Shown one piece after another: positions 1 to 64,000 of a DNA stretch of 64,000 nt. Position 1 is the first letter of the stretch. Every line of letters starts with the position of its first letter. The DNA comes from a virus. The translations under genes and the position numbers were made by a program. Below the pieces are notes generated by a model. The model had not been told where the DNA came from. It did no database searches and saw nothing but the letters and a program-made list of their open reading frames with translations. The DNA is taken from the IMG/VR virus record IMGVR_UViG_3300047550_006118, positions 4,536-68,535 of that record; one strand, written 5' to 3'.

Positions 1-438
1 GCATACGATGACGAGGCCAAGAAGATATTCAAGTCCAAGGGACGGGATGAGTTCGTCAAGTATTGGGAGAACAAGCTGGCGGATCTTGAAAAGGCCGCCG
101 AGGCACCAAAGGCCGAGGAACCATCCAACATGATCGGCGATCTGAGATCAGCCCTCAAGGCAGGAGATCTCGATGCTGCCAAGAAGGCGCTGGCCGGCGG
201 GGATTCGATCTCCGCGGATACCAAGAAAAGGCTGCTAGGACTCCTGGTAACGGCAACCAACGTACCGGAGGACGATCGAAAGGCCCTCGCTGACATCATC
301 AACCGAGCAACGGTGACGGAAATGTCCCTGTTCGAGGAGATATCGAGGGTGCTCAATCAAAACAAGCTTACCTGGAAGGATCTTGGATACCAACTCGTCA
401 TCAAGGAGCGTCGTACGAACAGCGTGGTGATCCTATGA
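1..438 (+). CDS. hypothetical protein, 5'-truncated by the window edge
   Basis: Frame 1 is open from base 1 to TGA at 436-438; ATGA overlap with the next gene. Confidence 0.7.
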   Translation, partial: AYDDEAKKIFKSKGRDEFVKYWENKLADLEKAAEAPKAEEPSNMIGDLRSALKAGDLDAAKKALAGGDSISADTKKRLLGLLVTATNVPEDDRKALADIINRATVTEMSLFEEISRVLNQNKLTWKDLGYQLVIKERRTNSVVIL

Positions 439-629
439 GGATAATGGAAATATTGTGTGAGAACGGTAGCTCCGGCGGCACATCCTCCGGTAGCATTGCT
501 AGCGTTGCAACCGGCTTGGGTGGTCCAATGATGCCGATAATACGCAGGATGCCGACCGGGCAGAGCTTTTTTGGTCCAGCAGGAACCGCGCCAAAGAAAC
601 CCAGGAAGAAGCGGAATAAGAGCCGATAA
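435..629 (+). CDS. small probable virion/internal head protein
   Basis: N-terminus MRIMEILCE matches the motif shared by other late proteins; Gly/Ser-rich middle and basic C-terminus. Confidence 0.6.
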   Translation: MRIMEILCENGSSGGTSSGSIASVATGLGGPMMPIIRRMPTGQSFFGPAGTAPKKPRKKRNKSR

Positions 630-641
630 AATCCGATCTGA

Positions 642-649
642 TATAAATA
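642..649 (+). promoter_or_regulatory. T4-type late promoter TATAAATA
   Basis: Exact TATAAATA 40 nt upstream of the ATG at 689. TAAATA-core variants precede many other genes: + strand 1361, 3526, 12914, 23458, 25769, 34788, 44168, 49297; - strand 11638, 24985, 38596, 41474. Confidence 0.75.
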
Positions 650-688
650 CCATGCAAGCAGATTGCACCTTTACAAAGGAGACAAACT

Positions 689-1294
689 ATGACAGATAAG
701 GTAAATGGCGGAGTCCAGGCTGGTGAGTTCCTCACCGGAAACATGGATTTCTTCAGCATCGCTACCCTGGTACCGATGGCCCAGACCAACGTGACCACCC
801 CGGTCGCTGACCTATACACCCAGCAGGGATACACCACTTGGCAGAACGTGACCGTGATCAACGGTGCCGGAACTGCAATTACCTACAGCACCCAGGCTTC
901 CTACGAGGACGCACTGGCAAAGCAGGCAAACCTAAACCTGCTGCTCCAGGTGTTCGCACAGCGAGTAAACCCGGTTGCTATCAGCATTACCTCGGCATCG
1001 GACTCGAATCCATCGACCACGACCTATGCCGGCTACCTTAACGGAACGTCCTTTGGTTCTAGCTACAGCAGCACGAAGACCGTTACCACCGTTAAGATCG
1101 CCACTGAAAAGACCGGATACTGGAACGTCAGCACCGCTGCCGAAAGCAACGATCTCGGCTATCAGCTGCTAACCTCCCTGGACGGTGTCCCCGTGCAGGA
1201 TCTAGCAACTCCGGTTCTGTCCAGCACCGAGTTTGACACCGGCGCATCGAGCACAGCTCGCAACACGATCGCCGTTCGCGCACTGGTCCTCTAA
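689..1294 (+). CDS. probable virion structural protein (Thr/Ser/Ala-rich)
   Basis: Late promoter, AGGAG RBS, beta-rich composition, followed by a terminator. Confidence 0.6.
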   Translation: MTDKVNGGVQAGEFLTGNMDFFSIATLVPMAQTNVTTPVADLYTQQGYTTWQNVTVINGAGTAITYSTQASYEDALAKQANLNLLLQVFAQRVNPVAISITSASDSNPSTTTYAGYLNGTSFGSSYSSTKTVTTVKIATEKTGYWNVSTAAESNDLGYQLLTSLDGVPVQDLATPVLSSTEFDTGASSTARNTIAVRALVL

Positions 1295-1320
1295 TCCAGG
1301 TAGCATATACGATTGGTTAG

Positions 1321-1352
1321 GAAGAAAGGCGCAGAAATGCGCCTTTCTTTTT
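1321..1352 (+). terminator. intrinsic terminator
   Basis: AAGAAAGGCGCA-GAAA-TGCGCCTTTCTT hairpin followed by a T-run. Confidence 0.8.
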
Positions 1353-1547
1353 GCCTCGGCAATAAATATCTCACCAACTGAGAGCAGGGAATATGCTTCT
1401 AGATCAGATATTTGGGAAAACGCTCCCTAAGGAAATAGTCATCGTTAGAAAGGATGGCGTTCTCAAGCACGAAGCTCGAGACATCCAACCTGCCATCGAC
1501 CATGACTCCTCACAGAAACCATTGTTTCCAATTAGCAAGGAGCGAAA

Positions 1548-2306
1548 ATGAAGCGCTTGATCGAATACATCAATGAAATATCCCCAACCAGCCAGGAGAT
1601 AGACATGAAACCACCCCATATCATGGCCGATCAAAACAACGGAAACGAGGCATTGTGGAACACGACCGAGGATCGCTGGAGCAGGAAGGCAAAACACCAT
1701 CTCAACCTACCAGCCAAGGCCGCAATCGTGAACGATTGGGAACGGGGGGACATTGCCATATACGAGGGGCAGGAGGTCGAGATCTCGATACCAAAGGGTC
1801 CGAACGCATCGGTCGGGATCATCGTAGATGGCAGGACTAGGATGGTAAGAGAACACAAGCTTACCAAGATCAAGGAAGGCGTGATGGGGGGCATGCAACC
1901 TCTGAACCCGATCAATCGCATGATGCAGCTCGCCGGCATATCCTCTCCGACCATAATGGAACCAACGGTGGCCGAAGAAGCCGCCGACGATCATGTATCG
2001 AAGGCCCAGAAATCACCCCAGGATCCGGATGAATTTTCGGAAATAGTCGCCGAGGCCGATGCATCACAAAGCAGCATACAGAAGCTGATCGATTCGGCCG
2101 AGAAGCTGCCACAGTTTTCCGGAAATCGAGAAGCCGCCAGATTGTACGCGATCGGTGGCATACTTAGCGCAATGTCAAATGAGATCAAGGCCAACCCACC
2201 GCAGACGGTGATCGGCCAGCAGCACGCCAAGGAGCTGTCGACCATCGCGCTGATGGGCGTCGACCTGATAAAAGCCGCACAGGACATGGCCAAGGCTGCG
2301 AAATGA
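1548..2306 (+). CDS. hypothetical late protein (possible head-associated)
   Basis: AAGGAG RBS; MKRLIEYINE N-terminus; RMMQLAGI motif. Confidence 0.6.
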   Translation: MKRLIEYINEISPTSQEIDMKPPHIMADQNNGNEALWNTTEDRWSRKAKHHLNLPAKAAIVNDWERGDIAIYEGQEVEISIPKGPNASVGIIVDGRTRMVREHKLTKIKEGVMGGMQPLNPINRMMQLAGISSPTIMEPTVAEEAADDHVSKAQKSPQDPDEFSEIVAEADASQSSIQKLIDSAEKLPQFSGNREAARLYAIGGILSAMSNEIKANPPQTVIGQQHAKELSTIALMGVDLIKAAQDMAKAAK

Positions 2307-2533
2307 AATTCATAGAGATCCAGGGAGGGCTCTTGCAGCCAGTCAGCAACGAGGAGAATGTGGTCCTCGAACGGGTTCGAGGACACGGAGAGCCATTGCC
2401 AAAATCATTGATGGATCAAAGAGAACGAGAACTGGCGCGGAGATTGGTAACGCGCGGATTATTGACTAGGATCATGGTGGAGGATAAGCTGTGCTTCTTG
2501 GTCAATGATTTAGAAGAAATCTGGGAGAATTGA
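2303..2533 (+). CDS. hypothetical protein
   Basis: ATGA overlap with the upstream stop; 76 aa. Confidence 0.6.
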   Translation: MKFIEIQGGLLQPVSNEENVVLERVRGHGEPLPKSLMDQRERELARRLVTRGLLTRIMVEDKLCFLVNDLEEIWEN

Positions 2534-2534
2534 C

Positions 2535-3191
2535 ATGACCGCTGTTACACCTGAAGACCGGGATGCCATGGCTAGGCTTTTGGAAATCATGGGAGGCAAC
2601 ACGTCCGTTCCTGCGTCGACCACGCGCACCGTGACCGAATCATTTGATCAACCGGTCGAGCTGGCTGGTCCAGGGCAGGTCACCAGGAAGGATGTTGATG
2701 CGATGGCATCCGTGCTAACGAGGTTGAACTCGTTGAGCAATCATGTGGTTGATAACATGATCACCGAGGGTGCTGAGTTTCCCAAGGCGGCAGAAGCATT
2801 GCAAACCCAACGGATACAGAACGGGGTCAAGGTTGGTCGCTACCAGATATTGGTCAAGGAAGATGCGAGTCGGTTGGCCGGGAAGCAGTTCTATTCCATT
2901 TACAACAGCCTGACCAATGATACCATTGCTGATGATATCAGCCTATATGAAACGGCACTTACCGCCGTCAGGCTGCTGAATTCCGGAAGATTCGCCAACA
3001 GCCTAGAGGTTCGCAAGCTGTTTGAGCAGGACGATGCCTACACGTCTCACCGTGTTGACGCATTGATGTACAAGAGAAAGATGTCGGCTACCTCCGATCC
3101 TTCCAAGCGGGACATCTTCGAAAGCCGATATCAAGCCAGCTTGGACCGATGCATGGCTGCCAAGAAGCAGATCAAGATGCTAGCAAAATGA
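2535..3191 (+). CDS. hypothetical phage protein
   Basis: 218-aa ORF tightly packed in the operon, with RBS. Confidence 0.7.
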   Translation: MTAVTPEDRDAMARLLEIMGGNTSVPASTTRTVTESFDQPVELAGPGQVTRKDVDAMASVLTRLNSLSNHVVDNMITEGAEFPKAAEALQTQRIQNGVKVGRYQILVKEDASRLAGKQFYSIYNSLTNDTIADDISLYETALTAVRLLNSGRFANSLEVRKLFEQDDAYTSHRVDALMYKRKMSATSDPSKRDIFESRYQASLDRCMAAKKQIKMLAK

Positions 3192-3505
3192 GCATTACCG
3201 TAACAGATGCAGCAAGATCCCACATCTCCGGCCTTTGCCAGAAGCATGGAAAAATGGTAAGGCTTTCGATAGTGGCAGGCGGATGCCAAGGTTTCAACAA
3301 GGTCTGGGACATGTGTGATTCCCCGTCCGACGAAGACGAGGTCATGGAATTTGGTCCGGGCCAGTTGCTGATCGACGGCATGAGCCTTGAGCTGATCGAC
3401 GGCGCGACGATCGATTATCGAGTTGATCTCAGCGGTTCATACTTTTCCGTGGAAATACCGTCAGCCGTCAGCCAATGCGGTTGCGGAACCTCCTTTTCAA
3501 TCTAA
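3188..3505 (+). CDS. iscA: HesB/IscA-family Fe-S cluster assembly (A-type carrier) protein
   Basis: MSITVTDAA start; GGCQGF and CGCGTSF motifs. Confidence 0.9.
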   Translation: MSITVTDAARSHISGLCQKHGKMVRLSIVAGGCQGFNKVWDMCDSPSDEDEVMEFGPGQLLIDGMSLELIDGATIDYRVDLSGSYFSVEIPSAVSQCGCGTSFSI

Positions 3506-3525
3506 CAGATATCTCCGATGATTGG

Positions 3526-3533
3526 TATAAATA
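3526..3533 (+). promoter_or_regulatory. late promoter TATAAATA
   Basis: Exact motif upstream of the 1212-aa gene. Confidence 0.75.
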
Positions 3534-3557
3534 AGTACCATCAAGCAAAGGCCTCAC

Positions 3558-6500
3558 GTGGCCAGGAGTTCTGTTCAAATGTATCTCAATCATCTTGAAT
3601 CATCAAAAGAGGCCAGATTATACCAGATACTTCATACGCTAAAAAGCGTCCATGGAGTGCAGATGAACATCAATCTGGATTCAACCTCAACCGAGGATTT
3701 CCTCAACGAATGCAAATCGGCATGGGAGATCAAGAGGGATCGGATCATAGCCGAGAGCAATTTCAACAGCTATCAGCAGAATCCTGAATACATCAAGAGC
3801 ATGCTAATCCTTGAAGCCGTCAGGCTCATGCTCACGGAGATCGGACCAAAGCGCCGGCGCCGCAAGCAAATGGCCGAATCAACACTCGCAACCACGGAAG
3901 CAGACATGAACCAAGGACCAACCAACAAATTTGCCGATGATCTGGGCAAGATCGCTGAACGGATACCACAGACCAGCGAAGAAGCAACGATGTTTTCGAT
4001 AGTTCTGGCGGCCATCGCAAGAAAGGCCCAGAAGGTTGGCGCGCTTTTTGGTACGCAGGCAAAGGACTTTGACGACGACGAAAAGGCCGTGTTGGCATGG
4101 ATAAAGGGATTGCCGAGACCCATCAATGTTAATAGCATGATACAGGACGGTATCGCGAAATTTGGACCAGAATTGCTTGCCAAGAGGAAGGCCACCCTTG
4201 CCGCACAGCCAAAGATAGATCTCGGCAAGGATGACATGGAAGAGGCAGACATGAACCAAGGACCAACCAACAAATTTGCCGATGATCTGGGCAAGATTGC
4301 CGAACGGATCCCCCAGACCAGCGAAGAAGCAACGATGTTTTCAATTGTTCTAGCGTCCATCGCACGAAAGGCCCAGAAGATCGGCACGCTTTTTGGTACG
4401 CAGGCGAAGGATTTTGATGACGACGAAAAGGCCGTTCTGTCATGGATCAAGGGACTGCCGAGGCCCATCAATGTTAACAGCATGGTTCGCGACGGTATCG
4501 CGAAATTCGGACCAGAATTGCTTGCCAAGAGAAAGACCTCCCTTGCCGCACAACCGAAGATAGATCTCGGCAAGGATGACATGGAAGAGGACAAGGACCA
4601 GGACGGCGACGGTGACGAGGATTTCGCCGACGTGATGGTGGCAAGGATGACGGCAAGCGGCATGCCGAAGGGCGCCGCGATCGCCAAGACCAAGGGGAAG
4701 CCCTATAACAAGGAATCGATCTCCGAGGATGCCGATCCCGATTCACACCAGCCGCAGCCGGCACCAGCGGCCGTTAGCCCGGTCGTCGGCCAGGCACACC
4801 ATTACGAGTACCAGGCCAGCATGGCACGCAGCGAGCTTTATCGAAACAGCAAGTATGCAATGAGCATGCTAAAGCAGATCGATCCAAAGGGCGAAGTTGA
4901 GCCATGGATAGCGGGAGCGCTGACCAAGTCTGCTAACCTGCTGGATAAGGTATACCACTATCTGGATTATTACAAGAAGTTTGAACCGCAGGAGCTGCCG
5001 GAGGGCGACGAGGAGGAAGGCCTGGGCGAGACCAGCGGAGGTGTTACCCGCCAGAATCTCATGCTGATAATGGAATATTCCATCAAGCTCTTCGATATGA
5101 TCAAGCCAGGAGACAAGCTGGAAGGCTGGGTAGCCATGAAGCTAACCACCGCCAGCGAATGCGTCAGCTCCTGCAAGCATTACATGGACTACGTGCAGTT
5201 TGAGCACCATGCGATGGACAATCATTTCAGCGAAGGTAGGCGTGCAAAGAGGAAGATCACCAACGAGACCGCATACGAGCGAGATCTCGATGAAAAGAAG
5301 CCGGTCTATGCGGAATACCTGCATGGCGTCAAGAGCACCCCGAGGAAAAAGAAGTTCAGGAACTACGCCGAATACGAAAAGTGGATCGATGCTGAGGGGG
5401 ATAACGTGGAAGTCCAGAGGGTGTACAACGAATCGCGCAGCCTGATGGAGCAGGAAGATCTCGCCAAGGCCGCGACGATACTTTCCGCCAAGGACATGAG
5501 CGGCCAGATTCAGGACATAGCCGAGGACGTTGCCAAGATGAGCGTCGAGGACCTCATGCCTCTGGTTGACATGATGAGGAGCCAGTTTGGATCCGAAGCC
5601 GCCGACGGATTCAACACCACGGTTAAGACCGCCTTGGATGCCCTGTTGGATCTTTCCTCCAAGACCAAGGAGACCTTGGACAAGGCGATCGAAACCCTGA
5701 ACAGCGGCGGTGTTCCGGCTGAAACAACCGACATAGAGACCGCCGGCGAGGAACCGGAACCGAGCGCCGAGGCAGAGCCTGCCGATGATAGCGATATTTC
5801 CAAGGATCTAGCCGCCCTCGGCGGTGAGGAAGGATCTGCCGAGGAAGAGCCGGAGGCCGGAGCCGGAGAACCTCTTGGCCGTGCCAAGAAGTCGGAGGTG
5901 GCTGAATCCCTTGCAGTCGGCAAGAAGGTTAATGTTACCAATCCAAAGGCAACGCCTCGTTATGAGATCGTTAAGATCGACGGGGATAAGGTCACCCTCA
6001 AGAAGCCGGATGGTAGCGAGATGACGCTTCCAAAGGGTCGCATAATTCGTGCGAATCCCGGCCTAAGCGAGGGAAAGATTCCTGATGCCTTCAAGAAGAA
6101 CATCGAAAAGATGAAGGCCAAGGCCAAGGACAAGAAGGCCGACGACACCAAGAAGGAAGAGGTCGACGAGGCCTGGGATGCCGAGATGAAGACGGCAAAG
6201 AAGGATGTTGGCAAGTGGAAAGGCTGGACCATTAAGAAGCTCGAGGCGCGCAAGAGCGAGCTAATGTCCAAGAAAAAGAGAAACGCTGCTGAGCAAAAAG
6301 AAGTTGATCAAATCAACTTCGCCATCCGTGCCAAGCAGAAGGACAAGTGGGGTAAGATCAAGGAAGATACCGTGAATGAGGCCTCGAAGGCCGATCAGGA
6401 CATCGAAAAGGCAAAGGACGAATTCTTCAAGAAAGGCGGAATGGTTACACATGGCCCTACCAAGATTGCTAAAGGATCAAAATACCATCGTCCTGGAACC

Positions 6501-7196
6501 GGACATGTTGGCCGAACCGGATCGGCATCCGCTGATGCTCCGGGAATAATGAGGTCCTCAATGAAGGAAGACGAGGTCGCGGAAAAGGCTCCGCCAGGTA
6601 AAAAGGCCGAGGATTTCATAAAGGGAAACAAGGAATCGTTCAAGAAGAGATATGGCGATAGGTGGGAAGAAGTCCTATACGCTACCGCATGGAAGAAGTT
6701 CGGAAAGCACACCGAAAGCTACCAGCAAGCTAGCCAATCTCTGGCAGAAGCCAGGGCAGATCTAGAAAATCTAGAAAAGGCACTGGCCGATCATCGTGCT
6801 GAATTCAAGAGAATGCTAGCCGAAGGCAATGTGTCTGATCCATTGAACATGGGATATGGTCTCGAGGGAGATTCAATCCTGGATCAAATGGCAGGTGTCA
6901 ATCGCAGGATCACTTCTGCCAAGGAAAGCATGAAGAGGATCGTGCAGGAAGGCGTGATGGGCATGCTACGGGATATCGAGTCATTGAACAAGGCTAGGTC
7001 CCTGGAAACCATGAAGGATCTAACCCCGTACGGAGTGATCTATACCACGCCTGGTGGACGCAAGAGCAAGAAGATGTTTGAAAACGCTGATGCCCGCGCA
7101 TACTGGCTGGAACTGAAGAGCGATTCCATCAAGGATCCTCGCATGATCGAACCGGAGACCTTTGACAAGGCCATAACCAGAACCAAGAAAGGATAA
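3558..7196 (+). CDS. large acidic/helical late protein, possible prohead core/scaffold or inner-body protein
   Basis: 1212 aa, late promoter, E/K-rich modular sequence with a 115-aa tandem duplication. Confidence 0.6.
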   Translation: MARSSVQMYLNHLESSKEARLYQILHTLKSVHGVQMNINLDSTSTEDFLNECKSAWEIKRDRIIAESNFNSYQQNPEYIKSMLILEAVRLMLTEIGPKRRRRKQMAESTLATTEADMNQGPTNKFADDLGKIAERIPQTSEEATMFSIVLAAIARKAQKVGALFGTQAKDFDDDEKAVLAWIKGLPRPINVNSMIQDGIAKFGPELLAKRKATLAAQPKIDLGKDDMEEADMNQGPTNKFADDLGKIAERIPQTSEEATMFSIVLASIARKAQKIGTLFGTQAKDFDDDEKAVLSWIKGLPRPINVNSMVRDGIAKFGPELLAKRKTSLAAQPKIDLGKDDMEEDKDQDGDGDEDFADVMVARMTASGMPKGAAIAKTKGKPYNKESISEDADPDSHQPQPAPAAVSPVVGQAHHYEYQASMARSELYRNSKYAMSMLKQIDPKGEVEPWIAGALTKSANLLDKVYHYLDYYKKFEPQELPEGDEEEGLGETSGGVTRQNLMLIMEYSIKLFDMIKPGDKLEGWVAMKLTTASECVSSCKHYMDYVQFEHHAMDNHFSEGRRAKRKITNETAYERDLDEKKPVYAEYLHGVKSTPRKKKFRNYAEYEKWIDAEGDNVEVQRVYNESRSLMEQEDLAKAATILSAKDMSGQIQDIAEDVAKMSVEDLMPLVDMMRSQFGSEAADGFNTTVKTALDALLDLSSKTKETLDKAIETLNSGGVPAETTDIETAGEEPEPSAEAEPADDSDISKDLAALGGEEGSAEEEPEAGAGEPLGRAKKSEVAESLAVGKKVNVTNPKATPRYEIVKIDGDKVTLKKPDGSEMTLPKGRIIRANPGLSEGKIPDAFKKNIEKMKAKAKDKKADDTKKEEVDEAWDAEMKTAKKDVGKWKGWTIKKLEARKSELMSKKKRNAAEQKEVDQINFAIRAKQKDKWGKIKEDTVNEASKADQDIEKAKDEFFKKGGMVTHGPTKIAKGSKYHRPGTGHVGRTGSASADAPGIMRSSMKEDEVAEKAPPGKKAEDFIKGNKESFKKRYGDRWEEVLYATAWKKFGKHTESYQQASQSLAEARADLENLEKALADHRAEFKRMLAEGNVSDPLNMGYGLEGDSILDQMAGVNRRITSAKESMKRIVQEGVMGMLRDIESLNKARSLETMKDLTPYGVIYTTPGGRKSKKMFENADARAYWLELKSDSIKDPRMIEPETFDKAITRTKKG
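3900..4589 (+). repeat. two tandem ~345-bp direct repeats inside the CDS
   Basis: GCAGACATGAACCAAGGACC...GATGACATGGAAGAG at 3900-4244 and 4245-4589; differences mostly synonymous. Confidence 0.95.
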
Positions 7197-7202
7197 TTTC
7201 CG

Positions 7203-7568
7203 GTGCTGATCAGGGAGATCATTACAGAAACGGAGATCTCCACGGAGATCTCCAACGATCTCATGGATCTCATCGCCACCTACAGGCAGGATGGTAAGGA
7301 TGAGATACCCATGATGGGACCAAACGGTGCCGTGACCTATCTCCAAAAGATGGGGTACAGCGTCAATGCCAACTCTCTGATGGACCTGATGATCGGGGAT
7401 CCTTTCGTTGATGTTGTTGAACGATCGGATACGCAAAAGATCACCCTCAAACCACTCAAGGCGGAACCCACCGTGGCTCCTGATGAGATGGAGAAGAGCC
7501 AGGAAAAGGTGGAGAAAACCGCCGCCAAGATCGCCGACAAGGTGGTGAAAACCGGGAGTCAAGTATAA
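7203..7568 (+). CDS. hypothetical late protein
   Basis: GTG start; MLIREIITE N-terminal motif. Confidence 0.65.
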   Translation: MLIREIITETEISTEISNDLMDLIATYRQDGKDEIPMMGPNGAVTYLQKMGYSVNANSLMDLMIGDPFVDVVERSDTQKITLKPLKAEPTVAPDEMEKSQEKVEKTAAKIADKVVKTGSQV

Positions 7569-10061
7569 ATGGCACAGTGCCCAAGCGTATTCATAACCGC
7601 CACAGAAGCTAGACAGAGCCCGTTGCGAGAACGGGCGATACATGACGAAGCCGTTGGGATACAATCGGCCATACTGGATGCGGTCAAGCTCGGTTTCTTC
7701 GAGACCACGGTTTCCGACGGTACCCCGATGACCGATAGCAGGAATCTACCGAACGACGTATGGACCGTCGATCCGGCAACGGATCAGCTTTACATACCGA
7801 ACCATGGATTTTCCACCGGCGATGCCGTGACGGTATCGAGCACCATAGCACTACCAGCACCATTGGTCAGCACGGCATATTACTACGTGATTTATGTTGA
7901 TCCAGATCACATCAAGCTGGCCGCATCATATGCCAACGCGATTTCTGGCAGGCCGATCAGCATTGATGTGACCGCAGGGGTCACGACGATGCTCATCAAC
8001 GACGAGGGCAGTGGATACATACAGCCGCCGGTTGTTACGCTGTCGGGAGGTAGCCCGATCACCTCCGCCACAGCTAGGGCATATCTAGCCAGCTGGGGTA
8101 GCGTGGTCGCCATTGCCAACACCACATCGGGCGGAGGATACACCGATTCCCCAACGGTGCAAATCGTGCCAAAGGGCAACGGAGCATCTGCCGGTACCGT
8201 GTCATACATGGTCGTTGGCATGTCCATAGACAATTCCGGCAACGATTACCATCTCGGCGATATACTGTCGGTGGACGGCGGGACAGGTACCGCGGCCACG
8301 GCGGTGGTAACGGAGGTCGACGTGGCAGGATCCATCCTGTCGATAAGCCTATCCAATCCGGGCACATACACGGTATTGCCGGTCCTAGCCGGGGCATCCA
8401 CCAGCGTCATGCCAGGTGGCGGATCCGGTGCTACCGTAAACCTGACCATGGGAATCAAATCGATCGCCGTTGCGGACGGTGGCGTGGATTACACGGCACC
8501 ACCGAGGGTAGAAATCACCGATCCGTCCGGGGTCGGGGTCGTTGCCACGGCGATGGTCATTGGTGGATCGGTATCATCCATATCGGTTTCCAATCCTGGT
8601 TACGGATATGTCGGGGTATCATCGGTATCCTTCAACAGCGGTTCAAATGCGGCGGCCATTGCCAGCCTGCTACCAACGAGCGTCTCCTCCGTGGCCGTGG
8701 TTGACGGAGGAAGCTCCTACACCTCGGTTCCCAGCGTTAGCATCGATCCGGTCGGTAGCGGAGCATCCGCCGGAACCGTCCACATGGAAGTGGTTTCCTG
8801 CCAGGTAACCAGCAGCGGCATCGGGTATTCCGCGGATGACTATCTCCTGATTGCAGGAGGAACATCGACCGAAAACGCATACATCCGGGTAACATCCGTC
8901 GATGAAAGCGGACGGATAAGGACATACACGCTTGAATCAGGTGGCTCTTACACCTCCCTCCCCGGCCTCCTTTCGAATCCGGTCAACGGTGGTACCGGGA
9001 CCCTAGCGGCATTCAATTTGGTGATGGGCGTTGGATCGATCGACGTTGGATCGGCCGGATCCGGATATGCGGTACCTCCGATCGTCGAGATGACCGCCCC
9101 TTCCCTGGGAGGAACCCAGGCAGTGGCCAAGGCCGTGATCACCGGCGGAGCAGTGACATCCTTTGATGTTGCGACCAAGGGATACGGTTACACCGATGTC
9201 CCGAGCGTGACCGTTAGCAACGGATCAGGTGCTACCGCCGAGGCGATACTTGATGGAACGTCGGTCGCATCCATAACGGTTGATCTGCCTGGTTCCGGAT
9301 ATAGCTATGCGACGGTAACCCTGTCGGGCGGAGGTGCAAACGTGCAAGCGACCGCCGTGGCAAACATCGTCGGTGATACCATAGGTACCATAGACATCAT
9401 AACGGCCGGAAGCGGATATACCAGCCTGCCGGACATCACCATTGACGGTGATGGTGCCGGCGCGTCGGCAACGGCGGTGCTAAACTCGACCGGCATCTAT
9501 GCCATATCCCTGATAACCGGGGGTTCGGGTTACAACTATCCTCCTGCGGTCAACATCGACGGTTCCGCCATTGCCGCCTCGATCCTCAATCCAACCGGCA
9601 TCGATCGTCTCATAGTAACCGACCAAGGGTCAAGCTACACGGCCTCGCCAACGGTTTACCTAATACCCGGTCCATACCAGACACCGACCCCATCAGCGCC
9701 AGCGATGGTACCTCAGATGGGATACAGCGTATCAAGCATCTCCGTGATCAGCAGCGGAACTGGTTACCAGACGGCGCCGGGAGTTTCCATCGCGCCTCCG
9801 CAGATCAACGGGGGAACCCAGGCCACCGCCACCGCATACATCGGTGCCGGGGCAGGTACCTTCGCCCTCAGACCATATCCGGAAAGCCGGGATTATTTCA
9901 AGGCATGGAAGGGCCAGCAGCTCAGCAACGATCTCCTGGCCAAGCCATACATCAATCGGATGGATGCGGTCATCTCGTATTTCACCAGCCTTGGTTACAC
10001 CATCAATCGACTGACGAACCCAAGCACCAACTCCACGCTGATGTGGAAGATACAGTGGTGA
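7569..10061 (+). CDS. virion structural protein with repeated beta-modules (baseplate/tail-associated)
   Basis: More than a dozen GxGYxxxPxVxI-type repeats; Gly/Ser/Thr/Val-rich. Confidence 0.75.
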   Translation: MAQCPSVFITATEARQSPLRERAIHDEAVGIQSAILDAVKLGFFETTVSDGTPMTDSRNLPNDVWTVDPATDQLYIPNHGFSTGDAVTVSSTIALPAPLVSTAYYYVIYVDPDHIKLAASYANAISGRPISIDVTAGVTTMLINDEGSGYIQPPVVTLSGGSPITSATARAYLASWGSVVAIANTTSGGGYTDSPTVQIVPKGNGASAGTVSYMVVGMSIDNSGNDYHLGDILSVDGGTGTAATAVVTEVDVAGSILSISLSNPGTYTVLPVLAGASTSVMPGGGSGATVNLTMGIKSIAVADGGVDYTAPPRVEITDPSGVGVVATAMVIGGSVSSISVSNPGYGYVGVSSVSFNSGSNAAAIASLLPTSVSSVAVVDGGSSYTSVPSVSIDPVGSGASAGTVHMEVVSCQVTSSGIGYSADDYLLIAGGTSTENAYIRVTSVDESGRIRTYTLESGGSYTSLPGLLSNPVNGGTGTLAAFNLVMGVGSIDVGSAGSGYAVPPIVEMTAPSLGGTQAVAKAVITGGAVTSFDVATKGYGYTDVPSVTVSNGSGATAEAILDGTSVASITVDLPGSGYSYATVTLSGGGANVQATAVANIVGDTIGTIDIITAGSGYTSLPDITIDGDGAGASATAVLNSTGIYAISLITGGSGYNYPPAVNIDGSAIAASILNPTGIDRLIVTDQGSSYTASPTVYLIPGPYQTPTPSAPAMVPQMGYSVSSISVISSGTGYQTAPGVSIAPPQINGGTQATATAYIGAGAGTFALRPYPESRDYFKAWKGQQLSNDLLAKPYINRMDAVISYFTSLGYTINRLTNPSTNSTLMWKIQW

Positions 10062-10065
10062 TTTC

Positions 10066-10557
10066 ATGAGGTCGATGTACGGCCCAGAAACCCTGCTGCT
10101 GGCCAGCAAGAAACCCAGGATAAGGGATCTCGTTGAGAGATCCCGTAAAATGACGGAGGATGAAATACGCGGACTACCGGAAAAACCGGACGTCATACGC
10201 GGCCTCCTCATGATCAACAATCTGTCAGAAGGACAGAAAAAGGCAACGATTGCCGAGAACCTGGCCGACATGATGACGGTGGACAACGTACCGACGACCG
10301 GCCTCGAGGAGATGCGATGCGAGATATATCGCATCACTTCCGAAAGCTTTTGGGTACACATCGGGGCATCCCAGCTAGAGGTCCGGGAAGGGTGGAACTG
10401 GGCGGTCCTCGAGGATGGCAGGTTATGGCTTAGCGGCAACATCCTGGATTCCAAGGCAACCCTGGCCCTCCTGTCATCCAAAAGCTCGTTCGTCCAGTCG
10501 GGTACCATCAAGGCCGATCTATATAGGCTAGAAATCGATCGACGTAACAATCTATGA
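10066..10557 (+). CDS. hypothetical protein
   Basis: 163-aa ORF immediately downstream of the structural gene. Confidence 0.55.
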   Translation: MRSMYGPETLLLASKKPRIRDLVERSRKMTEDEIRGLPEKPDVIRGLLMINNLSEGQKKATIAENLADMMTVDNVPTTGLEEMRCEIYRITSESFWVHIGASQLEVREGWNWAVLEDGRLWLSGNILDSKATLALLSSKSSFVQSGTIKADLYRLEIDRRNNL

Positions 10558-10603
10558 GCAAGGTTTCTAGCATCTATGTCACTAATCTTACTATACTAGA
10601 TTC

Positions 10604-11290
10604 ATGAAACTGGTCGAACGGCACAACTATACAAAGCTTACCAGGGAGGACGGCGGTCCGGATGGACGGAAATACGTTGACCCGTTTGGTAACAAGCTAC
10701 CGAGCGTGACAACGATACTTGATCACACGAAATCCGAGGAGTCGAAGAAAGCCCTAGAAGGGTGGAGGCGCAGCATCGGAGAAAAGAAGGCCGCCGAAAT
10801 CACCCAAGAAGCGGCATTCCGCGGTACGCTGATGCATTCCTATCTCGAGAGGCATCTCCGCGGAGAAGATCCGAAACCTGGTACCAATTTCTATCATCAG
10901 CAAAGCTTCAAGATGGCGGCAGTGATACTTGAGCACTACATCAGGCCATTTTTGGACGAGGTTTGGGGACTGGAAACGGCCCTTTACTATCCGGAGCTAT
11001 ATGCCGGAACGACGGACATGGTTGGTCTGTACCAAGGCAAGCCGAGCATCATCGACTTCAAGCAAACCAATCGGATGAAGACCGACGATAGGGTCCAGGA
11101 TTACAAGGCCCAGCTGGCAGCATACGCGGCCGCCCACAATGCCGTGTATGGTACCGACATACGGCAGGGAGTGATACTCATGTGCTCAAAGGACCTGGAA
11201 CCACAGCGCTGGATATTAAGCGGCGAGGAGTTTGAGCACTATACCAATCTTTGGTGGCAGCGCGTCGCGCAATACCACCGGGTGGATTGA
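10604..11290 (+). CDS. PD-(D/E)XK exonuclease (MGME1/Cas4-like phage exonuclease)
   Basis: LPSVTTIL, RGTLMH, YAGTTD...IIDFKQ and QLAAYA motifs. Confidence 0.85.
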   Translation: MKLVERHNYTKLTREDGGPDGRKYVDPFGNKLPSVTTILDHTKSEESKKALEGWRRSIGEKKAAEITQEAAFRGTLMHSYLERHLRGEDPKPGTNFYHQQSFKMAAVILEHYIRPFLDEVWGLETALYYPELYAGTTDMVGLYQGKPSIIDFKQTNRMKTDDRVQDYKAQLAAYAAAHNAVYGTDIRQGVILMCSKDLEPQRWILSGEEFEHYTNLWWQRVAQYHRVD

Positions 11291-11295
11291 TCCAG

Positions 11296-11619
11296 CTATC
11301 CTCGCTTGCTAGCCCACATGTTATCTATGAGATTTGGATAAGGACGACCGGCCCGATTGGCCCTTGCACGGGCGGCTGATTTCTGCGCAGGCGTTAGCTT
11401 CTTGCCCTTTTTCTTTGGTCCCGGCTCGTCCCAGACCTCCTCCCGAACGGCATCTTTCCCGTTGGTCCTCGCTACCGGAGGAACCCCGTCCTTGGTGACA
11501 AGATTACCAAACTTAGCTGCTTGCCTACGGACCTCATCCGGGTGCATGCCCTTTGGCATGTTAACGCCGGGCACCACCAGCCCAACCCCGGCGGTCTCTA
11601 GTATATCAGATATGCGCAT
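11296..11619 (-). CDS. small basic late protein
   Basis: MRISDILE N-terminus; late promoter GTAAATA on the - strand at 11638-11644; C-terminal RPYPNLIDNMWA. Confidence 0.65.
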   Translation of the reverse strand: MRISDILETAGVGLVVPGVNMPKGMHPDEVRRQAAKFGNLVTKDGVPPVARTNGKDAVREEVWDEPGPKKKGKKLTPAQKSAARARANRAGRPYPNLIDNMWASKRG

Positions 11620-11697
11620 CGAATCATCCCCCGGCGGTATTTACCAGGGGACGGAATATCGCAAGAGCAGGAAAAATTCTCCTTCTCTTGCAATGAT

Positions 11698-12861
11698 TTA
11701 CGGAAACAATTCCATCAGCTCTTGCTTGCTGGACGTGTATCCGGAATTCGCCCATCGGTTCTTCATGATTCCGATGCGCCTGCTGAACTCCGGTCCAGGG
11801 GTTAGCCCGGCGGCAATGAGATCGTTGCCGCTGACCGGAAAGACCGGCACCGGCCATTCGGCCAGCACGGCCCTCTCGAACGGATCAGCCATGGAGATGG
11901 CAGCCAGCTCCGTCGCGTCCTCCCTGGACCAACCCAGGACCGCCATCGCGTAGAACGGGCTAAGGGGTTCGCCTCCGCTGTTTCCCCACCTCAGCTTTTC
12001 TGCCAATCGTATTTCCGCGCCGCTTGCCTTCCACTTGCGGAGGATGGACTCAGCCTCCTCTTCGTAGAGGGCAACCATGAGCGTAACCGGGTTTCGGCTG
12101 ATCTCGGACACGTCCCTGGCGAGGGTGAACCGGCTTGCCTCGTCGGGAAGATCGATGTGCTTGGCTACACCCATCTGGTGGATCTCCGACATGATGTATG
12201 TGCCATCATTGCCAGAGATGATGCGGCTAACCTCGCTCCATACCCTTTCCCGGCTGATTCCCTGCAAACCCGACGCGAGCTGCTCGATCGCCCTCCTGGC
12301 TGAGTAGCTCATGCTCATGCCAAATCGCCCGCGGAAGCGGAACCAACGCAGGATGCGCAGGTAGTCCTCGCGGATCCGCGTCTCGGCATTGCCCACGAAC
12401 GCCACCAGACCATCGTAGAGGTCCCTGTGCCCGCTAAATGGATCAATCAGCTCGCCATCCAGGGTGAGGCTCATGGCGTTGATGGTAAAATCACGCCGCT
12501 CGAGGTCCTTGATCCAGTCCCGGGTGTAGGCCACCGTGGCACGCCGGCCATCGGTCTCCACGTCCAAGCGCAGGCTGGTGATCTCATACGGGACACCGTC
12601 GAGCACTGCCGTGATGGTCCCGTGCTCAATCCCGGTCTCGATGTAGCGGATCCCGGCCGCCTGGTAGATCTGGATCTGTTCCGCCGGATCAGCGTCCGTG
12701 CAGAGATCCACATCCTTTGGCGTGATCCCGGCCAAGAGATCACGCACGCAGCCGCCCACGAGGCGGATGTCAAATCCCCTTGCCTGGAACAGCTTCCTCA
12801 TGTCCAAGAGGGCCGGTGTTAGCAGGGACCCAGCGTCCATGATCTCATCCTCCGATTCCAA
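11698..12861 (-). CDS. cca: CCA-adding tRNA nucleotidyltransferase / poly(A) polymerase family
   Basis: VGGCVRD, DVD, RRDFTINA, EDYLRILR and SRER motifs; true start may be ATG 12840. Confidence 0.9.
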   Translation of the reverse strand: MESEDEIMDAGSLLTPALLDMRKLFQARGFDIRLVGGCVRDLLAGITPKDVDLCTDADPAEQIQIYQAAGIRYIETGIEHGTITAVLDGVPYEITSLRLDVETDGRRATVAYTRDWIKDLERRDFTINAMSLTLDGELIDPFSGHRDLYDGLVAFVGNAETRIREDYLRILRWFRFRGRFGMSMSYSARRAIEQLASGLQGISRERVWSEVSRIISGNDGTYIMSEIHQMGVAKHIDLPDEASRFTLARDVSEISRNPVTLMVALYEEEAESILRKWKASGAEIRLAEKLRWGNSGGEPLSPFYAMAVLGWSREDATELAAISMADPFERAVLAEWPVPVFPVSGNDLIAAGLTPGPEFSRRIGIMKNRWANSGYTSSKQELMELFP

Positions 12862-12951
12862 TGCCTATTATAGCACGGTTGCTAGCAGGATCAACCGATA
12901 TCCAAGTCATAGCTAAATATGAGGGTAAGTTCGCACAGGAAAAATCCATCC

Positions 12952-15174
12952 ATGGCCATAACCTCTATATCTAGAATGCAACAACGACGAGGCCTTCGGG
13001 CAGATCTTCCACCGGACCTGGCGGAGGGTGAGTTCGGATGGTGCCTAGACACCCGGGAGCTGTTCATAGGAAACGGACCAGGATACGGGAGAAACAGCAG
13101 CATCCTCACGGAGCACAGCCCAAATGACGTCCTCATAACGAATCGCTTCCGCACCTACGATACCCAGATGGACGCGTCGATAGTCCGTGGCCTGGGCAGC
13201 AAGCTAAATGACATCGCCAGTGTCAAGGATTTTGGGGCCAGAGGTGATGGAACCCAGGACGACGCTCCATACATCAACGCGGCAATCCATCAGCTATTGG
13301 CCAGCAATGGCGTTATAACCGATTCGAACATCGCGACCAGGGTCGCATTGCGCCTGCCGGCTGGCGTGTATCGGATCTCATCTCCGATCCTGCTTTACCC
13401 ATACGTTACCCTGATCGGAGATGGCATAGATCGCACCATAATACTCGCTGACGACGCGTCGACGATGGATTGCATGCTGAGAACGGCCGATAGCAAGGGG
13501 AACATTGATTCCAACATCGGGAATGGCGGAGCCATCCTACCAACAAGAATTGCCATCGCCAACCTCACCGTCAGCACCAACACCAGATCGATCAACATAG
13601 CGCTGGCGCAACGATACCAGAGCATGAGGTTCGAAAGCGTGAAATTCATCGGAGGATACGCCCTCGGGGATGGCCTCACCGGTGTGCATGCAGGTGTTCA
13701 TCTGGAAAGCATCGGAAACGGAACTCCGACGTATGACGCACAGTTCGTTTCCTGCGAGTTCACCAATCTAACCTACGGCATCCTTGTTGATGACCCGGTG
13801 ATATACACAATGGTATCACAGAGCCTCTTGCATGGCCTGTATCGGGCGATCAACATCGGAGAAAACGCCAACTACAACGGACCGAGCTACATCAACGCTA
13901 CCAATACCAGGTTTTACAACACCGAGGACCGTGCCATCGCGGTATATTCGTCGAATCCTGGCATATCCAGTTCTTCCAACAGCTTCTATAACTGTGGCCC
14001 GGCAACACCGATTTTCTGGGACGTTCCTAGCACTCTCAATTCCAGCATCGCCGACGTGTTTGATACCATACCAGGAATATTGGACCTAGGAACGTCTAAC
14101 CTGATCGCGGATGCGCAGCAGAACAACCTCCCTGGTGGTGGCACGGTTACCAGCGTTGGAGCATCCGGTGGATCCACCGGAATGACGTTCGCCGGCGGAC
14201 CTATTACCTCGTCCGGAACCCTGATCCTCGGAGGCACCCTGGGTACCAACAACGGTGGTACGGGCCTAACTGGACTGCCCACCAGCGGCCAGCTGTTGAT
14301 CGGCAACGGCACGGGATTCACATTGGCCGCGCTTGCGGCAGGATCCGGAGTAAGCATCGTCAATGGACCCGGTAGCATCACCATAGCCGCAACCGGTAGC
14401 GGGACCGGAACGGTTACCAGCGTGAATGGATCCGGTGGTACCACCGGGTTGACCGTCAATGGCGGACCGATATCAGTCAGCGGTACCCTCACCCTCGGCG
14501 GTGTTCTCGCGGTTGGATCCGGAGGCACTGGGCTGTCTTCCGTCCCATCAAACGGACAGATCCTGATCGGCAATGGAGCCAGCTACACGAAATCCACGAT
14601 AACGGCCGGCAGCGGTATATCGATCTCCAATGGTTCCGGCAGCATCACCATATCCTTGAACCCCAGCAGCGTTCTCGGGGTCGCAAACGGCGGGACCGGC
14701 ATAACCACGGTTCCGACGAATGGTCAGCTCCTCATCGGCAATGGCAGCGGTTATGCAGCAGCGACGCTAACCGCCGGTCCAAACGTGACCATATCGAACG
14801 GCAGCAGCAGCATTGTCGTTGATGCCGTCGGCGGATTTAATGGCACCGTGGTGACCAACATCAGCAATACCAACGCCTCGATCGATCCAACATCGGGCGC
14901 CCTGCGAGTCGTTGGCGGCGTTGGCGTCGGCGGGAACGTGAGCGTCGGCGGAAACGTGATCATCTCCAGCAGCTGGCCATCGGTGATATCACAGTCAACC
15001 ATGAGCATAACGGCGCCCACCAGGGTGGAGATCACCTCCTCTCCGTTCAGGGTTGCCCAGTTCACCACAACGGAACGCGACGCCATTTCGGCCGCCAACG
15101 GCGACATCATCTATAACAGGACGACCAACAAGTTTCAGGGGTATGCCAACGGGGTCTGGGTTGATATTAGTTGA
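12952..15174 (+). CDS. tail fibre/spike with pectate-lyase-like beta-helix and Gly-rich repeats
   Basis: N-terminal QRRG..LP..LAEGE.GW..DT.ELFIG anchor, SVKDFGARGDG..DD motif, repeated GTVTSV...GGTG modules. Confidence 0.8.
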   Translation: MAITSISRMQQRRGLRADLPPDLAEGEFGWCLDTRELFIGNGPGYGRNSSILTEHSPNDVLITNRFRTYDTQMDASIVRGLGSKLNDIASVKDFGARGDGTQDDAPYINAAIHQLLASNGVITDSNIATRVALRLPAGVYRISSPILLYPYVTLIGDGIDRTIILADDASTMDCMLRTADSKGNIDSNIGNGGAILPTRIAIANLTVSTNTRSINIALAQRYQSMRFESVKFIGGYALGDGLTGVHAGVHLESIGNGTPTYDAQFVSCEFTNLTYGILVDDPVIYTMVSQSLLHGLYRAINIGENANYNGPSYINATNTRFYNTEDRAIAVYSSNPGISSSSNSFYNCGPATPIFWDVPSTLNSSIADVFDTIPGILDLGTSNLIADAQQNNLPGGGTVTSVGASGGSTGMTFAGGPITSSGTLILGGTLGTNNGGTGLTGLPTSGQLLIGNGTGFTLAALAAGSGVSIVNGPGSITIAATGSGTGTVTSVNGSGGTTGLTVNGGPISVSGTLTLGGVLAVGSGGTGLSSVPSNGQILIGNGASYTKSTITAGSGISISNGSGSITISLNPSSVLGVANGGTGITTVPTNGQLLIGNGSGYAAATLTAGPNVTISNGSSSIVVDAVGGFNGTVVTNISNTNASIDPTSGALRVVGGVGVGGNVSVGGNVIISSSWPSVISQSTMSITAPTRVEITSSPFRVAQFTTTERDAISAANGDIIYNRTTNKFQGYANGVWVDIS

Positions 15175-15280
15175 TTTATCACGGCGTTGCCATGACATAC
15201 TGATCAATGCGTAGCGTCTTAACTTTTTGATCCGATCAAACACCATGGAATCTCTTCGAAAATCCGATACAAGATCAGCC

Positions 15281-15793
15281 ATGAACAATCCGTTTATGAA
15301 TGGCAGGAAATACCTGTCCAAATCATGGAGAAATCTCAGATCAACCCTGACCTCCGATCTGAGCGATATCGACCATTTGACGATCGTGTGTGAGTTCTGG
15401 AAACAAGCTCCGATGCGCCCCAGGGTACTGGACTGGGATGATCCATTGACATGGCCAGAGGCATGGAACATGATGCACGAGGCTGAGTTTGATGAAAGCT
15501 CAATCGCCCTCGGCATGTTTTATACTCTGTTGCTATCGGAGGACCAGAGGTGGACGGCAGATCGGATGAAGCTCATGCTGATCAGGGACCATGGGATGCA
15601 AATACAAAGGATGGTGTTGCTGATCGATGATCGATGGCTGATGAACCTCGACCATGGAAGGATCATGGAAAAGGATGGCATCATGCCCCAGTTGATGGTA
15701 CAGCAGAGGTATCGGTATGATGGTAAGATGCATGCAATTGAGTCCAAATCATCCAGCCGAGGTCCGGGCAAAACAAATGACAACCAGGCCTGA
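15281..15793 (+). CDS. conserved hypothetical phage protein
   Basis: WP.AW and IALGMFYTL motifs; start uncertain (15227-15281). Confidence 0.6.
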   Translation: MNNPFMNGRKYLSKSWRNLRSTLTSDLSDIDHLTIVCEFWKQAPMRPRVLDWDDPLTWPEAWNMMHEAEFDESSIALGMFYTLLLSEDQRWTADRMKLMLIRDHGMQIQRMVLLIDDRWLMNLDHGRIMEKDGIMPQLMVQQRYRYDGKMHAIESKSSSRGPGKTNDNQA

Positions 15794-15868
15794 TGAAGGT
15801 TAAATAAGAAGCTCTCGGTGCAGCCCCACCACAGAAATCATCAGGATAACCAATGAGGATTACCAACC

Positions 15869-18208
15869 ATGGCCACCCATAAGCATGGAGAAATATACGT
15901 CACCAAGAGAGACGGACACAAGGAGCTTCTTAACATCGGCAAGTGGCAGGCACAGGTTGCCAAGATTTGCCAAAACGTGGCCGATGTAAGCCAGTCCATG
16001 ATTGAAATCGAGGCACAGCCTCATTTCTACAATGGAATAATGACCAAGGAAATAGACGAGATAACGCTTAGGGCGGTGGTCAACCTAATAGACGTCGAAA
16101 CAAACCCGGACGTTGGCCATACCAACTACCAGTATGTTGCCGGTAAGCAGCGGCTTTCCATGCTGAGGAAGGACGTGTACGGGGGATATTCGGTGCCCCA
16201 TCTGTATTCCATCGTTCGGAAAAACGTCGGCGCCGGTGTCTATACCGATGAGCTCCTGTCTTGGTATGACGAGGATGAGTGGAACCGCATGGAGGATATC
16301 ATCGACCATGACAAGGACGAGCAGTATTCCTATGCGGCTATAGAGCAGTTCATCGAGAAGTATCTCGTTAGGAACCGGGCAACCAAGACCATTTACGAAA
16401 CACCGCAGGTACGATACATGATCGCGGCTGCCACCGTGTTCCATGCCGAGCCAAACAAGGTATCGCGCATGAAGTACATCAAGGAATACTACCAGGCCGC
16501 TAGCGATGGCCTGTTCACGTTGGCAACACCGGTGTTGGCCGGACTTGGAACCCCGACCCGCCAGTTCAGTAGCTGCGTCCTGATCAAGAGCAACGACAGC
16601 CTGGATTCCATCTTTGCATCAGGCGAGATGATGGCCAAGTATGCCAGCAAGAGGGCGGGTATCGGATTGGAGGTCGGCCGAGTACGCCCGCTTGGTTCCC
16701 CGATACGTGGCGGAGAGATCACCCACACCGGGATGGTGCCGTTTCTCAAGAAATGGTTCGGGGATCTTCGCTCCTGCTCCCAGGGCGGCATAAGGAACGC
16801 CAGCGCTACGGTGTTTTGGCCGGTGTGGCATTACCAGTTCGATGACCTCATCGTGCTCAAGAACGGGCAGGGAACCGAAGAAACCCGCGTTCGCCACATG
16901 GATTACGGCGTGGTCCTTTCCTCATTTTTCTGGAGGCGTTTCAAGAACAAGGGCAACATAACCTTCTTCGACCCGAACGAGGTCCCTGATCTGTATGACG
17001 CTTTCTACAAGAACCCTTCGCTATTCGAAACCCTCTATGTGAAGTATGAATCCGATCCGACCCTTCGCAAGAAGACCATGTCGGCCGAGGAGGTTTTCAA
17101 GGGAGGCATATTCAAGGAACGCACCGACACCGGTCGGATATATCTGGTCTTCATCGACAACGTGATCAACCAAGGACCGTTTGATCCGGAGTTCCACACC
17201 ATATATCAAAGCAACCTTTGCCAAGAAATACTGCTACCGACGAAGCCATTTGAAAGGCTCGATGACGCCGAGGGAAGGATCGCCCTCTGCACCCTTGGAT
17301 CCATAAACTGGGGATCATTCCGAAATCCCGAGGACATGCGCAGGGCATGCCGCATATTACAGCGCAGCCTGTGCAACATACTTGATTACCAGGACTTCCT
17401 CAGCATACAGAGCAAGCTCAGCAATGACGAGATACAGCCGCTAGGCATCGGTGTTACCAATCTGGCATACTGGCACGCCAAGCGAGGATTCAAGTACGGA
17501 GAACCGGATGCGCTGGCGGAAGTCAAGCAGTGGATGGAACACCAGGCATACTATCTCACCGAGGCAACCGTTGAGCTTGCCCAGGAGCGTGGTGCATGCT
17601 TGCATAGCAGCAAGACCCGCTATGGCCAGGGCATATTCCCATGGGAGCTGAGGGCCGGGGCCGTGAACGAACTGACCGATTTCACGCCTGAGCTGGATTG
17701 GGAATCGCTGCGCGAGAAGATGAAGCTGCACGGGGTCCGCAATGCCACCCTGATGGCCATCGCACCGGTCGAGTCGAGCTCGGTGGTGATCAACTCAACC
17801 AACGGCATCGAGCTACCGATGAGCCTGATCTCCACCAAGGAGAGCAAGGCTGGATCCCTGGTGCAGGTGGTACCGGAATACCACAGGCTCAAGAACAAGT
17901 ACCAGCTGATGTGGGACCAGACCGATTGCATCGGCTATCTCAAGACCGCGGCCGTGATGGCGGCATACATCGATCAGAGCATCAGCACCAACACCTTCTA
18001 TTCTCCAAAGCACTTCCCGGGTCGCAAGGTACCGGCCACACTGATCGCCAAGAACATCATGCAGGCCCAGAAATGGGGTCTCAAGACCCTGTATTACAGC
18101 CTCATTGACAAGAAAGGGTCGAAGTCCGCAACTGAGGAGATTTCTACATCTCCTGAACCCGTCATCCAGGAGATGGATGACGAAAAATGCGATGCTTGCA
18201 CACTCTAA
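15869..18208 (+). CDS. nrdA: ribonucleotide reductase class Ia alpha subunit
   Basis: N-terminal ATP cone (VTKRDG), QFSSC, SNLCQEI, LYY and C-terminal CDAC. Confidence 0.97.
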   Translation: MATHKHGEIYVTKRDGHKELLNIGKWQAQVAKICQNVADVSQSMIEIEAQPHFYNGIMTKEIDEITLRAVVNLIDVETNPDVGHTNYQYVAGKQRLSMLRKDVYGGYSVPHLYSIVRKNVGAGVYTDELLSWYDEDEWNRMEDIIDHDKDEQYSYAAIEQFIEKYLVRNRATKTIYETPQVRYMIAAATVFHAEPNKVSRMKYIKEYYQAASDGLFTLATPVLAGLGTPTRQFSSCVLIKSNDSLDSIFASGEMMAKYASKRAGIGLEVGRVRPLGSPIRGGEITHTGMVPFLKKWFGDLRSCSQGGIRNASATVFWPVWHYQFDDLIVLKNGQGTEETRVRHMDYGVVLSSFFWRRFKNKGNITFFDPNEVPDLYDAFYKNPSLFETLYVKYESDPTLRKKTMSAEEVFKGGIFKERTDTGRIYLVFIDNVINQGPFDPEFHTIYQSNLCQEILLPTKPFERLDDAEGRIALCTLGSINWGSFRNPEDMRRACRILQRSLCNILDYQDFLSIQSKLSNDEIQPLGIGVTNLAYWHAKRGFKYGEPDALAEVKQWMEHQAYYLTEATVELAQERGACLHSSKTRYGQGIFPWELRAGAVNELTDFTPELDWESLREKMKLHGVRNATLMAIAPVESSSVVINSTNGIELPMSLISTKESKAGSLVQVVPEYHRLKNKYQLMWDQTDCIGYLKTAAVMAAYIDQSISTNTFYSPKHFPGRKVPATLIAKNIMQAQKWGLKTLYYSLIDKKGSKSATEEISTSPEPVIQEMDDEKCDACTL

Positions 18209-18226
18209 TGATCCACGAGGACCAAC

Positions 18227-19324
18227 ATGTCAAAAGACCAATATGATCTTTCAACAAAGACCAACTACCTGAATCGAAGCATGTTCCTGGATCCGGCCGG
18301 ACCGGTGACCATCCAACGGTTCGAGGAATTTCGCTATCCGAAGATATCTAGATTTGAGCAGGAGCAGCGCGGATTCTTCTGGGTACCAGAGGAGATCTCC
18401 CTGACCAAGGATGCTAGCGACTTCAAGGAGGCCAGCGAGGCGGTCAAGCACATCTTTACCAGCAACCTCCTGCGACAGACCGCGCTGGACTCCCTCCAGG
18501 GCCGTGGTCCGGTGCAGGTATTCACACCGGTGGTGTCTCTGCCGGAGATGGAAGCGCTGGTGATGATATGGAGCATGTTCGAGACCAACCTGCACAGCCG
18601 CTCCTACAGCCACATCATCAGGAACATCTACAACGTTCCAAAGGACGTGTTCAATACCATCCATGACACGGCGGAGATCATCAGCATGGCCGCCAACATC
18701 GGCAGATACTATGACACGCTGCACATGCTCAATTGCAAGAAGGAGCTTGGCATCGAGGTCGGCGAGCAGGAACACATCGATGCCATATGGCTAGCCCTCA
18801 ACGCATCCTACGCACTCGAGGCCCTGAGGTTCATGGTCAGCTTTGCTACCAGCCTTGCCATGGTTGAAAACAAGATCTTCATCGGCAACGGCAACATCAT
18901 CAGCCTCATCCTGCAGGATGAGCTGTTGCACAAAGAATGGACCGCCTACATCATCAACCAGGTGGTCAAGGATGATCCTCGTTTTGCCTCCTCCAAGGCA
19001 AGATGCGCCGACGAGGTCTACAGGATGTACGCGGATGTCATCAAGGAGGAAAAGGAATGGGCTGACTACCTATTCAAGAAGGGTCCGGTCATCGGCCTCA
19101 ATTCCAACATCCTCAAGGATTTCGTCGATTACACCGCCTCTACCGCGCTGAAGGAGATCGGCTTGAAATGGTCGACCGCACCAAAGACCTCGCCGATTCC
19201 CTGGTTCTCCAAGCATTCTGACACCAGCAAGAAGCAGGCGGCATTGCAGGAGACCGAGAACACCAGTTACGTTATCGGCGTGATGAGCGATTCCATCAAC
19301 TACGACGAGCTACCGGATCTGTGA
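18227..19324 (+). CDS. nrdB: ribonucleotide reductase class Ia beta subunit
   Basis: FFWVPEE, ETNLHSRSY, LEALRF and DELLH diiron motifs. Confidence 0.96.
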   Translation: MSKDQYDLSTKTNYLNRSMFLDPAGPVTIQRFEEFRYPKISRFEQEQRGFFWVPEEISLTKDASDFKEASEAVKHIFTSNLLRQTALDSLQGRGPVQVFTPVVSLPEMEALVMIWSMFETNLHSRSYSHIIRNIYNVPKDVFNTIHDTAEIISMAANIGRYYDTLHMLNCKKELGIEVGEQEHIDAIWLALNASYALEALRFMVSFATSLAMVENKIFIGNGNIISLILQDELLHKEWTAYIINQVVKDDPRFASSKARCADEVYRMYADVIKEEKEWADYLFKKGPVIGLNSNILKDFVDYTASTALKEIGLKWSTAPKTSPIPWFSKHSDTSKKQAALQETENTSYVIGVMSDSINYDELPDL

Positions 19325-20028
19325 GCGAACCGGTGCGGATAGCGGTGATAACCCCGTATCACCTCGAAAGCATAGACGTCCTAACTCGCTGCTATTCGTC
19401 GGTTAGGGCTCAAACGTATTCAAACTTCGTCCATGTTTTCGTCGCTGATGGGTTTCCCAATCCATCGGTGGTAAACCTGCCAGGGATAGAGCAGATATCC
19501 CTACCGAAATCACACGGAGATGCCGGTGCAACGCCCCGTGCCGTTGGTGCCATATCCATGTTTAGCCGCGGATTCGATGCCGTGGCATTCCTGGATGCTG
19601 ATAACACCTACCAGCCAGATCATCTGTCGACCATGGCAAGTGTCATGGTGAGATCTGGTACCGGAGTGGTCAGTGCTACCCGCAACATCTGCACCACGTC
19701 TGGCGAGAACCTCTACGTCGATACCATCGAAAGCACCGGGACCGATTTTTGCGACACCAACTGCATGTTTCTTGGCAGATCAGCGCTGCATCTGCTAACA
19801 TACTGGATCACCGAACCGGCTGCGAGGCTATGGAGCGATCGACGGTTTTGGTCGGCGATAATCAGTTCCAACATCAGCAGGGCACATTGTCCACACCCGA
19901 CGGTTAACTACCATTCTCGTTGGGCATGGCACTATCAGCAGGCAGGCAGGACGCCTCCCGGCGATAGCGTGTGGATCAATGTCGACGGCAAAGGGAACCT
20001 AATACACCAATACCACATTTCCAAGTGA
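19321..20028 (+). CDS. glycosyltransferase family 2
   Basis: AVITP, SVRAQTY, VADG and FLDADN (DxD). Confidence 0.85.
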   Translation: MSEPVRIAVITPYHLESIDVLTRCYSSVRAQTYSNFVHVFVADGFPNPSVVNLPGIEQISLPKSHGDAGATPRAVGAISMFSRGFDAVAFLDADNTYQPDHLSTMASVMVRSGTGVVSATRNICTTSGENLYVDTIESTGTDFCDTNCMFLGRSALHLLTYWITEPAARLWSDRRFWSAIISSNISRAHCPHPTVNYHSRWAWHYQQAGRTPPGDSVWINVDGKGNLIHQYHISK

Positions 20029-20038
20029 AAGGATTAAA

Positions 20039-20302
20039 ATGAAGGCCGAAATCTACACCAAGACCTCATGTTCGTTCTGTGATCGAGCCAAGACCTTGCT
20101 CAACGACAAGGGCATCGAATACCAAGAGTTCATAATCAGCCCCGGGTTCGGGGAAAAGACCCTTGGGCCGAACCAGTCATATGTTACCAAGGCTGCGCTG
20201 CTCGAAAAGGCACCAAATGCCAAGACGGTTCCTCAGATTTGGTTGGAAGGTAGCTACATTGGTGGATATACCGAGCTCGATGCGTTTTTCAAGCGGAGCT
20301 AA
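20039..20302 (+). CDS. grx: glutaredoxin
   Basis: CSFC active site, TVPQI and IGGY. Confidence 0.93.
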   Translation: MKAEIYTKTSCSFCDRAKTLLNDKGIEYQEFIISPGFGEKTLGPNQSYVTKAALLEKAPNAKTVPQIWLEGSYIGGYTELDAFFKRS

Positions 20303-20336
20303 TGTGGCCGGGTAAATAACCGAGAGGTATTGACGC

Positions 20337-21197
20337 GTGCCATTAAATCCACCCAGCTATAGCGGCCAAGACGTTTGGTTTAGTCCTGATGTGTTTGCCA
20401 ACAAGAGCGAGATAGCGCTGTGGCAACCTCCACAAGCCAGGGAGGAGGCTACCGATCCTGCCCTGCAGGCGTGGACCAATGGATGCGAGATCAATGCACC
20501 CGGTACGGCGGAAAGCGCAAACCAGGCGGCGGCATATCGCCAGCGCCTGGTTGAAGCCGGAATAGTACCTGAAGCGCAGATGCTCGAGGCCGGCAAGATA
20601 CAACCAAACTCGGCGGATGCATCAAACAATTCGCAGACCAGGCAACCTCCGCCATCGGCTACCAGCACGGATGGAGTTGAAAACCTGGGAGACTATCCGG
20701 CTTCCTTGCAGCTCGGAAGGAGCTGGACCCTCGGGCAGATGACCCTTCGCCCGTGGGTCTCGTTCCAACACATCATACCTCCCGGAGGCCATGCTGGCCT
20801 GACCCGTGGGCAAATAGTCGCAAATCTCAAGCTGTTAGCCCTAAACATACTGGATCCGATCAAGGATCGATATCCGGATGTTTTCTGCACATGCTCGTTT
20901 CGAAATGAAGCAGCCGGCGCCACCAACCAACATCCAAGGGGCATGGCGGCCGACCTACAGTTCAACCGAACGCAGAAAAGCAAATACTATGACATCGCGA
21001 TATGGATCAGGGATAATCTACCATTTGATCAGCTTCTGCTCGAATACGTGAGCAGCCCGTCGGCATGGATACACGTTAGCTACAACCCGAGAGGCCCACG
21101 GCCCTATGGACCTTGCAAGGTTGGCACCATGCTCAATCATAGCTTTGTTAACAGGGACGGATTGACCAACATGGCACCGAGGATCAACCTTCCTTGA
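20337..21197 (+). CDS. peptidase M15-family protein (Zn D,D-peptidase fold; virion-associated lysin or endolysin)
   Basis: SFR...QHPRGMAADL...FDQLLLEY...WIHVSY (H-x6-D ... H). Confidence 0.8.
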   Translation: MPLNPPSYSGQDVWFSPDVFANKSEIALWQPPQAREEATDPALQAWTNGCEINAPGTAESANQAAAYRQRLVEAGIVPEAQMLEAGKIQPNSADASNNSQTRQPPPSATSTDGVENLGDYPASLQLGRSWTLGQMTLRPWVSFQHIIPPGGHAGLTRGQIVANLKLLALNILDPIKDRYPDVFCTCSFRNEAAGATNQHPRGMAADLQFNRTQKSKYYDIAIWIRDNLPFDQLLLEYVSSPSAWIHVSYNPRGPRPYGPCKVGTMLNHSFVNRDGLTNMAPRINLP

Positions 21198-21264
21198 TTT
21201 CGTAGGTTGCGTTCAAAATAGAACAATCGTATCCTGGTTGATATCCAATATAGGAGAAGCATTC

Positions 21265-21591
21265 ATGCTGATAGAAAAGTTCCCGATCACGAACGACGTG
21301 GTCTCACTCAAGATCTCCAATGGTGACGAGATCATCGGTCGCATTGCCGACATCAACGACACGTCGGTGACCATATCGAAGCCGATGATGATGATCCTTT
21401 CCCAGGATCGTAACGGAAATCCGGGGATACAGATGGTCCCGTTCTGGATGCTCGGCGGGGACAAGGATACCAAGCATGTGATCAATCGATCCCACATCGT
21501 TTGCATGATCAAGGCGAGCTCGGAGGCTGTGAAGGGATATACCGCGCACACCTCTAGCCTGGCGATACCAAACACCGGCCTGATCACATGA
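21265..21591 (+). CDS. Sm/LSm-like small beta-barrel protein
   Basis: VVSLKISNGDEIIGRI resembles the Sm1 pattern; AGGAG RBS. Confidence 0.55.
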   Translation: MLIEKFPITNDVVSLKISNGDEIIGRIADINDTSVTISKPMMMILSQDRNGNPGIQMVPFWMLGGDKDTKHVINRSHIVCMIKASSEAVKGYTAHTSSLAIPNTGLIT

Positions 21592-22496
21592 TGCATCTGC
21601 CATTCCAATATGGCAGCTCCCGCAACTTTTGCGCTATCCCAGGATACACTGATCAACCTTTCGTGGTGATAGGTGCTCCGGTTGACTGCGCTACCACCTT
21701 TCGCAGCGGTACCCGCATGGGCCCCAATGCGATACGGGATGCCAGCATGATGCTAACGGATGGGGTCAACGAACGATTCCCCGTGGATCTGTTGCCCCAT
21801 GTTGGAGATGCCGGAGACATGCCACTTTCGAGCGGCTATAACGAGGCGGCAATGGATGAGATATGCCGAATCATCCGAGATCTCGGCGAGAAGCACGTGG
21901 TAACCCTTGGAGGACACCACGGCATAACCCTGCCGATACTCCGCAGCCTGTACCTTCGCCACGGTTACCGACATCTCGCGGTGGTGCATTTTGACGCCCA
22001 TTGCGACACCTGGGGGGATCATTTCGGCCAGAAGGATGGCCACGGCACGTGGTTGAAGGGTGCCATCGATGACATGTTGGTCGATCCAACCCGGGTGATC
22101 AGCATCGGCATACGCAGCCCCGCCGACGAGATATCCAGGAGATTCCTTACCGCCCACGGCGGGACCACGATATCCTCCAGATCCGCGATGCGCTATTCGC
22201 CGAAGGTCATGGCCGACATCATCCGTGCGAAGGTCGGCGATCGCCCAACGTACCTGAGCCTCGACATCGATTGCTTGGATCCCGCGTATGCACCCGGAAC
22301 TGGTACCCCGGAGATCGGTGGGCTCACATCGATCTGGATGATGGAGGTTATCGAGGAGATGAAGGATATCAACTGGATCGGTATGGATTGTGTCGAGGTT
22401 TCCCCGGCATACGACCAATCCCAGATAACTGCCCTCGCTGCTGCCACCTTCGTGTGGCAGTATCTCTGCATGAATGTTTCTCGCAACCGCCAATAA
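21588..22496 (+). CDS. speB: agmatinase (ureohydrolase family)
   Basis: GTRMGPNAIR, GGHH, DAHCD, SLDIDCLDPAYAPGTGTP and EVSP. Confidence 0.92.
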   Translation: MMHLPFQYGSSRNFCAIPGYTDQPFVVIGAPVDCATTFRSGTRMGPNAIRDASMMLTDGVNERFPVDLLPHVGDAGDMPLSSGYNEAAMDEICRIIRDLGEKHVVTLGGHHGITLPILRSLYLRHGYRHLAVVHFDAHCDTWGDHFGQKDGHGTWLKGAIDDMLVDPTRVISIGIRSPADEISRRFLTAHGGTTISSRSAMRYSPKVMADIIRAKVGDRPTYLSLDIDCLDPAYAPGTGTPEIGGLTSIWMMEVIEEMKDINWIGMDCVEVSPAYDQSQITALAAATFVWQYLCMNVSRNRQ

Positions 22497-22510
22497 CAGG
22501 ATCAAATCCA

Positions 22511-23032
22511 ATGGCAACCACGTACAACGGCATCTCGATTGAGATGAAGCATTTTAACCAGATCCGTCGGTATGTCCCACGGATATCCGAAATGGACCAA
22601 AGGACCCTCGACATCCTCATAGAGATGGGAGCTCTGCAGGTAAGCACGCTTCTCGAGCTAGCGATCGCTAACGTCGGTGATCTGGATGTGATCAGCGCTG
22701 ATGCGCACGATCTCAGTGATGGCAGCGAGGTCAAGATGGCAACCGTTCGGACCCATCGTCGCGGAACATCATGCGGTGCCATGATATCAAACACAAAAAA
22801 TAAGACCGGATTGATACGGGCGCAGGTGATGGAACCAACCACCGAAAAGTTCTATTATTTCACCATACCATATGATGCCCATTCAAAGATAACCGGGGCG
22901 AGCAACATTGATATACCTTTCCATCTCGACGGCACACCACGGAAGGATTACAAACCAAAGATACTTCCAAACTGGTGGAAGTTCGAGGTCGAATCATTCG
23001 AAAGGATGTGCGAGGTTTCGAACCTTAGATGA
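22511..23032 (+). CDS. hypothetical protein (possible nuclease fold)
   Basis: AGGA RBS before MATTYNG; D...EVK pattern. Confidence 0.6.
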   Translation: MATTYNGISIEMKHFNQIRRYVPRISEMDQRTLDILIEMGALQVSTLLELAIANVGDLDVISADAHDLSDGSEVKMATVRTHRRGTSCGAMISNTKNKTGLIRAQVMEPTTEKFYYFTIPYDAHSKITGASNIDIPFHLDGTPRKDYKPKILPNWWKFEVESFERMCEVSNLR

Positions 23033-23141
23033 GGTAAGAAAACAAGATTCTAACACATTTGCGCTGCAAATAAGCTATAGTCAGGCCGTTTAATAGTTTT
23101 GAGGAGGGAAGGGTTCCCTCCCGCAATGGAGTGTCAAACAC

Positions 23142-23384
23142 ATGAAAAAGTCGATCATCGCTCTGGCTACCCTGGGTCTCATTGGTACCGCATCCGTTGC
23201 GGCAATGGCACAGGCTACCGCTCCTGGTGCAACCGTTCCTGCGGCACCGGCCACAAAGGCGACCGGCGCGCAGCCGGTAGCCAAGGCTCCTGCTTCCCCC
23301 GCCGCCAGCACGACGGCGAAGAAGGAAGAACCGAAGACCAAGGCCACGGGCACCCAGGCGCCTGCTGGTACGACTAAGCCGTAA
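23142..23384 (+). CDS. exported Ala/Pro/Thr-rich small protein
   Basis: Sec signal peptide MKKSIIALATLGLIGTASVAAMA followed by a low-complexity tail. Confidence 0.75.
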   Translation: MKKSIIALATLGLIGTASVAAMAQATAPGATVPAAPATKATGAQPVAKAPASPAASTTAKKEEPKTKATGTQAPAGTTKP

Positions 23385-23469
23385 CGCCGATCAACGGCAG
23401 GGTTGTGGGATCCTAAAACATGCCAACCCTGCCGTTGACATAAATGAAAATCTAACGCATAAATATCTT

Positions 23470-23765
23470 GTTACCGTTGATAACGGCCAAATAGACCAGG
23501 CAGGACCGCGGGGCAGTACCGCGCCGCTCCACCAGTAAGAACACTCGGACAGACACAGCCCCTTAAAACGGGGAAGCATGGTGGTGATGACGATGTCTAC
23601 ATCATGGGGCGGAAGCAGGATCGACTGATGGTGTCAAGGGACGGAGTAGGTATCGGTGCGCAAGCTACCTTAACGCAAGAAACACCATAAATGCCAACGA
23701 CAACGTTGCATTTGAGGAAGTGCGCCTAGCGGCGTAACCCCATTGGGCATGAGGAAGGCCTAGAA
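23470..23765 (+). ncRNA. ssrA: two-piece (circularly permuted) tmRNA, alphaproteobacterial type
   Basis: Acceptor piece ends CCGCTCC-ACCA at 23534. Coding piece starts GGGGCGG at 23606, pairing with a G3.U70 wobble. Resume codon at 23693 gives tag ANDNVAFEEVRLAA*. Outer ends are approximate. Confidence 0.93.
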
Positions 23766-23771
23766 ACAGAA

Positions 23772-23802
23772 GGGGCAGGAGAAATCCTGCCCCATCCTTT
23801 TA
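23772..23802 (+). terminator. intrinsic terminator after tmRNA
   Basis: GGGGCAGGA-GAAA-TCCTGCCCC hairpin followed by a T-rich tract. Confidence 0.75.
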
Positions 23803-23880
23803 TTTGACCTCCGGTGTGCGTCTTGCGCAAAATGATCTTGGACCAATGATGGTCCTACACACAACACACAGGAGAGTAAA

Positions 23881-24120
23881 ATGGACGCATATGAAATACG
23901 GCTAGAGCTTCTAAAGATGTCCAAGGACATTTTGATGGATGATTGGCATTGCAAGCGCAACGCCATAGAAAATGTTTATTTCCAAACGAGGGAAATACAG
24001 ATGTCCCAGGAATACAACCAGCAAGTGGTTGACTACCCAGAGGTACCTGAGGTACCTTCCAGCAGAGACATCACGGAGCTTGCTAGCAAGCTGAACGAGT
24101 TCGTCAGCCGCAAGGCATGA
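23881..24120 (+). CDS. conserved hypothetical phage protein
   Basis: YEIRLELLKMSKD...A.KLNEFVS pattern; AGGAG RBS. Confidence 0.75.
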   Translation: MDAYEIRLELLKMSKDILMDDWHCKRNAIENVYFQTREIQMSQEYNQQVVDYPEVPEVPSSRDITELASKLNEFVSRKA

Positions 24121-24123
24121 TCG

Positions 24124-24957
24124 CTATCTTATCAGTTTACCTGTAGCATCGACGTAACCTCTTGCACCGGGACGGTTGTGCAGGATGAACTCGCTTTGTC
24201 CTGCACGATCCGTTATCCAGATGATGTCGTCTATCGGTATCTCGACCTTGAACACATTTTTGAGCTTGAGGTTTCTCTCATCGATTAGTTCCTGATACCG
24301 GCGTTGATCATCGCGGAACTGTGATTCGAGATCGTCGCCGTCGGTGATCATTTCTCCGTCCTTGTCATAGATCTCGTAGTAAAATTCGTCCAGATCCGGA
24401 TCGTCTGTTGGGGTATCGGTCCGTATGTAGGTCTTGCCGAGGAATTTTACCTTGCCGGTTTCCGCGTAGGTTTTCAATGCCTTCTGGATGTCGGCATCGG
24501 ATATTGGTTTGATCTTCATCAATCGAGGATCGATGCTGGCAAACCACGCTGCGATGCGAGGATCGGAGGTCCAACTGAGTGTCGATCTCTGGGATTTTCC
24601 TTGATCAACCTCTCCCTGTCCTCGATAAAGAGTGATGGTTGGTCCGAATTTTGCCATCAAGGCGTTCCTCACCGGACCAAATGCCGCGGCGATCTGCCGC
24701 TTTATCTCCATGCCTGTTGGGCTTGGATTGGACGAATATGCGTCCTCTAACCGATTGCTCTGCATGATCCCAGCATCGATGTTCTTGCTCATGGCGTCAT
24801 GTGGTACACCGACGAAATGGTCCAAGGCCTCTCCGGCTTCGGTGCCATCTATCGCCGCATCTGCCTTTTTTACCAGCGAATCTATGCCAAGCTTTGAAAC
24901 ACTGATATCGGTGAAGGACTCAACCAATATAGAACGTAGAAGATCACGTATCAGCAT
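24124..24957 (-). CDS. late protein, putative ADP-ribosyltransferase-fold
   Basis: LYRG / LSWTS / QSE matches the R-S-E triad; MLIRDLL...VE N-terminus; late promoter at 24985-24991 (-). Confidence 0.5.
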   Translation of the reverse strand: MLIRDLLRSILVESFTDISVSKLGIDSLVKKADAAIDGTEAGEALDHFVGVPHDAMSKNIDAGIMQSNRLEDAYSSNPSPTGMEIKRQIAAAFGPVRNALMAKFGPTITLYRGQGEVDQGKSQRSTLSWTSDPRIAAWFASIDPRLMKIKPISDADIQKALKTYAETGKVKFLGKTYIRTDTPTDDPDLDEFYYEIYDKDGEMITDGDDLESQFRDDQRRYQELIDERNLKLKNVFKVEIPIDDIIWITDRAGQSEFILHNRPGARGYVDATGKLIR

Positions 24958-25016
24958 ATTGCAACCTTTTTCCTGCGATGGTTATATTTACTCGGCCTTA
25001 TCACATGGAGGAACAA

Positions 25017-25736
25017 ATGGACTATCAATCCAATTCGTACGGAATGTCTACCCCTTCCACGGGAACCGTTGAGATCGACCAGGGTCTCCGCGCTTTCATG
25101 CAGGGAGTTTACAATCGAATGGCCGGCGCTCTAGCCGTCACGGGGCTGGTGGCATATTGGGCCAGCGGTGCTCTTTTACCACTCATGTCCAGTTGGCTTT
25201 GGATCCTGATGGTGTTGTTACCACTGCCATTCGTCATGGTACTTAGCTACGGCATATACAAGTTCAGCCTGCCTACCGCAAACGCGCTGTTCTGGGGATT
25301 TTCGGCGGTGATGGGGTTGAGCCTTAGCACCATTTTCGTGAAATACACCTCAGCCAGCATCGCGCAGGTGTTTTTCATCACGGCAGGCACATTCGCGGCG
25401 GCCAGCATTTATGGCTACACCACCCGCAGGGATCTAACCACCATGGGAGGTTTCCTCATGATGGGACTGATCGGCATCATCATCGCCAGCCTGGTCAACA
25501 TCTTCCTGGCAAGCTCGATGATGACCTTCGTCATATCGATCCTTGCCGTGCTGATATTCACGGGCCTCACGGCATACGACACGCAGGACATCAAGCAGGA
25601 TTATCTGTCGAACGGTGCGCGGTATGGGTATGATTCTCCGGCACGCAGCTCGATCTATGGCGCCCTGAATCTCTACCTCGACTTCATCAACATCTTCGTG
25701 CATCTGATGCAGTTGATCGGAATCAAGAAGGACTAA
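25017..25736 (+). CDS. Bax inhibitor-1/YccA family membrane protein
   Basis: About 7 hydrophobic segments; YGYTTRRDL, AYDTQ.IK and ALNLYLDFINIF motifs. Confidence 0.92.
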   Translation: MDYQSNSYGMSTPSTGTVEIDQGLRAFMQGVYNRMAGALAVTGLVAYWASGALLPLMSSWLWILMVLLPLPFVMVLSYGIYKFSLPTANALFWGFSAVMGLSLSTIFVKYTSASIAQVFFITAGTFAAASIYGYTTRRDLTTMGGFLMMGLIGIIIASLVNIFLASSMMTFVISILAVLIFTGLTAYDTQDIKQDYLSNGARYGYDSPARSSIYGALNLYLDFINIFVHLMQLIGIKKD

Positions 25737-25910
25737 ATAGATCGGTGCGAGCAGTCGCACCGATTGTTCATAAATATCCAAGAAGTAAACAAGACTGGTA
25801 CCAAAAGCTGGTCAATCACCGTTTACGAGCGCTAGAATTGGCCGGGTTGTTTGTTAAACATTAATGACGACCAAGAAATAACCCAAAGCAGGCAAAGATA
25901 CGAGACTAAA

Positions 25911-25945
25911 TCGGGAGTGAGGATAGTTCCTCACTCCCGAACCAT
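25911..25945 (+). terminator. strong hairpin / terminator
   Basis: TCGGGAGTGAGGA-TAGT-TCCTCACTCCCGA 13-bp stem. Confidence 0.65.
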
Positions 25946-26015
25946 TTATGCTGGTTGACAGCCATGCTGGTAACTAGCATATCCTACGATAGCAATTCTA
26001 GATCATTGGATCCAC

Positions 26016-27899
26016 ATGACTAAGAAAACCGACGAAATCGTCAAGCTCAGTGACTACGCACATCATCGCTTGCGCACGGAGATGTACCTCGGATCGAGGA
26101 ATCTCCACACACAGACCGTGATAAACTGGAACGGCACCCAGCTCGTGGCCGAGGAGGTGTCATGGACACCGGCCGCATATTGCGCCTTTCGTGAGGTATT
26201 TGATAACGCCTTGGACGAGGTGATAGGACACGGGCACGGTAACAACATCGACGTTACATACGATCCAAAAACATTGAGCTTTTCCGTCGTCGACAACGGC
26301 CGGGGGATACCGATCGACTGGGATGAGAACGAGAACATGCACAAGGCCACGCTTGCACTGACGCAGGCCCGGGCCGGAAGAAACTTCGGAGAACGGCAGG
26401 AGGTGCGCGGGACCAATGGCATCGGCGCATCGGTGGTGGTAAGCTGTTCGAAGGAGTTCCACATCGACATCGTACGCGGCGGCAAGAGGTTCCAGCAGAC
26501 CTTCCGCGAGGGAACCGAGATACTTCCAGAGCTGGATATCGGCGACCCAAAGATCACCAACAACGCCGGTAAGACCGGTACCACGGTGAATTTCACCCTG
26601 AGCACGAAGGTATTTCCAAAGGCAAAGATACCCCTGTCGTTCGTGAAGTCCCGAGTGTTCGAGGTCGCTGCCAACCATCCCAAGGTGAGGTTCACCTTCA
26701 ACGGTGAGCGGGTCGTGGTCGGCAAGAGCGTTGATCGGACCATGTTCCACAATCGCGATGTGGTGATCATCAACATTGCCGAGGAAAAGTTCAACAGCAC
26801 ATATTACCTCCTGCCGGGCTTTGCCGAGGAGGGAGAATACCTGCACAGCACGGTCAATGACATACCGGCTTTCAACGGCGGGCAACACATCGACACCTTC
26901 AAGCGGCTGTTTTACGGAGGCATGCTCAAGGCCATGGAGCGAGAAAGCAAGCGGCGCGGGTTGACCCCCAACCGCAGCGACATCGCCGAGGGACTGTTGA
27001 TCTACAACACCACCACGATGCATGCTCCGAACTTCGACAGCCAGAGCAAGACCAGGTTGATCAATGACGAGGTGGACAAGTACATCAAGGCCAGCCTGGA
27101 GGATGAGAACACCTTCAAGACCATCATCCGTGCCAACAAGGCATGGATGGATGCCATCTATGCCCGCTGCGCTGCGAGGACGCAGAAGAAGGATGATGCC
27201 GACATAGCCAAGGCAAACCGCAAGCTGATGAGGAACAAGGTTCCCAAGCTGCTGGATGCCAACGGCAAGGATCGCACCAAGTGCATCCTGCTGATCACGG
27301 AAGGTGACAGTGCCAAGACCATGGTGTCGGCCGTGCGAGACCCGGAGATACATGGTGCTCTGCCCCTGCGCGGTAAGATCCTCAACGTGCGCGGCGAGAG
27401 CCCCAAGGACGTGATGGCCAACCAGATCATCGCGGACATGATGACCGCCATCGGGATCGGCATCGGTCAGAAGGCCGAGCGCAAGGATCTACGATACGGG
27501 AAGGTTTATCTTGCCGCCGACCAGGACCCGGATGGTGCCAACATCACTGCGCTGCTGGTGAACTTCTTCTACCTGCACTGGCCGGAACTCTTCGATGCCA
27601 AGCAGGAACCATTCTTCTATGCGTTCCAGACCCCGTTCATCATCCAGGAGAAGGGTAAGAAGAGACACTATTGGTACGCCGACGATTATCATCAATACAA
27701 CCCGGATGACTGGAAGGGTGCCCCGAAACCGACCAGGGCAAAGGGACTTGGTAGCCTCGAGGAGGTTGACTGGATACACAGCCTATCCAACCCCAGGTTG
27801 ATTCCGATCGTCGACGACGGCAAGCTTGCCGAGGCGCTGGACCTAATCTTCAACGGATCTCGCGCCGATGATCGCAAGGCGTGGGTAGCACTGAACTAA
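26016..27899 (+). CDS. type IIA DNA topoisomerase ATPase/TOPRIM subunit (T4 gp39+60 / GyrB-like)
   Basis: EVFDNALDE, DNGRGIP, GTNGIG, TEGDSA, PLRGKILN, DQDPDG and KGLGS. Confidence 0.95.
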   Translation: MTKKTDEIVKLSDYAHHRLRTEMYLGSRNLHTQTVINWNGTQLVAEEVSWTPAAYCAFREVFDNALDEVIGHGHGNNIDVTYDPKTLSFSVVDNGRGIPIDWDENENMHKATLALTQARAGRNFGERQEVRGTNGIGASVVVSCSKEFHIDIVRGGKRFQQTFREGTEILPELDIGDPKITNNAGKTGTTVNFTLSTKVFPKAKIPLSFVKSRVFEVAANHPKVRFTFNGERVVVGKSVDRTMFHNRDVVIINIAEEKFNSTYYLLPGFAEEGEYLHSTVNDIPAFNGGQHIDTFKRLFYGGMLKAMERESKRRGLTPNRSDIAEGLLIYNTTTMHAPNFDSQSKTRLINDEVDKYIKASLEDENTFKTIIRANKAWMDAIYARCAARTQKKDDADIAKANRKLMRNKVPKLLDANGKDRTKCILLITEGDSAKTMVSAVRDPEIHGALPLRGKILNVRGESPKDVMANQIIADMMTAIGIGIGQKAERKDLRYGKVYLAADQDPDGANITALLVNFFYLHWPELFDAKQEPFFYAFQTPFIIQEKGKKRHYWYADDYHQYNPDDWKGAPKPTRAKGLGSLEEVDWIHSLSNPRLIPIVDDGKLAEALDLIFNGSRADDRKAWVALN

Positions 27900-27909
27900 T
27901 GATCGATGT

Positions 27910-28155
27910 ATGAAAAAGATAAGTCTGGGTAGTATATCTCTACCTGATAATCAGGAGAATATAACCATTGTCATTGGAATTCTCCTGGGGAGGACCGACA
28001 TACCGGAAAAGATGGAATGGTTGAACACGCATTATCCGTCGGCCAGGATCACCGTCAATGAGCTTAGACATCCGGAAGGATTCACCGAGTTTAACTGGAT
28101 GGTTGGGTTCGATGACGATGCCAGTTTCGTACACTATAAGATGACACACGATTGA
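27910..28155 (+). CDS. small protein of the W...F..ED..LFK(M/L).W family
   Basis: C-terminal FDDDASFVHYKMTH resembles the paralogues at 50.2-54.5 kb. Confidence 0.6.
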   Translation: MKKISLGSISLPDNQENITIVIGILLGRTDIPEKMEWLNTHYPSARITVNELRHPEGFTEFNWMVGFDDDASFVHYKMTHD

Positions 28156-28170
28156 CGAAAGATCACCGGA

Positions 28171-29529
28171 ATGACATATTCTGATACCACATCCTTCATC
28201 AAGGACACCAGCAGGGAATATTCGATCTACGTTTGCCAAAGCCGAGGAATACCATCGGTTAGCGACGGGCTCAAGGACGCGCAGAGGAAGGCGCTGTTCG
28301 TGATGAAAACGATCAACGAGAAGATCAAGACGGTTTCGTTGGCCGGAAAGCTGATCTCGGAAAACATCTATCTCCATGGCGATGCTGCCGCGGCCGATAC
28401 CATATCCCTGATGGCAGCACCGTATTGCAACAACGTCCCTCTGCTCAGCGGCATCGGTGCGTTCGGCACGAGAATAGGCCCAACCGACTGGGGTGCTCCT
28501 CGATATACCTATGTCAAGAAGGGCACGTACACCGAGGCCCTGATATACCAGGATTATGACATCATCCCGCTGAAGGAAAACTACGACGGTTCGGTGATGG
28601 AACCCAAGCATTTCCTCCCGCTGATACCGCTGGTGCTTCTCAACGGGGTCAGCGGTATCGCGGTTGGATGGAGCACGGAGATCCTGCCAAGGAGCCTCTC
28701 GGGGTTGATCGATGCAACCATTGCCGCGATCGACGGGAAGAAGAAGCTGCCCGATCTCCTACCAGCCTACGAGTATCTACAGACCACCGTGAGGGGAATA
28801 GGTGACAACGCATACGAGTTCACCGGCAAGGTGGTCATCGATGGATCAACGGTGATCGTGACCGAGCTACCTCCGGATCTCAGCCCGGAAAAGTTCAAGG
28901 CCCGGCTGAACAAGATGGAAGACGAGGAACAGATACAGACCTACGTCGACCGCAGCACCAAGGACATCAAGATCGAGGTTAGGTTCAAGCGTGGTACCAT
29001 CAACGGATGGACCGAGGCCAAGGCCATTGAGTTCCTCAAGCTCAAGAGCAAGACGACCGAACGGTTGGTGGTGCTGGATTGGGATGGTAACAACATCAAG
29101 CAGTATGCCGATGCAGAAACGCTGATACGTGATTTCGTGGAATGGCGGCTTGGGTTCTATACCAAAAGGTATCAGAAGCTGCTGGCCGACGCAACGCGAG
29201 ACCTCAACTGGAACCTAGCCCTGAAAGCTTGCTATGATAAGGGATTGCCCGGTTTCCTTCCCAAGGCAAACAACAAGGCTGAGATCATTACGAAAATAAT
29301 CGCGATAACCGAGAAGATCGACATCGACGACGGACAAAAAGATCGCATCGCCGGTCTGGCCAGCTATCGATGGGCAAAGGATGCCTATGACGAGGTGGTC
29401 AAGAAGGTCGCCGAGCTGGAAGGCACCATCACCGGATATGAGGCCATCCTGGCGGACCCGGCCAAGCTGCGTGCCATCTATCGCCAGGAGGTAGCGGCCC
29501 TCAAAAAGCTGCCTGCCGTCGATCGGTAA
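28171..29529 (+). CDS. type IIA DNA topoisomerase DNA-cleavage subunit (T4 gp52 / GyrA-like)
   Basis: RGIPSVSDGLK.AQRK, YLHGD, APRY (catalytic Tyr) and NGVSGIAVG. Confidence 0.95.
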   Translation: MTYSDTTSFIKDTSREYSIYVCQSRGIPSVSDGLKDAQRKALFVMKTINEKIKTVSLAGKLISENIYLHGDAAAADTISLMAAPYCNNVPLLSGIGAFGTRIGPTDWGAPRYTYVKKGTYTEALIYQDYDIIPLKENYDGSVMEPKHFLPLIPLVLLNGVSGIAVGWSTEILPRSLSGLIDATIAAIDGKKKLPDLLPAYEYLQTTVRGIGDNAYEFTGKVVIDGSTVIVTELPPDLSPEKFKARLNKMEDEEQIQTYVDRSTKDIKIEVRFKRGTINGWTEAKAIEFLKLKSKTTERLVVLDWDGNNIKQYADAETLIRDFVEWRLGFYTKRYQKLLADATRDLNWNLALKACYDKGLPGFLPKANNKAEIITKIIAITEKIDIDDGQKDRIAGLASYRWAKDAYDEVVKKVAELEGTITGYEAILADPAKLRAIYRQEVAALKKLPAVDR

Positions 29530-29537
29530 ATATCGCC

Positions 29538-29993
29538 ATGAAAGCCAAGGATCTGCAAGCACCGATGAAGCTCGGTGCCGGCTGCCTGATCACCGCAACG
29601 GAAACCAATCGTTTCCTGCTGATACAGCGCAGCGAGTACGTACCGTTGCCCCTTGTCTGGAGCCTGCCCGGAGGCAAGGTGGATCTAGGCGAGCGGCCAA
29701 TGGCGGCGGCCAAGAGGGAGGTGCTGGAGGAAATCGGGTTCGATGCTTCCGCCCAACCACTACGGTTGATCTACACGAATGACGTCCATGCACCAAGGTT
29801 TAGGTTTTACACCTACGCCTGCGTGATCAAGGAAGAGTTCAAACCAACCCTCAACTGGGAAAGCAACGGATATGTGTGGTGTGACATGGACAGCCTGCCT
29901 GAACCGCTGCATTGGGGTGTTTCCCAGCTGATCAACCATGATTCGTCCGCACGCATCCTCAAGAAATTCATCGAGGAACAAAACCGGTCCTAG
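29538..29993 (+). CDS. NUDIX hydrolase
   Basis: GGKVDLGE...AAKREVLEEIG Nudix box. Confidence 0.92.
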   Translation: MKAKDLQAPMKLGAGCLITATETNRFLLIQRSEYVPLPLVWSLPGGKVDLGERPMAAAKREVLEEIGFDASAQPLRLIYTNDVHAPRFRFYTYACVIKEEFKPTLNWESNGYVWCDMDSLPEPLHWGVSQLINHDSSARILKKFIEEQNRS

Positions 29994-30039
29994 TAGTATC
30001 GTCTTGACACGTCTTGTGGTCTTCGTGTAAGTTCGTGGC

Positions 30040-31017
30040 ATGGAGAACGACATGGATCTCATGGATGCCAGAAATGTTTCTGCCCTGCTGAACGGCAAGA
30101 CCGATTGCTTGCTCGGTGTCAGCGGAGGCATAGACAGCATGGTCATGCTACATTGGATTGCACAAAATCGAAGCAAGCTTCCGGCTCGGATCCGTGCCAT
30201 GCATGTTGATCATGGCATCAATCCAAGCAGCGGAGAGTGGGCAATGCACGTGGCACGAGCATGCTCGGTTCTGGATATCCCTTGCGAGGTCAAGAAGGTC
30301 GACCTGGAAGGCCTGGGAAACAATCTCGAATACGCCGCGAGGCGGGCGCGATACAAGGCTTTCTGCGAAAGCGGGGCAGACGCGCTGATGCTGGCCCACC
30401 ATGCCAACGACCAGTGCGAGAGTTTCCTCCTCAAGCTTTTCAGGGGCAGTGGTGTCAAGGGCCTCAAGGCCATGGGCATGAGTTCTCCCTGCTGGTATGA
30501 CGATTCCGTGGCTTTGCTACGCCCGATGCTAAACGTTACCAGGGGGCAGATCGAAGCATGGGCCGAGATACACGGCATCACCGGCATCGAGGATCCGTCC
30601 AACGTCGACGATCGATACGATCGCAACTACATCCGCAATCGCGTGTGGCCGGTGATCCAGGACAGGTTTGACATCGCCGACATCAACACCATCCGCAGCA
30701 TCCAGCATCTGGGTGAGGCATGGGAGCTGACCACCATGCTGGCGGATCAGGACATCGTGTCGGTAACCATGGAGGATGGTAGCCTGGAATGGACGAAGCT
30801 GCGTGATCTGGGCTATCTCCGCATCAAGAACGTCATCCTGCGCATCCTCGACAGGGAAGGCGTTTACGGATTCAGCATCAATCACGTCGAGCAGTTCGCA
30901 AACGGGCTCATCGACGCTGATTATGACAGCCGCAACGAGCTGAGCCTCAAGGGTTTCACCATGAACAAGATCGGCAAGCGGATACATGTCTCAACGATCC
31001 AGCGACGAGCTGCCTGA
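30040..31017 (+). CDS. tilS: tRNA(Ile)-lysidine synthetase
   Basis: SGGIDS PP-loop, HVDHG, ARRARY, AHHANDQCE, RPML and EDPSN...RNYIR. Confidence 0.93.
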   Translation: MENDMDLMDARNVSALLNGKTDCLLGVSGGIDSMVMLHWIAQNRSKLPARIRAMHVDHGINPSSGEWAMHVARACSVLDIPCEVKKVDLEGLGNNLEYAARRARYKAFCESGADALMLAHHANDQCESFLLKLFRGSGVKGLKAMGMSSPCWYDDSVALLRPMLNVTRGQIEAWAEIHGITGIEDPSNVDDRYDRNYIRNRVWPVIQDRFDIADINTIRSIQHLGEAWELTTMLADQDIVSVTMEDGSLEWTKLRDLGYLRIKNVILRILDREGVYGFSINHVEQFANGLIDADYDSRNELSLKGFTMNKIGKRIHVSTIQRRAA

Positions 31018-31744
31018 GCAAACCATCACCGTATCTGCCCGACGCCGTGCCAAGCACGATGAGGCCAAGGAATCCAGAAACCAGAGGTTCGGGGAGAAGA
31101 TCTACGGGGTGGTTCATGAACCGGTAATACCAACCGGTATCATCGGGATATGGGATCCTCCTGATTATCTGCGTAGCAGGAGAACGGCATCTCATTCGTC
31201 TACCGTGATGAATGACGGGATCGACCGTCGGCTTGACCTCCGTTGCTTCTACACCGGAGTGGCATGCTATCCGCCGCCCGCCAGACCTCCGGTCGGATGG
31301 AACCATGATCCGAGGAAGGAACCGTGGCTTGGGACCAGGGATCATCTGGTGCCAGCACGGCGTGATGTACCCGGCTGTCCGATCATCGTGGGGAAGCATC
31401 CATCGACGCTGGTATGGTCGTCGAACATGGTCAACGTGATATTCGGCCTAACTCCGCTCGCCATCAAGCTCAAGATACGAGGATGGATGAAGACCATACC
31501 ATACGACAGGTCCGACACATCCGTGGAGGCTGGTAACAACATCAAATGGTTGCTGATCAAGCTACTGGACGAGTTCAGGATCAACGGTAGGTATCCGTGG
31601 AGCCGGCGCCAGGACGGTAAGTGGTGGTTCCCGGAGATATCCGATCCGTTCATGGCCCGCATGTGGAAGATGGAGCAGGAGTTCCTTTCCCTTGACGAGG
31701 AGTCCAGGAATCTCTGGATCAGCAAATTCAGCTGGCAATTCTAG
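30986..31744 (+). CDS. hypothetical protein (weak HNH-like signature)
   Basis: RCFYTG ... TRDHLVP segment; start uncertain. Confidence 0.5.
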   Translation: MSQRSSDELPEQTITVSARRRAKHDEAKESRNQRFGEKIYGVVHEPVIPTGIIGIWDPPDYLRSRRTASHSSTVMNDGIDRRLDLRCFYTGVACYPPPARPPVGWNHDPRKEPWLGTRDHLVPARRDVPGCPIIVGKHPSTLVWSSNMVNVIFGLTPLAIKLKIRGWMKTIPYDRSDTSVEAGNNIKWLLIKLLDEFRINGRYPWSRRQDGKWWFPEISDPFMARMWKMEQEFLSLDEESRNLWISKFSWQF

Positions 31745-31776
31745 ACCAGCCTGGATGATCTGCTGCATGCTTAGGG

Positions 31777-32493
31777 ATGACGAATCCCTCCGCACTCGTG
31801 GTGATCCCAACAACGGGATCAGCCACACTAGGGCATGCCATCGAGGGCGTGCTCAATCAGACCTATCCCTCGACCGATCTATGGGTGATCATTGACGGTC
31901 CCGGATTTGCGGATCGCGCCATGGAGATCATCCGGAAATATCCGGTCATCAAGACCATGACCCTGCCGGCCAACACCGGGGCCAACGGGTGGTACGGTCA
32001 TCGAATATATGCCGCGGTCAGCTATCTATTTGATCATGAATACGTCCTCTATTTGGACCAGGATAACGGGTTCGAACCCGATCACGTGGCAACGATGGTA
32101 TCCGCCTGCCAGACCAACGGATGGCACTGGTGCCATAGCCTCCGAAAAATACACGATGCTGACGGTAACTACGTATGTGACGACGATTGCGAAAGCCTTG
32201 GTCGATGGCCCATCTTCCTGGGTGATCAGCACCATCTGGTCGATACCTCTACCTATTGCATACGCAGGGAGGTCATGATCCCCATGGGCCCGGCATGGTA
32301 CAGCGGATGGGGAGGCGACAGGCGGTTCTATTCCGCGATATCCCATCATTTCCCGAATTTCGGTTGCACCGGGAAGGCAACCGTGAACTACCGCCTGGAT
32401 GGGAATCCAAACTCGGTCAATGCCGAGTTCTTCCACCAGGGCAACGCCATCATGCGGCAGAGATATCCAGGCGGTTTCCCATGGCGACGCTGA
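31777..32493 (+). CDS. glycosyltransferase family 2
   Basis: VVIPT, VLNQTY, IIDG and YLDQDN; paralogue of 19321-20028. Confidence 0.85.
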   Translation: MTNPSALVVIPTTGSATLGHAIEGVLNQTYPSTDLWVIIDGPGFADRAMEIIRKYPVIKTMTLPANTGANGWYGHRIYAAVSYLFDHEYVLYLDQDNGFEPDHVATMVSACQTNGWHWCHSLRKIHDADGNYVCDDDCESLGRWPIFLGDQHHLVDTSTYCIRREVMIPMGPAWYSGWGGDRRFYSAISHHFPNFGCTGKATVNYRLDGNPNSVNAEFFHQGNAIMRQRYPGGFPWRR

Positions 32494-32891
32494 GCAACAA
32501 GATGAGGATTTACGAGGACCAAGGAACGGGTATCCAGCTGCCTCGAGAAAACGTGGAAGGTTGGCACGAGTCCGGCATCCGCCGGGGGGTATATAAGCCC
32601 GGTTCAGTAGAGCTGGATGATCACTTCCTTGGATGGCGATCGAGATGCACCGGCAGGGTTGTCATACAACCGGAGATCCCTTCCACGGAATTCGTCATAC
32701 CAAAGATCAGGGTCTACATAGAGCTGCTGGAGGACCTGGTGTCCTATCTACTGACATTTGATGCCCGTCCGGTCGCGGAACCGATCGTGGATGTCGGACT
32801 GTTTTATTGTCCATACGTACCTCTCACGATGACCGGCGTCGTCCTCAGCACGGGACAAAAAGACCTAGACAATGGCGAGAAACAAGCATAA
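32481..32891 (+). CDS. hypothetical protein containing a GLFYCPYVPL motif
   Basis: ATG at 32481; the motif resembles the C-terminal motif of T4-like major capsid proteins. Confidence 0.6.
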   Translation: MATLSNKMRIYEDQGTGIQLPRENVEGWHESGIRRGVYKPGSVELDDHFLGWRSRCTGRVVIQPEIPSTEFVIPKIRVYIELLEDLVSYLLTFDARPVAEPIVDVGLFYCPYVPLTMTGVVLSTGQKDLDNGEKQA

Positions 32892-32900
32892 AATCAGAGA

Positions 32901-33614
32901 ATGAAAAAGCTAGTAGTGCTAACCGGTGCCGGCCTGAGCGCACCAAGCGGTATCTCAACCTTCCGTGATAAAAACGGATTGTGGGCGAACCATGACATCG
33001 ATCAGGTCTGCAACGCGCTCACCTGGAGGCAAAACCGCGAGGCGGTGCATCGTTTTTACAACATGCTCCGCGCCGGCCTGGAGGATGCTCAGCCGAATGC
33101 CGGCCATCACATGATCTCCGGATGGAAGCGAGACTACGGGGAGAACTGCGTGGTCCTCACCCAGAACGTGGATGATCTTTTCGAGCGATCCGGCTGCACG
33201 GACGTCGTGCATCTCCATGGATATCTCCAGGACATGAAATGCCTTGCCTGCGGACACACATGGAACATCGGATACGCTAAGTGGGACCACGAATCCGACC
33301 GATGCCCGGGATGCAACAGCTTCCGTGGTGTGAAGCCCGGCGTGGTGTTCTTCAACGACAGCGCTCCTAGATATGCCGACCTATACCGTGCGTTCAAGAA
33401 GCTGACCTCGGACGACACCGTGGTGATCATCGGTACCAGCGGCCAGGTCATCAACGTGGACGCCCTGGTGTTCGATACCAGGGCCTTCACGATCCTAAAC
33501 AACATGGAGCCGAGCTCCAGCATAAACAACGAGTATTTCAACCGAGTGTTCTACGCATCCGTCGAGGATGCTGCCGAGGAGATCGATCGGTTGGTCAGGG
33601 AAAGGATGGCCTAA
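32901..33614 (+). CDS. cobB: Sir2/CobB NAD-dependent protein deacylase
   Basis: GAGLSAPSGISTFR, TQNVDDL, HLHG, Zn CxxC...CxxC and IGTSG. Confidence 0.93.
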   Translation: MKKLVVLTGAGLSAPSGISTFRDKNGLWANHDIDQVCNALTWRQNREAVHRFYNMLRAGLEDAQPNAGHHMISGWKRDYGENCVVLTQNVDDLFERSGCTDVVHLHGYLQDMKCLACGHTWNIGYAKWDHESDRCPGCNSFRGVKPGVVFFNDSAPRYADLYRAFKKLTSDDTVVIIGTSGQVINVDALVFDTRAFTILNNMEPSSSINNEYFNRVFYASVEDAAEEIDRLVRERMA

Positions 33615-33615
33615 C

Positions 33616-34275
33616 ATGTCTGAGCAAATGAGGGTGATTTTCTGCCTACCGGGTAGGACGTTTACCAACAACTATTTCAATTCGTGGAACGCAACGATCG
33701 CCGAGCTCCACGCCAACGGAATATCCTACGCATACAGCATGGGATATGATCCGGTGGTCTACTATGCCCGGAACAGGATCCTGGGTGGGCAAAACACCTC
33801 GGGCCGCCAGCAGAAACCATGGCAGGGACAGCTACAATATGATCGCATGGTGTGGATCGACAGCGACATGGTCTGGGATCCAAAGGATGTGCTGCGGCTA
33901 ATATCCCACGACAAGCCCATCGTGAGCGGCATCTACCTAATGGGAGACGGGGTTAACCATCCGGTGGTGGAAACCCTGGATTACAAGCACCTGGCCGACA
34001 ACGGTGTGTTTCGTTTCATCACCAGGGACGAGATGTCAACGAGGACCGAACCATTCAGGGCCAGCTACACCGGATTCGGGTTCCTTTCCATCAAGGCCGG
34101 GGTCGTCGAGACCATGGAATACCCATGGTTCCAGCCCAGGTGGGTCAGCAACGGTAGCTTCCATGATTTCTGCGCCGAGGACGTTGGCTTCTGCTGGGCG
34201 GCGCAGGAGCTTGGTCATGAGATATGGATCGATCCTTCCATACGAGTCGGCCATGAAAAGATGGCGGTTCTCTAA
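33616..34275 (+). CDS. GT-A fold glycosyltransferase-like protein
   Basis: WIDSD (DxD), GFGF, EDVGFC and VGHEK. Confidence 0.8.
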   Translation: MSEQMRVIFCLPGRTFTNNYFNSWNATIAELHANGISYAYSMGYDPVVYYARNRILGGQNTSGRQQKPWQGQLQYDRMVWIDSDMVWDPKDVLRLISHDKPIVSGIYLMGDGVNHPVVETLDYKHLADNGVFRFITRDEMSTRTEPFRASYTGFGFLSIKAGVVETMEYPWFQPRWVSNGSFHDFCAEDVGFCWAAQELGHEIWIDPSIRVGHEKMAVL

Positions 34276-34283
34276 CTTCGGGG

Positions 34284-34312
34284 TTGACGCGAAGCGTTGC
34301 TTGCGGCATATT
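34284..34312 (+). promoter_or_regulatory. sigma70-type promoter for the first ncRNA cluster
   Basis: TTGACG-N17-CATATT. Confidence 0.6.
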
Positions 34313-34320
34313 ACGTGCAA

Positions 34321-34373
34321 GGGGAGCATGCAGCAAACAAAAATTGCTTTTGATGCAAAACCAAAGCCTTCCC
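34321..34373 (+). ncRNA. handle RNA module 1 (anticodon-arm-like cargo)
   Basis: GGGGAG/CTTCCC terminal stem, TGCAGCAAAC motif, AAG before the 3' strand; internal TTGC-TTTTGAT-GCAA hairpin. Confidence 0.6.
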
Positions 34374-34395
34374 GCTTTGTTCTTTGAAACCCACA

Positions 34396-34437
34396 GGGGT
34401 CGGTGCAGCAACACCTTAAACATGGCAAGCTGACCTC
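34396..34437 (+). ncRNA. handle RNA module 2 (minimal)
   Basis: GGGGTCGG/CTGACCTC 8-bp stem, TGCAGCAAC, AAG. Confidence 0.65.
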
Positions 34438-34505
34438 GGTCAGCAAAACCAGGAGCCCAGCCTGGCTAAACAAGGGCACAACGTTCCCGAGGGTGGATTG
34501 ATAAT

Positions 34506-34744
34506 GGATGGGTACAGCGACTACATTAATGACCCGGTCACGAAGGGGTCCTAGGCCCCCTAGTAACCACGGCTGCCTGGGCTTAGCCAGGATCGGGCTT
34601 GCACGACGCAGGATATTGCTGGTAGAAACCAGCTAGGGCAGGAGGCGGTACCACGTCGGTAACTGGATTTTGGATCTAGCTCTGGGCGATGTGGGGTAGA
34701 CAACCTGCCAGAAAGAACATTAAAAAGCGATCCGCAAACCATCC
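34506..34744 (+). ncRNA. handle RNA module 3 with ~220-nt structured cargo
   Basis: GGATGG/CCATCC stem, TACAGCGAC motif, several internal hairpins; no credible ORF; terminator follows. Confidence 0.6.
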
Positions 34745-34750
34745 TGTTAG

Positions 34751-34787
34751 GAAAAGGCATGCATCGGCCGATGCATGCCTTTTTCCA
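34751..34787 (+). terminator. intrinsic terminator
   Basis: AAAAGGCATGCATCG...CGATGCATGCCTTTT inverted repeat. Confidence 0.8.
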
Positions 34788-34801
34788 TTAAATACACCAT
34801 C

Positions 34802-35233
34802 ATGAACATGCGCGAAATAATCAACCTCCTGGAAAAATCGACATACGAGCGAGGAGGTAAGATAGGAAGATGGGCGTTCCTTTACATGGAACCAAATGAC
34901 CCGTCGACCAAGGATTTTGCACAGTGCGGGACCTGCCAGCTATTCATGCCCGGCAAGGAGAGATGTGGCATATTCGGCAAGGACGACGTGGTCAAGGCTG
35001 AGGCCAGCTGCGGCCTTTATCTCCAGGGACAGCCACACGATGATCAGCCGATACAGGGCATCGTCACACCGGAGGAGTCCGGATACGTGGAAGCCAAGGT
35101 TCGTTGCGAGAACTGCGGATGGTTCAAGGACGGAAACTGTGGGTTGTTTGCCATGCTCGATGAACGCCTCCCGGACACCTTCGATCTAAAAAGCAAGGTA
35201 TCCGCGACCGGTTGCTGCAACGCCTGGAACTGA
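34802..35233 (+). CDS. Cys-rich late protein with two HiPIP-like repeats
   Basis: CGTCQLF...C...SCGLY and CENCGWF...C...GCCNAW; late promoter at 34788; MREIINLLE N-terminus. Confidence 0.65.
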   Translation: MNMREIINLLEKSTYERGGKIGRWAFLYMEPNDPSTKDFAQCGTCQLFMPGKERCGIFGKDDVVKAEASCGLYLQGQPHDDQPIQGIVTPEESGYVEAKVRCENCGWFKDGNCGLFAMLDERLPDTFDLKSKVSATGCCNAWN

Positions 35234-35305
35234 TCAAGCATCCTGCATATAGACACGGGCATCTCCGATCATTAAATTTTCATGTAAAGGTATTGGAGAG
35301 ATTTA

Positions 35306-35950
35306 ATGTCCGGTTTGTTGGTTTCACTATATGACGATGCATATTCCGAGCTGGGAGAAATCACCTGGCATCAGAACAAGATGAAATACGCGGAGAGATG
35401 GGGATTGGATGCCGTCGTCAAGACGCGCAACTTCCACCGGGTCCCACACCTCGGTTTCGCCAAGATAGCATTGATGCTCGAGGTGGCCGAGAGGCGCGTG
35501 CATGATTGGCTTTTCTGGTCCGGTGCGGACACCTTCATCACCAACTTCAACGTACCGCTGACGGATTTCCTCTATCCGGGAAAGACCCTCACCATAGCCC
35601 ACGATGCGTCATTCCTCCAATCGGACAGTTTCGTGATCCGCAACAACGCGATCGGACGCGGATACCTCGCCAGGATCATGGAAGCCATGCCCAGGTACCT
35701 CCCATGGAGCCACGAGCAGCAGGCGATGATAGATCTCGAGGACGAGTATCGGGAGCATACCCAATACGTGCCACAGAGATTCCTCAATGCCTATGCATAC
35801 GAGGAGCTCGAGATACCAGAGGGTCCTTACGATACCTTTGGCTATAACGGCAGCTGGCGGAAGGGAGATTTCCTGGTACACATCAACAAGATGCCCTATC
35901 CAACGAGGGTAGCAAAGGCCAGGGAATATCTAGAAAAAACGGTCTATTAG
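35306..35950 (+). CDS. glycosyltransferase family 34-like (GMA12/MNN10)
   Basis: NKMKYAERWG, FAKI, WSGADTFITN, EQQAM and GDFLVH. Confidence 0.75.
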   Translation: MSGLLVSLYDDAYSELGEITWHQNKMKYAERWGLDAVVKTRNFHRVPHLGFAKIALMLEVAERRVHDWLFWSGADTFITNFNVPLTDFLYPGKTLTIAHDASFLQSDSFVIRNNAIGRGYLARIMEAMPRYLPWSHEQQAMIDLEDEYREHTQYVPQRFLNAYAYEELEIPEGPYDTFGYNGSWRKGDFLVHINKMPYPTRVAKAREYLEKTVY

Positions 35951-35954
35951 GCCG

Positions 35955-35983
35955 TTGACAGCGCGGCAAAAACAGCGTAACAT
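35955..35983 (+). promoter_or_regulatory. sigma70-type promoter for module 4
   Basis: TTGACA-N17-TAACAT. Confidence 0.75.
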
Positions 35984-35991
35984 GCGCTTGA

Positions 35992-36108
35992 AGGATCAGT
36001 TCAGCAACCAAAAATCAACCAACGGGTCGTGGGTTCGAGTCCCACCCGTTCCGCCAAATATGGGACGGTAGCTCAGTCGGTAGAGCAGATGGCGAAAAAG
36101 TTGATCCT
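35992..36108 (+). ncRNA. handle RNA module 4: circularly permuted tRNA-like RNA (Y-RNA/YrlA-like topology)
   Basis: AGGATCAG/TTGATCCT stem plus TTCAGCAAC. The T-arm (36029-36045) precedes the acceptor stem, which is closed by a GCCA-AATAT loop; the D-arm GCTCAGTCGGTAGAGC follows. Confidence 0.85.
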
Positions 36109-36123
36109 GTCTTGATTTAGGCG

Positions 36124-36152
36124 TTGACAGAAAACGAGAGATAGTCTAACAT
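36124..36152 (+). promoter_or_regulatory. sigma70-type promoter for modules 5-7 and the DUF2828-type gene
   Basis: TTGACA-N17-TAACAT. Confidence 0.75.
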
Positions 36153-36160
36153 ACGAGCAT

Positions 36161-36290
36161 TGGATCAGTTCAGCATACAATGGAATGTAAAATCGCCGGG
36201 AAACCTACGTTGGTGCAAGTCCAACCCCTCCCACCAATTGCGGGCAGGGTAGCCAAGCAGCAAAGGCAGCGATCCACAAAAGTTGATCCA
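36161..36290 (+). ncRNA. handle RNA module 5: circularly permuted tRNA-Tyr-derived RNA
   Basis: TGGATCAG/TTGATCCA stem plus TTCAGCATAC. Order inside: TGTAAA-ATCGC, variable arm, T-arm GTTGG-TGCAAGT-CCAAC, CCCTCCC-ACCA, linker, GGGCAGGG, D-arm, GCGAT. Confidence 0.85.
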
Positions 36291-36306
36291 GGCTAAATGA
36301 GTTAAA

Positions 36307-36392
36307 AGAATCGATTCAGCAGCTACTTAGGATGAAGCGAGGCCGCCAAAAGCGGCTTTGTGAGGATGGTTCAAATCCACCAAGTCGATTCT
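36307..36392 (+). ncRNA. handle RNA module 6
   Basis: Perfect AGAATCGA/TCGATTCT stem, TTCAGCAGC, AAG; internal GCCGC-CAAAA-GCGGC hairpin and T-loop-like TGG-TTCAAAT-CCA. Confidence 0.75.
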
Positions 36393-36403
36393 GATACAAA
36401 CAA

Positions 36404-36455
36404 AGGTTGGGTTCAGCAACCCAAAGCAATCCAAAACTGCAAACAAGTCCAACCT
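36404..36455 (+). ncRNA. handle RNA module 7 (leader of the DUF2828-type gene)
   Basis: AGGTTGGG/TCCAACCT stem, TTCAGCAAC, AAG; ends 19 nt before the ATG. Confidence 0.75.
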
Positions 36456-36474
36456 GAAAAAGAGGAAGAAAACG

Positions 36475-37890
36475 ATGACCACTTTCGCACAAGCAGCCCA
36501 GAACACCATGCAGCCGGGCTTTACCGCCAACGGCATGGTCACCAACCAGAGCAGCCTTGATCCAAACGTGGATCTGTTCTTCGCCATCGGCGCCAGCCGC
36601 GGCAAGGATCTCACCGGCGCCTTTGCCCGTGCCTATGCGGCCGAGCCCCACGTGGCCATGAAGATCCTCTTCTGGGCACGCGACGCCCGTGCCGGTGCCG
36701 GAGAGCGTGAAATCTTCCGCCAGATCATCCGCAACCTCGAGGTCAACCAGCCGGAGAGCCTCATGCGCAACCTTGCGCTGGTTCCGGAGTATGGTCGTTG
36801 GGACGATCTCCTGGTGTTCCGGACCCCGCAATTCAAGATGGCCGCATACGACCTCATCGCCCGTGCCCTGCGCGCCGGCAATGGCCTGGCTGCCAAGTGG
36901 ATGCCCCGCAAGGGCCCGGTCGCCAACGATCTGCGCAAGTACCTGAACTTCAACCCGAAGCAGTACCGGCGCATGATCGTCGACCTGACCAAGGTCGTGG
37001 AGACGCAGATGTGCGCCAAGGAGTGGGATCAGATCAACTACGATCACGTTCCGAGCGTGGCTGCCAACCGCTACCAGAAGGCCTTCAACAAGCGCGATGC
37101 CACCCGTTACGCGGCGTGGAAGGAGGGCCTGAAGAACGGCACCAGCAAGGTCAACGCCAGCGTTCTGTACCCCTACGACGTGCTCAAGGCCGTCGATCAC
37201 GGCGACCGTGAGGTTGCGCTGGCGCAGTGGGAGGCCCTGCCGAACTACCTCGGTGACAACGCCATACTCCCGATGGTGGACGTCAGCGGCAGCATGACCT
37301 GCCAGGTGGGCGGACAGAAGGGCGTGGAGCTGACCTGCATGCAGGTGGCCATCAGCCTGGGGCTCTACATCGCGGACAAGCAGCAGGGTTCCTTCAAGGA
37401 CATGTGGCTCACTTTCACCAACGACAGCCACATCGATGTCCTCAAGGGCGATCTGCTTGCCAAGATCAACCAGGTGCGTCGCAACGTTGGATACGACACC
37501 AACATCGAGAGCGCGTTCCGCAGCATCCTTGGGGTGGCCGTGCAGAACAACCTCCCGGCGAGCGAGATGCCCAAGTACCTCGTTGTGCTGACGGATCTCG
37601 AGTTCAACCCGGCATTTATGGGCGGAAAGTCCGTCGGTGCGTTTGAGCTGGCCACCAAGATGTTCGAGGCAGCCGGATATGAATGCCCGAAGCTGGTGTG
37701 GTGGAACCTCAATGCGCGCCCAGATGCTACCGGCAATGCACCGGTACGATTCGACCAGAATGGTACCGCACTTGTGTCTGGGTTCTCTCCGTCGATGATG
37801 AAGAGCATCCTGGCGGCGAAGAACTTCTCTCCGCGGGACGTTATGCTCGAGACGGTGATGTCCGAAAGGTATCAGGCGGTTTCAGCCTGA
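36475..37890 (+). CDS. DUF2828-type protein: helical N-domain plus vWA (Ro60/TROVE-like architecture)
   Basis: [39 protein letters not shown] and LYPYD; MIDAS motif DVSGSM; VLTD; WNL; VSGFSP. Confidence 0.85.
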
Positions 37891-38532
37891 TACCTTCCTT
37901 TTATATCCGATGCACCATCCCGGAGGAACTGACTGTGTTGCCGGGATGGTCTTCCTAATGTTGAGCTCCGGATTGTAGATAGCAATCCTTGATTTGCTTT
38001 TACCCGGATTGCTTCTCGGTCTAAGGCCGCGTATCCATCCATCTGGTAAATCTTCATCAGACGGGATTGATCTAGATTCATTTGTTAATGGATTGTAGAT
38101 GCGGATCAATCCGGATGTTGATCTGTTACCAGATGCTCGAATGCTTTGGGCATTCTTGACGGATTCGGAATGTTTCTTTCCAAACATTCCGTTTTTAGTT
38201 CCAGAAAACTTTTCAGGATCTCTACGCACACCGACGGTACCATCCCCGCCATCAGTTCGATTGTGTAATATACCGGTTCCGAGATCCAGCCGTCCATACC
38301 ATCTTATTAGGCGCCGTTCAATGGCACATGCACCGCAATCTGATAGGTCCTGTTCGATTATCACGATGTAGCGTGTGTCAGATGGCACAGGAACCGAATG
38401 ACGATCGATCAGCCTCCGGCCCTTACCCTTGCCTATGTAATAGGGCGTACCAGCCTTGCCATTTTTAGAGTCCTTGCGCCTAACGTAGGCGTAAACGTAG
38501 TATCCAGCCGGATACCGTCCATAAATATGCAT
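37882..38532 (-). mobile_element. free-standing GIY-YIG-like homing endonuclease with NUMOD3
   Basis: YYVYAY...PYYIGKG...[20 protein letters not shown] and [10 protein letters not shown]; AT-rich and on the opposite strand. Confidence 0.85.
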
Positions 38533-38611
38533 GTGCTGGATGCTCCCTAAAAGCGTTTAGAATGGTTGGAGATTGCCGTCTCGCGAACCATAACATATTT
38601 ATATCGAGGCC

Positions 38612-38803
38612 ATGATGCGCTTATACGAATTCAAATCCATTAGGACCAAAGTTGATCTAGACATCCTATTCAAGGAATGCCAGAAAGAGGCAGGTCTTCT
38701 GTATCAAAAATATCTAGAAGATAAGAGGATTGACTCGTCCACACCTCATCCTGCTACCGTGCTCGAGAACGAAATAGACGAGTTATTACATGGTCGTTCT
38801 TAA
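38612..38803 (+). CDS. hypothetical protein
   Basis: GAGG RBS; 63 aa. Confidence 0.5.
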   Translation: MMRLYEFKSIRTKVDLDILFKECQKEAGLLYQKYLEDKRIDSSTPHPATVLENEIDELLHGRS

Positions 38804-39041
38804 TGAAATCAGTCCAGAAGATACAAGCCGGTATGTTACCGAGAAGCTTGGAATTCTTTTTGAGAATCTCGGATCCAATAAAATTTCAAAACAAGATGCG
38901 CTGGCAGAAATAGCCGAACTACAACAAGATGTGAAGCTTAGAAGGTCGTTCTTTGATGGATCATTGCAGGATCAAGCCGGATATCTCGCGGTAGAGCTAC
39001 TCATGAAAATGGCTATAAAAGATATAAATTCTAGAGCATAA
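38790..39041 (+). CDS. hypothetical protein
   Basis: 83 aa, overlapping the upstream stop. Confidence 0.5.
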   Translation: MVVLNEISPEDTSRYVTEKLGILFENLGSNKISKQDALAEIAELQQDVKLRRSFFDGSLQDQAGYLAVELLMKMAIKDINSRA

Positions 39042-39129
39042 ACATACCGGTAGACAAGCACGAGAAACGTGCTATAGTGCATGGGTGCTAGCAGTGATGC
39101 CGGCGCCCATTTTTTTTTGGACATGTGAC

Positions 39130-40152
39130 ATGCACAAGCTTCTCACCAGGGACCAGTTCAGGGAAGACGTGTTTGCCCGCGATCGCAATCTCTGCGTGAT
39201 CTGCGGTGCTACCGCGCAGGACGCCCACCACATCATAGAACGCAGGCTGTGGCCCGACGGCGGTTATTATCTGGCCAACGGTGCGTCCGTCTGCGGCCCC
39301 TGCCACCTTCGCTGCGAAAGCACCGAGATCTCGGTGGACGATGTCAGGCAGGCCGCCGGCATCACCAAGCCCGTGATCCCTCCGCACCTCTACCACGACG
39401 TCTCCTATGACAAGTGGGGCAACATCATCCTCGCCGACGGGCGGCGGCTGCGCGGCGAACTGTTCAATGACGCTAGCGTGCAGAAGGTGATCGCACCGGT
39501 GCTGCACCTGTTCACCGACCGCGTGAAGTATCCACGCACCCATCACCTGCCCTGGAGCCCAGGCATCACCGAGGATGATCGCGTGCTGCACGACATGTCG
39601 GTGTTCGAGGGCCGGCGCGTGATCGTCACGGAAAAGATGGATGGCGAGAACACCACCTGGTACAGGGACGGTACGCATGCCCGCAGCGTTGACGGACGGG
39701 GCCATCCCAGCCGTGACTGGTGCAAGAACCTTTGGGCAACCATCTCCGGTGAGATACCTGAGGGATGGCGCATCTGCGGCGAGAATCTCTATGCCAAGCA
39801 CTCGATCCGCTACGACGACCTTCCTACCTACTTCATGGGATTCTCCATCTGGAACGACAGGAACGAATGCCTTGGCTGGGATGACACCGTAGAGTGGTTC
39901 CAACTATTGGGAATAACATCAGTGCCGGTGATATACGACGGCATCTACGATGAAAACGCCATTAGATCACTGTATGATGTGCGGCGTGACTGGGAAACCA
40001 GGGAAGGTTACGTGCTGCGCACAGCAGACGGGTTCTCCTACGGGGATTTCAGGCGCTGCGTTGCCAAGTTCGTGAGACCAAACCACGTGGCGACCACCAA
40101 GCACTGGATGTTCGGACGCACCAACATCGAGACCAACGGGATGCGGAAATGA
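39130..40152 (+). CDS. HNH domain fused to an ATP-dependent RNA ligase domain
   Basis: N-terminal CVICG..AQDAHH...NGASVCGPCH; C-terminal KYPRT.HLPWS, TEKMDGEN (motif I), GEN, EGYVLR and AKFVR. Confidence 0.85.
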   Translation: MHKLLTRDQFREDVFARDRNLCVICGATAQDAHHIIERRLWPDGGYYLANGASVCGPCHLRCESTEISVDDVRQAAGITKPVIPPHLYHDVSYDKWGNIILADGRRLRGELFNDASVQKVIAPVLHLFTDRVKYPRTHHLPWSPGITEDDRVLHDMSVFEGRRVIVTEKMDGENTTWYRDGTHARSVDGRGHPSRDWCKNLWATISGEIPEGWRICGENLYAKHSIRYDDLPTYFMGFSIWNDRNECLGWDDTVEWFQLLGITSVPVIYDGIYDENAIRSLYDVRRDWETREGYVLRTADGFSYGDFRRCVAKFVRPNHVATTKHWMFGRTNIETNGMRK

Positions 40153-40367
40153 AGATCGGAAAGATTGAGATCAGTCCCAGCGGGATCGAGTTCGGCCGCG
40201 TCTACTATTTCTATTGGTGGAACTGGCTACCACCGAATGTTCGATACTGGGGTCCACAATGCATGTGGTATGATGGACCCCACAGATCGTTTGGATTTTG
40301 GTTCACCAATGTCTCGTGGAGCACGCCGTGGACGAAACTGAAAGAGGAAGACCTGCCACATGTATAG
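40149..40367 (+). CDS. hypothetical Trp-rich protein
   Basis: ATGA overlap; WYDGPH motif. Confidence 0.6.
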   Translation: MKIGKIEISPSGIEFGRVYYFYWWNWLPPNVRYWGPQCMWYDGPHRSFGFWFTNVSWSTPWTKLKEEDLPHV

Positions 40368-40704
40368 CATCGTAAGGGGATCGCTGCGGGATTTCCCGCT
40401 GAGGAACAACATCCATCGGGAAGGATGGTGGTGGCATTCGACCGGATCCCCTGAGGGATGGGAGTATGGGTACGCCCCCGAAGGACCTTTCATCAGCAAG
40501 GTCCATGCCACCCGGCACCTGCGCAACACCATGCGGCTCGCAAGGATCGCCGAGAAAACCGGCAGATGGCCTCGAATGCCCGACAACGCGGGGTGGGCCC
40601 CCGGCTGGGGCGGTCGTACCGGACGTCCAACCATGCGATCACTGCCGAGGACGAGATTTTTCGGGCGAAAGCTCAGGAACTACCTCAAGGAGATGGGACC
40701 GTGA
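40360..40704 (+). CDS. hypothetical protein
   Basis: Packed in the operon; GAGG RBS. Confidence 0.55.
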   Translation: MYSIVRGSLRDFPLRNNIHREGWWWHSTGSPEGWEYGYAPEGPFISKVHATRHLRNTMRLARIAEKTGRWPRMPDNAGWAPGWGGRTGRPTMRSLPRTRFFGRKLRNYLKEMGP

Positions 40705-41042
40705 TATTTTTCAAGCTACGCATCGCCAATCCCTGGTTCGAGCCGGATGTTGATTTCAACAGCCGTGACTATTACTGGAGCGATCGCAAGCTCTCCACCA
40801 ACAAAAACCTGGAGATACAGATCAGCAAATTCGAGGCCACGGATCTGATCGATTTCGGTCTCGATCTGCGATGGTGGGGGCATGATCATGCCGGGCCCGA
40901 GCTAGACATCAACGTCCTTGGCTACATGTTCAACATCAAGATCTATGATAGCCGCCATTGGAACTGGAATGCCAACCGCTGGCAGACCAAAGAGGAGGCC
41001 AAGGCAGAGGCCGAGGAATGGGAACGGGAGAGAAACAAATGA
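40701..41042 (+). CDS. hypothetical protein
   Basis: GTGA overlap start with AGGAG RBS; DHAG...YD.RHW motif. Confidence 0.65.
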   Translation: MIFFKLRIANPWFEPDVDFNSRDYYWSDRKLSTNKNLEIQISKFEATDLIDFGLDLRWWGHDHAGPELDINVLGYMFNIKIYDSRHWNWNANRWQTKEEAKAEAEEWERERNK

Positions 41043-41102
41043 TTAGATCAAAAGGAAAGGGGCTTGCGCCCCTTTCCCATCGTGCGTGTGATCTTGAAGT
41101 GA

Positions 41103-41279
41103 TCACTTCTTGGCCGGAGCCGACACCAGGTTTTCCATCCCAGGGACCATCTTGAACAGGCCACGGCTGAACTCGACGTAGTCCTGGAACAGCTTGGTGT
41201 TGAACTCGGTGATCTTCTTACCGGTCGTGATGGCATAGTTGGTGTAGGCCTGACCGATTTCCTTGTAGACGTTTTCCAT
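41103..41279 (-). CDS. 58-aa amphipathic (phasin-like) protein, absent from the ORF track
   Basis: MENVYKEIGQAYTNYAITTGKKITEFNTKLFQDYVEFSRGLFKMVPGMENLVSAPAKK*; GAGG RBS. Confidence 0.65.
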   Translation of the reverse strand: MENVYKEIGQAYTNYAITTGKKITEFNTKLFQDYVEFSRGLFKMVPGMENLVSAPAKK

Positions 41280-41280
41280 G

Positions 41281-41445
41281 TTATGTTCCTCTCAGGTTGT
41301 TGTGGGTGTGTTTGTCGAACATGATCCTCTTGAGCCTTCCCTCAAAATCCACGATGTCCTTCGACTGGCTCAGATAATGCTCCTCGGCGCTCATGTTGAA
41401 GGTCTTCCACCATCTGGTGACCATGTTTTTGATGTACGATACCAT
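41281..41445 (-). CDS. 54-aa protein resembling DUF3563, absent from the ORF track
   Basis: EEHYLSQSKDIVDFEGRLKRI motif; GAGGAG RBS; late promoter at 41474-41481 (-). Confidence 0.65.
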   Translation of the reverse strand: MVSYIKNMVTRWWKTFNMSAEEHYLSQSKDIVDFEGRLKRIMFDKHTHNNLRGT

Positions 41446-41553
41446 CTTCCATCTCCTCTATCTCTCTTGCTCGTATTTATACGAGTTTATGCTGCGGTGC
41501 AACATAGGAAACCGTGCGATTAAGAGCATGGCAGATATAACTTGATCGCGTGG

Positions 41554-41940
41554 CTATCGTTTCTTGGTCCTGCGAAGGATGATGCGATATGATCCGAAAT
41601 CCCCCGTTGAATCCATTATCGGCCGGCAGGATGATACCAATCCGGTTAGCTCGCACCAGCTTGGCAATTCCGACCTGATGTTTCCTCGCCGACCGGTTAT
41701 TATGACGAGGGATCTCGTACCGATACCATGGTGCTTTTCCAGGAAATACCTGGTAGCCCGGTATGCGGCATCCAAGGTCAATCCATGGAGATCCAGACCT
41801 CTACTGGTAGCACCATGCTTGGGAATCGCCGGTCTGGATGCCGGGATTGCGGGCAGGGATACCAGCCCCTTGGTGTATCGATCCCAGAGGTCGAGGTCTT
41901 CCTTGGTCAGGCCTCGATTTTCTTTCCTGTTTCCATGCAT
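41554..41940 (-). CDS. stand-alone Smr-domain endonuclease
   Basis: EDLDLW N-terminus; LDLHGLTLDAAY, IITGRRG and GSYRIILRR. Confidence 0.85.
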   Translation of the reverse strand: MHGNRKENRGLTKEDLDLWDRYTKGLVSLPAIPASRPAIPKHGATSRGLDLHGLTLDAAYRATRYFLEKHHGIGTRSLVIITGRRGNIRSELPSWCELTGLVSSCRPIMDSTGDFGSYRIILRRTKKR

Positions 41941-41991
41941 GGGTTCGTTATAAGTATCGTATCATGCATAGGTCAACCGAAGAGGATAATC

Positions 41992-42441
41992 GTGGCCCAT
42001 TACATCAGCACAAAGACATTCGACCATAACGACGGTCTGTATTGCTCGTATCGGAAATGGAATTCCAAGACCGATAAGAAATTCATCCATGGCCATTTGC
42101 TACAGATCAAGATGGTATTTTCATGCGTCGATCTGTCCGAGGACGGACAGGTGCTTGATCTTGATGATCTGGGAGAAATACGATCGTGGATCAAGGACAT
42201 TTTTGGACACACCATTTGCATCGCCCTTGATGACCCGTATCGTGACGTGTTCTCACATCTGGAAACCGCCCGGCTGGCCAAGATACGTTACCTGGATGGG
42301 GTTGGATGCGAGAACTTTGCCCGGATAATATGGTACAAGATCGATAAGTGGCTGGAAGAAACCGAGCGCAAGCCGCGTGTCTTCATCCGAACGGTGGAGG
42401 TGATCGAAAGCCCGGGGCACAGCGGTTTCTACATCGGCTGA
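41992..42441 (+). CDS. 6-pyruvoyl-tetrahydropterin synthase / QueD-like protein
   Basis: YISTKTF, IHGH, FGHT...DDP, GCENFA and VEVIE; GTG start. Confidence 0.75.
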   Translation: MAHYISTKTFDHNDGLYCSYRKWNSKTDKKFIHGHLLQIKMVFSCVDLSEDGQVLDLDDLGEIRSWIKDIFGHTICIALDDPYRDVFSHLETARLAKIRYLDGVGCENFARIIWYKIDKWLEETERKPRVFIRTVEVIESPGHSGFYIG

Positions 42442-42686
42442 GATTGCTCTGATCGAATAACTCGTATATATAAACGATGTGTGTTTGGGGTGGCGGCCCT
42501 GTCCAGCCACCTTGGTTCTGTTGCGTGTTTGACTCGCGCGGCTGGACCTAAATATCAAATCGCGCCTACTCTTACGGGAAAACGGCGTTTGTGACGGATA
42601 ACTTCTTATCTGTCAAAGGCTTAGCACAACTAGCGTTGACTTCGCGCATCTAAGCCTATAAAACGATGAAAAGGAGAGCACGGAGA

Positions 42687-43241
42687 ATGCGAGTCAGATA
42701 TCTTGTCTTATTGCTAGGGTTGTTAACCGCCGGGGTTGCCCAAGCGCAAAACGCCACGGAAGTCCGCGCGGACTATCGTGCCGTTCCAAGCCTGAGGCAG
42801 CATCTGCCGATCAACATACCCGAGGCACAGGGACTCGATAGAGAGTCGCTGAATGATCTCGAATGCTTGGCATGGAATCTATACTTTGAGGCCCGCGGTG
42901 GCGTTGTTGCCGAGCAGGTCGCCGTCGCGTGGGTACCGATCAATCGACTAAACGATTCGAACTTTTCCAGAAACATCTGCACCAACGTCTTCCAATATGG
43001 ATGGGCAGGCGGGAGGCGGCAGTACCAGTTCAGCTGGGCCGGCATAGTTCGAGGTCCGCGATGGCGCAGGGAGGATGACGCATGGACGAACGTCCAGATG
43101 ATCGCTCTCAGGGTTTATCGGCGAGAGCTAGCCGATACCGCCAACGGGTCTACCTACTTCCATAACGCCAACTTGGTACCCGGATGGGCACCAAGGTCCC
43201 GGAAGATCCGGCTGGGCTCACATGTGTTTTGGCGCATGTGA
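42687..43241 (+). CDS. SleB-like cell wall hydrolase (Hydrolase_2) with signal peptide
   Basis: CLAWNLYFEARG, QFSW, GSTYFH and GSHVF. Confidence 0.9.
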   Translation: MRVRYLVLLLGLLTAGVAQAQNATEVRADYRAVPSLRQHLPINIPEAQGLDRESLNDLECLAWNLYFEARGGVVAEQVAVAWVPINRLNDSNFSRNICTNVFQYGWAGGRRQYQFSWAGIVRGPRWRREDDAWTNVQMIALRVYRRELADTANGSTYFHNANLVPGWAPRSRKIRLGSHVFWRM

Positions 43242-43301
43242 TCCCGATTGACCGATGATGGCATTCATGCTAAAATGCATGGAACCAATCGGAGAACCGC
43301 G

Positions 43302-44132
43302 ATGAGATTCCTCTTAATGTCTGACGTCCATGTTGATATGTCCCACTGGGACTGGTCGTGCCTCGATGGCGTGCCGTCGGACGTCAACGTGGCCGTGGTT
43401 GCTGGAGACGTCAGCAACGATGTGTGGCAGACCAGCCGCTGGCTGGTTGACCTCAAGAAGAGGTTTGATACCGTCGTCTGGGTCGCCGGGAACCATGATT
43501 TTTACAACATCGGGTTCCACCAGACCAGGTTATATGACCCGGAATGGTCAAAGGCCTGGCCATATCCGTCCGACGTGGCGGAGATGTATGGCCACTACCA
43601 ACGATGGAGCGATGCCAACGGTATCACGTTCCTCCATCGTCGCGCTGAGCTGATCAACGGGGTTAGGTTCATCGGTGCCACCGGATGGCATGATTTCCGG
43701 GGAGGTGAACCATACAGCACCGAGGACCAGATCAAGGTCTGGTACGACTGCCTCAATGACACCCGCATCAACTGGCAAAAGGGTCTCCTGCAACCGGACC
43801 ATCTCAAGCCGATGGATGCCGGGCTGCGTGACTGGGAGGCGATCAGCAATCTGGTCCGCGGTTCCAGCGAACCGATGGTGGTGATCACCCATCACATACC
43901 ACATCGTCGCTTCCTGTGGCAAAAACCACATGATCGGATATGGACCATGCTGCATGGCAGCTTCGTCAACACCAGGATGGAAAGCATCGTCGATCCAAAC
44001 ATCAAGTATTGGCTCTACGGGCATACCCACCAACGAGGGATGATGGACATCGGCAGCACGACCTACGTGTGCAATGCCAAGGGTTACCAGGGCGAAAACC
44101 CAAGATGGGAACCGCTGATCCTCGAGGTGTAA
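43302..44132 (+). CDS. calcineurin-like metallophosphoesterase
   Basis: SDVH, AGD, GNHD, THH and GHTH motifs. Confidence 0.92.
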   Translation: MRFLLMSDVHVDMSHWDWSCLDGVPSDVNVAVVAGDVSNDVWQTSRWLVDLKKRFDTVVWVAGNHDFYNIGFHQTRLYDPEWSKAWPYPSDVAEMYGHYQRWSDANGITFLHRRAELINGVRFIGATGWHDFRGGEPYSTEDQIKVWYDCLNDTRINWQKGLLQPDHLKPMDAGLRDWEAISNLVRGSSEPMVVITHHIPHRRFLWQKPHDRIWTMLHGSFVNTRMESIVDPNIKYWLYGHTHQRGMMDIGSTTYVCNAKGYQGENPRWEPLILEV

Positions 44133-44202
44133 AAACCGATATAGCTAGCAGATTGGTGCTCCCCTGCATAAATAATGGAAAATCGCATGCAGGGGACACC
44201 AC

Positions 44203-45345
44203 ATGACCTTCTCACTTAATCCAACCTACTACCAGGTAACCTGGACCGCCAACGGTCCGACCAACTACACGGGACTGACAGGAACGGCCAACGGTGGCCT
44301 TGATCCGGTCACTGCCTGGGGTATCAATCGATTGATCAGCGTCACCGGTGTTTCCCCCGTCACGGGCACGCCGATGGCTGATGGCGAGACCATCCTGATC
44401 AACGATTATGCGGTGTCTTTCCTGTCATCGGACGCCCTTGCTGACATCATCAACAAGATCAACCTTGCTGCCAAGTTCACCGGGGTCGTTGCCGATCAAA
44501 GCGTGGCCGGCACCTACATCACCCTGATGAACGCACCAGGAAAGGAAGGATATCCGTTCAGCCTTGCCGAGGGCAATGGAACGGCCCTGTTGACAAAGCT
44601 TGGGATCCAGCCAGGGGCATACAGCTATTATCCGAGCGAGGTCGGAACGGCATTTACCTCCGTTACCACCGATTCCAACATCACCATCAACGGCGTGAAC
44701 ATAGTTTTCACCTCCGGCGACGTTGCTAGCGCGGCAAACCAGATCAATGCAAAGAGCGATTACACCGGAGTCGCCGCGTCCATTGCCGGGCCGTACCTGC
44801 AGATATCCGCAGTTTCTGGACAACCCTGGTCAATCAACAGCGGTAACGCCGTATCAAACCTAGGAACCACCCTTGGAAATCATGGTGGTTATCCAACGAC
44901 CATCGAATTCAGCCAGGCAAAGGAACGTGCCAACATGCGATGGTCGCAGATGGTATCCGAGCTGGAGGAGAACGCCACTCCGATACTGCTGGGCAACATC
45001 ACGAGGACCGGCAACATTTCCAACGTCGAGACCACGTCCGTGACGTTCACCGTTGGATATGACAGGCCAGACACCGTTTACACCGTTGCCCGTTCCGGAG
45101 AGCCGGATGTCGGCAACCTCCTCGTTGGTGCCGGCGCCGTCAAGAGGGCCGTGGCCAGGGCACTGACCTCCGTCATCACCGGCAATCGAAAGCTGTTCGA
45201 TCCAACCCTGCAGAGCTATGGAGCATACTGCGATAGGCCAAATGCCGCGAGAATACAGCAGATAACGGCTACTGGCCTTGACACCGTTGAAAATGTCACT
45301 ATAGTCGAGGACAATCTAACCGTGATACAGATCGCGGGAGTTTAA
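44203..45345 (+). CDS. probable virion structural protein
   Basis: Late promoter at 44168; Thr/Asn/Gly-rich with repeated I.IN...IN..GV.A modules. Confidence 0.7.
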   Translation: MTFSLNPTYYQVTWTANGPTNYTGLTGTANGGLDPVTAWGINRLISVTGVSPVTGTPMADGETILINDYAVSFLSSDALADIINKINLAAKFTGVVADQSVAGTYITLMNAPGKEGYPFSLAEGNGTALLTKLGIQPGAYSYYPSEVGTAFTSVTTDSNITINGVNIVFTSGDVASAANQINAKSDYTGVAASIAGPYLQISAVSGQPWSINSGNAVSNLGTTLGNHGGYPTTIEFSQAKERANMRWSQMVSELEENATPILLGNITRTGNISNVETTSVTFTVGYDRPDTVYTVARSGEPDVGNLLVGAGAVKRAVARALTSVITGNRKLFDPTLQSYGAYCDRPNAARIQQITATGLDTVENVTIVEDNLTVIQIAGV

Positions 45346-45362
45346 CCAAAAGGAACAAGGTT

Positions 45363-45773
45363 TTGAAGCCCAGCGCACACCTCCATCTGTTGATCACCGC
45401 AAGCATAACGGACCCTCCTGGTCCGGAAGACTGTGAAAAAATCAACGAATTCATGCGCGGGATGGTCGAGCATGTTCGAATGAAGGTCATGCTCGAACCA
45501 ATGTCGGCATGGTGCGACGAGCCTGGTAACGAGGGCATTACCTCCACGGTGATCCTGACCACCAGCCATTGCGCCATGCACATCTGGAATCTGCCAGAAC
45601 CGGAACTGAGCATCATGCAGTTCGATCTCTATAGCTGCGCCCCGTTCGAGGTGATGGAGGTGTTCGACTACATCAACCGACACTTCAAAGTCCATAACGC
45701 ATCATACAAGTTCATCGATCGAGAAAACGAGTTGCAGGAGATCAGCAAGGGCGCATACAGAAGGGTGGTTTGA
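45363..45773 (+). CDS. speD: S-adenosylmethionine decarboxylase proenzyme
   Basis: G(I)T..VILTTSHCAMH.W and DLYSC; TSH in place of the usual ESH cleavage site. Confidence 0.85.
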   Translation: MKPSAHLHLLITASITDPPGPEDCEKINEFMRGMVEHVRMKVMLEPMSAWCDEPGNEGITSTVILTTSHCAMHIWNLPEPELSIMQFDLYSCAPFEVMEVFDYINRHFKVHNASYKFIDRENELQEISKGAYRRVV

Positions 45774-47041
45774 TGAGTATAGGAACCCTGCTATTTGCCT
45801 GTGCCCTAGCACTAAGCGCAACAGCCGCTTACTACAGCATCGTCGGCCTTGCAACGATATTTTCCAGCGCGTTCTTGCCGGTGGTGATCATGGCAGGAAT
45901 ACTGGAGATCAGCAAGCTGGTGGTGGCGAGCTGGCTTTACCATAAATGGGATTCCATATCCGGTGCGATCAAGGTTTACCTGACATCGGCGGTGATCATA
46001 CTGATGATGATCACCAGCCTTGGAATTTTCGGATTTTTAAGCAAGGCCCACGTTGAACAAAATCTCAATAACACCTCGTTGCGCCTGCGGATCGAGCAGG
46101 TAGATTACCAGATATCCCAGATCAATACCGTGATACAGCGGTACCAGACGCAACTAGAACAGCTCGATCGATCCATCAACATCCAGCTTGATGCCAACCG
46201 GGCCAACCAGGCCCTGGCCTCAAGGCAACGGCAAACGGTCGAGCGGGATCAAATCAGGCAACGGTTGGATGCCGAGCAGCAAAAATTGCAAGAGCTCAAC
46301 CAACAACGGACCTCCATCAAGCAGCAGGTTAGCACCATAGAAAGCGAGGTTGGTCCGATACGTTACGTCGCCGAATTCTTTGCCAGCGGTCAGGAGGTCG
46401 ACATGGAGAAATCCGTGAGATGGATGATCGTGGTGTTGGTCGTCGTGTTTGACCCCTTGGCGGTCCTGATGCTCATAGCAGCTAACATGAGCATGGAAAG
46501 ATCAGCCTCGAGGAAAAGGAACGAGGCCGAGGAAGCGGTACCGGTACCGCAGATGATATCCATCGGTACCATGATGTATGATCAAACATCTGGCGTCCAT
46601 CGATGGTGGAACGGTGATTCGTGGTCAACATTGGATCCTCCATCCGCCCCAGCGTCCGCACCAATACCAATACCAGTACCCGCACCACAGTTGGTTGATA
46701 CGGCTGCCATTTTTGATTCCGTCAAGGAGGTAAAGGAGGTAAAGGAGGCGATGGAAGGGTTGGGATCCGTGGACGTCGATACCATCAAGAAAATCATCCA
46801 AGACAGCATGGATGAATGGTTGACGAAGACCTCTGATGAACCACAAGCTAAAGAATCCAATCATACCGAGGAACCATTGCCTTCGATAGAAACCGTTCCC
46901 GCATCAGCATCGATCGAATCTCCTGATCGAGGATCGCCCAAAGATGAGGAAAACACGAACGTTCCAAAGGATGCGCCGCCACCAAACAGTGCAAACGATC
47001 AGAAACCGAACCATGTTCGGCCGCCATCGTGGATTGAATGA
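45770..47041 (+). CDS. membrane protein with coiled coil and low-complexity tail
   Basis: N-terminal TM helices (AAYYSIVGL, GIFGFLSKAH), Q-rich coil, EVGPIRYVAE and VFDPLAV. Confidence 0.75.
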   Translation: MMSIGTLLFACALALSATAAYYSIVGLATIFSSAFLPVVIMAGILEISKLVVASWLYHKWDSISGAIKVYLTSAVIILMMITSLGIFGFLSKAHVEQNLNNTSLRLRIEQVDYQISQINTVIQRYQTQLEQLDRSINIQLDANRANQALASRQRQTVERDQIRQRLDAEQQKLQELNQQRTSIKQQVSTIESEVGPIRYVAEFFASGQEVDMEKSVRWMIVVLVVVFDPLAVLMLIAANMSMERSASRKRNEAEEAVPVPQMISIGTMMYDQTSGVHRWWNGDSWSTLDPPSAPASAPIPIPVPAPQLVDTAAIFDSVKEVKEVKEAMEGLGSVDVDTIKKIIQDSMDEWLTKTSDEPQAKESNHTEEPLPSIETVPASASIESPDRGSPKDEENTNVPKDAPPPNSANDQKPNHVRPPSWIE

Positions 47042-47084
47042 ATCCGCATAACCGCCAACAACCCCATCAAGGATGCTCGGTCAC

Positions 47085-48326
47085 ATGACCACCAAGATCT
47101 ATCATCAGTGCAGCTTTTGTGACAAGAATCAGCAGCAGGCCAAGAAACTGGTAGCCGGTAACGATGTCTACATCTGCGATGAGTGCATCACCCTTTGTTA
47201 CGAGATCATCAAGCAGGATGCTCCGAAGGTCATATCGGAAAAGGACATCGTACCAAGCAAGATCAAGGCACGGCTGGATGAATACGTGATCGGACAGGAC
47301 AACGCCAAGCGCCGCTTAGCCGTTGCGGTGTACAACCACGTCAAGAGGATAAACAATCCGATCGTGGACGGCGTCGAGATCGACAAGAGCAACATGCTGT
47401 TCATCGGCGGCAGTGGCACCGGCAAGACCTATACCATCCAGAACATCGCAAAGATCATGAACCTTCCGTTCGCCATCGTTGATGCGACAAGCCTAACGGA
47501 AAGCGGATACGTTGGTCTGGATGTCGAGGATGCCATCACCAAGCTGTACCATGCGGCCGAGATGGACATCTCTAAGACCGAGCGCGGGATAGTCTACATC
47601 GACGAGATCGACAAGAAGGGCAGGAAGAGCGAAAACACCTCCGTCACCAGGGACGTGAGCGGCGAGGGTGTGCAGCAAGCCCTGTTGAAGATGATCGAGG
47701 GATGTGAGGTCAAGATCCCACCCGGCGGTGGCCGCAAGAATCCAAACGGGGAATTTGTTACGGTCAACACCAAGAACATCCTGTTCATCGTCGGTGGCGC
47801 GTTCGAGGGGCTGGACCGCATAATTGAGGCCAGGCAGGACGAGGGGGAGACCGGCATCGGATTCGGTGCCAAGGTCAAGGACCGGTCCTCCAAAAAGAAG
47901 AACCATGATCTGATCAAGGATGTTAGGAGCGAGGATCTCGTCAAGTTTGGCATCATACCGGAGATGATCGGCAGGTTACCCATCATCGTGACCTTTGAGG
48001 ACCTTGACGAGGAAGCGCTGATCCGCGTGCTGACCGAACCAAAAAATGCCATATTGAAGCAGTTCCAAAAGATGTTCAAGCTCGATGGCATTAATCTCGA
48101 GTTCAGCCATGATAGCCTCAAGGCCATTGCCGCGCTAGCCATGGCAAGGAAGACCGGCGCCAGGGGGTTGAGAAGCATCGTGGAAAACATATTGCTCGGG
48201 GTACAGTTCGAGCTACCAAATCTCGCCAAGCAGGGCGTGAAGAAAATCTGCATAACAAAGGAGACGGTGGAAAACATGAGTGAACCATTAAAGGTCTATG
48301 ATCTTGAGCATGGAGCCGCATCTTGA
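47085..48326 (+). CDS. clpX: ATP-dependent Clp protease ATP-binding subunit ClpX
   Basis: CSFC Zn domain, Walker [32 protein letters not shown] loop and TGARGLR. Confidence 0.96.
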
Positions 48327-48901
48327 GCGGTAGTTGGCAACAGAGGGACCGGCGAGGACCCCGACGTCCGGAAGATCCGATCAAGGACAGCATCGTGAGC
48401 AACGAGCGAATCCGCCATCCAGAAGTCCGGGTCATAGGGGAGGACGGTTCCCAGCTCGGGATCATGCAGACCAGGCAAGCACTGTGGACGGCGCGGGATC
48501 AGGGCATGGACCTGATCGAGATCACCGCCGACGCTAAGCCGCCGGTGGTACGCATCGTGGATCTGAACAAGTGGATTTACAACCTGCGGCGGGCCAAGAA
48601 GGAGCAGGATCGAAAGGCGAGAGAAAACGCCACGATCATCAAGGAGATACAGCTCAGGCCCGTGACGGACAAGCATGACATCGAGGTCAAGCAGGAACAT
48701 GCCAAGGAATTCCTGGCCGATTCCGCCAAGGTCAAGGTGGTCATCAAGTTCCGTGGCCGAGAGCTAGCGTTTGCCCAGAAGGGATTTGAGATCATGGAGA
48801 CCTTCATCAGCGGCATCGGTCCGTGCAAGATCGAAAAAGCACCGGAAATGAACGGCCGAATGCTGATGGCGATATTGGCACCACAGTCAAAGAAAGCTTG
48901 A
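48323..48901 (+). CDS. infC: translation initiation factor IF-3
   Basis: NERI...EVRVI, DLIEI...KPPV, KEIQLRP and FRGRE; non-ATG start. Confidence 0.93.
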
Positions 48902-48958
48902 CAGCCGATCCGGGCAGTGGCTACAAAATAACTGTTACCATCAGGGAAAACCGTAACA

Positions 48959-49270
48959 ATGGAAAGTGATGACTTCGTCCTTAGAAAGAAGGGCATGACC
49001 GTAAAGGTCTTCAACAACAACATCGAAGGCGCGCTTGCCCAGCTAAAGAGGCGCATGAACAGCGAGGGCATGAACAAGGAGCTGCGGCGCCGCAAGCACT
49101 TCGTCCCGCCGAGCATCGTCCGCAGGCAGAAGCTGGCCGAGGCCAAGCTTCGGTGGAAGAAAAAGTACGCCCAGATCATGGAGCTCGATACTCCCAAGAA
49201 GAAGAAGCCGAAGCGCTTCGACAAGCCGGTCAATCGCTCGGTCATTTCGTCCACCGAACCGACGAGCTGA
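48959..49270 (+). CDS. rpsU: ribosomal protein bS21
   Basis: VKVFNNNIEGALAQLKRRM..EG..KELRRRKHF.PPS. Confidence 0.88.
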   Translation: MESDDFVLRKKGMTVKVFNNNIEGALAQLKRRMNSEGMNKELRRRKHFVPPSIVRRQKLAEAKLRWKKKYAQIMELDTPKKKKPKRFDKPVNRSVISSTEPTS

Positions 49271-49309
49271 TCTTGACATTCCGGGGGCGATGATGCATAA
49301 ATAGCATCG

Positions 49310-49387
49310 TTAGCCCCCGGCTAACCGGGGTGCCTAGATTAGGGTCCCAATACCATTACTTCGCTTTTACAAGGAGGTATCAACATG
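49310..49387 (+). promoter_or_regulatory. ROSE-like RNA thermometer in the Hsp20 5' UTR
   Basis: TACTTC-G-CTT-TTAC-AAG-GAGGTA hairpin (49357-49379) sequesters the SD, with a bulged G in TCGCT; two upstream hairpins. Confidence 0.65.
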
Positions 49388-49864
49388 CGAAGCCTAACCA
49401 CCTTTAACAACCACCTCGATGACATCTTCCGTGACCTTAACAGGTTTGCGGTTGGTTTCGAACCAACCATCCGCATGCTCGATCAGGTGCGAAACACCTC
49501 AAGCGGCGGATATCCTCCCTATGATCTCGAACAGATCGACGACACTAGCTATCGGCTGAGCATGGCCGTAGCAGGATTCACGGCCGATGACATCGACATC
49601 ATGCTCCATGACGGAGTGCTGACGATCGAAGGCAAGGTCAAGCAGGAGGACACCAAGACCTATCTTCATCGTGGAATCGCGGGACGTTCCTTCCGTAGGA
49701 CGTTCTATCTCGCGGCCTGGATCAAGGTCACCGGCAGCAATCTTGCCGATGGTATCCTGACCATCGACTTCTCCCAGGAGATCCCGGAGGCCATGAAACC
49801 GAGGAAGATCGTCATTGGTAACTCTCCTGTCGCGAGGGCGATCGAATCAAAACCATCGGCTTGA
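49385..49864 (+). CDS. ibpA: small heat shock protein Hsp20 (IbpA-like)
   Basis: YPPYD, AVAGF, YLHRGIA.RSF, DGILTI and PEAMKPRKI. Confidence 0.95.
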   Translation: MRSLTTFNNHLDDIFRDLNRFAVGFEPTIRMLDQVRNTSSGGYPPYDLEQIDDTSYRLSMAVAGFTADDIDIMLHDGVLTIEGKVKQEDTKTYLHRGIAGRSFRRTFYLAAWIKVTGSNLADGILTIDFSQEIPEAMKPRKIVIGNSPVARAIESKPSA

Positions 49865-49908
49865 CAAGCCGCGAGATCCGCGGCTAAGTTAGCCTAAAGG
49901 AGTAGCCC

Positions 49909-50217
49909 ATGGCCAGTACCGACGTTTTGGTTGATCCAGATACCACAACAAGGATGGCCATGCGCCCTCCGAGCAAGTTCAATGTAGTCCTGTTCAATGA
50001 CGACAGCACCACCGTTGAGTTCGTGGTGCTTCTCCTCATGAGCATCTTCCACAAGAGCTTCGAGGACGCCAACTACCTCACCATGTCCATCCATAAGAAC
50101 GGGCGCGGGATCGCCGGGACATACAGCCACGAGATCGCGACCCAGAAGAGGAATGAGGCAACCTCGGCAGCAAGGATCAACGGATATCCCCTGCGTGTCG
50201 AGGTCGAGGAAGCATGA
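49909..50217 (+). CDS. clpS: ClpS N-degron adaptor
   Basis: VVLFNDDSTTVEFV, IHKNG.GIAG and YPLRV. Confidence 0.93.
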   Translation: MASTDVLVDPDTTTRMAMRPPSKFNVVLFNDDSTTVEFVVLLLMSIFHKSFEDANYLTMSIHKNGRGIAGTYSHEIATQKRNEATSAARINGYPLRVEVEEA

Positions 50218-50441
50218 GCCAGGTTAGATACCTGCTGCCAGATGACCCGAACTATCCAGCAAAACGCAGATTGTGGCTGAGGGATCCGATTGACGGTACC
50301 CGGGTCCTACGAGAATCAACCAGGGACGATTTGTTCGATTGGTGCGAGCAGCACTGTTCTGGCCGCTTCTGGGTCGGGATGGGATTCATGGATTTTGAGC
50401 TCGATGAGGATTATGTCCTAGCATCCATGATCCATGCGTGA
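50214..50441 (+). CDS. small protein, WC...F..ED family
   Basis: DWCEQHC...FELDEDYVLASM. Confidence 0.65.
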   Translation: MSQVRYLLPDDPNYPAKRRLWLRDPIDGTRVLRESTRDDLFDWCEQHCSGRFWVGMGFMDFELDEDYVLASMIHA

Positions 50442-50713
50442 ATAAATATAACATATCATTTAATCATCACGAAGAGGTCCTGATTCCCATGATCAAGGAG
50501 AAAGCCCACTGGATCGCCTACAACACTTGGGGTCCGCGAGGACCATATCTGGTCCTCATCGTTGATTGTGATTGGTGGGATGAGAATCTGGAAGAGATCA
50601 ACGAATGGTTTGATCTAAACTGTCCAATCTGCAAGCCGGAACCAAACGATACCATCATCTCCTTCCAGGACCAGGGACAGTTCCTCCTGTGGCGCCTTAG
50701 CTGGTCTCCCTGA
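50438..50713 (+). CDS. small protein, W...F......LWRL.W family
   Basis: EWFDLNC...FQDQGQFLLWRLSW. Confidence 0.65.
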   Translation: MNKYNISFNHHEEVLIPMIKEKAHWIAYNTWGPRGPYLVLIVDCDWWDENLEEINEWFDLNCPICKPEPNDTIISFQDQGQFLLWRLSWSP

Positions 50714-50789
50714 GCCAAATTAGGCCATTGACCTAGTAGCGTGCATGTCTTAACATGGCGTTGCACAACAACAGCGAGCACTACGACAC

Positions 50790-52442
50790 ATGTCAAGCGA
50801 AATGCAAGTGACCATGGCCCGCGACGAGAAGGGTAAGCCGAAGGGGATGGAATTCAAGACGTTCCGCCTCAAGACGACCATGGACGTCCAGGGCATCGAG
50901 GAACGATTCCTCGAGTTCCATACCGACAAGCTGCGCAGCTTCCTGCGTGACAACATCAGCATCGAGGACATCTACGACGACGTCCCGGTGATCCCGGTCT
51001 ACACGCTGTTCAACCAGCTGGATCAGATCAAGCACCGCGCCAAGCGTTATGACATGCTGGCGGTGGTCAAGGAGCTGATCTCCTTCCTCGAGGAGGAAAA
51101 CAAGGGAATCCTCGGCCGCATCAACAACATGCTCGAGCGCGGGCAGATGAGCTTCGGCCTCTGCAAGACCCTGTTCTCCGAGGGCACCGAGATCGAGATC
51201 CACGGAGACGAGGTCATGGGCGGGCGAGTGGTCAACACCGAATATCGCGCCAGCATGTTCGGCACCTACCTGCAGATCATCTACGAATACGTGGGCACCG
51301 ACGGGCGCAGCTACATGCAGCGCCGGGACAACGTCCGCATCAATGCGTTCTCCGGCGTCAAGGAGATCACCAAGCTGCCGATCCGCCCGATGACCCCTGA
51401 GACCAAGGCCCGGCTGACCGAGCGTGGCAAGATCTTTGCCCGGGTGGCCATCGGTGCCCACTACATGCAATACCAGGGCATGATGGGCGTGAAGAAGTGG
51501 TGGAACTGGGACAGCATGCGTGCCGAGGGCCGCATGATGGTGGACCCCGGCACCTACGCGCAGTTCATCGACGAGTACGATCGCGACGACGACGACCATG
51601 CCATCGACGAGCTGTCCACCGATGCCCTGTGGATGACCGATCCCTACGTCAAGGGCTTTTCCTTCGTGACCAAGCAGTGGGGGCGCTTTGCCGTCGGCAA
51701 CATCTCCTCCATCGCCTTCCGCAGCGATGCGTTCGATCAGCTGGTGCTGGCCGAGGACAAGAAGGAGCTGGTGCGTGCTCTGGTCACCTACGGCGGTGGC
51801 GGGTTCCAGGACATCATCTCCGGCAAGGGCGGCGGCTGCATCTTCCTGCTGCATGGTGATCCGGGCGTGGGCAAGACGCTGACGGCCGAGGCCATCGCCG
51901 AGCTGTTGCATCGTCCGCTCTACAGCGTGGCGGTGGGCGAGCTGGGAACCAACACCGAGCAGCTGGAGAAGAGCCTGCGTCAGATCCTTGACGTGGCGCA
52001 GATCTGGAACGCGGTGGTGCTGATCGACGAGGCTGACATCTTCCTCGAGAAGCGCACCTCCGGTGACATCCTGCGCAATGCCATGGTTGGCATCTTCCTG
52101 CGGCTGCTGGAGTACCACCAGGGCGTGCTGTTCCTCACCACCAACCGCGTGACGGAGTTCGACAGCGCCTTCCACTCGCGAATCTCGGTCGCCCTCAAGT
52201 ACGGCGCGCTGACCCGCGAGGCACGCGAGAAGATCTGGACCAACCTGCTGGCGGCGGCACGCATCGAAGGGCTTGACCCGGCTGAGCTGAGCCTGACCGA
52301 GATCAACGGTCGCCAGATCAAGAACACCATCCGGCTTGCCCAGGGACTTGCCGCCCAGCAGGGTGTTACGGTCACGGCCAAGCACATCGAGATGACGCTG
52401 GCGGTGAGCCAGCAGTTCCAGCGGGACCTCAAGGAAGGTTGA
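50790..52442 (+). CDS. AAA+ ATPase
   Basis: GDPGVGKTLTAE, LIDEAD, LLEY..GVLFLTTNR, AF.SRI and NGRQI. Confidence 0.92.
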   Translation: MSSEMQVTMARDEKGKPKGMEFKTFRLKTTMDVQGIEERFLEFHTDKLRSFLRDNISIEDIYDDVPVIPVYTLFNQLDQIKHRAKRYDMLAVVKELISFLEEENKGILGRINNMLERGQMSFGLCKTLFSEGTEIEIHGDEVMGGRVVNTEYRASMFGTYLQIIYEYVGTDGRSYMQRRDNVRINAFSGVKEITKLPIRPMTPETKARLTERGKIFARVAIGAHYMQYQGMMGVKKWWNWDSMRAEGRMMVDPGTYAQFIDEYDRDDDDHAIDELSTDALWMTDPYVKGFSFVTKQWGRFAVGNISSIAFRSDAFDQLVLAEDKKELVRALVTYGGGGFQDIISGKGGGCIFLLHGDPGVGKTLTAEAIAELLHRPLYSVAVGELGTNTEQLEKSLRQILDVAQIWNAVVLIDEADIFLEKRTSGDILRNAMVGIFLRLLEYHQGVLFLTTNRVTEFDSAFHSRISVALKYGALTREAREKIWTNLLAAARIEGLDPAELSLTEINGRQIKNTIRLAQGLAAQQGVTVTAKHIEMTLAVSQQFQRDLKEG

Positions 52443-52517
52443 TCCTCGAGATTCCAGGTTGACAGAAAACCCGTGCCATGCTAACGTGTGGCACGGGTTT
52501 TCAAACGGAGAAAAAAC

Positions 52518-52958
52518 ATGCTGATCGAAAAGCTACGCACGGACATGATCACCGCCCGCAAGGGAGATGATGCCGTGGCCAAGAGCCTGCTGGTCACCCT
52601 CTATTCCGAGACTTCGCGTGTCGGTAAGGACAAACGCAACGGCGACACCACCGATGAGGAAGCCGTGGCCGTGATCAAGAAGTTCGCGGCCAATGCCGAG
52701 GAAACCCGCCGCCTCCTGGCGGAGCGCGGGCAGGATTGCTCGGTGCAGGTCCGCGAGATCGAGATCCTCGAGGGATACCTCCCGCAGCAGCTCGACCGCG
52801 CGGGCCTGGGTGCCGTGATCCACGAGATCATCCACGAGATGAAGCTGGATGGTCCCAAGGCCATGGGCGCGGTGATGGCTGAGCTCAAGAAGGGCTACTC
52901 GGGCCGGTACGACGGCAAGATGGCCAGCGAGCTGGTAAAAACTGCCCTGGCAGGATGA
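52518..52958 (+). CDS. GatB/YqeY domain protein
   Basis: EIEILEGYLPQQL and MGAVMAELK...GRYDGK. Confidence 0.9.
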   Translation: MLIEKLRTDMITARKGDDAVAKSLLVTLYSETSRVGKDKRNGDTTDEEAVAVIKKFAANAEETRRLLAERGQDCSVQVREIEILEGYLPQQLDRAGLGAVIHEIIHEMKLDGPKAMGAVMAELKKGYSGRYDGKMASELVKTALAG

Positions 52959-53203
52959 AGGGCTTCGAACGTTTCCCGGATCGGGATGATTTCCCGATCC
53001 GGGTGACCATCGACAACCATCTCGAGTGGCAGAACCATTACGAGATATCCGCCTGGTGCAGCGATAACTTCGGCGGTGATAACCACTGCCTGACATGGCG
53101 GCATGCGCTGTCCGGTTCCCCCAGCAGGGCGGATCCCGAGTTCAGCACATGGTTGTTCATGCATGAGGAGGATGCCGTCCTTTTCAAGATGAGGTGGCTG
53201 TGA
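52955..53203 (+). CDS. paralogue array member 1
   Basis: AWCSDNFG...FMHEEDAVLFKMRWL. Confidence 0.75.
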   Translation: MKGFERFPDRDDFPIRVTIDNHLEWQNHYEISAWCSDNFGGDNHCLTWRHALSGSPSRADPEFSTWLFMHEEDAVLFKMRWL

Positions 53204-53415
53204 CCACGACCTTTGATCATTCGGTCCAATTTTCCGCTTTTTGTCCGATCAAGCACCTGCGAAAATGGTGCGAAGAAAACTGCGAGGATGGTCACCTCCT
53301 GGAGATGGAGCACATCCTCGATCATCACAACGACGTCAAGGATCTCATCTACACCGCCAGCTTTGAGTTGATGTGCGACGAGACCATGTTCAAGATGGTG
53401 TGGTTATGGCAATGA
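53200..53415 (+). CDS. paralogue array member 2
   Basis: GTGA overlap; KWCEENC...FELMCDETMFKMVW. Confidence 0.7.
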   Translation: MTTTFDHSVQFSAFCPIKHLRKWCEENCEDGHLLEMEHILDHHNDVKDLIYTASFELMCDETMFKMVWLWQ

Positions 53416-53615
53416 AGGTGGTAACGGTCGGTCCTTACCTAGAGCCGACCGATCCACAGCGGCAAGCCATCGAGGAATGGTGCAGGAAAAACCTCGAGAA
53501 GGGCTCATGGATCAGCGGATACCAGCCGGTTGACGCCAACAACAACATCGCCACATTCTACTATGCCTTCTTCCGCAAGCAGGATGAGATAATGTTCAGG
53601 ATGGTATGGACGTGA
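53412..53615 (+). CDS. paralogue array member 3
   Basis: ATGA overlap; EWCRKNL...FFRKQDEIMFRMVW. Confidence 0.7.
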   Translation: MKVVTVGPYLEPTDPQRQAIEEWCRKNLEKGSWISGYQPVDANNNIATFYYAFFRKQDEIMFRMVWT

Positions 53616-53866
53616 CGGCATTTAGATATCGCATCTCGGGTAAGGATTCGCCGGAGATGATGAACCTCTGGGAATGGAGCCGCCAGTTCCAGGGTGATCC
53701 TGGTTGGTTGCGGCTTCCTCGGGTAGACATTGACCTACAGAGGCAACGTCGAGGACTTGCGATACGGAACGAAATCGAAAGCATGGGAGGGCGGTGGACC
53801 AAGCAGAACCGCTTTGCGTTCCCTACCAAGGAACAACTGGTCCATTTCAGGATGAAATGGGGATGA
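53612..53866 (+). CDS. paralogue array member 4
   Basis: GTGA overlap; EWSRQF...FPTKEQLVHFRMKW. Confidence 0.7.
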   Translation: MTAFRYRISGKDSPEMMNLWEWSRQFQGDPGWLRLPRVDIDLQRQRRGLAIRNEIESMGGRWTKQNRFAFPTKEQLVHFRMKWG

Positions 53867-54081
53867 ACAATGGATTGATGGTGGTTTCGGTCACCTGGGA
53901 TCAGCATCGTCCAATGATGCAATGGGCCAGCGAGAATTGCCGGAGTGGCTGGTCCGCCGAACCCACTGGAGGCCATGAGGTATCTCTTCGAATGATGCGC
54001 GATTCGAGAATGCGATCTGACATGATATGGCGATTCGTTGATCTGGAGGAAGAGGTACTGTTCAGGATGGTATGGATGTGA
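53863..54081 (+). CDS. paralogue array member 5
   Basis: ATGA overlap; QWASENC...FVDLEEEVLFRMVW. Confidence 0.7.
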   Translation: MNNGLMVVSVTWDQHRPMMQWASENCRSGWSAEPTGGHEVSLRMMRDSRMRSDMIWRFVDLEEEVLFRMVWM

Positions 54082-54284
54082 CGGCGCTTGGCTTCCCGCA
54101 TCGAGTGGATGTTAGTTCAATCTTGCCTCCCGATACCACACACCTTGACCTCATCGCATCCATGGCAAGATGGTGTTATGCCAACATAGGTCGCGAAAAC
54201 TGGCTGCATGACCACACCCGCGTCTTTGAGTTCCGCAATCACGAGGATCTCGTGCTGTTCAAGATCACATGGCTATACGGATAA
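54078..54284 (+). CDS. paralogue array member 6
   Basis: GTGA overlap; RWCYANIG...FRNHEDLVLFKITW. Confidence 0.7.
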   Translation: MTALGFPHRVDVSSILPPDTTHLDLIASMARWCYANIGRENWLHDHTRVFEFRNHEDLVLFKITWLYG

Positions 54285-54517
54285 GACCAGGATCAGGCTT
54301 TGCCTTCACGGTGACCATCGGAGACGAGTCCGATCTCGGAATCGGGCACACCTGGGAGTCAGTAGCTGACTGGTGCACCATCCTGATTGGTCCGATGGAC
54401 GAATGGTGGACCATCGAATGGCAGGATGGCCAGGGCATGGTATGGGGCTTCAAGCGCCGGGAAGATGCCGGACTGTTTGCGTTCACATGGGAACCTAAAA
54501 AACCAAAAGGTAGCTAG
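54269..54517 (+). CDS. paralogue array member 7
   Basis: DWCTILIG...FKRREDAGLFAFTW. Confidence 0.7.
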   Translation: MAIRIRPGSGFAFTVTIGDESDLGIGHTWESVADWCTILIGPMDEWWTIEWQDGQGMVWGFKRREDAGLFAFTWEPKKPKGS

Positions 54518-54542
54518 ATCGACGCGATCACGCGAGGTTAAT

Positions 54543-55457
54543 TTATCGTTTCCTTATCCATCCGCATTTTCTTCCTAACGATCCGTTGTCCTTAACGATC
54601 ATTTTGTCATATAGGAAATGTCCAGGCACGATGTGAGGTGCGAGTATGTCCCTGGTGAAAACCGGATCAGATCCGAGTGCATCGCTTATCTCGGAAACAA
54701 AATCCCTGTCAGGACGATGTACCAAGTCGAGGGCCACCTTTCCTCCGATCTTTAGGCTTTTTAACATTTGGTTGAGATATATTTCCGGTGGATAATGCCA
54801 GCACCAGCTATAGGTGCTAAAAACCACATCAACCTCTTCCGGCCATGTATCGCTCGGCGACATCATTGAGAAATCGGACCTTGGTACTCCCATGGCCGAG
54901 ATCGCATCGATCAATGGATACCAAGAATTATAAAAATGATATCCAGTTGTCGGGTTATGGAACAGCCCATTCTTTTTGTTAGGGTCGGGGGTTTCGTCCT
55001 TGTCGATCAAAAACATCCTCGGAGCAATTCCGCGATTGGAGAGTTTTTGATGCAAAAGAAGATCGAATATACCAATCCCTGCCCCAACATCGACGATCTT
55101 CACCTCTCCGCCATCATGATCAATTTGGCCGATCGCCTTTGTTAGGTCATTAAAATGAGACGTTATCCTCGGTCTGGCAATCGCAACAAATTCCTGGAGG
55201 CTTGGGTCTGGTCTTGACCAATTCCACCCTCCGGTCTGCAATCGATAAAATTTTATGAGATCAGTGCATGCTGATTCATTCCATGTCAAGAATAGCGGCT
55301 GTCCTTCGTGGACTATATCGAGGGTAAACTGGTTCATTTTCTCTGTTTCTATCCTGGCATGAATAAGATCGTTCATATTTAATGCCGTTAGGCCCGGCCG
55401 ATCGGTAGTGCCCGAGAAGATCAGCAAATTGCTCACCATCCTGACCGCGACCACCAA
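54543..55457 (-). CDS. class I SAM-dependent methyltransferase
   Basis: IVDVGAGIG motif I, LIDK, DVVFSTYSWCWHY and LKIGG; real start probably nearer 55337-55380; AT-rich. Confidence 0.75.
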   Translation of the reverse strand: MVVAVRMVSNLLIFSGTTDRPGLTALNMNDLIHARIETEKMNQFTLDIVHEGQPLFLTWNESACTDLIKFYRLQTGGWNWSRPDPSLQEFVAIARPRITSHFNDLTKAIGQIDHDGGEVKIVDVGAGIGIFDLLLHQKLSNRGIAPRMFLIDKDETPDPNKKNGLFHNPTTGYHFYNSWYPLIDAISAMGVPRSDFSMMSPSDTWPEEVDVVFSTYSWCWHYPPEIYLNQMLKSLKIGGKVALDLVHRPDRDFVSEISDALGSDPVFTRDILAPHIVPGHFLYDKMIVKDNGSLGRKCGWIRKR

Positions 55458-55507
55458 TGCCCGATCTAATTAAAGAATTCTAAGCCAAAAAAAGATCTAA
55501 AAACCAA

Positions 55508-55536
55508 TTGACGGCATGGTTCGTCTGCTGTATAAC
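55508..55536 (+). promoter_or_regulatory. sigma70-type promoter for the large ncRNA
   Basis: TTGACG-N17-TATAAC. Confidence 0.75.
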
Positions 55537-55599
55537 TACCTACATGCAGTGCAGCGCGAGAGTGCATAGCATTGCAGATAGACATAGAAAAACTAAAAG

Positions 55600-56452
55600 T
55601 TCTTTGAAAAATGAAAATTGGGGGCATGGCCCCATTAGGATAAGCCAGGTAACTGGCCCAAAGCTGGAAATCCTACGTACCAGCGTCACGCAAGTGATCC
55701 GTCCATGCAAGCTCGAGCCTGCCCGAAAGGGCCCATCACTAGAGGTGGTGGATATTCCGAAGGCTGGGCTGGGGTCCGAAAGGACGGGTGCAGAGCCGAT
55801 CGGTGAGCACCAAAGGAGCCGCAACTCCTGCCCCGGCACGCAACCCAGTCCAAGATGAATGGCTAACGGGTAGTCCGGTCAGTCCGAGGTTCGCAGCCGA
55901 GGGCAACGGGCAATGTGATGGGTATCGGGCCGAGAGGCACGCTATCCGGAAACGTGGTCGAGTACCTCGCAAGGGGAATGACATGAGGTGTGTTGTATTG
56001 GGTCGGTGGAAACACTGATTCAGCAACAGGGGCAGCACATCTTGGTAGGTTTGCAATGTAGCTCATTGGTAGAGCATCTGTCTCCAAAACAGACTGTAGT
56101 TGGTTCAAATCCAACCATAGGAAAAAGCAAAGACTGCCCCGGTTACGTGTGTAAGGCGTCAAATGCCATGCCCGCAAGGGAACATGGTCCAGCTGAGCCC
56201 GCAAGGCAAGGTTGGTTCATCGCAGATGATTCGTAGAGGCTTAGCGGCTTCGAACTACCCGCAAGGTAGGCGGATAGGAAACGGTGGAGTAGCACGTAGT
56301 GACGGACCAAATGCCAGGTCCCTAAACAAGGCGACGCTGTTGGTGGACTTGATGACCGCAAGGCATCAGGTGGATAACGGGAGAAGGCCGCCCGCAAGGT
56401 GGTTGATAATGCCCAAGGCACTGACACAGGAACTGTAATCTCAGGTTTCTAC
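55600..56452 (+). ncRNA. large structured ncRNA, GOLLD-like
   Basis: ~850 nt with no credible ORF between promoter and terminator; many GNRA hairpins (six CGCAAG-loop copies, GGAAAC, CGAAAG); embedded tRNA-like element. The family name is inferred from size, architecture and context. Confidence 0.7.
56052..56123 (+). tRNA. tRNA-Trp(CCA)-like element with a mismatched acceptor stem, inside the large ncRNA
   Basis: D-arm GCTCATTGGTAGAGC; anticodon arm TCTGT-CTCCAAA-ACAGA; T-arm GTTGG-TTCAAAT-CCAAC; acceptor TGCAATG/CATAGGA has 2 mismatches and no encoded CCA. Confidence 0.7.
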
Positions 56453-56457
56453 CCCCG

Positions 56458-56487
56458 AAAAAACGGAGCGAAAGCTCCGTTTTTCTT
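56458..56487 (+). terminator. intrinsic terminator
   Basis: AAAAACGGAGC-GAAA-GCTCCGTTTTT. Confidence 0.85.
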
Positions 56488-56560
56488 GACCGTAGCATCA
56501 TACCAAAACCGTCAGCGTGCTTGACGACCGGCGTGATCCGTGCAAGCATGTTTGCATACA

Positions 56561-57100
56561 CAGATATTCAGCAAAGAGGAGAGAGTGTCGTGTAATAGGC
56601 CCGGTCATTTTCCTTATGGAACCTTTGTATTATTGATGAAAGGTCGGCGTAGGGATCACCAGCAACCCTAACAGCAGATCATAGAAACTTGAAACAGCTA
56701 CGCACGCCACAGGCCCGCTGGATCCATGCAGGCAAACCTAGACATGGTAGGGTCGGAAAACGGGCGAAGGTCCCAGGGGAAGGACGGGATACCCTGGGAC
56801 AACAGGAACGTGTAAGCCCAGCGCGGTAAGATGTGAAGCCGGTGGGCAAGGCAGATGAAGAGAAGGCCAAAGGGCCAGTATCCGATGCCGTAACCATGGT
56901 AGCGATGCCATTGAGTTGGACCCTCACTTTAGTCCACATCCTGGTGGGACCGGGAAAAAGCGCAGGGCTGGAATAATGCCCGATTGGGGTAGGCATGGCA
57001 AGCCGCTTGATCCCAGTGATTCGCCACCGAATCGGAATGGCAAGGTCCCACACGTTCCTTGGTTGCATCTATCGTGCGCCTGCCGGCGCGGGATATCTTG
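56561..57100 (+). ncRNA. second large structured ncRNA (~540 nt), family unassigned
   Basis: Own TTGACG promoter at 56521. Long-range pairings: AGGAACGTGT (56804) with ACACGTTCCT (57050); GTGGGACC (56944) with GGTCCCAC (57044); GTCCCAGGG/CCCTGGGAC hairpin. No credible ORF. Confidence 0.6.
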
Positions 57101-57159
57101 ATCAATCGTGGTTGATGCAACAAGCTAACTATGCATAATCGTTGCAGGGAAATTGATCA

Positions 57160-57402
57160 ATGCGATTTACCAAGGATCAGATCTTGGATCACCTCGATTC
57201 CATCATCATGAGGCAGATCGAAGAAATAGAAATGCTAGTTGATACGAAGCCCAAGCCGATATCAACCCTTCGCCGATCAAGGGCCCATCTGGACGAGCTG
57301 GTGTGCATACGAGATGCATGCAACCGTGGGGATGCGGCATGCCAGGGATATCTTAATCAGATCGAGCAAGACATGCTGATGATTGGATGGGGACGGGAAT
57401 GA
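57160..57402 (+). CDS. hypothetical protein
   Basis: 80 aa; ATGA overlap with purM. Confidence 0.6.
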   Translation: MRFTKDQILDHLDSIIMRQIEEIEMLVDTKPKPISTLRRSRAHLDELVCIRDACNRGDAACQGYLNQIEQDMLMIGWGRE

Positions 57403-58436
57403 GCAACACATACAGGACGGCCGGTGTTGACATATCAGCCGGAGAGGATCTAGTCCATCGGATATCCCCGATCGCTAGATCAACCTTTCGTCCAGGGGTC
57501 ATCGGCGGTCTCGGAGGCTTTGGAGCCGTGTTTGATCCAAAGGAGGCTGGATACGAGGATCCGTTGATCGTGACCACCACTGACGGTGTTGGCACCAAGC
57601 TGCGAATCGCCATCGATAGCGGCATCATGGATACCATCGGCATCGATCTGGTAGCCATGTGCGTGAACGATCTCATAGTCCAGGGTGCCAAACCCCTGAC
57701 ATTCCTGGACTACTATGCCACCGGTCATCTGAACGTTGATCAGGCCGCGGTGGTGATATCCGGGATAGCAAATGGTTGCAGGATCGCCGGATGCTCTTTG
57801 GTCGGCGGGGAAACGGCCGAAATGCCCGGAATGTATTCGGATGGAGACTTCGACCTGGCAGGGTTTGCCGTGGGGGCCGTGGAGCGGGGAGACCAGCTGC
57901 CGGGGTCCATGGAACCGGGAGACGTGATCCTGGGCCTTGCCAGCTCGGGTTTCCACAGCAATGGATTCTCCTTGGTCAGGAAGGTGATATCAGGATTGGA
58001 TCTTGGATCCAGCTCCCCGTGGGAACACGGAAAAACCCTTGCCGAATCCCTGCTGGTCCCGACACGGATCTACGTGAACAGCATCATGCTATTGGTCCGG
58101 AGTGGATTGATCAGCGCGGCTGCACACATCACCGGAGGTGGGTTGGCATCGAACCTGGAAAGGGTCCTGCCTCCCGGGATCGGTGCGGAGATCAGCATAC
58201 CATGGCCCCCTCCAGAACCTTTCCGATGGCTTTCATCCCACGGACACATCAGTGATGACGAGATGTTGCGGGTGTTCAACTGTGGGATAGGAATGGTTGT
58301 GGTCATACCGGAAAATAACGTGGAGATGGCCACCTACATCCTGGAAGGGTGCGGAGAAAGGGTAACGACCATCGGACGGATCATCGAGCAGGATTCATGT
58401 CCGATCGTTCGAGTTCGGAAAAATAACGATGACTAG
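57399..58436 (+). CDS. purM: phosphoribosylformylglycinamidine cyclo-ligase (AIR synthetase)
   Basis: [45 protein letters not shown] and FNCGIG. Confidence 0.96.
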
Positions 58437-60018
58437 ATTCATATTCATAACCGGCGGGGTGGTAAGTTCGCTCGGCAAGGGCATAACCGCCGCCAGCCTA
58501 GGTGCCCTGTTGCAGGCACATGGCTACCGGGTACGGATCCGAAAGATGGATCCTTACCTAAACGTGGATCCGGGTACCATGAGCCCCTTGCAGCACGGTG
58601 AGGTCTTCGTCACCGATGACGGGGCGGAAACCGACCTCGACCTTGGGCACTACGAGCGATTCACCGGGGTTTCTGCCAGGCGCGGAGACAACTGGACGGC
58701 TGGTCGGATATACCAGGACGTGATCACCCGAGAAAGGAAGGGTGGATATCTCGGTGCCACGGTACAGGTCATACCACACATAACCGATGCCATCAAGGCC
58801 GCCATCGTTGCTGACGTCAGCCAGGAGGACTTCGTCATAGTGGAGATCGGCGGCACGGTCGGCGACATCGAAAGCCTGCCATTCCTCGAGGCAATACGCC
58901 AGCTGGCGAATGATCTCGGGCAGGACCATACCATGTTCGTCCACGTGACCCTTCTGCCATGGATACCGGCGGCCGGGGAGCTCAAGACCAAGCCAACACA
59001 GCACTCGGTCAGGGAACTCTTGGGCCTTGGCATAGCACCGCAAATGCTGGTGTGCCGGACCGACAGGGACATACCAGACAACGAGAGAAAGAAGATCTCC
59101 CTGTTCTGCAACGTCAGGCCTGAATCGGTCATTTCGGCCAAGGATGTCAATGACATAAATGAGGTACCGCTGGCCTACCATGCCGCCGGCATGGATCACG
59201 TCGTGCTGACGCATTTCGGTCTGGATCATCCCGAACCTGATCTATCCGGCTGGGAACGGATCGTTCGCATTGCCAGGAATCCATCGCACCACGTTAGGAT
59301 AGGCGTGGTGGGAAAATATACCGATCTCAAGGACAGCTACAAGAGCCTGGCCGAGGCACTGGCACACGGCGGCCTCGCCAACGATGCCCGGGTTGACGTG
59401 AGATGGCTCGAGGCCAATGATACCGATCTCGAGCAGTTCCAGGATCTGCGCAGCGAGGTCGACGGCGTGCTGGTTCCCGGAGGTTTTGGATCTCGCGGGA
59501 TCAGTGCCAAGATCAGGGCGATTAGGTACGCACGTATCAACCTGGTACCATTCCTGGGCATATGCCTCGGGATGCAGCTGGCGGTGATCGAATCATACCA
59601 ATTCTCCGGCTGGCCGACGGCTAGCAGCACCGAGTTCGGACCGTGCGATCCGGCCATCGTGGACATCATGCCGAACCGGGATGGAGACATGGGAGGCACC
59701 ATGCGCCTCGGCTCATACGCGGCCATGCTGGCCGAGGGCAGCCTGGCACGCAGGATATATGGAGCCCCCCTCATACACGAGCGCCACCGGCACCGTTACG
59801 AGGTCATTGCCAACGGCACCCATCTGCCTAGGCTCGGTGCGCATGGACTGAGATTCTCCGGGATGAGCCCCGACGGCAGATTGCCCGAGATAATCGAGAG
59901 ACCGGATCATCCATGGTTCATCGGCGTGCAGTTCCATCCGGAGCTCAAGAGCCGGCCCCTCGATCCGCACCCGCTTTTCGCATCCTTCATCAAGGCAGCA
60001 ATGGAAGCAAAGTCATGA
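58429..60018 (+). CDS. pyrG: CTP synthase
   Basis: [37 protein letters not shown] and QFHPE. Confidence 0.97.
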
Positions 60019-60332
60019 CATACCCAAGGACCCGAAACGGTTACGTGGACGACGGCAGCCTCATCACCGCAAGCAATCGCAGGGACCGGTGTCCCAACTG
60101 CGGCAGCTCGAACTACCGGGAAACCATCAGCCTGGAGGAATGCAAGAGCTGCGGACTCAGATGCGACTATTGGGGCGGCGGTACCAACGAGGTCTACGAG
60201 TCCATGATGAAAAGGAACCATGCCCGGGAAAGGGCAATGCAGGAGGAGGAAGACCGCAAGCAACGAGAGGAATGGGAGAGGGAGCTGAACTGGCGGCACG
60301 ATCCGAGCTGGGATGACGAGGGCCAAAATTAA
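60015..60332 (+). CDS. small Zn-ribbon protein
   Basis: CPNCG...CKSCG; ATGA overlap. Confidence 0.6.
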
Positions 60333-60387
60333 GCATTGACATCTATGGCAGGCATGCTATGCTGTCAACACAACAAGGAGGCCATTA

Positions 60388-61284
60388 ATGAGCCATTTTA
60401 CCGTCATGGTGATCGGCCACGATCACGAGAGCCAGCTCGCTCCGTTCCACGAGTTCGAATGCACTGGTCTGAACGATCAATACGTGCAGGACGTGGACAT
60501 CACCGATGAGATCATCGTTCTCATGGAGGACGACAACAAGGATTCGGACGATCCCCTCATGGAATCTCTCGAATACCACGGTCTCGACGAGCGCATCGTC
60601 GAGAGCGAGGACGAGGTCGATCGTGACGGCGACCACAAGTTCGGATATGCCATCGTCCGGGACGGCAAGCTCATCAAGGCCGTGAACCGCACCAATCCTG
60701 ATCGCAAGTGGGATTGGTACCAGGTCGGCGGCCGGTGGACCGGCATGCTGAAGCTCAAGGCCGGTGCCAATGGCATCAAGGGATCGCCGGGCCTGATGAC
60801 CGCACCGGCTGAGGCCGGGCGTGCGGACATGGCGCTCAAGCGCGACGTCGACTGGGAAGGCATGCGGAACGAGTCCGGCCAGAAGGCCGGAGAGCTCTGG
60901 GACCAGGTCCGGGCAGTTTCCCCCGACGTCTGGGAAAGCTGGGACAGCGTCCGTGAGCGATTCTCGGACATCGACCAGGCACGGGACTTCTACCACTCCC
61001 AGCCCGGCCGCAAGGCTCTGCGTACCAGCAGCGATCGGTCGCTGATGTGTATCGAGGACTCGATCCTGTGCAGCCGCGAGGAATACGTCCGGCGCGCCCG
61101 CGAGGCGGCCTGCACGACCTTTGCCGTTCTCAAGGACGGGCAGTGGTACGAGCGCGGAGAGGTGGGCTGGTGGGGTATGGTGAGCGACGAGAAGGACCGC
61201 GACGTATGGAACGCCAAGGTCAGCGAGCTGATCGACGGCCTGGATGATGATACCCTGATCACCATCGTCGACTGCCACATCTAG
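60388..61284 (+). CDS. conserved acidic phage protein
   Basis: MSHF.V.V, NP..KWDWYQVGGRW, DGQWYERG..GWWG and IVDCHI; AGGAGG RBS; promoter TTGACA-N17-TATGCT. Confidence 0.8.
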   Translation: MSHFTVMVIGHDHESQLAPFHEFECTGLNDQYVQDVDITDEIIVLMEDDNKDSDDPLMESLEYHGLDERIVESEDEVDRDGDHKFGYAIVRDGKLIKAVNRTNPDRKWDWYQVGGRWTGMLKLKAGANGIKGSPGLMTAPAEAGRADMALKRDVDWEGMRNESGQKAGELWDQVRAVSPDVWESWDSVRERFSDIDQARDFYHSQPGRKALRTSSDRSLMCIEDSILCSREEYVRRAREAACTTFAVLKDGQWYERGEVGWWGMVSDEKDRDVWNAKVSELIDGLDDDTLITIVDCHI

Positions 61285-61296
61285 GCGCGCCGGCCA

Positions 61297-61581
61297 GTGA
61301 GAAAGGTATGGATGATCCGGGACACCGAGACGGGGGAGTTCGTCAGGGCTACCTCCCATCGGGGAACCACCCGGATCATCCAGGGCCATAATACCCACAA
61401 GAGCCAGGGACGGATGTGGAAGCGCCGGAGCGACGTCACGCGGCACGTGTCCGAAAATCGAGACTTCTATCGGGCGAACATGGACCGGCTGGAGGTCGTT
61501 AAGCTGTCGCTGATGGAATCCGGCATCGAACCAATGCTTGACGTCATCGCCATCGACACGGCCAAGCTCCTCTCCAAGTAA
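61297..61581 (+). CDS. hypothetical protein
   Basis: GTG start; IRD..TG.F...GRMW pattern. Confidence 0.6.
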   Translation: MRKVWMIRDTETGEFVRATSHRGTTRIIQGHNTHKSQGRMWKRRSDVTRHVSENRDFYRANMDRLEVVKLSLMESGIEPMLDVIAIDTAKLLSK

Positions 61582-61623
61582 GGGCATTGACAGGCGATGT
61601 AAAAACCTGCAAACTCTCGGTAG

Positions 61624-61959
61624 ATGAACGAAGAAAAGAAGATGGTAGAAGAAGGCTTCTACCGAGAGGTTGCCCATGTATTGGGATGCGAACAGGAACA
61701 CGAATATCGGCCATTCCCGTATTCAAAGAGGACCAGGTGGAATCATCGAATGCCCGGAAATGGCCGATATCCCGGACATGGGATGGTCAGGAGATATTCA
61801 TCCGGGCTGATACACGTGGCCCTCAAGGATCCTCCATTGTCGGGAACCTATGGCAGCGATGAAGATGCCATCGCTGCCATAAGAGTAGCGTTGAAAACGA
61901 GAAACACGGAAGGCAACAATGACCACGACCTACCACATCAGGAATCGCACGACCGGTAA
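61624..61959 (+). CDS. hypothetical protein
   Basis: RWN.R.PGNGRYPG.G motif. Confidence 0.55.
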   Translation: MNEEKKMVEEGFYREVAHVLGCEQEHEYRPFPYSKRTRWNHRMPGNGRYPGHGMVRRYSSGLIHVALKDPPLSGTYGSDEDAIAAIRVALKTRNTEGNNDHDLPHQESHDR

Positions 61960-62752
61960 GTTCTACAAGGAATATGCCTACGACTTCGATCAATCCACTC
62001 GATCGGTTTCCTACTACCCAAAGTTCGCTGAAAAGGGATGGGGAAAGGTTTTCAAGGATCTAGGCAAGGTCAAGCTGCACCTGCTGTATCTCGTCGGGAT
62101 CATGGAACCCGGGCCTGAGCGCGATCGCCTACGGGAAAACCGCCGAAACGCCGGGCAGAATCTAACCTGGGAACGGATGAACTCGGATCAGGCATACCAG
62201 CGTGCCCTCCACGAGGAGGAGCTTTGGGATATCATGCATCCGGGATATGCTAACGTACCGGAATGGATGTCGAACCCCAGGCCGATCTCCGGCATCCCGG
62301 AGGACTGGGAGGTCGTCGAGGTCGTCGACAAAAAGACCACCACGGTCGTCGATCTGAACCCAACCGAATATGCCGCGGACGCGCTGAAGCTGAAGGTACT
62401 GACCGACAGACATGGATCTGCCGTCAAGGACGTCTACAAGAAGCTCGACAAGAACGGAAAGCGCAGCGAGTTCCGATACGTAGCCGCCGTCCAGATCAAT
62501 CCGGACACGGTCAACTGGAACCAATGGACCCAGGACATCAAGGTCGATCCGGCACCGGTTGACGAGACCATCGAGTCCATGGGACTGAAGAGAAATGCCA
62601 TGGTCCGCACCACCAAGCAGGACTCGATCGCAATCGCGTTCAAGGACCAAGAGACGGCCGTGTGGTTCCAGTTCACCTACGCCGGCAAGGATCGCGTGGT
62701 CGCCATCGACATGGAAACCCTGGAAGAGGTCGTGTCCAACGGTCCGGCCTGA
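61919..62752 (+). CDS. hypothetical protein
   Basis: 277 aa; N-terminus YHIRNRTTGKF resembles the 61297 gene. Confidence 0.7.
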   Translation: MTTTYHIRNRTTGKFYKEYAYDFDQSTRSVSYYPKFAEKGWGKVFKDLGKVKLHLLYLVGIMEPGPERDRLRENRRNAGQNLTWERMNSDQAYQRALHEEELWDIMHPGYANVPEWMSNPRPISGIPEDWEVVEVVDKKTTTVVDLNPTEYAADALKLKVLTDRHGSAVKDVYKKLDKNGKRSEFRYVAAVQINPDTVNWNQWTQDIKVDPAPVDETIESMGLKRNAMVRTTKQDSIAIAFKDQETAVWFQFTYAGKDRVVAIDMETLEEVVSNGPA

Positions 62753-62824
62753 TATAGGTTTTGACCGACCGCGATCGGTTGTGCTATAGTTCGAACGGCC
62801 TAGCATACCACGGAGGATCATGGC

Positions 62825-63757
62825 ATGAAAATAGTTGCGTGCAACAGCAACAAGCCGATGGCGGAAGCCATCTCAACGCACCTTTCCCTCGGACTGACCA
62901 GGGCAACCGTTCGAAGATTTGCCGACATGGAGATCTTCGTTGAGGTGCATGAGAACATCCGAGGGGAGGATGTGTTCGTCGTCCAGAGCACCTCGTATCC
63001 GGCCAATGATCATCTCATGGAACTCCTGCTCACGCTCGATGCCCTGCGAAGGGCCAGCTGCCGCAGGGTGACGGCAGTGATACCCTATTTCGGATATGCC
63101 AGGCAGGACCGAAAGAGCGGACCCAGGACTCCCATCAGCGCCAAGCTGGTGGCCAACCTCATCACCCAGGCTGGGGCCGATCGCGTGCTGACGATGGATC
63201 TTCATGCCGGTCAGATCCAGGGATTCTTCGATATCCCGGTGGACAATCTTTATGCCGCACCACTGTTCGCCAAGGACATCAAGGAGCGATTCAAGGATCG
63301 CAACGCGATGATCGTTAGCCCGGACGTCGGCGGCGTGGTCCGTGCCCGGGCGATCGCCACGAGGCTGCACACGGACCTGGCCATCATCGACAAGCGCCGC
63401 GAGCGCGCCGGGGTGTCGGAGGTGATGAACGTCATCGGCGACGTCAAGGGCAGGGACTGCATCCTGGTCGATGACATCGTGGACTCGGGCGGGACCCTGA
63501 TCAATGCGGCCAAGGCCCTGCTGGACAACGGTGCCGCATCCGCAAGCGTCTACGTGACGCACGGGGTCCTCAGCGGAGAGGCCGTGTCCAGGATCTCCGC
63601 CAGCTCGATCGAGATGGTTACCATCACCGATTCCATCCTCGCCACGGACGCGATCAAGGCCTCTGCCAACATCCGGCAGCTATCCATCGCCCCGCTCATG
63701 GCCGATGCGATGGACAGGATCCATAACGAAAAAAGCGTCAGCAGCCTGTTTAATTGA
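62825..63757 (+). CDS. prs: ribose-phosphate pyrophosphokinase
   Basis: [34 protein letters not shown] and [10 protein letters not shown]. Confidence 0.97.
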
Positions 63758-63823
63758 CATTGACTTCACCGCGCGTCGATCGCAAAGCATAGAGGTTCAT
63801 AATCCAATGAAAGGTAACAACAC

Positions 63824-64000
63824 GTGATCAAGACCATCATCGCTTCCATGATCGTCGCCGTTGGCGCGATCAGTATGTCCGGCAACGCCAAGGCGCAGCC
63901 GATCGACGTTAACTGCGCGGCACTCCAGGGCACGCCCTTGATGTGCGTCAAGAACTCCGCGAATGCGCCGGTGGTGGCCATCCAGGCCACGTCACGCGGT
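63824..64000 (+). CDS. exported protein, 3'-truncated by the window edge
   Basis: GTG start after AAGG; signal peptide MIKTIIASMIVAVGAISMSGNAKA; frame open to the end. Confidence 0.55.
   Translation, partial: MIKTIIASMIVAVGAISMSGNAKAQPIDVNCAALQGTPLMCVKNSANAPVVAIQATSRG

Follow-up and report, generated by a model that had tools for sequence, protein, structure and literature searches.

Anticodon-arm-like hairpins in Y-RNA-like modules beside a phage Ro60-like gene and in related viral loci

The closest described relatives of the RNAs considered here are YrlA and YrlB, the Y-RNA-like RNAs of Ro60 (Rsr) (Chen et al. 2014, PMC4201824; Rfam RF02553); the supplementary tables of that paper list phage YrlA RNAs, and some of the loci treated below may be included among them. 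In the published view Y RNAs mimic the top half of a tRNA without the anticodon loop, and YrlA is described as an RNA that 'lacks the anticodon loop' (10.1101/312249). Thermus phage phiLo has a Ro60 homologue with Yrl1 and Yrl2 directly upstream, and these have a stem with a motif-bearing internal bulge (PMC12135203). Deinococcus radiodurans Yrn1 has been modelled with a 5-bp stem at the position of the anticodon arm (PMC4201824), and the tRNA-Lys of phage T5 defeats PARIS, whose AriB recognises the anticodon stem-loop (PMC11464382).

The window analysed here (the whole stretch of 64,000 nt, positions 4,536 to 68,535 of IMG/VR record IMGVR_UViG_3300047550_006118) is a fragment of a freshwater jumbo phage. 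A sequence-only reading of it had suggested that small RNA modules upstream of a gene for a Ro-like protein display anticodon loops, possibly as decoys for host anticodon nucleases. We compared these modules with their homologues in related viral loci and weighed what their hairpins may do.

The Ro60-like gene and the modules of the window

A structure model of the protein (pLDDT 79.7) has only Ro60/TROVE structures at Foldseek ranks 1-13 (E 1.7e-10 to 1.2e-6, TM ~0.5), with vWA domains at the ranks after these, and its best match is phiLo Ro60 (9kop, 9l5y). On this model the product has the Ro60 fold, a HEAT-repeat ring plus a vWA domain, and the earlier term 'Ro-like protein' is supported by the fold. 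The link to Ro60 comes from the fold search only, since a profile search of PDB sequences gave no hits, NCBIfam gave no match, and Pfam gave the two DUF families of Table 1 and no TROVE match. Residues D269, S271 and S273 are invariant in 13 homologues and fit DxSxS, the MIDAS motif of vWA domains. The PP-loop ATPase encoded further upstream belongs to a family that includes TilS, an anticodon-modifying enzyme.

Table 1. Features of the window around the Ro60-like gene
Feature	Position	Strand	Remarks
PP-loop ATPase ORF	30040..31017	+	Pfam ATP_bind_3, E 3.4e-52
Sigma-70-like promoter	34284..34312	+	TTGACG-17-CATATT; directly 5' of module 1
Module 1 (A)	34321..34373	+	divergent handle GGGGAG...CTTCCC, TGCAGCAAAC; anticodon-arm-like hairpin 34344-34358
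Module 2 (B)	34396..34437	+	doubtful; conserved hairpin GGTG-CAGCAA-CACC, without cargo hairpin
Large structured non-coding stretch	34438..34783	+	conserved, ~89% identity to L040/L041; ends in terminator hairpin
Promoter-like site	35955..35983	+	TTGACA-17-TAACAT; 5' of module 4
Module 4 (D)	35993..36107	+	handle plus YrlA-like permuted tRNA top half; without anticodon hairpin
Promoter-like site	36124..36152	+	TTGACA-17-TAACAT; 5' of module 5
Module 5 (E)	36162..36289	+	handle plus tRNA-like cargo
Module 6 (F)	36308..36391	+	handle, GC-rich hairpin, T-arm hairpin 36364-36381; handle model R1 18.3 bits, E 0.0027
Module 7 (G)	36405..36454	+	minimal handle module in 5' leader, ends 21 nt before ATG
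Ro60-like ring protein with vWA domain	36475..37890	+	Pfam DUF2828 + DUF7788; PHROG 850 'RNA-binding protein'
HNH + RNA ligase ORF	39085..40152	+	context: RNA repair

The modules occupy positions 34321-36455 and lie 21-2150 nt 5' of the gene on its own strand. What they have in common is a handle: their 5' and 3' ends pair in a 9-bp terminal stem closed by an internal loop, with CAGCAA on the 5' side opposite an A-rich strand. In the related loci a pattern scan that was blind to the cargo found 151 modules on the gene strand vs 26 on the opposite strand, and all 129 covariance-model hits (in 93 sources) were on the gene strand. The handle stem is 90.6% paired with double-sided changes at 6 of its 9 pairs, and its covariation score is 0.553, compared with 0.170 ± 0.027 after shuffling and at most 0.149 when the alignment was slid; the handle and its covariation are demonstrated by these values. 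Stricter rules than a stem plus CAGCA were needed, as a loose scan of the window gave about equal numbers of hits (50 and 37) on the two strands. Window-wide searches for YDCAGCAWAC and TKCAGCA barely exceeded chance, and folding of whole intergenic stretches (z -3.19 and -1.20) was uninformative for single modules. On the + strand the handle model had no hit with E ≤ 1 in the Cronobacter S13, Sinorhizobium phiM12 and Vibrio K571 loci, and its hits in Listeria, Campylobacter and Staphylococcus phage loci were weak (15-21 bits).

A promoter scan found 5 sigma-70-like sites, where 1.9 ± 1.4 are expected. RNA-library contigs from three studies cover 34331-34736 and 36204-36444, with DNA carry-over possible, and this cover and the promoter-like sites before modules 1, 4 and 5 are hints of expression. 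The ORFs at 34775-35950 have no RNA-library contig cover, which is not evidence of absence. The terminator hairpin that closes the structured stretch (34752-34783) is a perfect one of 16 bp, and Rfam has no family for the stretch.

All of the strings quoted in the sequence-only reading are present in the window. Five modules had been cited there as examples; the tRNA-Gln(UUG) loop of module 1 and the T-loop hairpin of module 6 stand, while modules 2, 5 and 7 fail as anticodon arms. In the module 1 hairpin, TTGC-TTTTGAT-GCAA, four base pairs close a 7-nt loop whose second base is U and whose sixth is A. Among 13 tRNA-Gln(UUG) genes of related loci, 3 have this very 7-mer as their anticodon loop. 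Module 1 scores 16.4 bits (E 0.0076) with handle model R1, and its handle has a compensatory change, G-C to A-T, relative to L040. Its orthologues retain the stem and the first three loop letters and have the loops TTTGTAC (L040/L041) and TTTCGGT (L042), so that U at position 2 and a purine at position 6 occur in all three loops. The T-arm hairpin of module 6 (GGATGG-TTCAAAT-CCACC) is likewise kept in L040 and L042. Module 7, a member of the model seed (44.1 bits), had been likened to a Trp(CCA) arm, and this likeness is weak: its cargo, GCA-ATCCAAAAC-TGC, has only a 3-bp stem and a 9-nt loop, the 8-mer TCCAAAAC that it shares (36430) with the tRNA-Trp of the window (56083) occurs 3 times vs 1.64 expected, and the orthologues have different loops (TTTATCA, TTCATAT). 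The TGTAAA of module 5 (36186-36191) is not a Tyr anticodon loop, because it lies in a single-stranded linker and reads GGTAAA in L040. For module 2 the CTTAAAC taken as a Leu UAA-like loop (34415-34421) has no stem, the flanks have no compensatory changes relative to L040, and the module itself was rejected as a handle module (5.7 bits, E 2.5 with R1). Module 4, with 9 of 9 handle pairs formed, has its cargo in the order T arm, closed acceptor stem, D arm; it matches the Rfam YrlA model RF02553 at 36.0 bits (E 1.3e-5), which is below the gathering score of 69 and covers model positions 25-83 only. Within the window the anticodon-arm claim holds for module 1 only, with a 4-bp stem, and in the window alone the matches would not be above chance.

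Anticodon-arm form among homologous minimal modules

The comparison set was 105 related viral loci; IMG/VR has roughly 570 such stretches. In these 105 loci 44 unique minimal modules were found by pattern, and a module counted as fitting when four or more stem pairs closed a loop of 7 nt whose second base was U and whose sixth was a purine. The sequence-only reading had called for such a check for anticodon-loop bias, and its outcome is positive: 23 of the 44 fit, vs 1.29 ± 1.07 (at most 5) in 2000 shuffles, and a second composition-matched shuffle test gave 24 observed vs at most 7, although the modules are mutually related and the counts are therefore not independent draws. Of the 19 hairpins of this set that combine 5 stem pairs with a 7-nt loop, 15 have U2 and R6 (background 155/858, p 2e-8), and 9 have a loop identical to a real tRNA loop (background 24/858). 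In the model-based set, the corresponding values for 36 distinct hairpins are 29 with U2 and R6, 19 with the strict form Y-U-NNN-R-A and 20 identical to real tRNA anticodon loops from the same loci; the cargo columns of the covariance model are biased towards seed-like cargo, so this 'out-of-sample' set is not fully unbiased. The 5-bp/7-nt hairpin is present in 44 of the 95 unique minimal modules of that set, whose loop lengths peak at 7 nt (45 modules) and then 9 nt (22).

The loops cluster around the consensus CUUGAAA and carry 1.11, 1.51 and 1.06 bits of information at positions 2, 6 and 7, vs 0.17-0.37 at positions 3-5; on identical stems they differ mainly at positions 3-5, and at least 21 different triplets occur. 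In real tRNAs of the related loci U33 is found in 678 of 685 and R37 in 679 of 685. About half of the minimal modules (21/44 and 49/95) fail the 7-nt rule, many with loops of 6, 8 or 9 nt; one subfamily has G in place of U33, and in a Felixounavirus locus that we inspected the cargo loops do not look anticodon-like. The hairpins, rich in A and U, have little stability (-0.4 to -2.3 kcal/mol), and several are predicted by ViennaRNA to be unstructured. Pairing of U2 with A6, which would give a triloop instead, is possible. A further reading, of the loops as -35 promoter boxes (TTGAAA, TTGTAA), was dropped because by eye no -10-like hexamer lies at the right spacing; the loops CTCATAA and CTGCTAA do not fit such a box. 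The anticodon-arm form and its excess over chance are demonstrated by the homologous modules, not by the window alone, and we take anticodon-arm mimicry on these Y-RNA-like RNAs to be real.

How are these hairpins related to tRNAs? The acceptor, D and T arms are all missing from minimal modules, which cannot decode, and intermediate forms link them to the tRNA-like modules: 12 of 21 tRNA-like modules have an anticodon-arm-type hairpin 2-8 nt 5' of the T stem, and acceptor-less tRNA bodies are found within handles. ARAGORN called a tRNA within one handle module only (L019:516-616); its zero tRNA count for L040-L044 is unreliable. The arms are not recent copies of the phage's own tRNAs, as a same-triplet tRNA is present in the analysed part of the same locus in only 5 of 23 cases. 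They differ from same-triplet tRNAs at 6-10 of 17 positions, the one near-identical pair being the arm of L002 and the real tRNA-Lys(CUU) arm of L064 (1 mismatch). Phages with the 5-bp/7-nt form and its U33, A37 and A38 range from jumbo phages of proteobacteria to a mycobacteriophage with 32% protein identity; in Mycobacterium phage Nicholas a YrlA-like RNA, in which CAGGAA aligns with gCgaA of the YrlA model, is followed by a minimal module at L107:3686-3739, TTTCA-CTGCTAA-TGAAA.

Possible roles of the modules

We consider it probable that the modules are Y-RNA-like small RNAs of the phage Ro60-like protein that present anticodon-arm mimics. By analogy with the stem and CGAA motif of YrlA and the Yrl RNAs, we infer that the ring protein of the adjacent gene, presumably the handle binder, would dock on the handle (9-bp stem plus CAGCAA/A-rich internal loop). 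The distal cargo is a piece of tRNA, in large modules a permuted tRNA body and in minimal modules only an anticodon-arm derivative (5-bp stem, 7-nt loop, positions 32, 33, 37 and 38 conserved, triplet variable), so the particle would present a bare anticodon stem-loop on a protein ring. It is most likely the job of such a particle to engage proteins that read anticodon loops (nucleases, modification enzymes, synthetases), which it would soak up or tether to itself. Copies in the gene's own 5' leader may in addition let the Ro60-like protein control its own synthesis. Protein binding, a partner for the loop and a benefit to the phage are what we infer in this scheme.

It is also possible, and we would give it an appreciable though minority chance, that the leader minimal module is an autoregulatory operator acting by translational feedback, its hairpin being a spacer inherited from a tRNA-like ancestor. 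The positions of many modules suit this: the distance from module end to gene is 15-39 nt for 19 of the 44 unique minimal modules, 27 of 103 related loci have a handle module ending ≤60 nt upstream by the strict pattern (handle-model hits at about 3920-3990 give many more leader modules than this), and module 7 adjoins the ribosome-binding site and has no promoter-like site of its own. However, the other 25 of the 44 are found downstream or between tRNA genes, and a promoter-like site stands directly before module 1. The arm form is kept in both position classes (8/19 near the gene, 15/25 elsewhere), so a mere spacer does not explain the hairpin.

A narrower version of the favoured explanation, in which the mimics are decoys, sponges or baits for host anticodon nucleases, is rather unlikely in our estimate. 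The Ro-like ring would stabilise the RNA, the nuclease would bind or cut the mimic and not the tRNA, and a nearby RNA ligase might reseal it. The mimic copies the exact part that such nucleases read, as with the anticodon stem-loop that AriB of PARIS recognises (PMC11464382). A knockout screen identified the Ro60-like gp130 of phage Bas63 as an antagonist of Ppl defence, but Ppl is not linked to tRNA in the account given there (PMC11482910). An RNA ligase is encoded 1.2 kb downstream of the Ro-like gene in the window, and in Listeria phage LMSP-25 the gene has an RtcB-type ligase close by. Triplets turn over rapidly on conserved stems, as in the three module 1 loops above, from phages whose Ro-like proteins are 77-86% identical, but rapid loop turnover also fits relaxed constraint. 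The at least 21 triplets, to our knowledge, far outnumber the known targets of anticodon nucleases. Some anticodon nucleases, moreover, need base modifications that transcripts of the modules would lack.

More speculatively still, and with doubt outweighing expectation, Ro60-like particles with exchangeable anticodon-arm cassettes could form an evolving bait array against anticodon-reading host proteins, above all tRNA-cutting defence nucleases. The docking handle would stay constant and the hairpin would keep U33, A37 and A38 while the triplet is swapped, which would amount to an RNA-based counter-defence that extends from jumbo phages to mycobacteriophages and lies unannotated in phage tRNA clusters.

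We regard it as improbable that only the handle matters and that the hairpins are functionless remains, now in decay, of tRNA genes caught between its strands. The gradation from handles that enclose tRNA bodies to handles with a bare hairpin, the irregular loops in about half of the modules and the free divergence of module 7 and its orthologues are what decay might leave, but the 5-bp/7-nt form with U33, A37 and A38 persists as far as the mycobacteriophage, and the selective retention of loop positions 2, 6 and 7 (1.1-1.5 bits vs 0.2-0.4 at positions 3-5) is not expected under decay. Chance resemblance in A/T-rich sequence, which would make the anticodon reading a reading-in, is already disfavoured and very improbable: the matches in the window are short, its 8-mer is near expectation and 3 of the 5 cited examples fail, but neither composition-matched shuffle test approaches the observed counts, the form is seen in 79-81% of module hairpins vs 18% of background hairpins with A/T-rich stems from the same loci, and exact real-tRNA-loop matches are 53-56% vs 2.8%.

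If stand-alone arms are indeed carried on a docking handle, phage Ro60-type particles can present either end of a tRNA, and the set of partners that they could recruit or trap widens to nucleases, anticodon-modifying enzymes and synthetases. This gives a testable idea for the role of Ro60-like genes in the 703 phage records that carry them, including Felix-O1-like coliphages, in which a Ro60-like gene has been reported to counter a defence system (PMC11482910). It would also account for unannotated gaps, and for some oddly long 'tRNA' annotations, in phage tRNA clusters.

Comparison with known Y RNAs and anticodon-arm mimics

Like YrlA and YrlB as published, the phage modules are encoded on the strand of a Ro60-type gene and no more than a few kb from it, and many loci have several. 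In both groups a terminal stem is combined with a short purine-rich motif close to the 5' end, and the distal domain derives from tRNA. The tRNA-like core of YrlA is matched by module 4, and a minimal module also occurs in the mycobacteriophage whose YrlA match is full-length. The modules differ from YrlA in the handle motif, CAGCAA (GCAA), which is similar to but not the same as the published GNCGAA or CGAA, and in their scores, the phage values of 36 and 37.9 bits being under the RF02553 gathering score and the minimal modules giving no RF02553 hit. In addition, the distal hairpin of the phage RNAs is shaped like an anticodon arm and its triplet varies, while in some large phage modules an anticodon arm is retained beside the T arm.

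The locus resembles that of phiLo in having a Ro60-type gene with Y-RNA-like genes just upstream, but the window protein is only ~15% identical in sequence to phiLo Ro60. For phiLo a CGAA bulge and recruitment of PNPase are described, and the passages on its RNAs that we draw on mention no anticodon-like element (PMC12135203). D. radiodurans Yrn1 resembles the modules in its 'anticodon arm'; however, its loop has 6 nt and not 7 according to its authors (PMC4201824), and the arm, known from this one RNA, is part of a larger tRNA-like fold, whereas the phage arms stand alone and form a family with varying triplets. The tRNA-Lys of T5 offers a possible parallel, as a phage RNA whose anticodon stem-loop decides the outcome against an anticodon-directed nuclease. 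T5 tRNAs, unlike the phage modules, are full, functional and cleavage-resistant and replace the host tRNA. The leader of the E. coli thrS mRNA contains an operator that mimics an anticodon arm and is bound by the synthetase that it regulates. An anticodon-arm look-alike in a 5' leader near the ribosome-binding site is common to that operator and the leader modules; in the phage the downstream gene is Ro60-like, and the part conserved as a presumed docking element is the handle rather than the loop.

Anticodon-loop form of the minimal modules

The Y-RNA-like modules of the window lie in two intergenic stretches with repeated units (34321-36455), and several of their cargoes, the parts enclosed by the handle, had been proposed in the sequence-only reading to display anticodon loops. 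Module 1 bears this out: its cargo TTGC-TTTTGAT-GCAA (34344-34358) is a 4-bp stem with a 7-nt loop, U at loop position 2 (U33 of tRNA) and A at position 6 (purine 37), and 3 of 13 tRNA-Gln(UUG) genes of related loci have TTTTGAT as their anticodon loop. Its orthologues have the loops TTTGTAC (L040/L041) and TTTCGGT (L042-L044), while the handle, linkers, stem, loop letters 1-3 and the purine at 6 are constant; its divergent handle (16.4 bits, E 0.0076 with a covariance model) is supported by a G-C to A-T double change relative to L040. The T-loop hairpin seen in module 6 is also a real T-arm hairpin, conserved in orthologues. The remaining matches did not hold up. Module 7, taken for a Trp(CCA) arm, has the cargo GCA-ATCCAAAAC-TGC and no more, the 8-mer it has in common with the window tRNA-Trp is not significant (observed 3, expected 1.64), and its orthologues have other loops; the Tyr-like TGTAAA of module 5 is in a linker, where L040 has GGTAAA; and the Leu-like CTTAAAC of module 2 has no cargo hairpin, in a module that is itself doubtful (5.7 bits, E 2.5). 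The anticodon claim would not stand on the window modules alone.

The cargo loops of homologous modules were judged in 105 IMG/VR loci, each encoding a relative of the ORF 36475-37890 protein (44-86% identity), and proved enriched for anticodon-loop grammar. Among 44 unique minimal modules (the smallest units, whose cargo is often a single hairpin) from a scan blind to cargo, a 7-nt loop on a stem of 4 bp or more is present in 29 (shuffles 8.2 ± 2.5), and 23 also have U2 and R6 (shuffles 1.29 ± 1.07, maximum 5 in 2000), counts that overstate independence since these are related modules; 31 fit once 9-nt loops of matching inner pattern are counted. Distinct 5-bp/7-nt hairpins were compared with a background of 858 hairpins, likewise from these loci but outside the modules and with stems rich in A/T: U2/R6 is present in 15/19 module hairpins vs 155/858 (p 2e-8), the strict Y-U-NNN-R-A in 9/19 vs 25/858, and a loop identical to a real tRNA anticodon loop (104 distinct 7-mers from 685 tRNA genes of the loci) in 9/19 vs 24/858. 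The covariance-model set, somewhat biased towards seed-like cargo, has 46 fitting minimal modules out of 95; 57 had been missed by the cargo-blind scan, and 24 of them fit (shuffles 2.0 ± 1.4, maximum 7 in 1000), including 16 with loops of real tRNAs (shuffles 0.16). Its 36 distinct 5-bp/7-nt hairpins include 29 with U2/R6, 19 with the strict pattern and 20 with real loops, and the loop lengths of its 5-bp hairpins peak at 7 (45), followed by 9 (22).

The information at loop positions 1-7 of these 36 hairpins (0.58, 1.11, 0.37, 0.17, 0.37, 1.51 and 1.06 bits) has the same profile as the anticodon loops of the real tRNAs of the loci, with U33 in 678, R37 in 679 and A38 in 550 of 685. Between 21 pairs of loops on identical stems, differences at positions 1-7 number 10, 7, 17, 11, 15, 2 and 6, and the module loops carry at least 21 distinct triplets. 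The module hairpins are weak and A/U-rich, and about half of the minimal modules depart from the anticodon-loop pattern. In some, the loop is 8 nt long and consists of a real 7-nt anticodon loop and an extra C (C+CTTGAAA, C+CTGTAAA), and one subfamily has 9-nt loops A(A/C)GCATATC with G in the U33 place (these variants are at L008:3921-3973, L002:1060-1115 and in the L087/L091/L097 group).

Handle, Ro60-like protein and neighbourhood

Each clear handle unit of the window (modules 4-7) has a 9-nt 5' strand and CAGCA and, further down, an A-rich run and the complementary 9-nt strand, and the stems compensate between units (GGATCA/TGATCC, GAATCG/CGATTC, GGTTGG/CCAACC). In 25 minimal modules of related loci the handle stem is 90.6% paired, with two-sided changes at 6 of 9 pairs, a mismatch at pair 7 in most, and a covariation score of 0.553 (0.170 ± 0.027 shuffled, at most 0.149 with slid partners). 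The cargo-blind scan of the 105 loci and the window gave 151 modules on the gene strand vs 26 on the opposite one, with cargo lengths in two groups (24-52 and 65-140 nt); the covariance model, in which the handle stem is the sole structure encoded, gave 129 matches at E <= 1 from 93 sources, all 129 on the gene strand. Promoter-like sites end 8-10 nt upstream of modules 4 and 5 (TTGACA-17-TAACAT) and module 1 (TTGACG-17-CATATT), and RNA-library contigs (three libraries, at least 99% alike) spanning 34331-34736 and 36204-36444 hint weakly at stable RNA.

The 471-aa product of ORF 36475-37890 matches Pfam DUF2828 and DUF7788 and PHROG 850 'RNA-binding protein'. Its relatives occur in 703 phage records, which range from Felix-O1-like coliphages to mycobacteriophages and label it a 'Ro-like RNA binding protein'; sequence searches of solved structures and of NCBIfam gave no match. 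The earlier description of it as Ro-like is upheld by an AlphaFold model (13 homologues as input, pLDDT 79.7), whose 13 best Foldseek matches are all Ro60/TROVE structures, headed by Ro60 of Thermus phage phiLo and followed by vWA domains. Its DxSxS-type triad (D269, S271, S273) is invariant in the homologue alignment. Against Rfam YrlA, module 4 aligns to the tRNA-like core (36.0 bits, E 1.3e-5, under the gathering score of 69), and Mycobacterium phage Nicholas has a full-length YrlA match (37.9 bits) directly 3' of its Ro-like gene. Because CAGGAA of this match aligns to the gCgaA motif of the Rfam model, the handle probably corresponds to the stem and motif to which Ro60 binding is assigned in Chen et al. 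2014 (PMC4201824) and the phiLo study (PMC12135203), and by analogy we infer that the handle of the phage modules would bind the Ro60-like protein.

The parent IMG/VR record (68,535 bases, completeness estimate 15%) has near-identical DNA mainly in freshwater metagenomes, and the window is taken for a jumbo-phage fragment because L040 and L041, its nearest relatives, are 170 kb and 453 kb long as contigs. The PP-loop ATPase family counts the anticodon-modifying TilS among its members, and this ORF and the Sir2, QueD/PTPS-like and phosphoesterase ORFs lie around the locus and, with the HNH-RNA ligase ORF, resemble a neighbourhood for tRNA modification and RNA repair. The Cys-rich ORF has no match in Pfam, NCBIfam or PHROGs. 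The non-coding stretch matches no Rfam family, has ~89% identity to L040/L041 and overlaps RNA-library contigs; the locus may encode another large structured RNA there. TTCAGCA also occurs beside the GOLLD RNA (56019 and 56567).

Features of the window and handle-enclosed tRNA-like bodies of related loci
Feature	Position	Remarks
Permuted (two-piece type) tmRNA gene	23431-23828	ARAGORN tag peptide ANDNVAFEEVRLAA
PP-loop ATPase ORF	30040-31017	
Sir2-family ORF	32901-33614	
Non-coding stretch, ~310 nt	34438-34783	after modules 1-2; 3' end is a perfect 16-bp terminator hairpin
Cys-rich ORF, 152 aa	34775-35233	between two module clusters; kept in L040 (1384-1815)
Clear handle unit (module 4)	35993-36107	
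Clear handle unit (module 5)	36162-36289	
Clear handle unit (module 6)	36308-36391	
Clear handle unit (module 7)	36405-36454	
HNH-RNA ligase ORF	39085-40152	
QueD/PTPS-like ORF	41728-42441	
Calcineurin-like phosphoesterase ORF	43248-44132	
GOLLD RNA	55985-56447	181.8 bits; tRNA-Trp(CCA) gene embedded at 56051-56124
Handle-enclosed tRNA-like body	L024:3038-3125	
Handle-enclosed tRNA-like body	L018:326-423	
Handle-enclosed tRNA-like body	L019:516-616	sole ARAGORN tRNA call of the four
Handle-enclosed tRNA-like body	L020:1704-1799	

Relation to tRNA and occurrence in other phages

The large modules show the origin of the hairpin. In some, the cargo is a permuted tRNA, in which a hairpin and 4-5 nt are followed by T arm, closed acceptor stem and D arm, and the handle is attached between positions 26 and 27; others hold tRNA bodies (D, anticodon and T arms) in the handle, with the acceptor stem short, weak or absent, and the four such bodies in the table have the loops CTTTTAA (Lys UUU) or CTTCTAA (Arg UCU). 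An anticodon-type hairpin lies 2-8 nt 5' of the T stem in 12 of 21 unique large T-arm modules, 8 of these with the loop of a real tRNA, and the loop CTTGTAA is shared by large T-arm and minimal modules. A minimal arm from L002 and a real tRNA-Lys(CUU) arm agree at all but 1 of 17 positions. Derivation as a copy of the phage's own same-triplet tRNA was rejected for most arms, which mismatch at 6-10 of 17 positions.

The anticodon-arm pattern is not universal. Phage Nicholas has a minimal module TTTCA-CTGCTAA-TGAAA (34.7 bits, E 2.4e-6 with the covariance model), a Listeria phage with an RtcB-type ligase nearby has the pattern weakly, the loops of the Felixounavirus modules inspected are not of this pattern, and the covariance model found no match in three further phage loci. 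Just 3' of the Ro-like gene of Cronobacter phage S13 (L110, 5896-6138) are an oversize 'tRNA-Ser' (121 nt) and 'tRNA-OTHER' (113 nt), whose tRNA frame, with its CCA end, is normal except for an insertion that contains TTCAGCA where the anticodon arm would be; they resemble Y-like RNAs of unpermuted arrangement that were annotated as tRNAs. Escherichia phage vB_EcoM-VpaE1 (L106, 5714-6654) has at least four handle modules (GACCnnnTT/A-CAGCAA...GGTC), one with permuted tRNA-like cargo, in unannotated gaps of the tRNA array after its Ro-like gene; its genus is that of the knockout screen which ties the Ro60-like gene to counter-defence (PMC11482910).

Possible roles and comparison with known Y RNAs

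Y-RNA-like RNAs are the best reading of the modules, whose binding, processing and function are putative: the handle would dock on the Ro60-like ring, the cargo would stay exposed on the particle, and the minimal modules would thereby offer an anticodon stem-loop to proteins that recognise loops of this kind. A role as candidate decoys for nucleases, as first proposed, fits the rapid turnover of triplets, the nearby RNA ligase gene and the report that in phage Bas63 a Ro60-like gene acts against a defence system (PMC11482910). Because 19 of the 44 minimal modules are in the 5' leader of the Ro60-like gene, autoregulation through these leader modules is a putative parallel role that does not exclude the other. 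That the hairpins are relics, or that their anticodon resemblance is chance, is disfavoured by the position-specific conservation and the controls.

Papers on Y RNAs and on phage Ro60 were found in the literature, and none on stand-alone anticodon-arm cargo (supplementary tables were outside this coverage). Known Y RNAs are described in PMC4201824 and PMC12135203 as a tether between Ro60 and partners such as PNPase. YrlA is described as a mimic of tRNA in the T, D and acceptor portions that 'lacks the anticodon loop' (10.1101/312249). The phage minimal modules supply that missing end, and for this reason they would probably present an anticodon stem-loop.

Follow-up and report, generated by a model that had tools for sequence, protein, structure and literature searches.

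The closest described counterparts of the RNA reported here are Y RNAs of the YrlA type. In the accessible text of two descriptions (Chen et al., 2014, PMC4201824; Wang et al., 2018, bioRxiv 10.1101/312249), YrlA RNAs are encoded near the gene for a Ro60-type protein and on the same strand, several Y-like RNAs occur per locus, and some phages carry YrlA. The 5' and 3' ends form a terminal stem, the 5' motif is GNCGAA(N)G, and the tRNA-like part has the order T-arm, acceptor, D-arm, with nucleotides of the tRNA elbow and without an anticodon loop. Most YrlA RNAs are closed by a short acceptor loop, have no free CCA and are described as poor substrates of RNase P (Wang et al., 2018). The one YrlA with a 7-bp acceptor stem, that of Mycobacterium smegmatis, is reported to be cut by RNase P both in vitro and in vivo and to receive CCA, the CA being added after cleavage; both halves stay bound to Rsr, and aminoacylation of this RNA was raised as a possibility (Chen et al., 2014).

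Several phage systems are also relevant. Thermus phage phiLo encodes two Y-like RNAs, Yrl1 and Yrl2, just upstream of its Ro60 homolog; they were picked by their CGAA motif and, in the accessible part of the report, are not described as tRNA-like (PMC12135203). The Ro60-like protein gp130 of Felixounavirus Bas63 counters the ppl defence (bioRxiv 10.1101/2024.10.10.617714), while Listeria phage CKA15 has three highly transcribed non-coding regions at most 2 kb upstream of the Rsr-like gene CKA15_055 (PMC12282133). These two Ro60/Rsr-like phage proteins are encoded next to tRNA genes or to highly transcribed non-coding regions, and both groups of authors, in the text available, guessed at Y RNAs nearby, without defining them. 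Already known, then, were tRNA-mimicking Y RNAs, a few phage Ro60 homologs and guesses of Y RNAs in their vicinity.

The DNA analyzed here, referred to as the window, is a 64,000-nt stretch of a 68.5-kb viral record with an estimated completeness of 15%. The virus is a large freshwater phage; the window also encodes a tail-sheath-like protein, ribonucleotide reductase, topoisomerase II subunits, ClpX, and CTP synthase, and carries a two-piece tmRNA and a GOLLD RNA. Upstream of a gene for a Ro60-like protein lie four tandem RNAs sharing the same ends, the first of which is RNA1 (Table 1). A preliminary description had treated RNA1 as a stand-alone tRNA mimic and had overlooked its terminal handle, its Ro60-like partner, and the family to which it belongs. 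RNA1 resembles YrlA-type Y RNAs, but it lacks the GNCGAA motif of YrlA and falls below the Rfam score for that family, and its putative partner belongs to the DUF2828 branch of Ro60-like proteins. With a rough probability of 0.6, we read it as a Y-RNA-like partner of the Ro60-like protein that has a permuted tRNA-Lys-like body and is probably matured by RNase P.

Architecture of RNA1 and of the Ro60-like locus

The stretch 35993-36107 folds into a 7-bp terminal stem, the handle, around a T-arm, an acceptor hairpin, a linker, and a D-arm. An A-rich spacer separates the conserved motif from the anticodon-like strand, which is followed by a 5-nt equivalent of the variable loop and the T-arm. The T-arm, both acceptor strands, GCCA, the AATAT linker, and the D-arm were found exactly where the preliminary description had placed them. 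Its further claims of a 7-bp acceptor with a G3.U70 pair, of a CCA kept in the closing loop, and of a 4/5 paired anticodon stem opening outward were confirmed as well: all seven acceptor pairs are formed, G3 (36064) faces U70 (36050), and the anticodon-like stem opens into the terminal stem. The set of tRNA elbow nucleotides is complete (U8, A14, G18 G19, A21, T54 T55 C56, A58). RNA1 has no anticodon loop, and the ends of the RNA sit at the handle, not at the acceptor stem. The suggested likeness of the body to tRNA-Lys also holds, as contigs with genuine tRNA-Lys(UUU) from two sequencing runs align to both halves, 36062-36087 and 36025-36045, in normal tRNA order. ARAGORN called neither a tRNA nor a tmRNA at RNA1, and no ORF of at least 50 aa overlaps the stretch. 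Folded as a single sequence, RNA1 is unremarkable (z -1.85; 10 of 200 shuffles fold equally well).

Table 1. Features of the RNA1 locus and of the tmRNA in the window (positions in the window)
Feature	Position	Strand	Details
RNA1, handle RNA with permuted tRNA-like (YrlA-type) module	35993..36107	+	sequence, Rfam, R1 covariance model
RNA1, handle 5' strand	35993-35999	+	pairs with 36101-36107, 7 bp
RNA1, conserved motif UUCAGCAA	36000-36007	+	directly 3' of the handle 5' strand
RNA1, anticodon-like stem	36019-36023 with 36088-36092	+	4/5 paired; opens into the handle
RNA1, T-arm	36029..36045	+	stem 36029-36033, loop TTCGAGT 36034-36040, stem 36041-36045
RNA1, acceptor hairpin	36046..36068	+	3' strand CCGTTCC 36046-36052; 5' strand GGGACGG 36062-36068
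RNA1, encoded GCCA	36053-36056	+	directly 3' of the acceptor 3' strand
RNA1, 5-nt linker AATAT	36057-36061	+	between GCCA and the acceptor 5' strand; last base U
RNA1, predicted RNase P site	between 36061 and 36062	+	inferred from tRNA rules and M. smegmatis YrlA
RNA1, U8 A9	36069-36070	+
RNA1, D-arm	36071..36086	+	GCTC / AGTCGGTA / GAGC; 4-bp stem; G18 G19 in loop
RNA1, handle 3' strand	36101..36107	+	preceded by an A-rich stretch
Sigma-70-like promoter match, RNA1	35955..35983	+	TTGACA 35955-35960, 17-nt spacer, TAACAT 35978-35983; 10/12 matches
Second promoter-like site, before RNA2	36124..36152	+	same hexamers
RNA2, second handle RNA with permuted tRNA-like module	36162..36289	+	R1 model 45.4 bits, E 1.5e-6
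RNA3, handle RNA with hairpin and T-arm-like element adjoining the 3' handle strand	36308..36391	+
RNA4, short handle hairpin	36405..36454	+	directly 5' of the ribosome-binding site of the Ro60-like gene
Ro60-like protein, 471 aa	36475..37890	+	Pfam DUF2828 (E 2.7e-31) and DUF7788 (E 4.4e-37)
Two-piece tmRNA	23441-23828		only ARAGORN call

The T-acceptor-D topology, earlier likened to that of YrlA-type Y RNAs, is borne out by Rfam: the YrlA model (RF02553) matches 36023-36088 with an E-value of 8e-6 and 36 bits (gathering score 69), the alignment being confined to model positions 25-83 of 114 and to the tRNA-like core. No YrlA match at the gathering score occurs anywhere in the window. RNA1 shares with YrlA the proximity to a Ro60-type gene on the same strand, the terminal stem built from both ends, the order of the arms, the elbow nucleotides, the lack of an anticodon loop, and the presence of several Y-like RNAs at one locus. 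Unlike in YrlA systems, the partner protein is of the DUF2828/DUF7788 type, with no annotated TROVE domain; the 5' motif of the RNA1 family is U-N-C-A-G-C-A-A; and the acceptor has 7 bp, an encoded GCCA, and a linker, in place of a closed short loop. The GNCGAA(N0-1)G motif is absent from the 5' end of RNA1, where UUCAGCAA stands instead, while a look-alike GGCGAA is located on the 3' side (36091-36096). Among YrlA RNAs, that of M. smegmatis agrees with RNA1 in its 7-bp acceptor, and its RNase P cut, CCA end, and two halves are the fate proposed for RNA1. However, it is a bacterial and not a phage gene, RNA1 encodes the whole GCCA, and the accessible part of the report on M. smegmatis YrlA contains no mention of a G3.U70 pair.

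The acceptor of the window's two-piece tmRNA consists of GGGGCGG paired with CCGCTCC, followed by ACCA, with U before the first G. Six of the seven RNA1 acceptor pairs are identical to it, and both RNAs have the permuted order, G3.U70, RCCA, an intervening stretch, and U before the 5' G. In contrast to the tmRNA, RNA1 has a D-arm, only 5 nt from CCA to G+1, and neither a tag reading frame nor pseudoknots; the Rfam tmRNA_permuted model gives it 19.9 bits vs 47.

In RNA2 the acceptor, interrupted by a single mismatch or bulge, precedes ACCA, and the T and D loops are eroded. RNA4 has an equivalent in most related loci, where a hairpin occupies the same place. The 3' end of RNA1 lies 368 nt upstream of the Ro60-like gene, on the same strand. 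The encoded protein consists of a helical-repeat ring (DUF2828) and a vWA domain (DUF7788), with nothing else shown by Pfam. A structural model built on 19 homologs (pLDDT 79, pTM 0.76) was compared with the PDB using Foldseek, and the best 13 matches were all Ro60/TROVE proteins (E 3e-10 to 2e-5, TM 0.47-0.58), including Xenopus Ro60, Deinococcus Rsr, and, at the top, the Ro60 of Thermus phage phiLo (9kop, 9l5y; about 14-15% sequence identity); plain vWA domains ranked after them. A phmmer search of PDB sequences gave no match to Ro60 chains. As modelled, the product of the gene 36475-37890 matches the Ro60 fold, which alone is no proof of RNA binding. Judging by title and opening of the abstract, the papers retrieved for DUF2828 concern plants or a tardigrade and not RNA. 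A gene for an HNH-RNA ligase is located 1.2 kb beyond the Ro60-like gene.

RNA1 had also been assigned its own sigma70 promoter. The two hexamers are indeed present, the promoter-like site ending 9 nt before RNA1 and placing the start at about 35990-35993; since the region holds three such sites vs 1.7 +/- 1.3 in shuffles, this remains a consensus match only. Contigs from four sequencing runs were compared with the locus. Two contigs of the RNA-library run X11 are identical to 36204-36444 and 36555-36804, with DNA carry-over possible; none covers RNA1, so they are uninformative either way as to its transcription. A contig of run X19, probably DNA, spans 36002-36140 apart from a gap of two bases in the region of the D-loop.

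The handle RNA family

Relatives of the Ro60-like protein were collected from 39 viral and 76 metagenomic loci. A set of 68 loci was formed from those in which the match reached the N-terminus and at least 400 nt of upstream sequence was available, identical upstream stretches being collapsed. These were scanned for the handle design, i.e., a stem of 7 bp whose 5' strand is immediately followed by U-N-C-N-G-C-A and whose 3' strand is preceded by an A-rich run. Handle RNAs were found in 50 of the 68 loci (89 handles within 400 nt upstream, on the strand of the gene), compared with none on the reverse strand and one in shuffled sequence. Beside DUF2828 genes, the motif takes the form U-N-C-A-G-C-A-A. 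RNA1 itself has all three defining elements, the terminal 7-bp stem, the motif, and the A-rich stretch. The inserts carried by handles in the related loci are of several kinds: a short hairpin, nearly always at the position closest to the gene; permuted tRNA-like modules; tRNA-like bodies of normal order, with the handle in place of the acceptor stem; and larger, unassigned modules. The majority of the related loci sit within tRNA gene arrays. For 20 related loci, the 150 best-scoring of the matches at the Rfam gathering threshold were all to tRNA, apart from one GOLLD and one permuted tmRNA.

A tblastn search revealed homologs of the Ro60-like protein in 703 phage records, including Felix O1-like coliphages and P100-like Listeria phages. 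Unannotated handle RNAs were present near the homologous gene in all seven cultured phages inspected: E. coli phage VpaE1, Rhizobium phage RHph_I1_18, Ralstonia phage RSP15, Sinorhizobium phage phiM19, mycobacteriophage LeBron, Listeria phage LP-048, and Synechococcus phage B23. The handles of LeBron and LP-048 were read by eye, the scripted motif (U two bases before CAGCA) having found none there. VpaE1 and LP-048 are related to Bas63 and CKA15, respectively; gp130 and CKA15_055 may be the DUF2828 homologs of the latter two. The position of the RNAs relative to the gene varies. In VpaE1, LeBron, and RSP15 they lie downstream of it, among tRNA genes, and in phiM19 and locus L041 they are 1-2.5 kb away. 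The closest protein relatives of the window's gene (L041-L045, 75-79% identity) have no copies of RNA1 or RNA2 directly upstream of the gene, the orthologs being found 1-2 kb from it.

In total, 28 distinct handle RNAs with permuted modules were parsed, namely RNA1, RNA2, and 26 RNAs of other loci; two candidates from L029, in which no handle was found, were left out. The T-N-C-N-G-C-A motif follows the 7-bp stem in all 28. Paired cells number 195/196 in the handle, 139/140 in the T stem, and 186/196 in the acceptor, for which the parsing script put two RNAs in the wrong register. For the 22 members from outside the window, RNAalifold applied to a MAFFT alignment predicts exactly the T-arm, the 7-bp acceptor, and the D-arm, and compensatory changes occur at 15 of the 16 pairs. 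In this alignment 94.5% of the cells are paired, vs 63.6% in shuffles and 34-47% in slid registers; the covariation score is 0.818 vs 0.231 in shuffles, none of 500 shuffles being as high. A covariance model (R1) with these 22 seeds from other contigs recovers 35993-36108 at full length with 91.8 bits (rough E-value 5.5e-15), and its only other match below E 0.1 in the 64-kb window is RNA2 (36162-36289). The window sequences were not among the seeds; since the seeds were chosen with our own scanner, the model reflects the criteria of that scanner.

Counted across the whole window, the handle motif is not above chance (five matches vs 2.2 expected; 5 of 100 shuffles reach five). One occurrence, GATTCAGCAAC in the 5' part of the GOLLD RNA, was considered as a handle and rejected, as it has no complementary partner strand. 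No description of the handle motif or of the CCA-bearing subclass discussed below was found in the literature searched; some of the phages discussed here may be among the 22 in which Chen et al. (2014) list YrlA.

Acceptor arms with encoded CCA and competing explanations

NCCA directly follows the 7-bp acceptor in 10 of the 28 permuted-module RNAs. In these ten the loops measure 8-19 nt, a purine stands at N without exception, and U occupies position -1 in seven. NCCA occurs in none of the remaining 18, whose loops are mostly of 3-7 nt, with one extended hairpin. Two further NCCA members are encoded by Ralstonia phage RSP15 and Sinorhizobium phage phiM19 (L241:335-456); the RNA of E. coli phage VpaE1 (L240:4881-5003) has a closed loop. 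NCCA is retained in three ortholog pairs in which stems or linkers differ: RNA2 and L043:412-549 (which keeps ACCA), L061 and L095, and L019:1093 and L021:2751, the acceptor stems of the last pair being entirely different. On the other hand, L041:127-236, the closest ortholog of RNA1, lies beside a protein 75% identical to that of the window and is almost unchanged in the T-arm, D-arm, and flanks, yet it has another 7-bp acceptor stem, capped by a GAAA loop and lacking CCA; likewise, CCA is kept in L071 and lost in its ortholog L018. It follows that the core function can dispense with an open CCA end. Moreover, as CCA is encoded in 13 of the 13 phage tRNA-Ala and tRNA-Lys genes inspected, NCCA could be inherited from a tRNA-like source rather than selected.

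Bacterial RNase P prefers a 7-bp stem stacked on the T-arm, RCCA, and a U leader. As the acceptor arm of RNA1 still carries the CCA signal, the RNA may undergo cleavage into two pieces in the manner of a tRNA precursor. The predicted pieces co-fold at -36.4 kcal/mol, vs -12.9 and -8.0 kcal/mol alone, and would remain associated. The two-piece tmRNA of the phage shows this design as well, with ACCA, an intervening stretch, and U before GGGG. Such cleavage of RNA1 is plausible, and we rate its odds as even or slightly better. The opposite reading is that RNA1 stays uncut, as a closed-loop YrlA-like mimic in one piece, GCCA and G3.U70 being functionless leftovers of a tRNA- or tmRNA-like source. 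It agrees with the closed loops of 18 of the 28 family members and of most YrlA RNAs, poor RNase P substrates as they are, with the GAAA-closed ortholog, with the loss in L018, and with the fact that CCA would come free with any captured acceptor arm. It accounts less well for the frequency of NCCA after the stem, 10/28 against an expectation of 1 in 64 if three bases are fixed, for its absence from loops shorter than 8 nt, for its retention in three ortholog pairs despite changes in stem or linker, and for the frequent U at -1; the RNase P preferences and the M. smegmatis precedent likewise point to cleavage. We consider an uncut RNA1 possible, if rather doubtful.

A stronger version of the cleavage reading, raised in the preliminary description, that processed RNA1 is a substrate of the host AlaRS, so that the Ro60-like particle would carry an alanylated arm, was also assessed. 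Possible roles of alanylation would be protection of the 3' end, contact with EF-Tu or the ribosome, or a decoy for tRNA-targeting defences. The identity positions of the acceptor are G1-C72, G2-C71, G3.U70, and the discriminator G73; the first three pairs recur, with ACCA following the acceptor, in all six phage tRNA-Ala genes inspected, and the acceptor of RNA1 differs by one pair from that of the tmRNA. An otherwise dissimilar RNA with different T and D arms, L025:2573-2693, has almost the same acceptor (GGGACTG with CGGTTCC), with G3.U70, A73, and then ACCA. An RNA-library contig with different flanks differs from 36023-36109 only by G36053A, which gives a discriminator A73. The possibility of charging voiced for M. 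smegmatis YrlA (Chen et al., 2014) is a further argument. However, G3.U70 accompanies NCCA in only two of the ten NCCA-class RNAs, the L041 ortholog entirely lacks the feature, and the discriminator of RNA1 is G, where tRNA-Ala and tmRNA have A. A G.U pair at 3:70 can also arise without a free end, because it is present in the closed-loop members L025:1910 and L047:2255. The acceptor design is rare in IMG/VR: a tighter pattern retrieved only the contig of L025 (also L237) and one chance match, L213, the record of the window possibly being left out. A loose pattern had matched at least 120 viral contigs and was discarded, as all 80 loci examined were chance occurrences in coding-like DNA without a T-arm. 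Charging of RNA1 with alanine thus appears unlikely, and the compound proposition that the NCCA-class RNAs mature to two-piece CCA-ended Y RNAs and that host AlaRS charges RNA1 slightly less likely still.

Two other explanations dispense with a separate Y-like RNA. The handles could be binding sites of the Ro60-like protein in the 5' leader of its own mRNA, serving autoregulation, a view suggested by the lack of terminator-like sites on the + strand from 35993 to the start of the gene and by the short handle hairpin before the ribosome-binding site, here as in most related loci. The location of handle RNAs downstream of the gene in VpaE1, LeBron, and RSP15 and 1-2.5 kb from it in phiM19 and L041, the separate promoter-like sites of RNA1 and RNA2, and the strong covariation of the tRNA-like modules, which an operator would not need, make this very improbable. 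The stretch could also represent decayed tandem tRNAs or a split tRNA whose 5' half would begin at 36062, within RNA1, and whose 3' half would end at 36233, within RNA2. The Rfam tRNA model does score 32.1 bits over 36062-36233 (gathering score 29), and blastn aligned 36025-36091 with junctions of adjacent phage tRNA genes at 80-84% identity. Taken as one intron-bearing tRNA, the stretch was nevertheless rejected: the 99-nt insert required contains a promoter-like site, the resulting acceptor is mismatched while that of RNA1 is paired at 7 of 7 positions, and the permuted unit is enclosed by handle stems paired throughout the family. ARAGORN calls no tRNA here, and the resemblance of tandem tRNAs to YrlA was already given as a warning by Chen et al. 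(2014). We regard this explanation as scarcely credible.

Proposed mode of action and significance

According to the reading that we favour, in which RNA1 is a partner of the Ro60-like protein, the terminal 7-bp stem and the adjoining motif would constitute a protein-binding handle, the counterpart of the GGUCCGA helix of animal Y RNAs and of GNCGAA in YrlA, and this handle would bind the ring of the protein. That the Ro60-like protein binds handle RNAs is highly probable. The tRNA-shaped surface of the circularly permuted tRNA-Lys-like module would recruit or decoy some tRNA-binding factor. In the most likely course of maturation, host RNase P would cut between 36061 and 36062, after which 3' trimming would proceed back to CCA at 36056, leaving two pieces joined through the acceptor stem, the handle, and the elbow. 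The anatomy of RNA1, its membership of a family, its linkage to the Ro60-like gene, and the Ro60-like fold of the modelled protein are shown by the analysis; binding, cleavage, and charging are inferred.

Compared with what was known, the analysis adds a family of structured RNAs, now defined and previously unannotated, with a common handle and exchangeable tRNA-derived inserts. Within it, handle RNAs that combine a 7-bp acceptor with an encoded CCA and a U leader form a subclass. If charging did occur, the Ro60-like particle of the phage would bear a tRNA arm that is aminoacylated and has no anticodon, a new class of charged non-coding RNA, and could act as a decoy or sensor of host defences that attack tRNA, or reach EF-Tu or the ribosome. 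The NCCA subclass offers a direct test of tRNA-like maturation, and perhaps of charging, of Y RNAs, a question dating from 2014.

Inserts of the handle RNAs

Besides permuted tRNA-like modules, two larger types of insert, of ~150 nt and ~210 nt, recur between the strands of the handle, the 7-bp terminal stem with its U-N-C-N-G-C-A motif (see table). Both contain conserved blocks and T-loop-like hairpins (GAGTTTCGA...), and no family was among the Rfam matches listed for either type at the gathering threshold. In four further handle RNAs the insert is a tRNA-like body in normal order, the acceptor stem being replaced by the handle.

Escherichia phage vB_EcoM-VpaE1 (Felix O1-like) encodes four handle RNAs (L240:4228-5003), all unannotated, located among annotated tRNA genes downstream of an "RNA-binding protein" gene. 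The last of the four carries a permuted tRNA-like module of the closed-loop type.

Locations of RNAs and RNA-repair-type genes (L, loci encoding relatives of the Ro60-like protein)
Feature	Location	Detail
Handle RNAs, larger inserts (~150 nt)	L006:2767-2914, L016:2769-2916, L005:2581-2731	
Handle RNAs, larger inserts (~210 nt)	L004:2693-2910, L033:2634-2843, L026:2051-2265	
Handle RNA, normal-order insert	L025:2037-2126	D-arm, anticodon arm with UUU, T-arm
Handle RNA, normal-order insert	L019:325-424	
Handle RNA, normal-order insert	L021:704-799	
Handle RNA, normal-order insert	window 36308-36391	
HNH-RNA ligase fusion and metallophosphoesterase	window 39085-40152 and 43248-44132	
RtcB-like ligase	L243:5852-7063	Listeria phage LP-048
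GOLLD RNA	window 55985-56447	181.8 bits
Two-piece tmRNA (permuted, alpha-type)	window 23441-23828	tag ANDNVAFEEVRLAA

The Ro60-like gene and its neighbors

RNA-repair-type genes are found near the Ro60-like gene, both in the window and in the Listeria phage. In the closest relatives, the match to the Ro60-like gene either spans ~1700 nt for 469 residues (L042:528-2230 and L043:2501-4203) or begins only at residue 112, ~900 nt past the apparent first gene part (L044 and L045), which suggests insertions in the gene, either of an intron or of a homing-endonuclease element.

GOLLD RNA and tmRNA

The GOLLD RNA of the window includes a tRNA-Trp-like element (56051-56124) and, in its 5' part, the handle motif GATTCAGCAAC (56017), for which no complementary strand was found. 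The close relative L043 also has a GOLLD RNA (5958-6415), ~2 kb downstream of its Ro60-like gene.

In the acceptor of the window tmRNA, GGGGCGG is paired with CCGCTCC, ACCA follows and U occupies position -1; its stem differs at one pair only from that of RNA1, the handle RNA with a permuted tRNA-like module at 35993-36107. A permuted tmRNA was also observed on a separate phage contig (L016:5613-6133), where the Ro60-like gene lies ~1.2 kb upstream of it; thus, handle RNAs, tRNA arrays and tmRNA tend to cluster.
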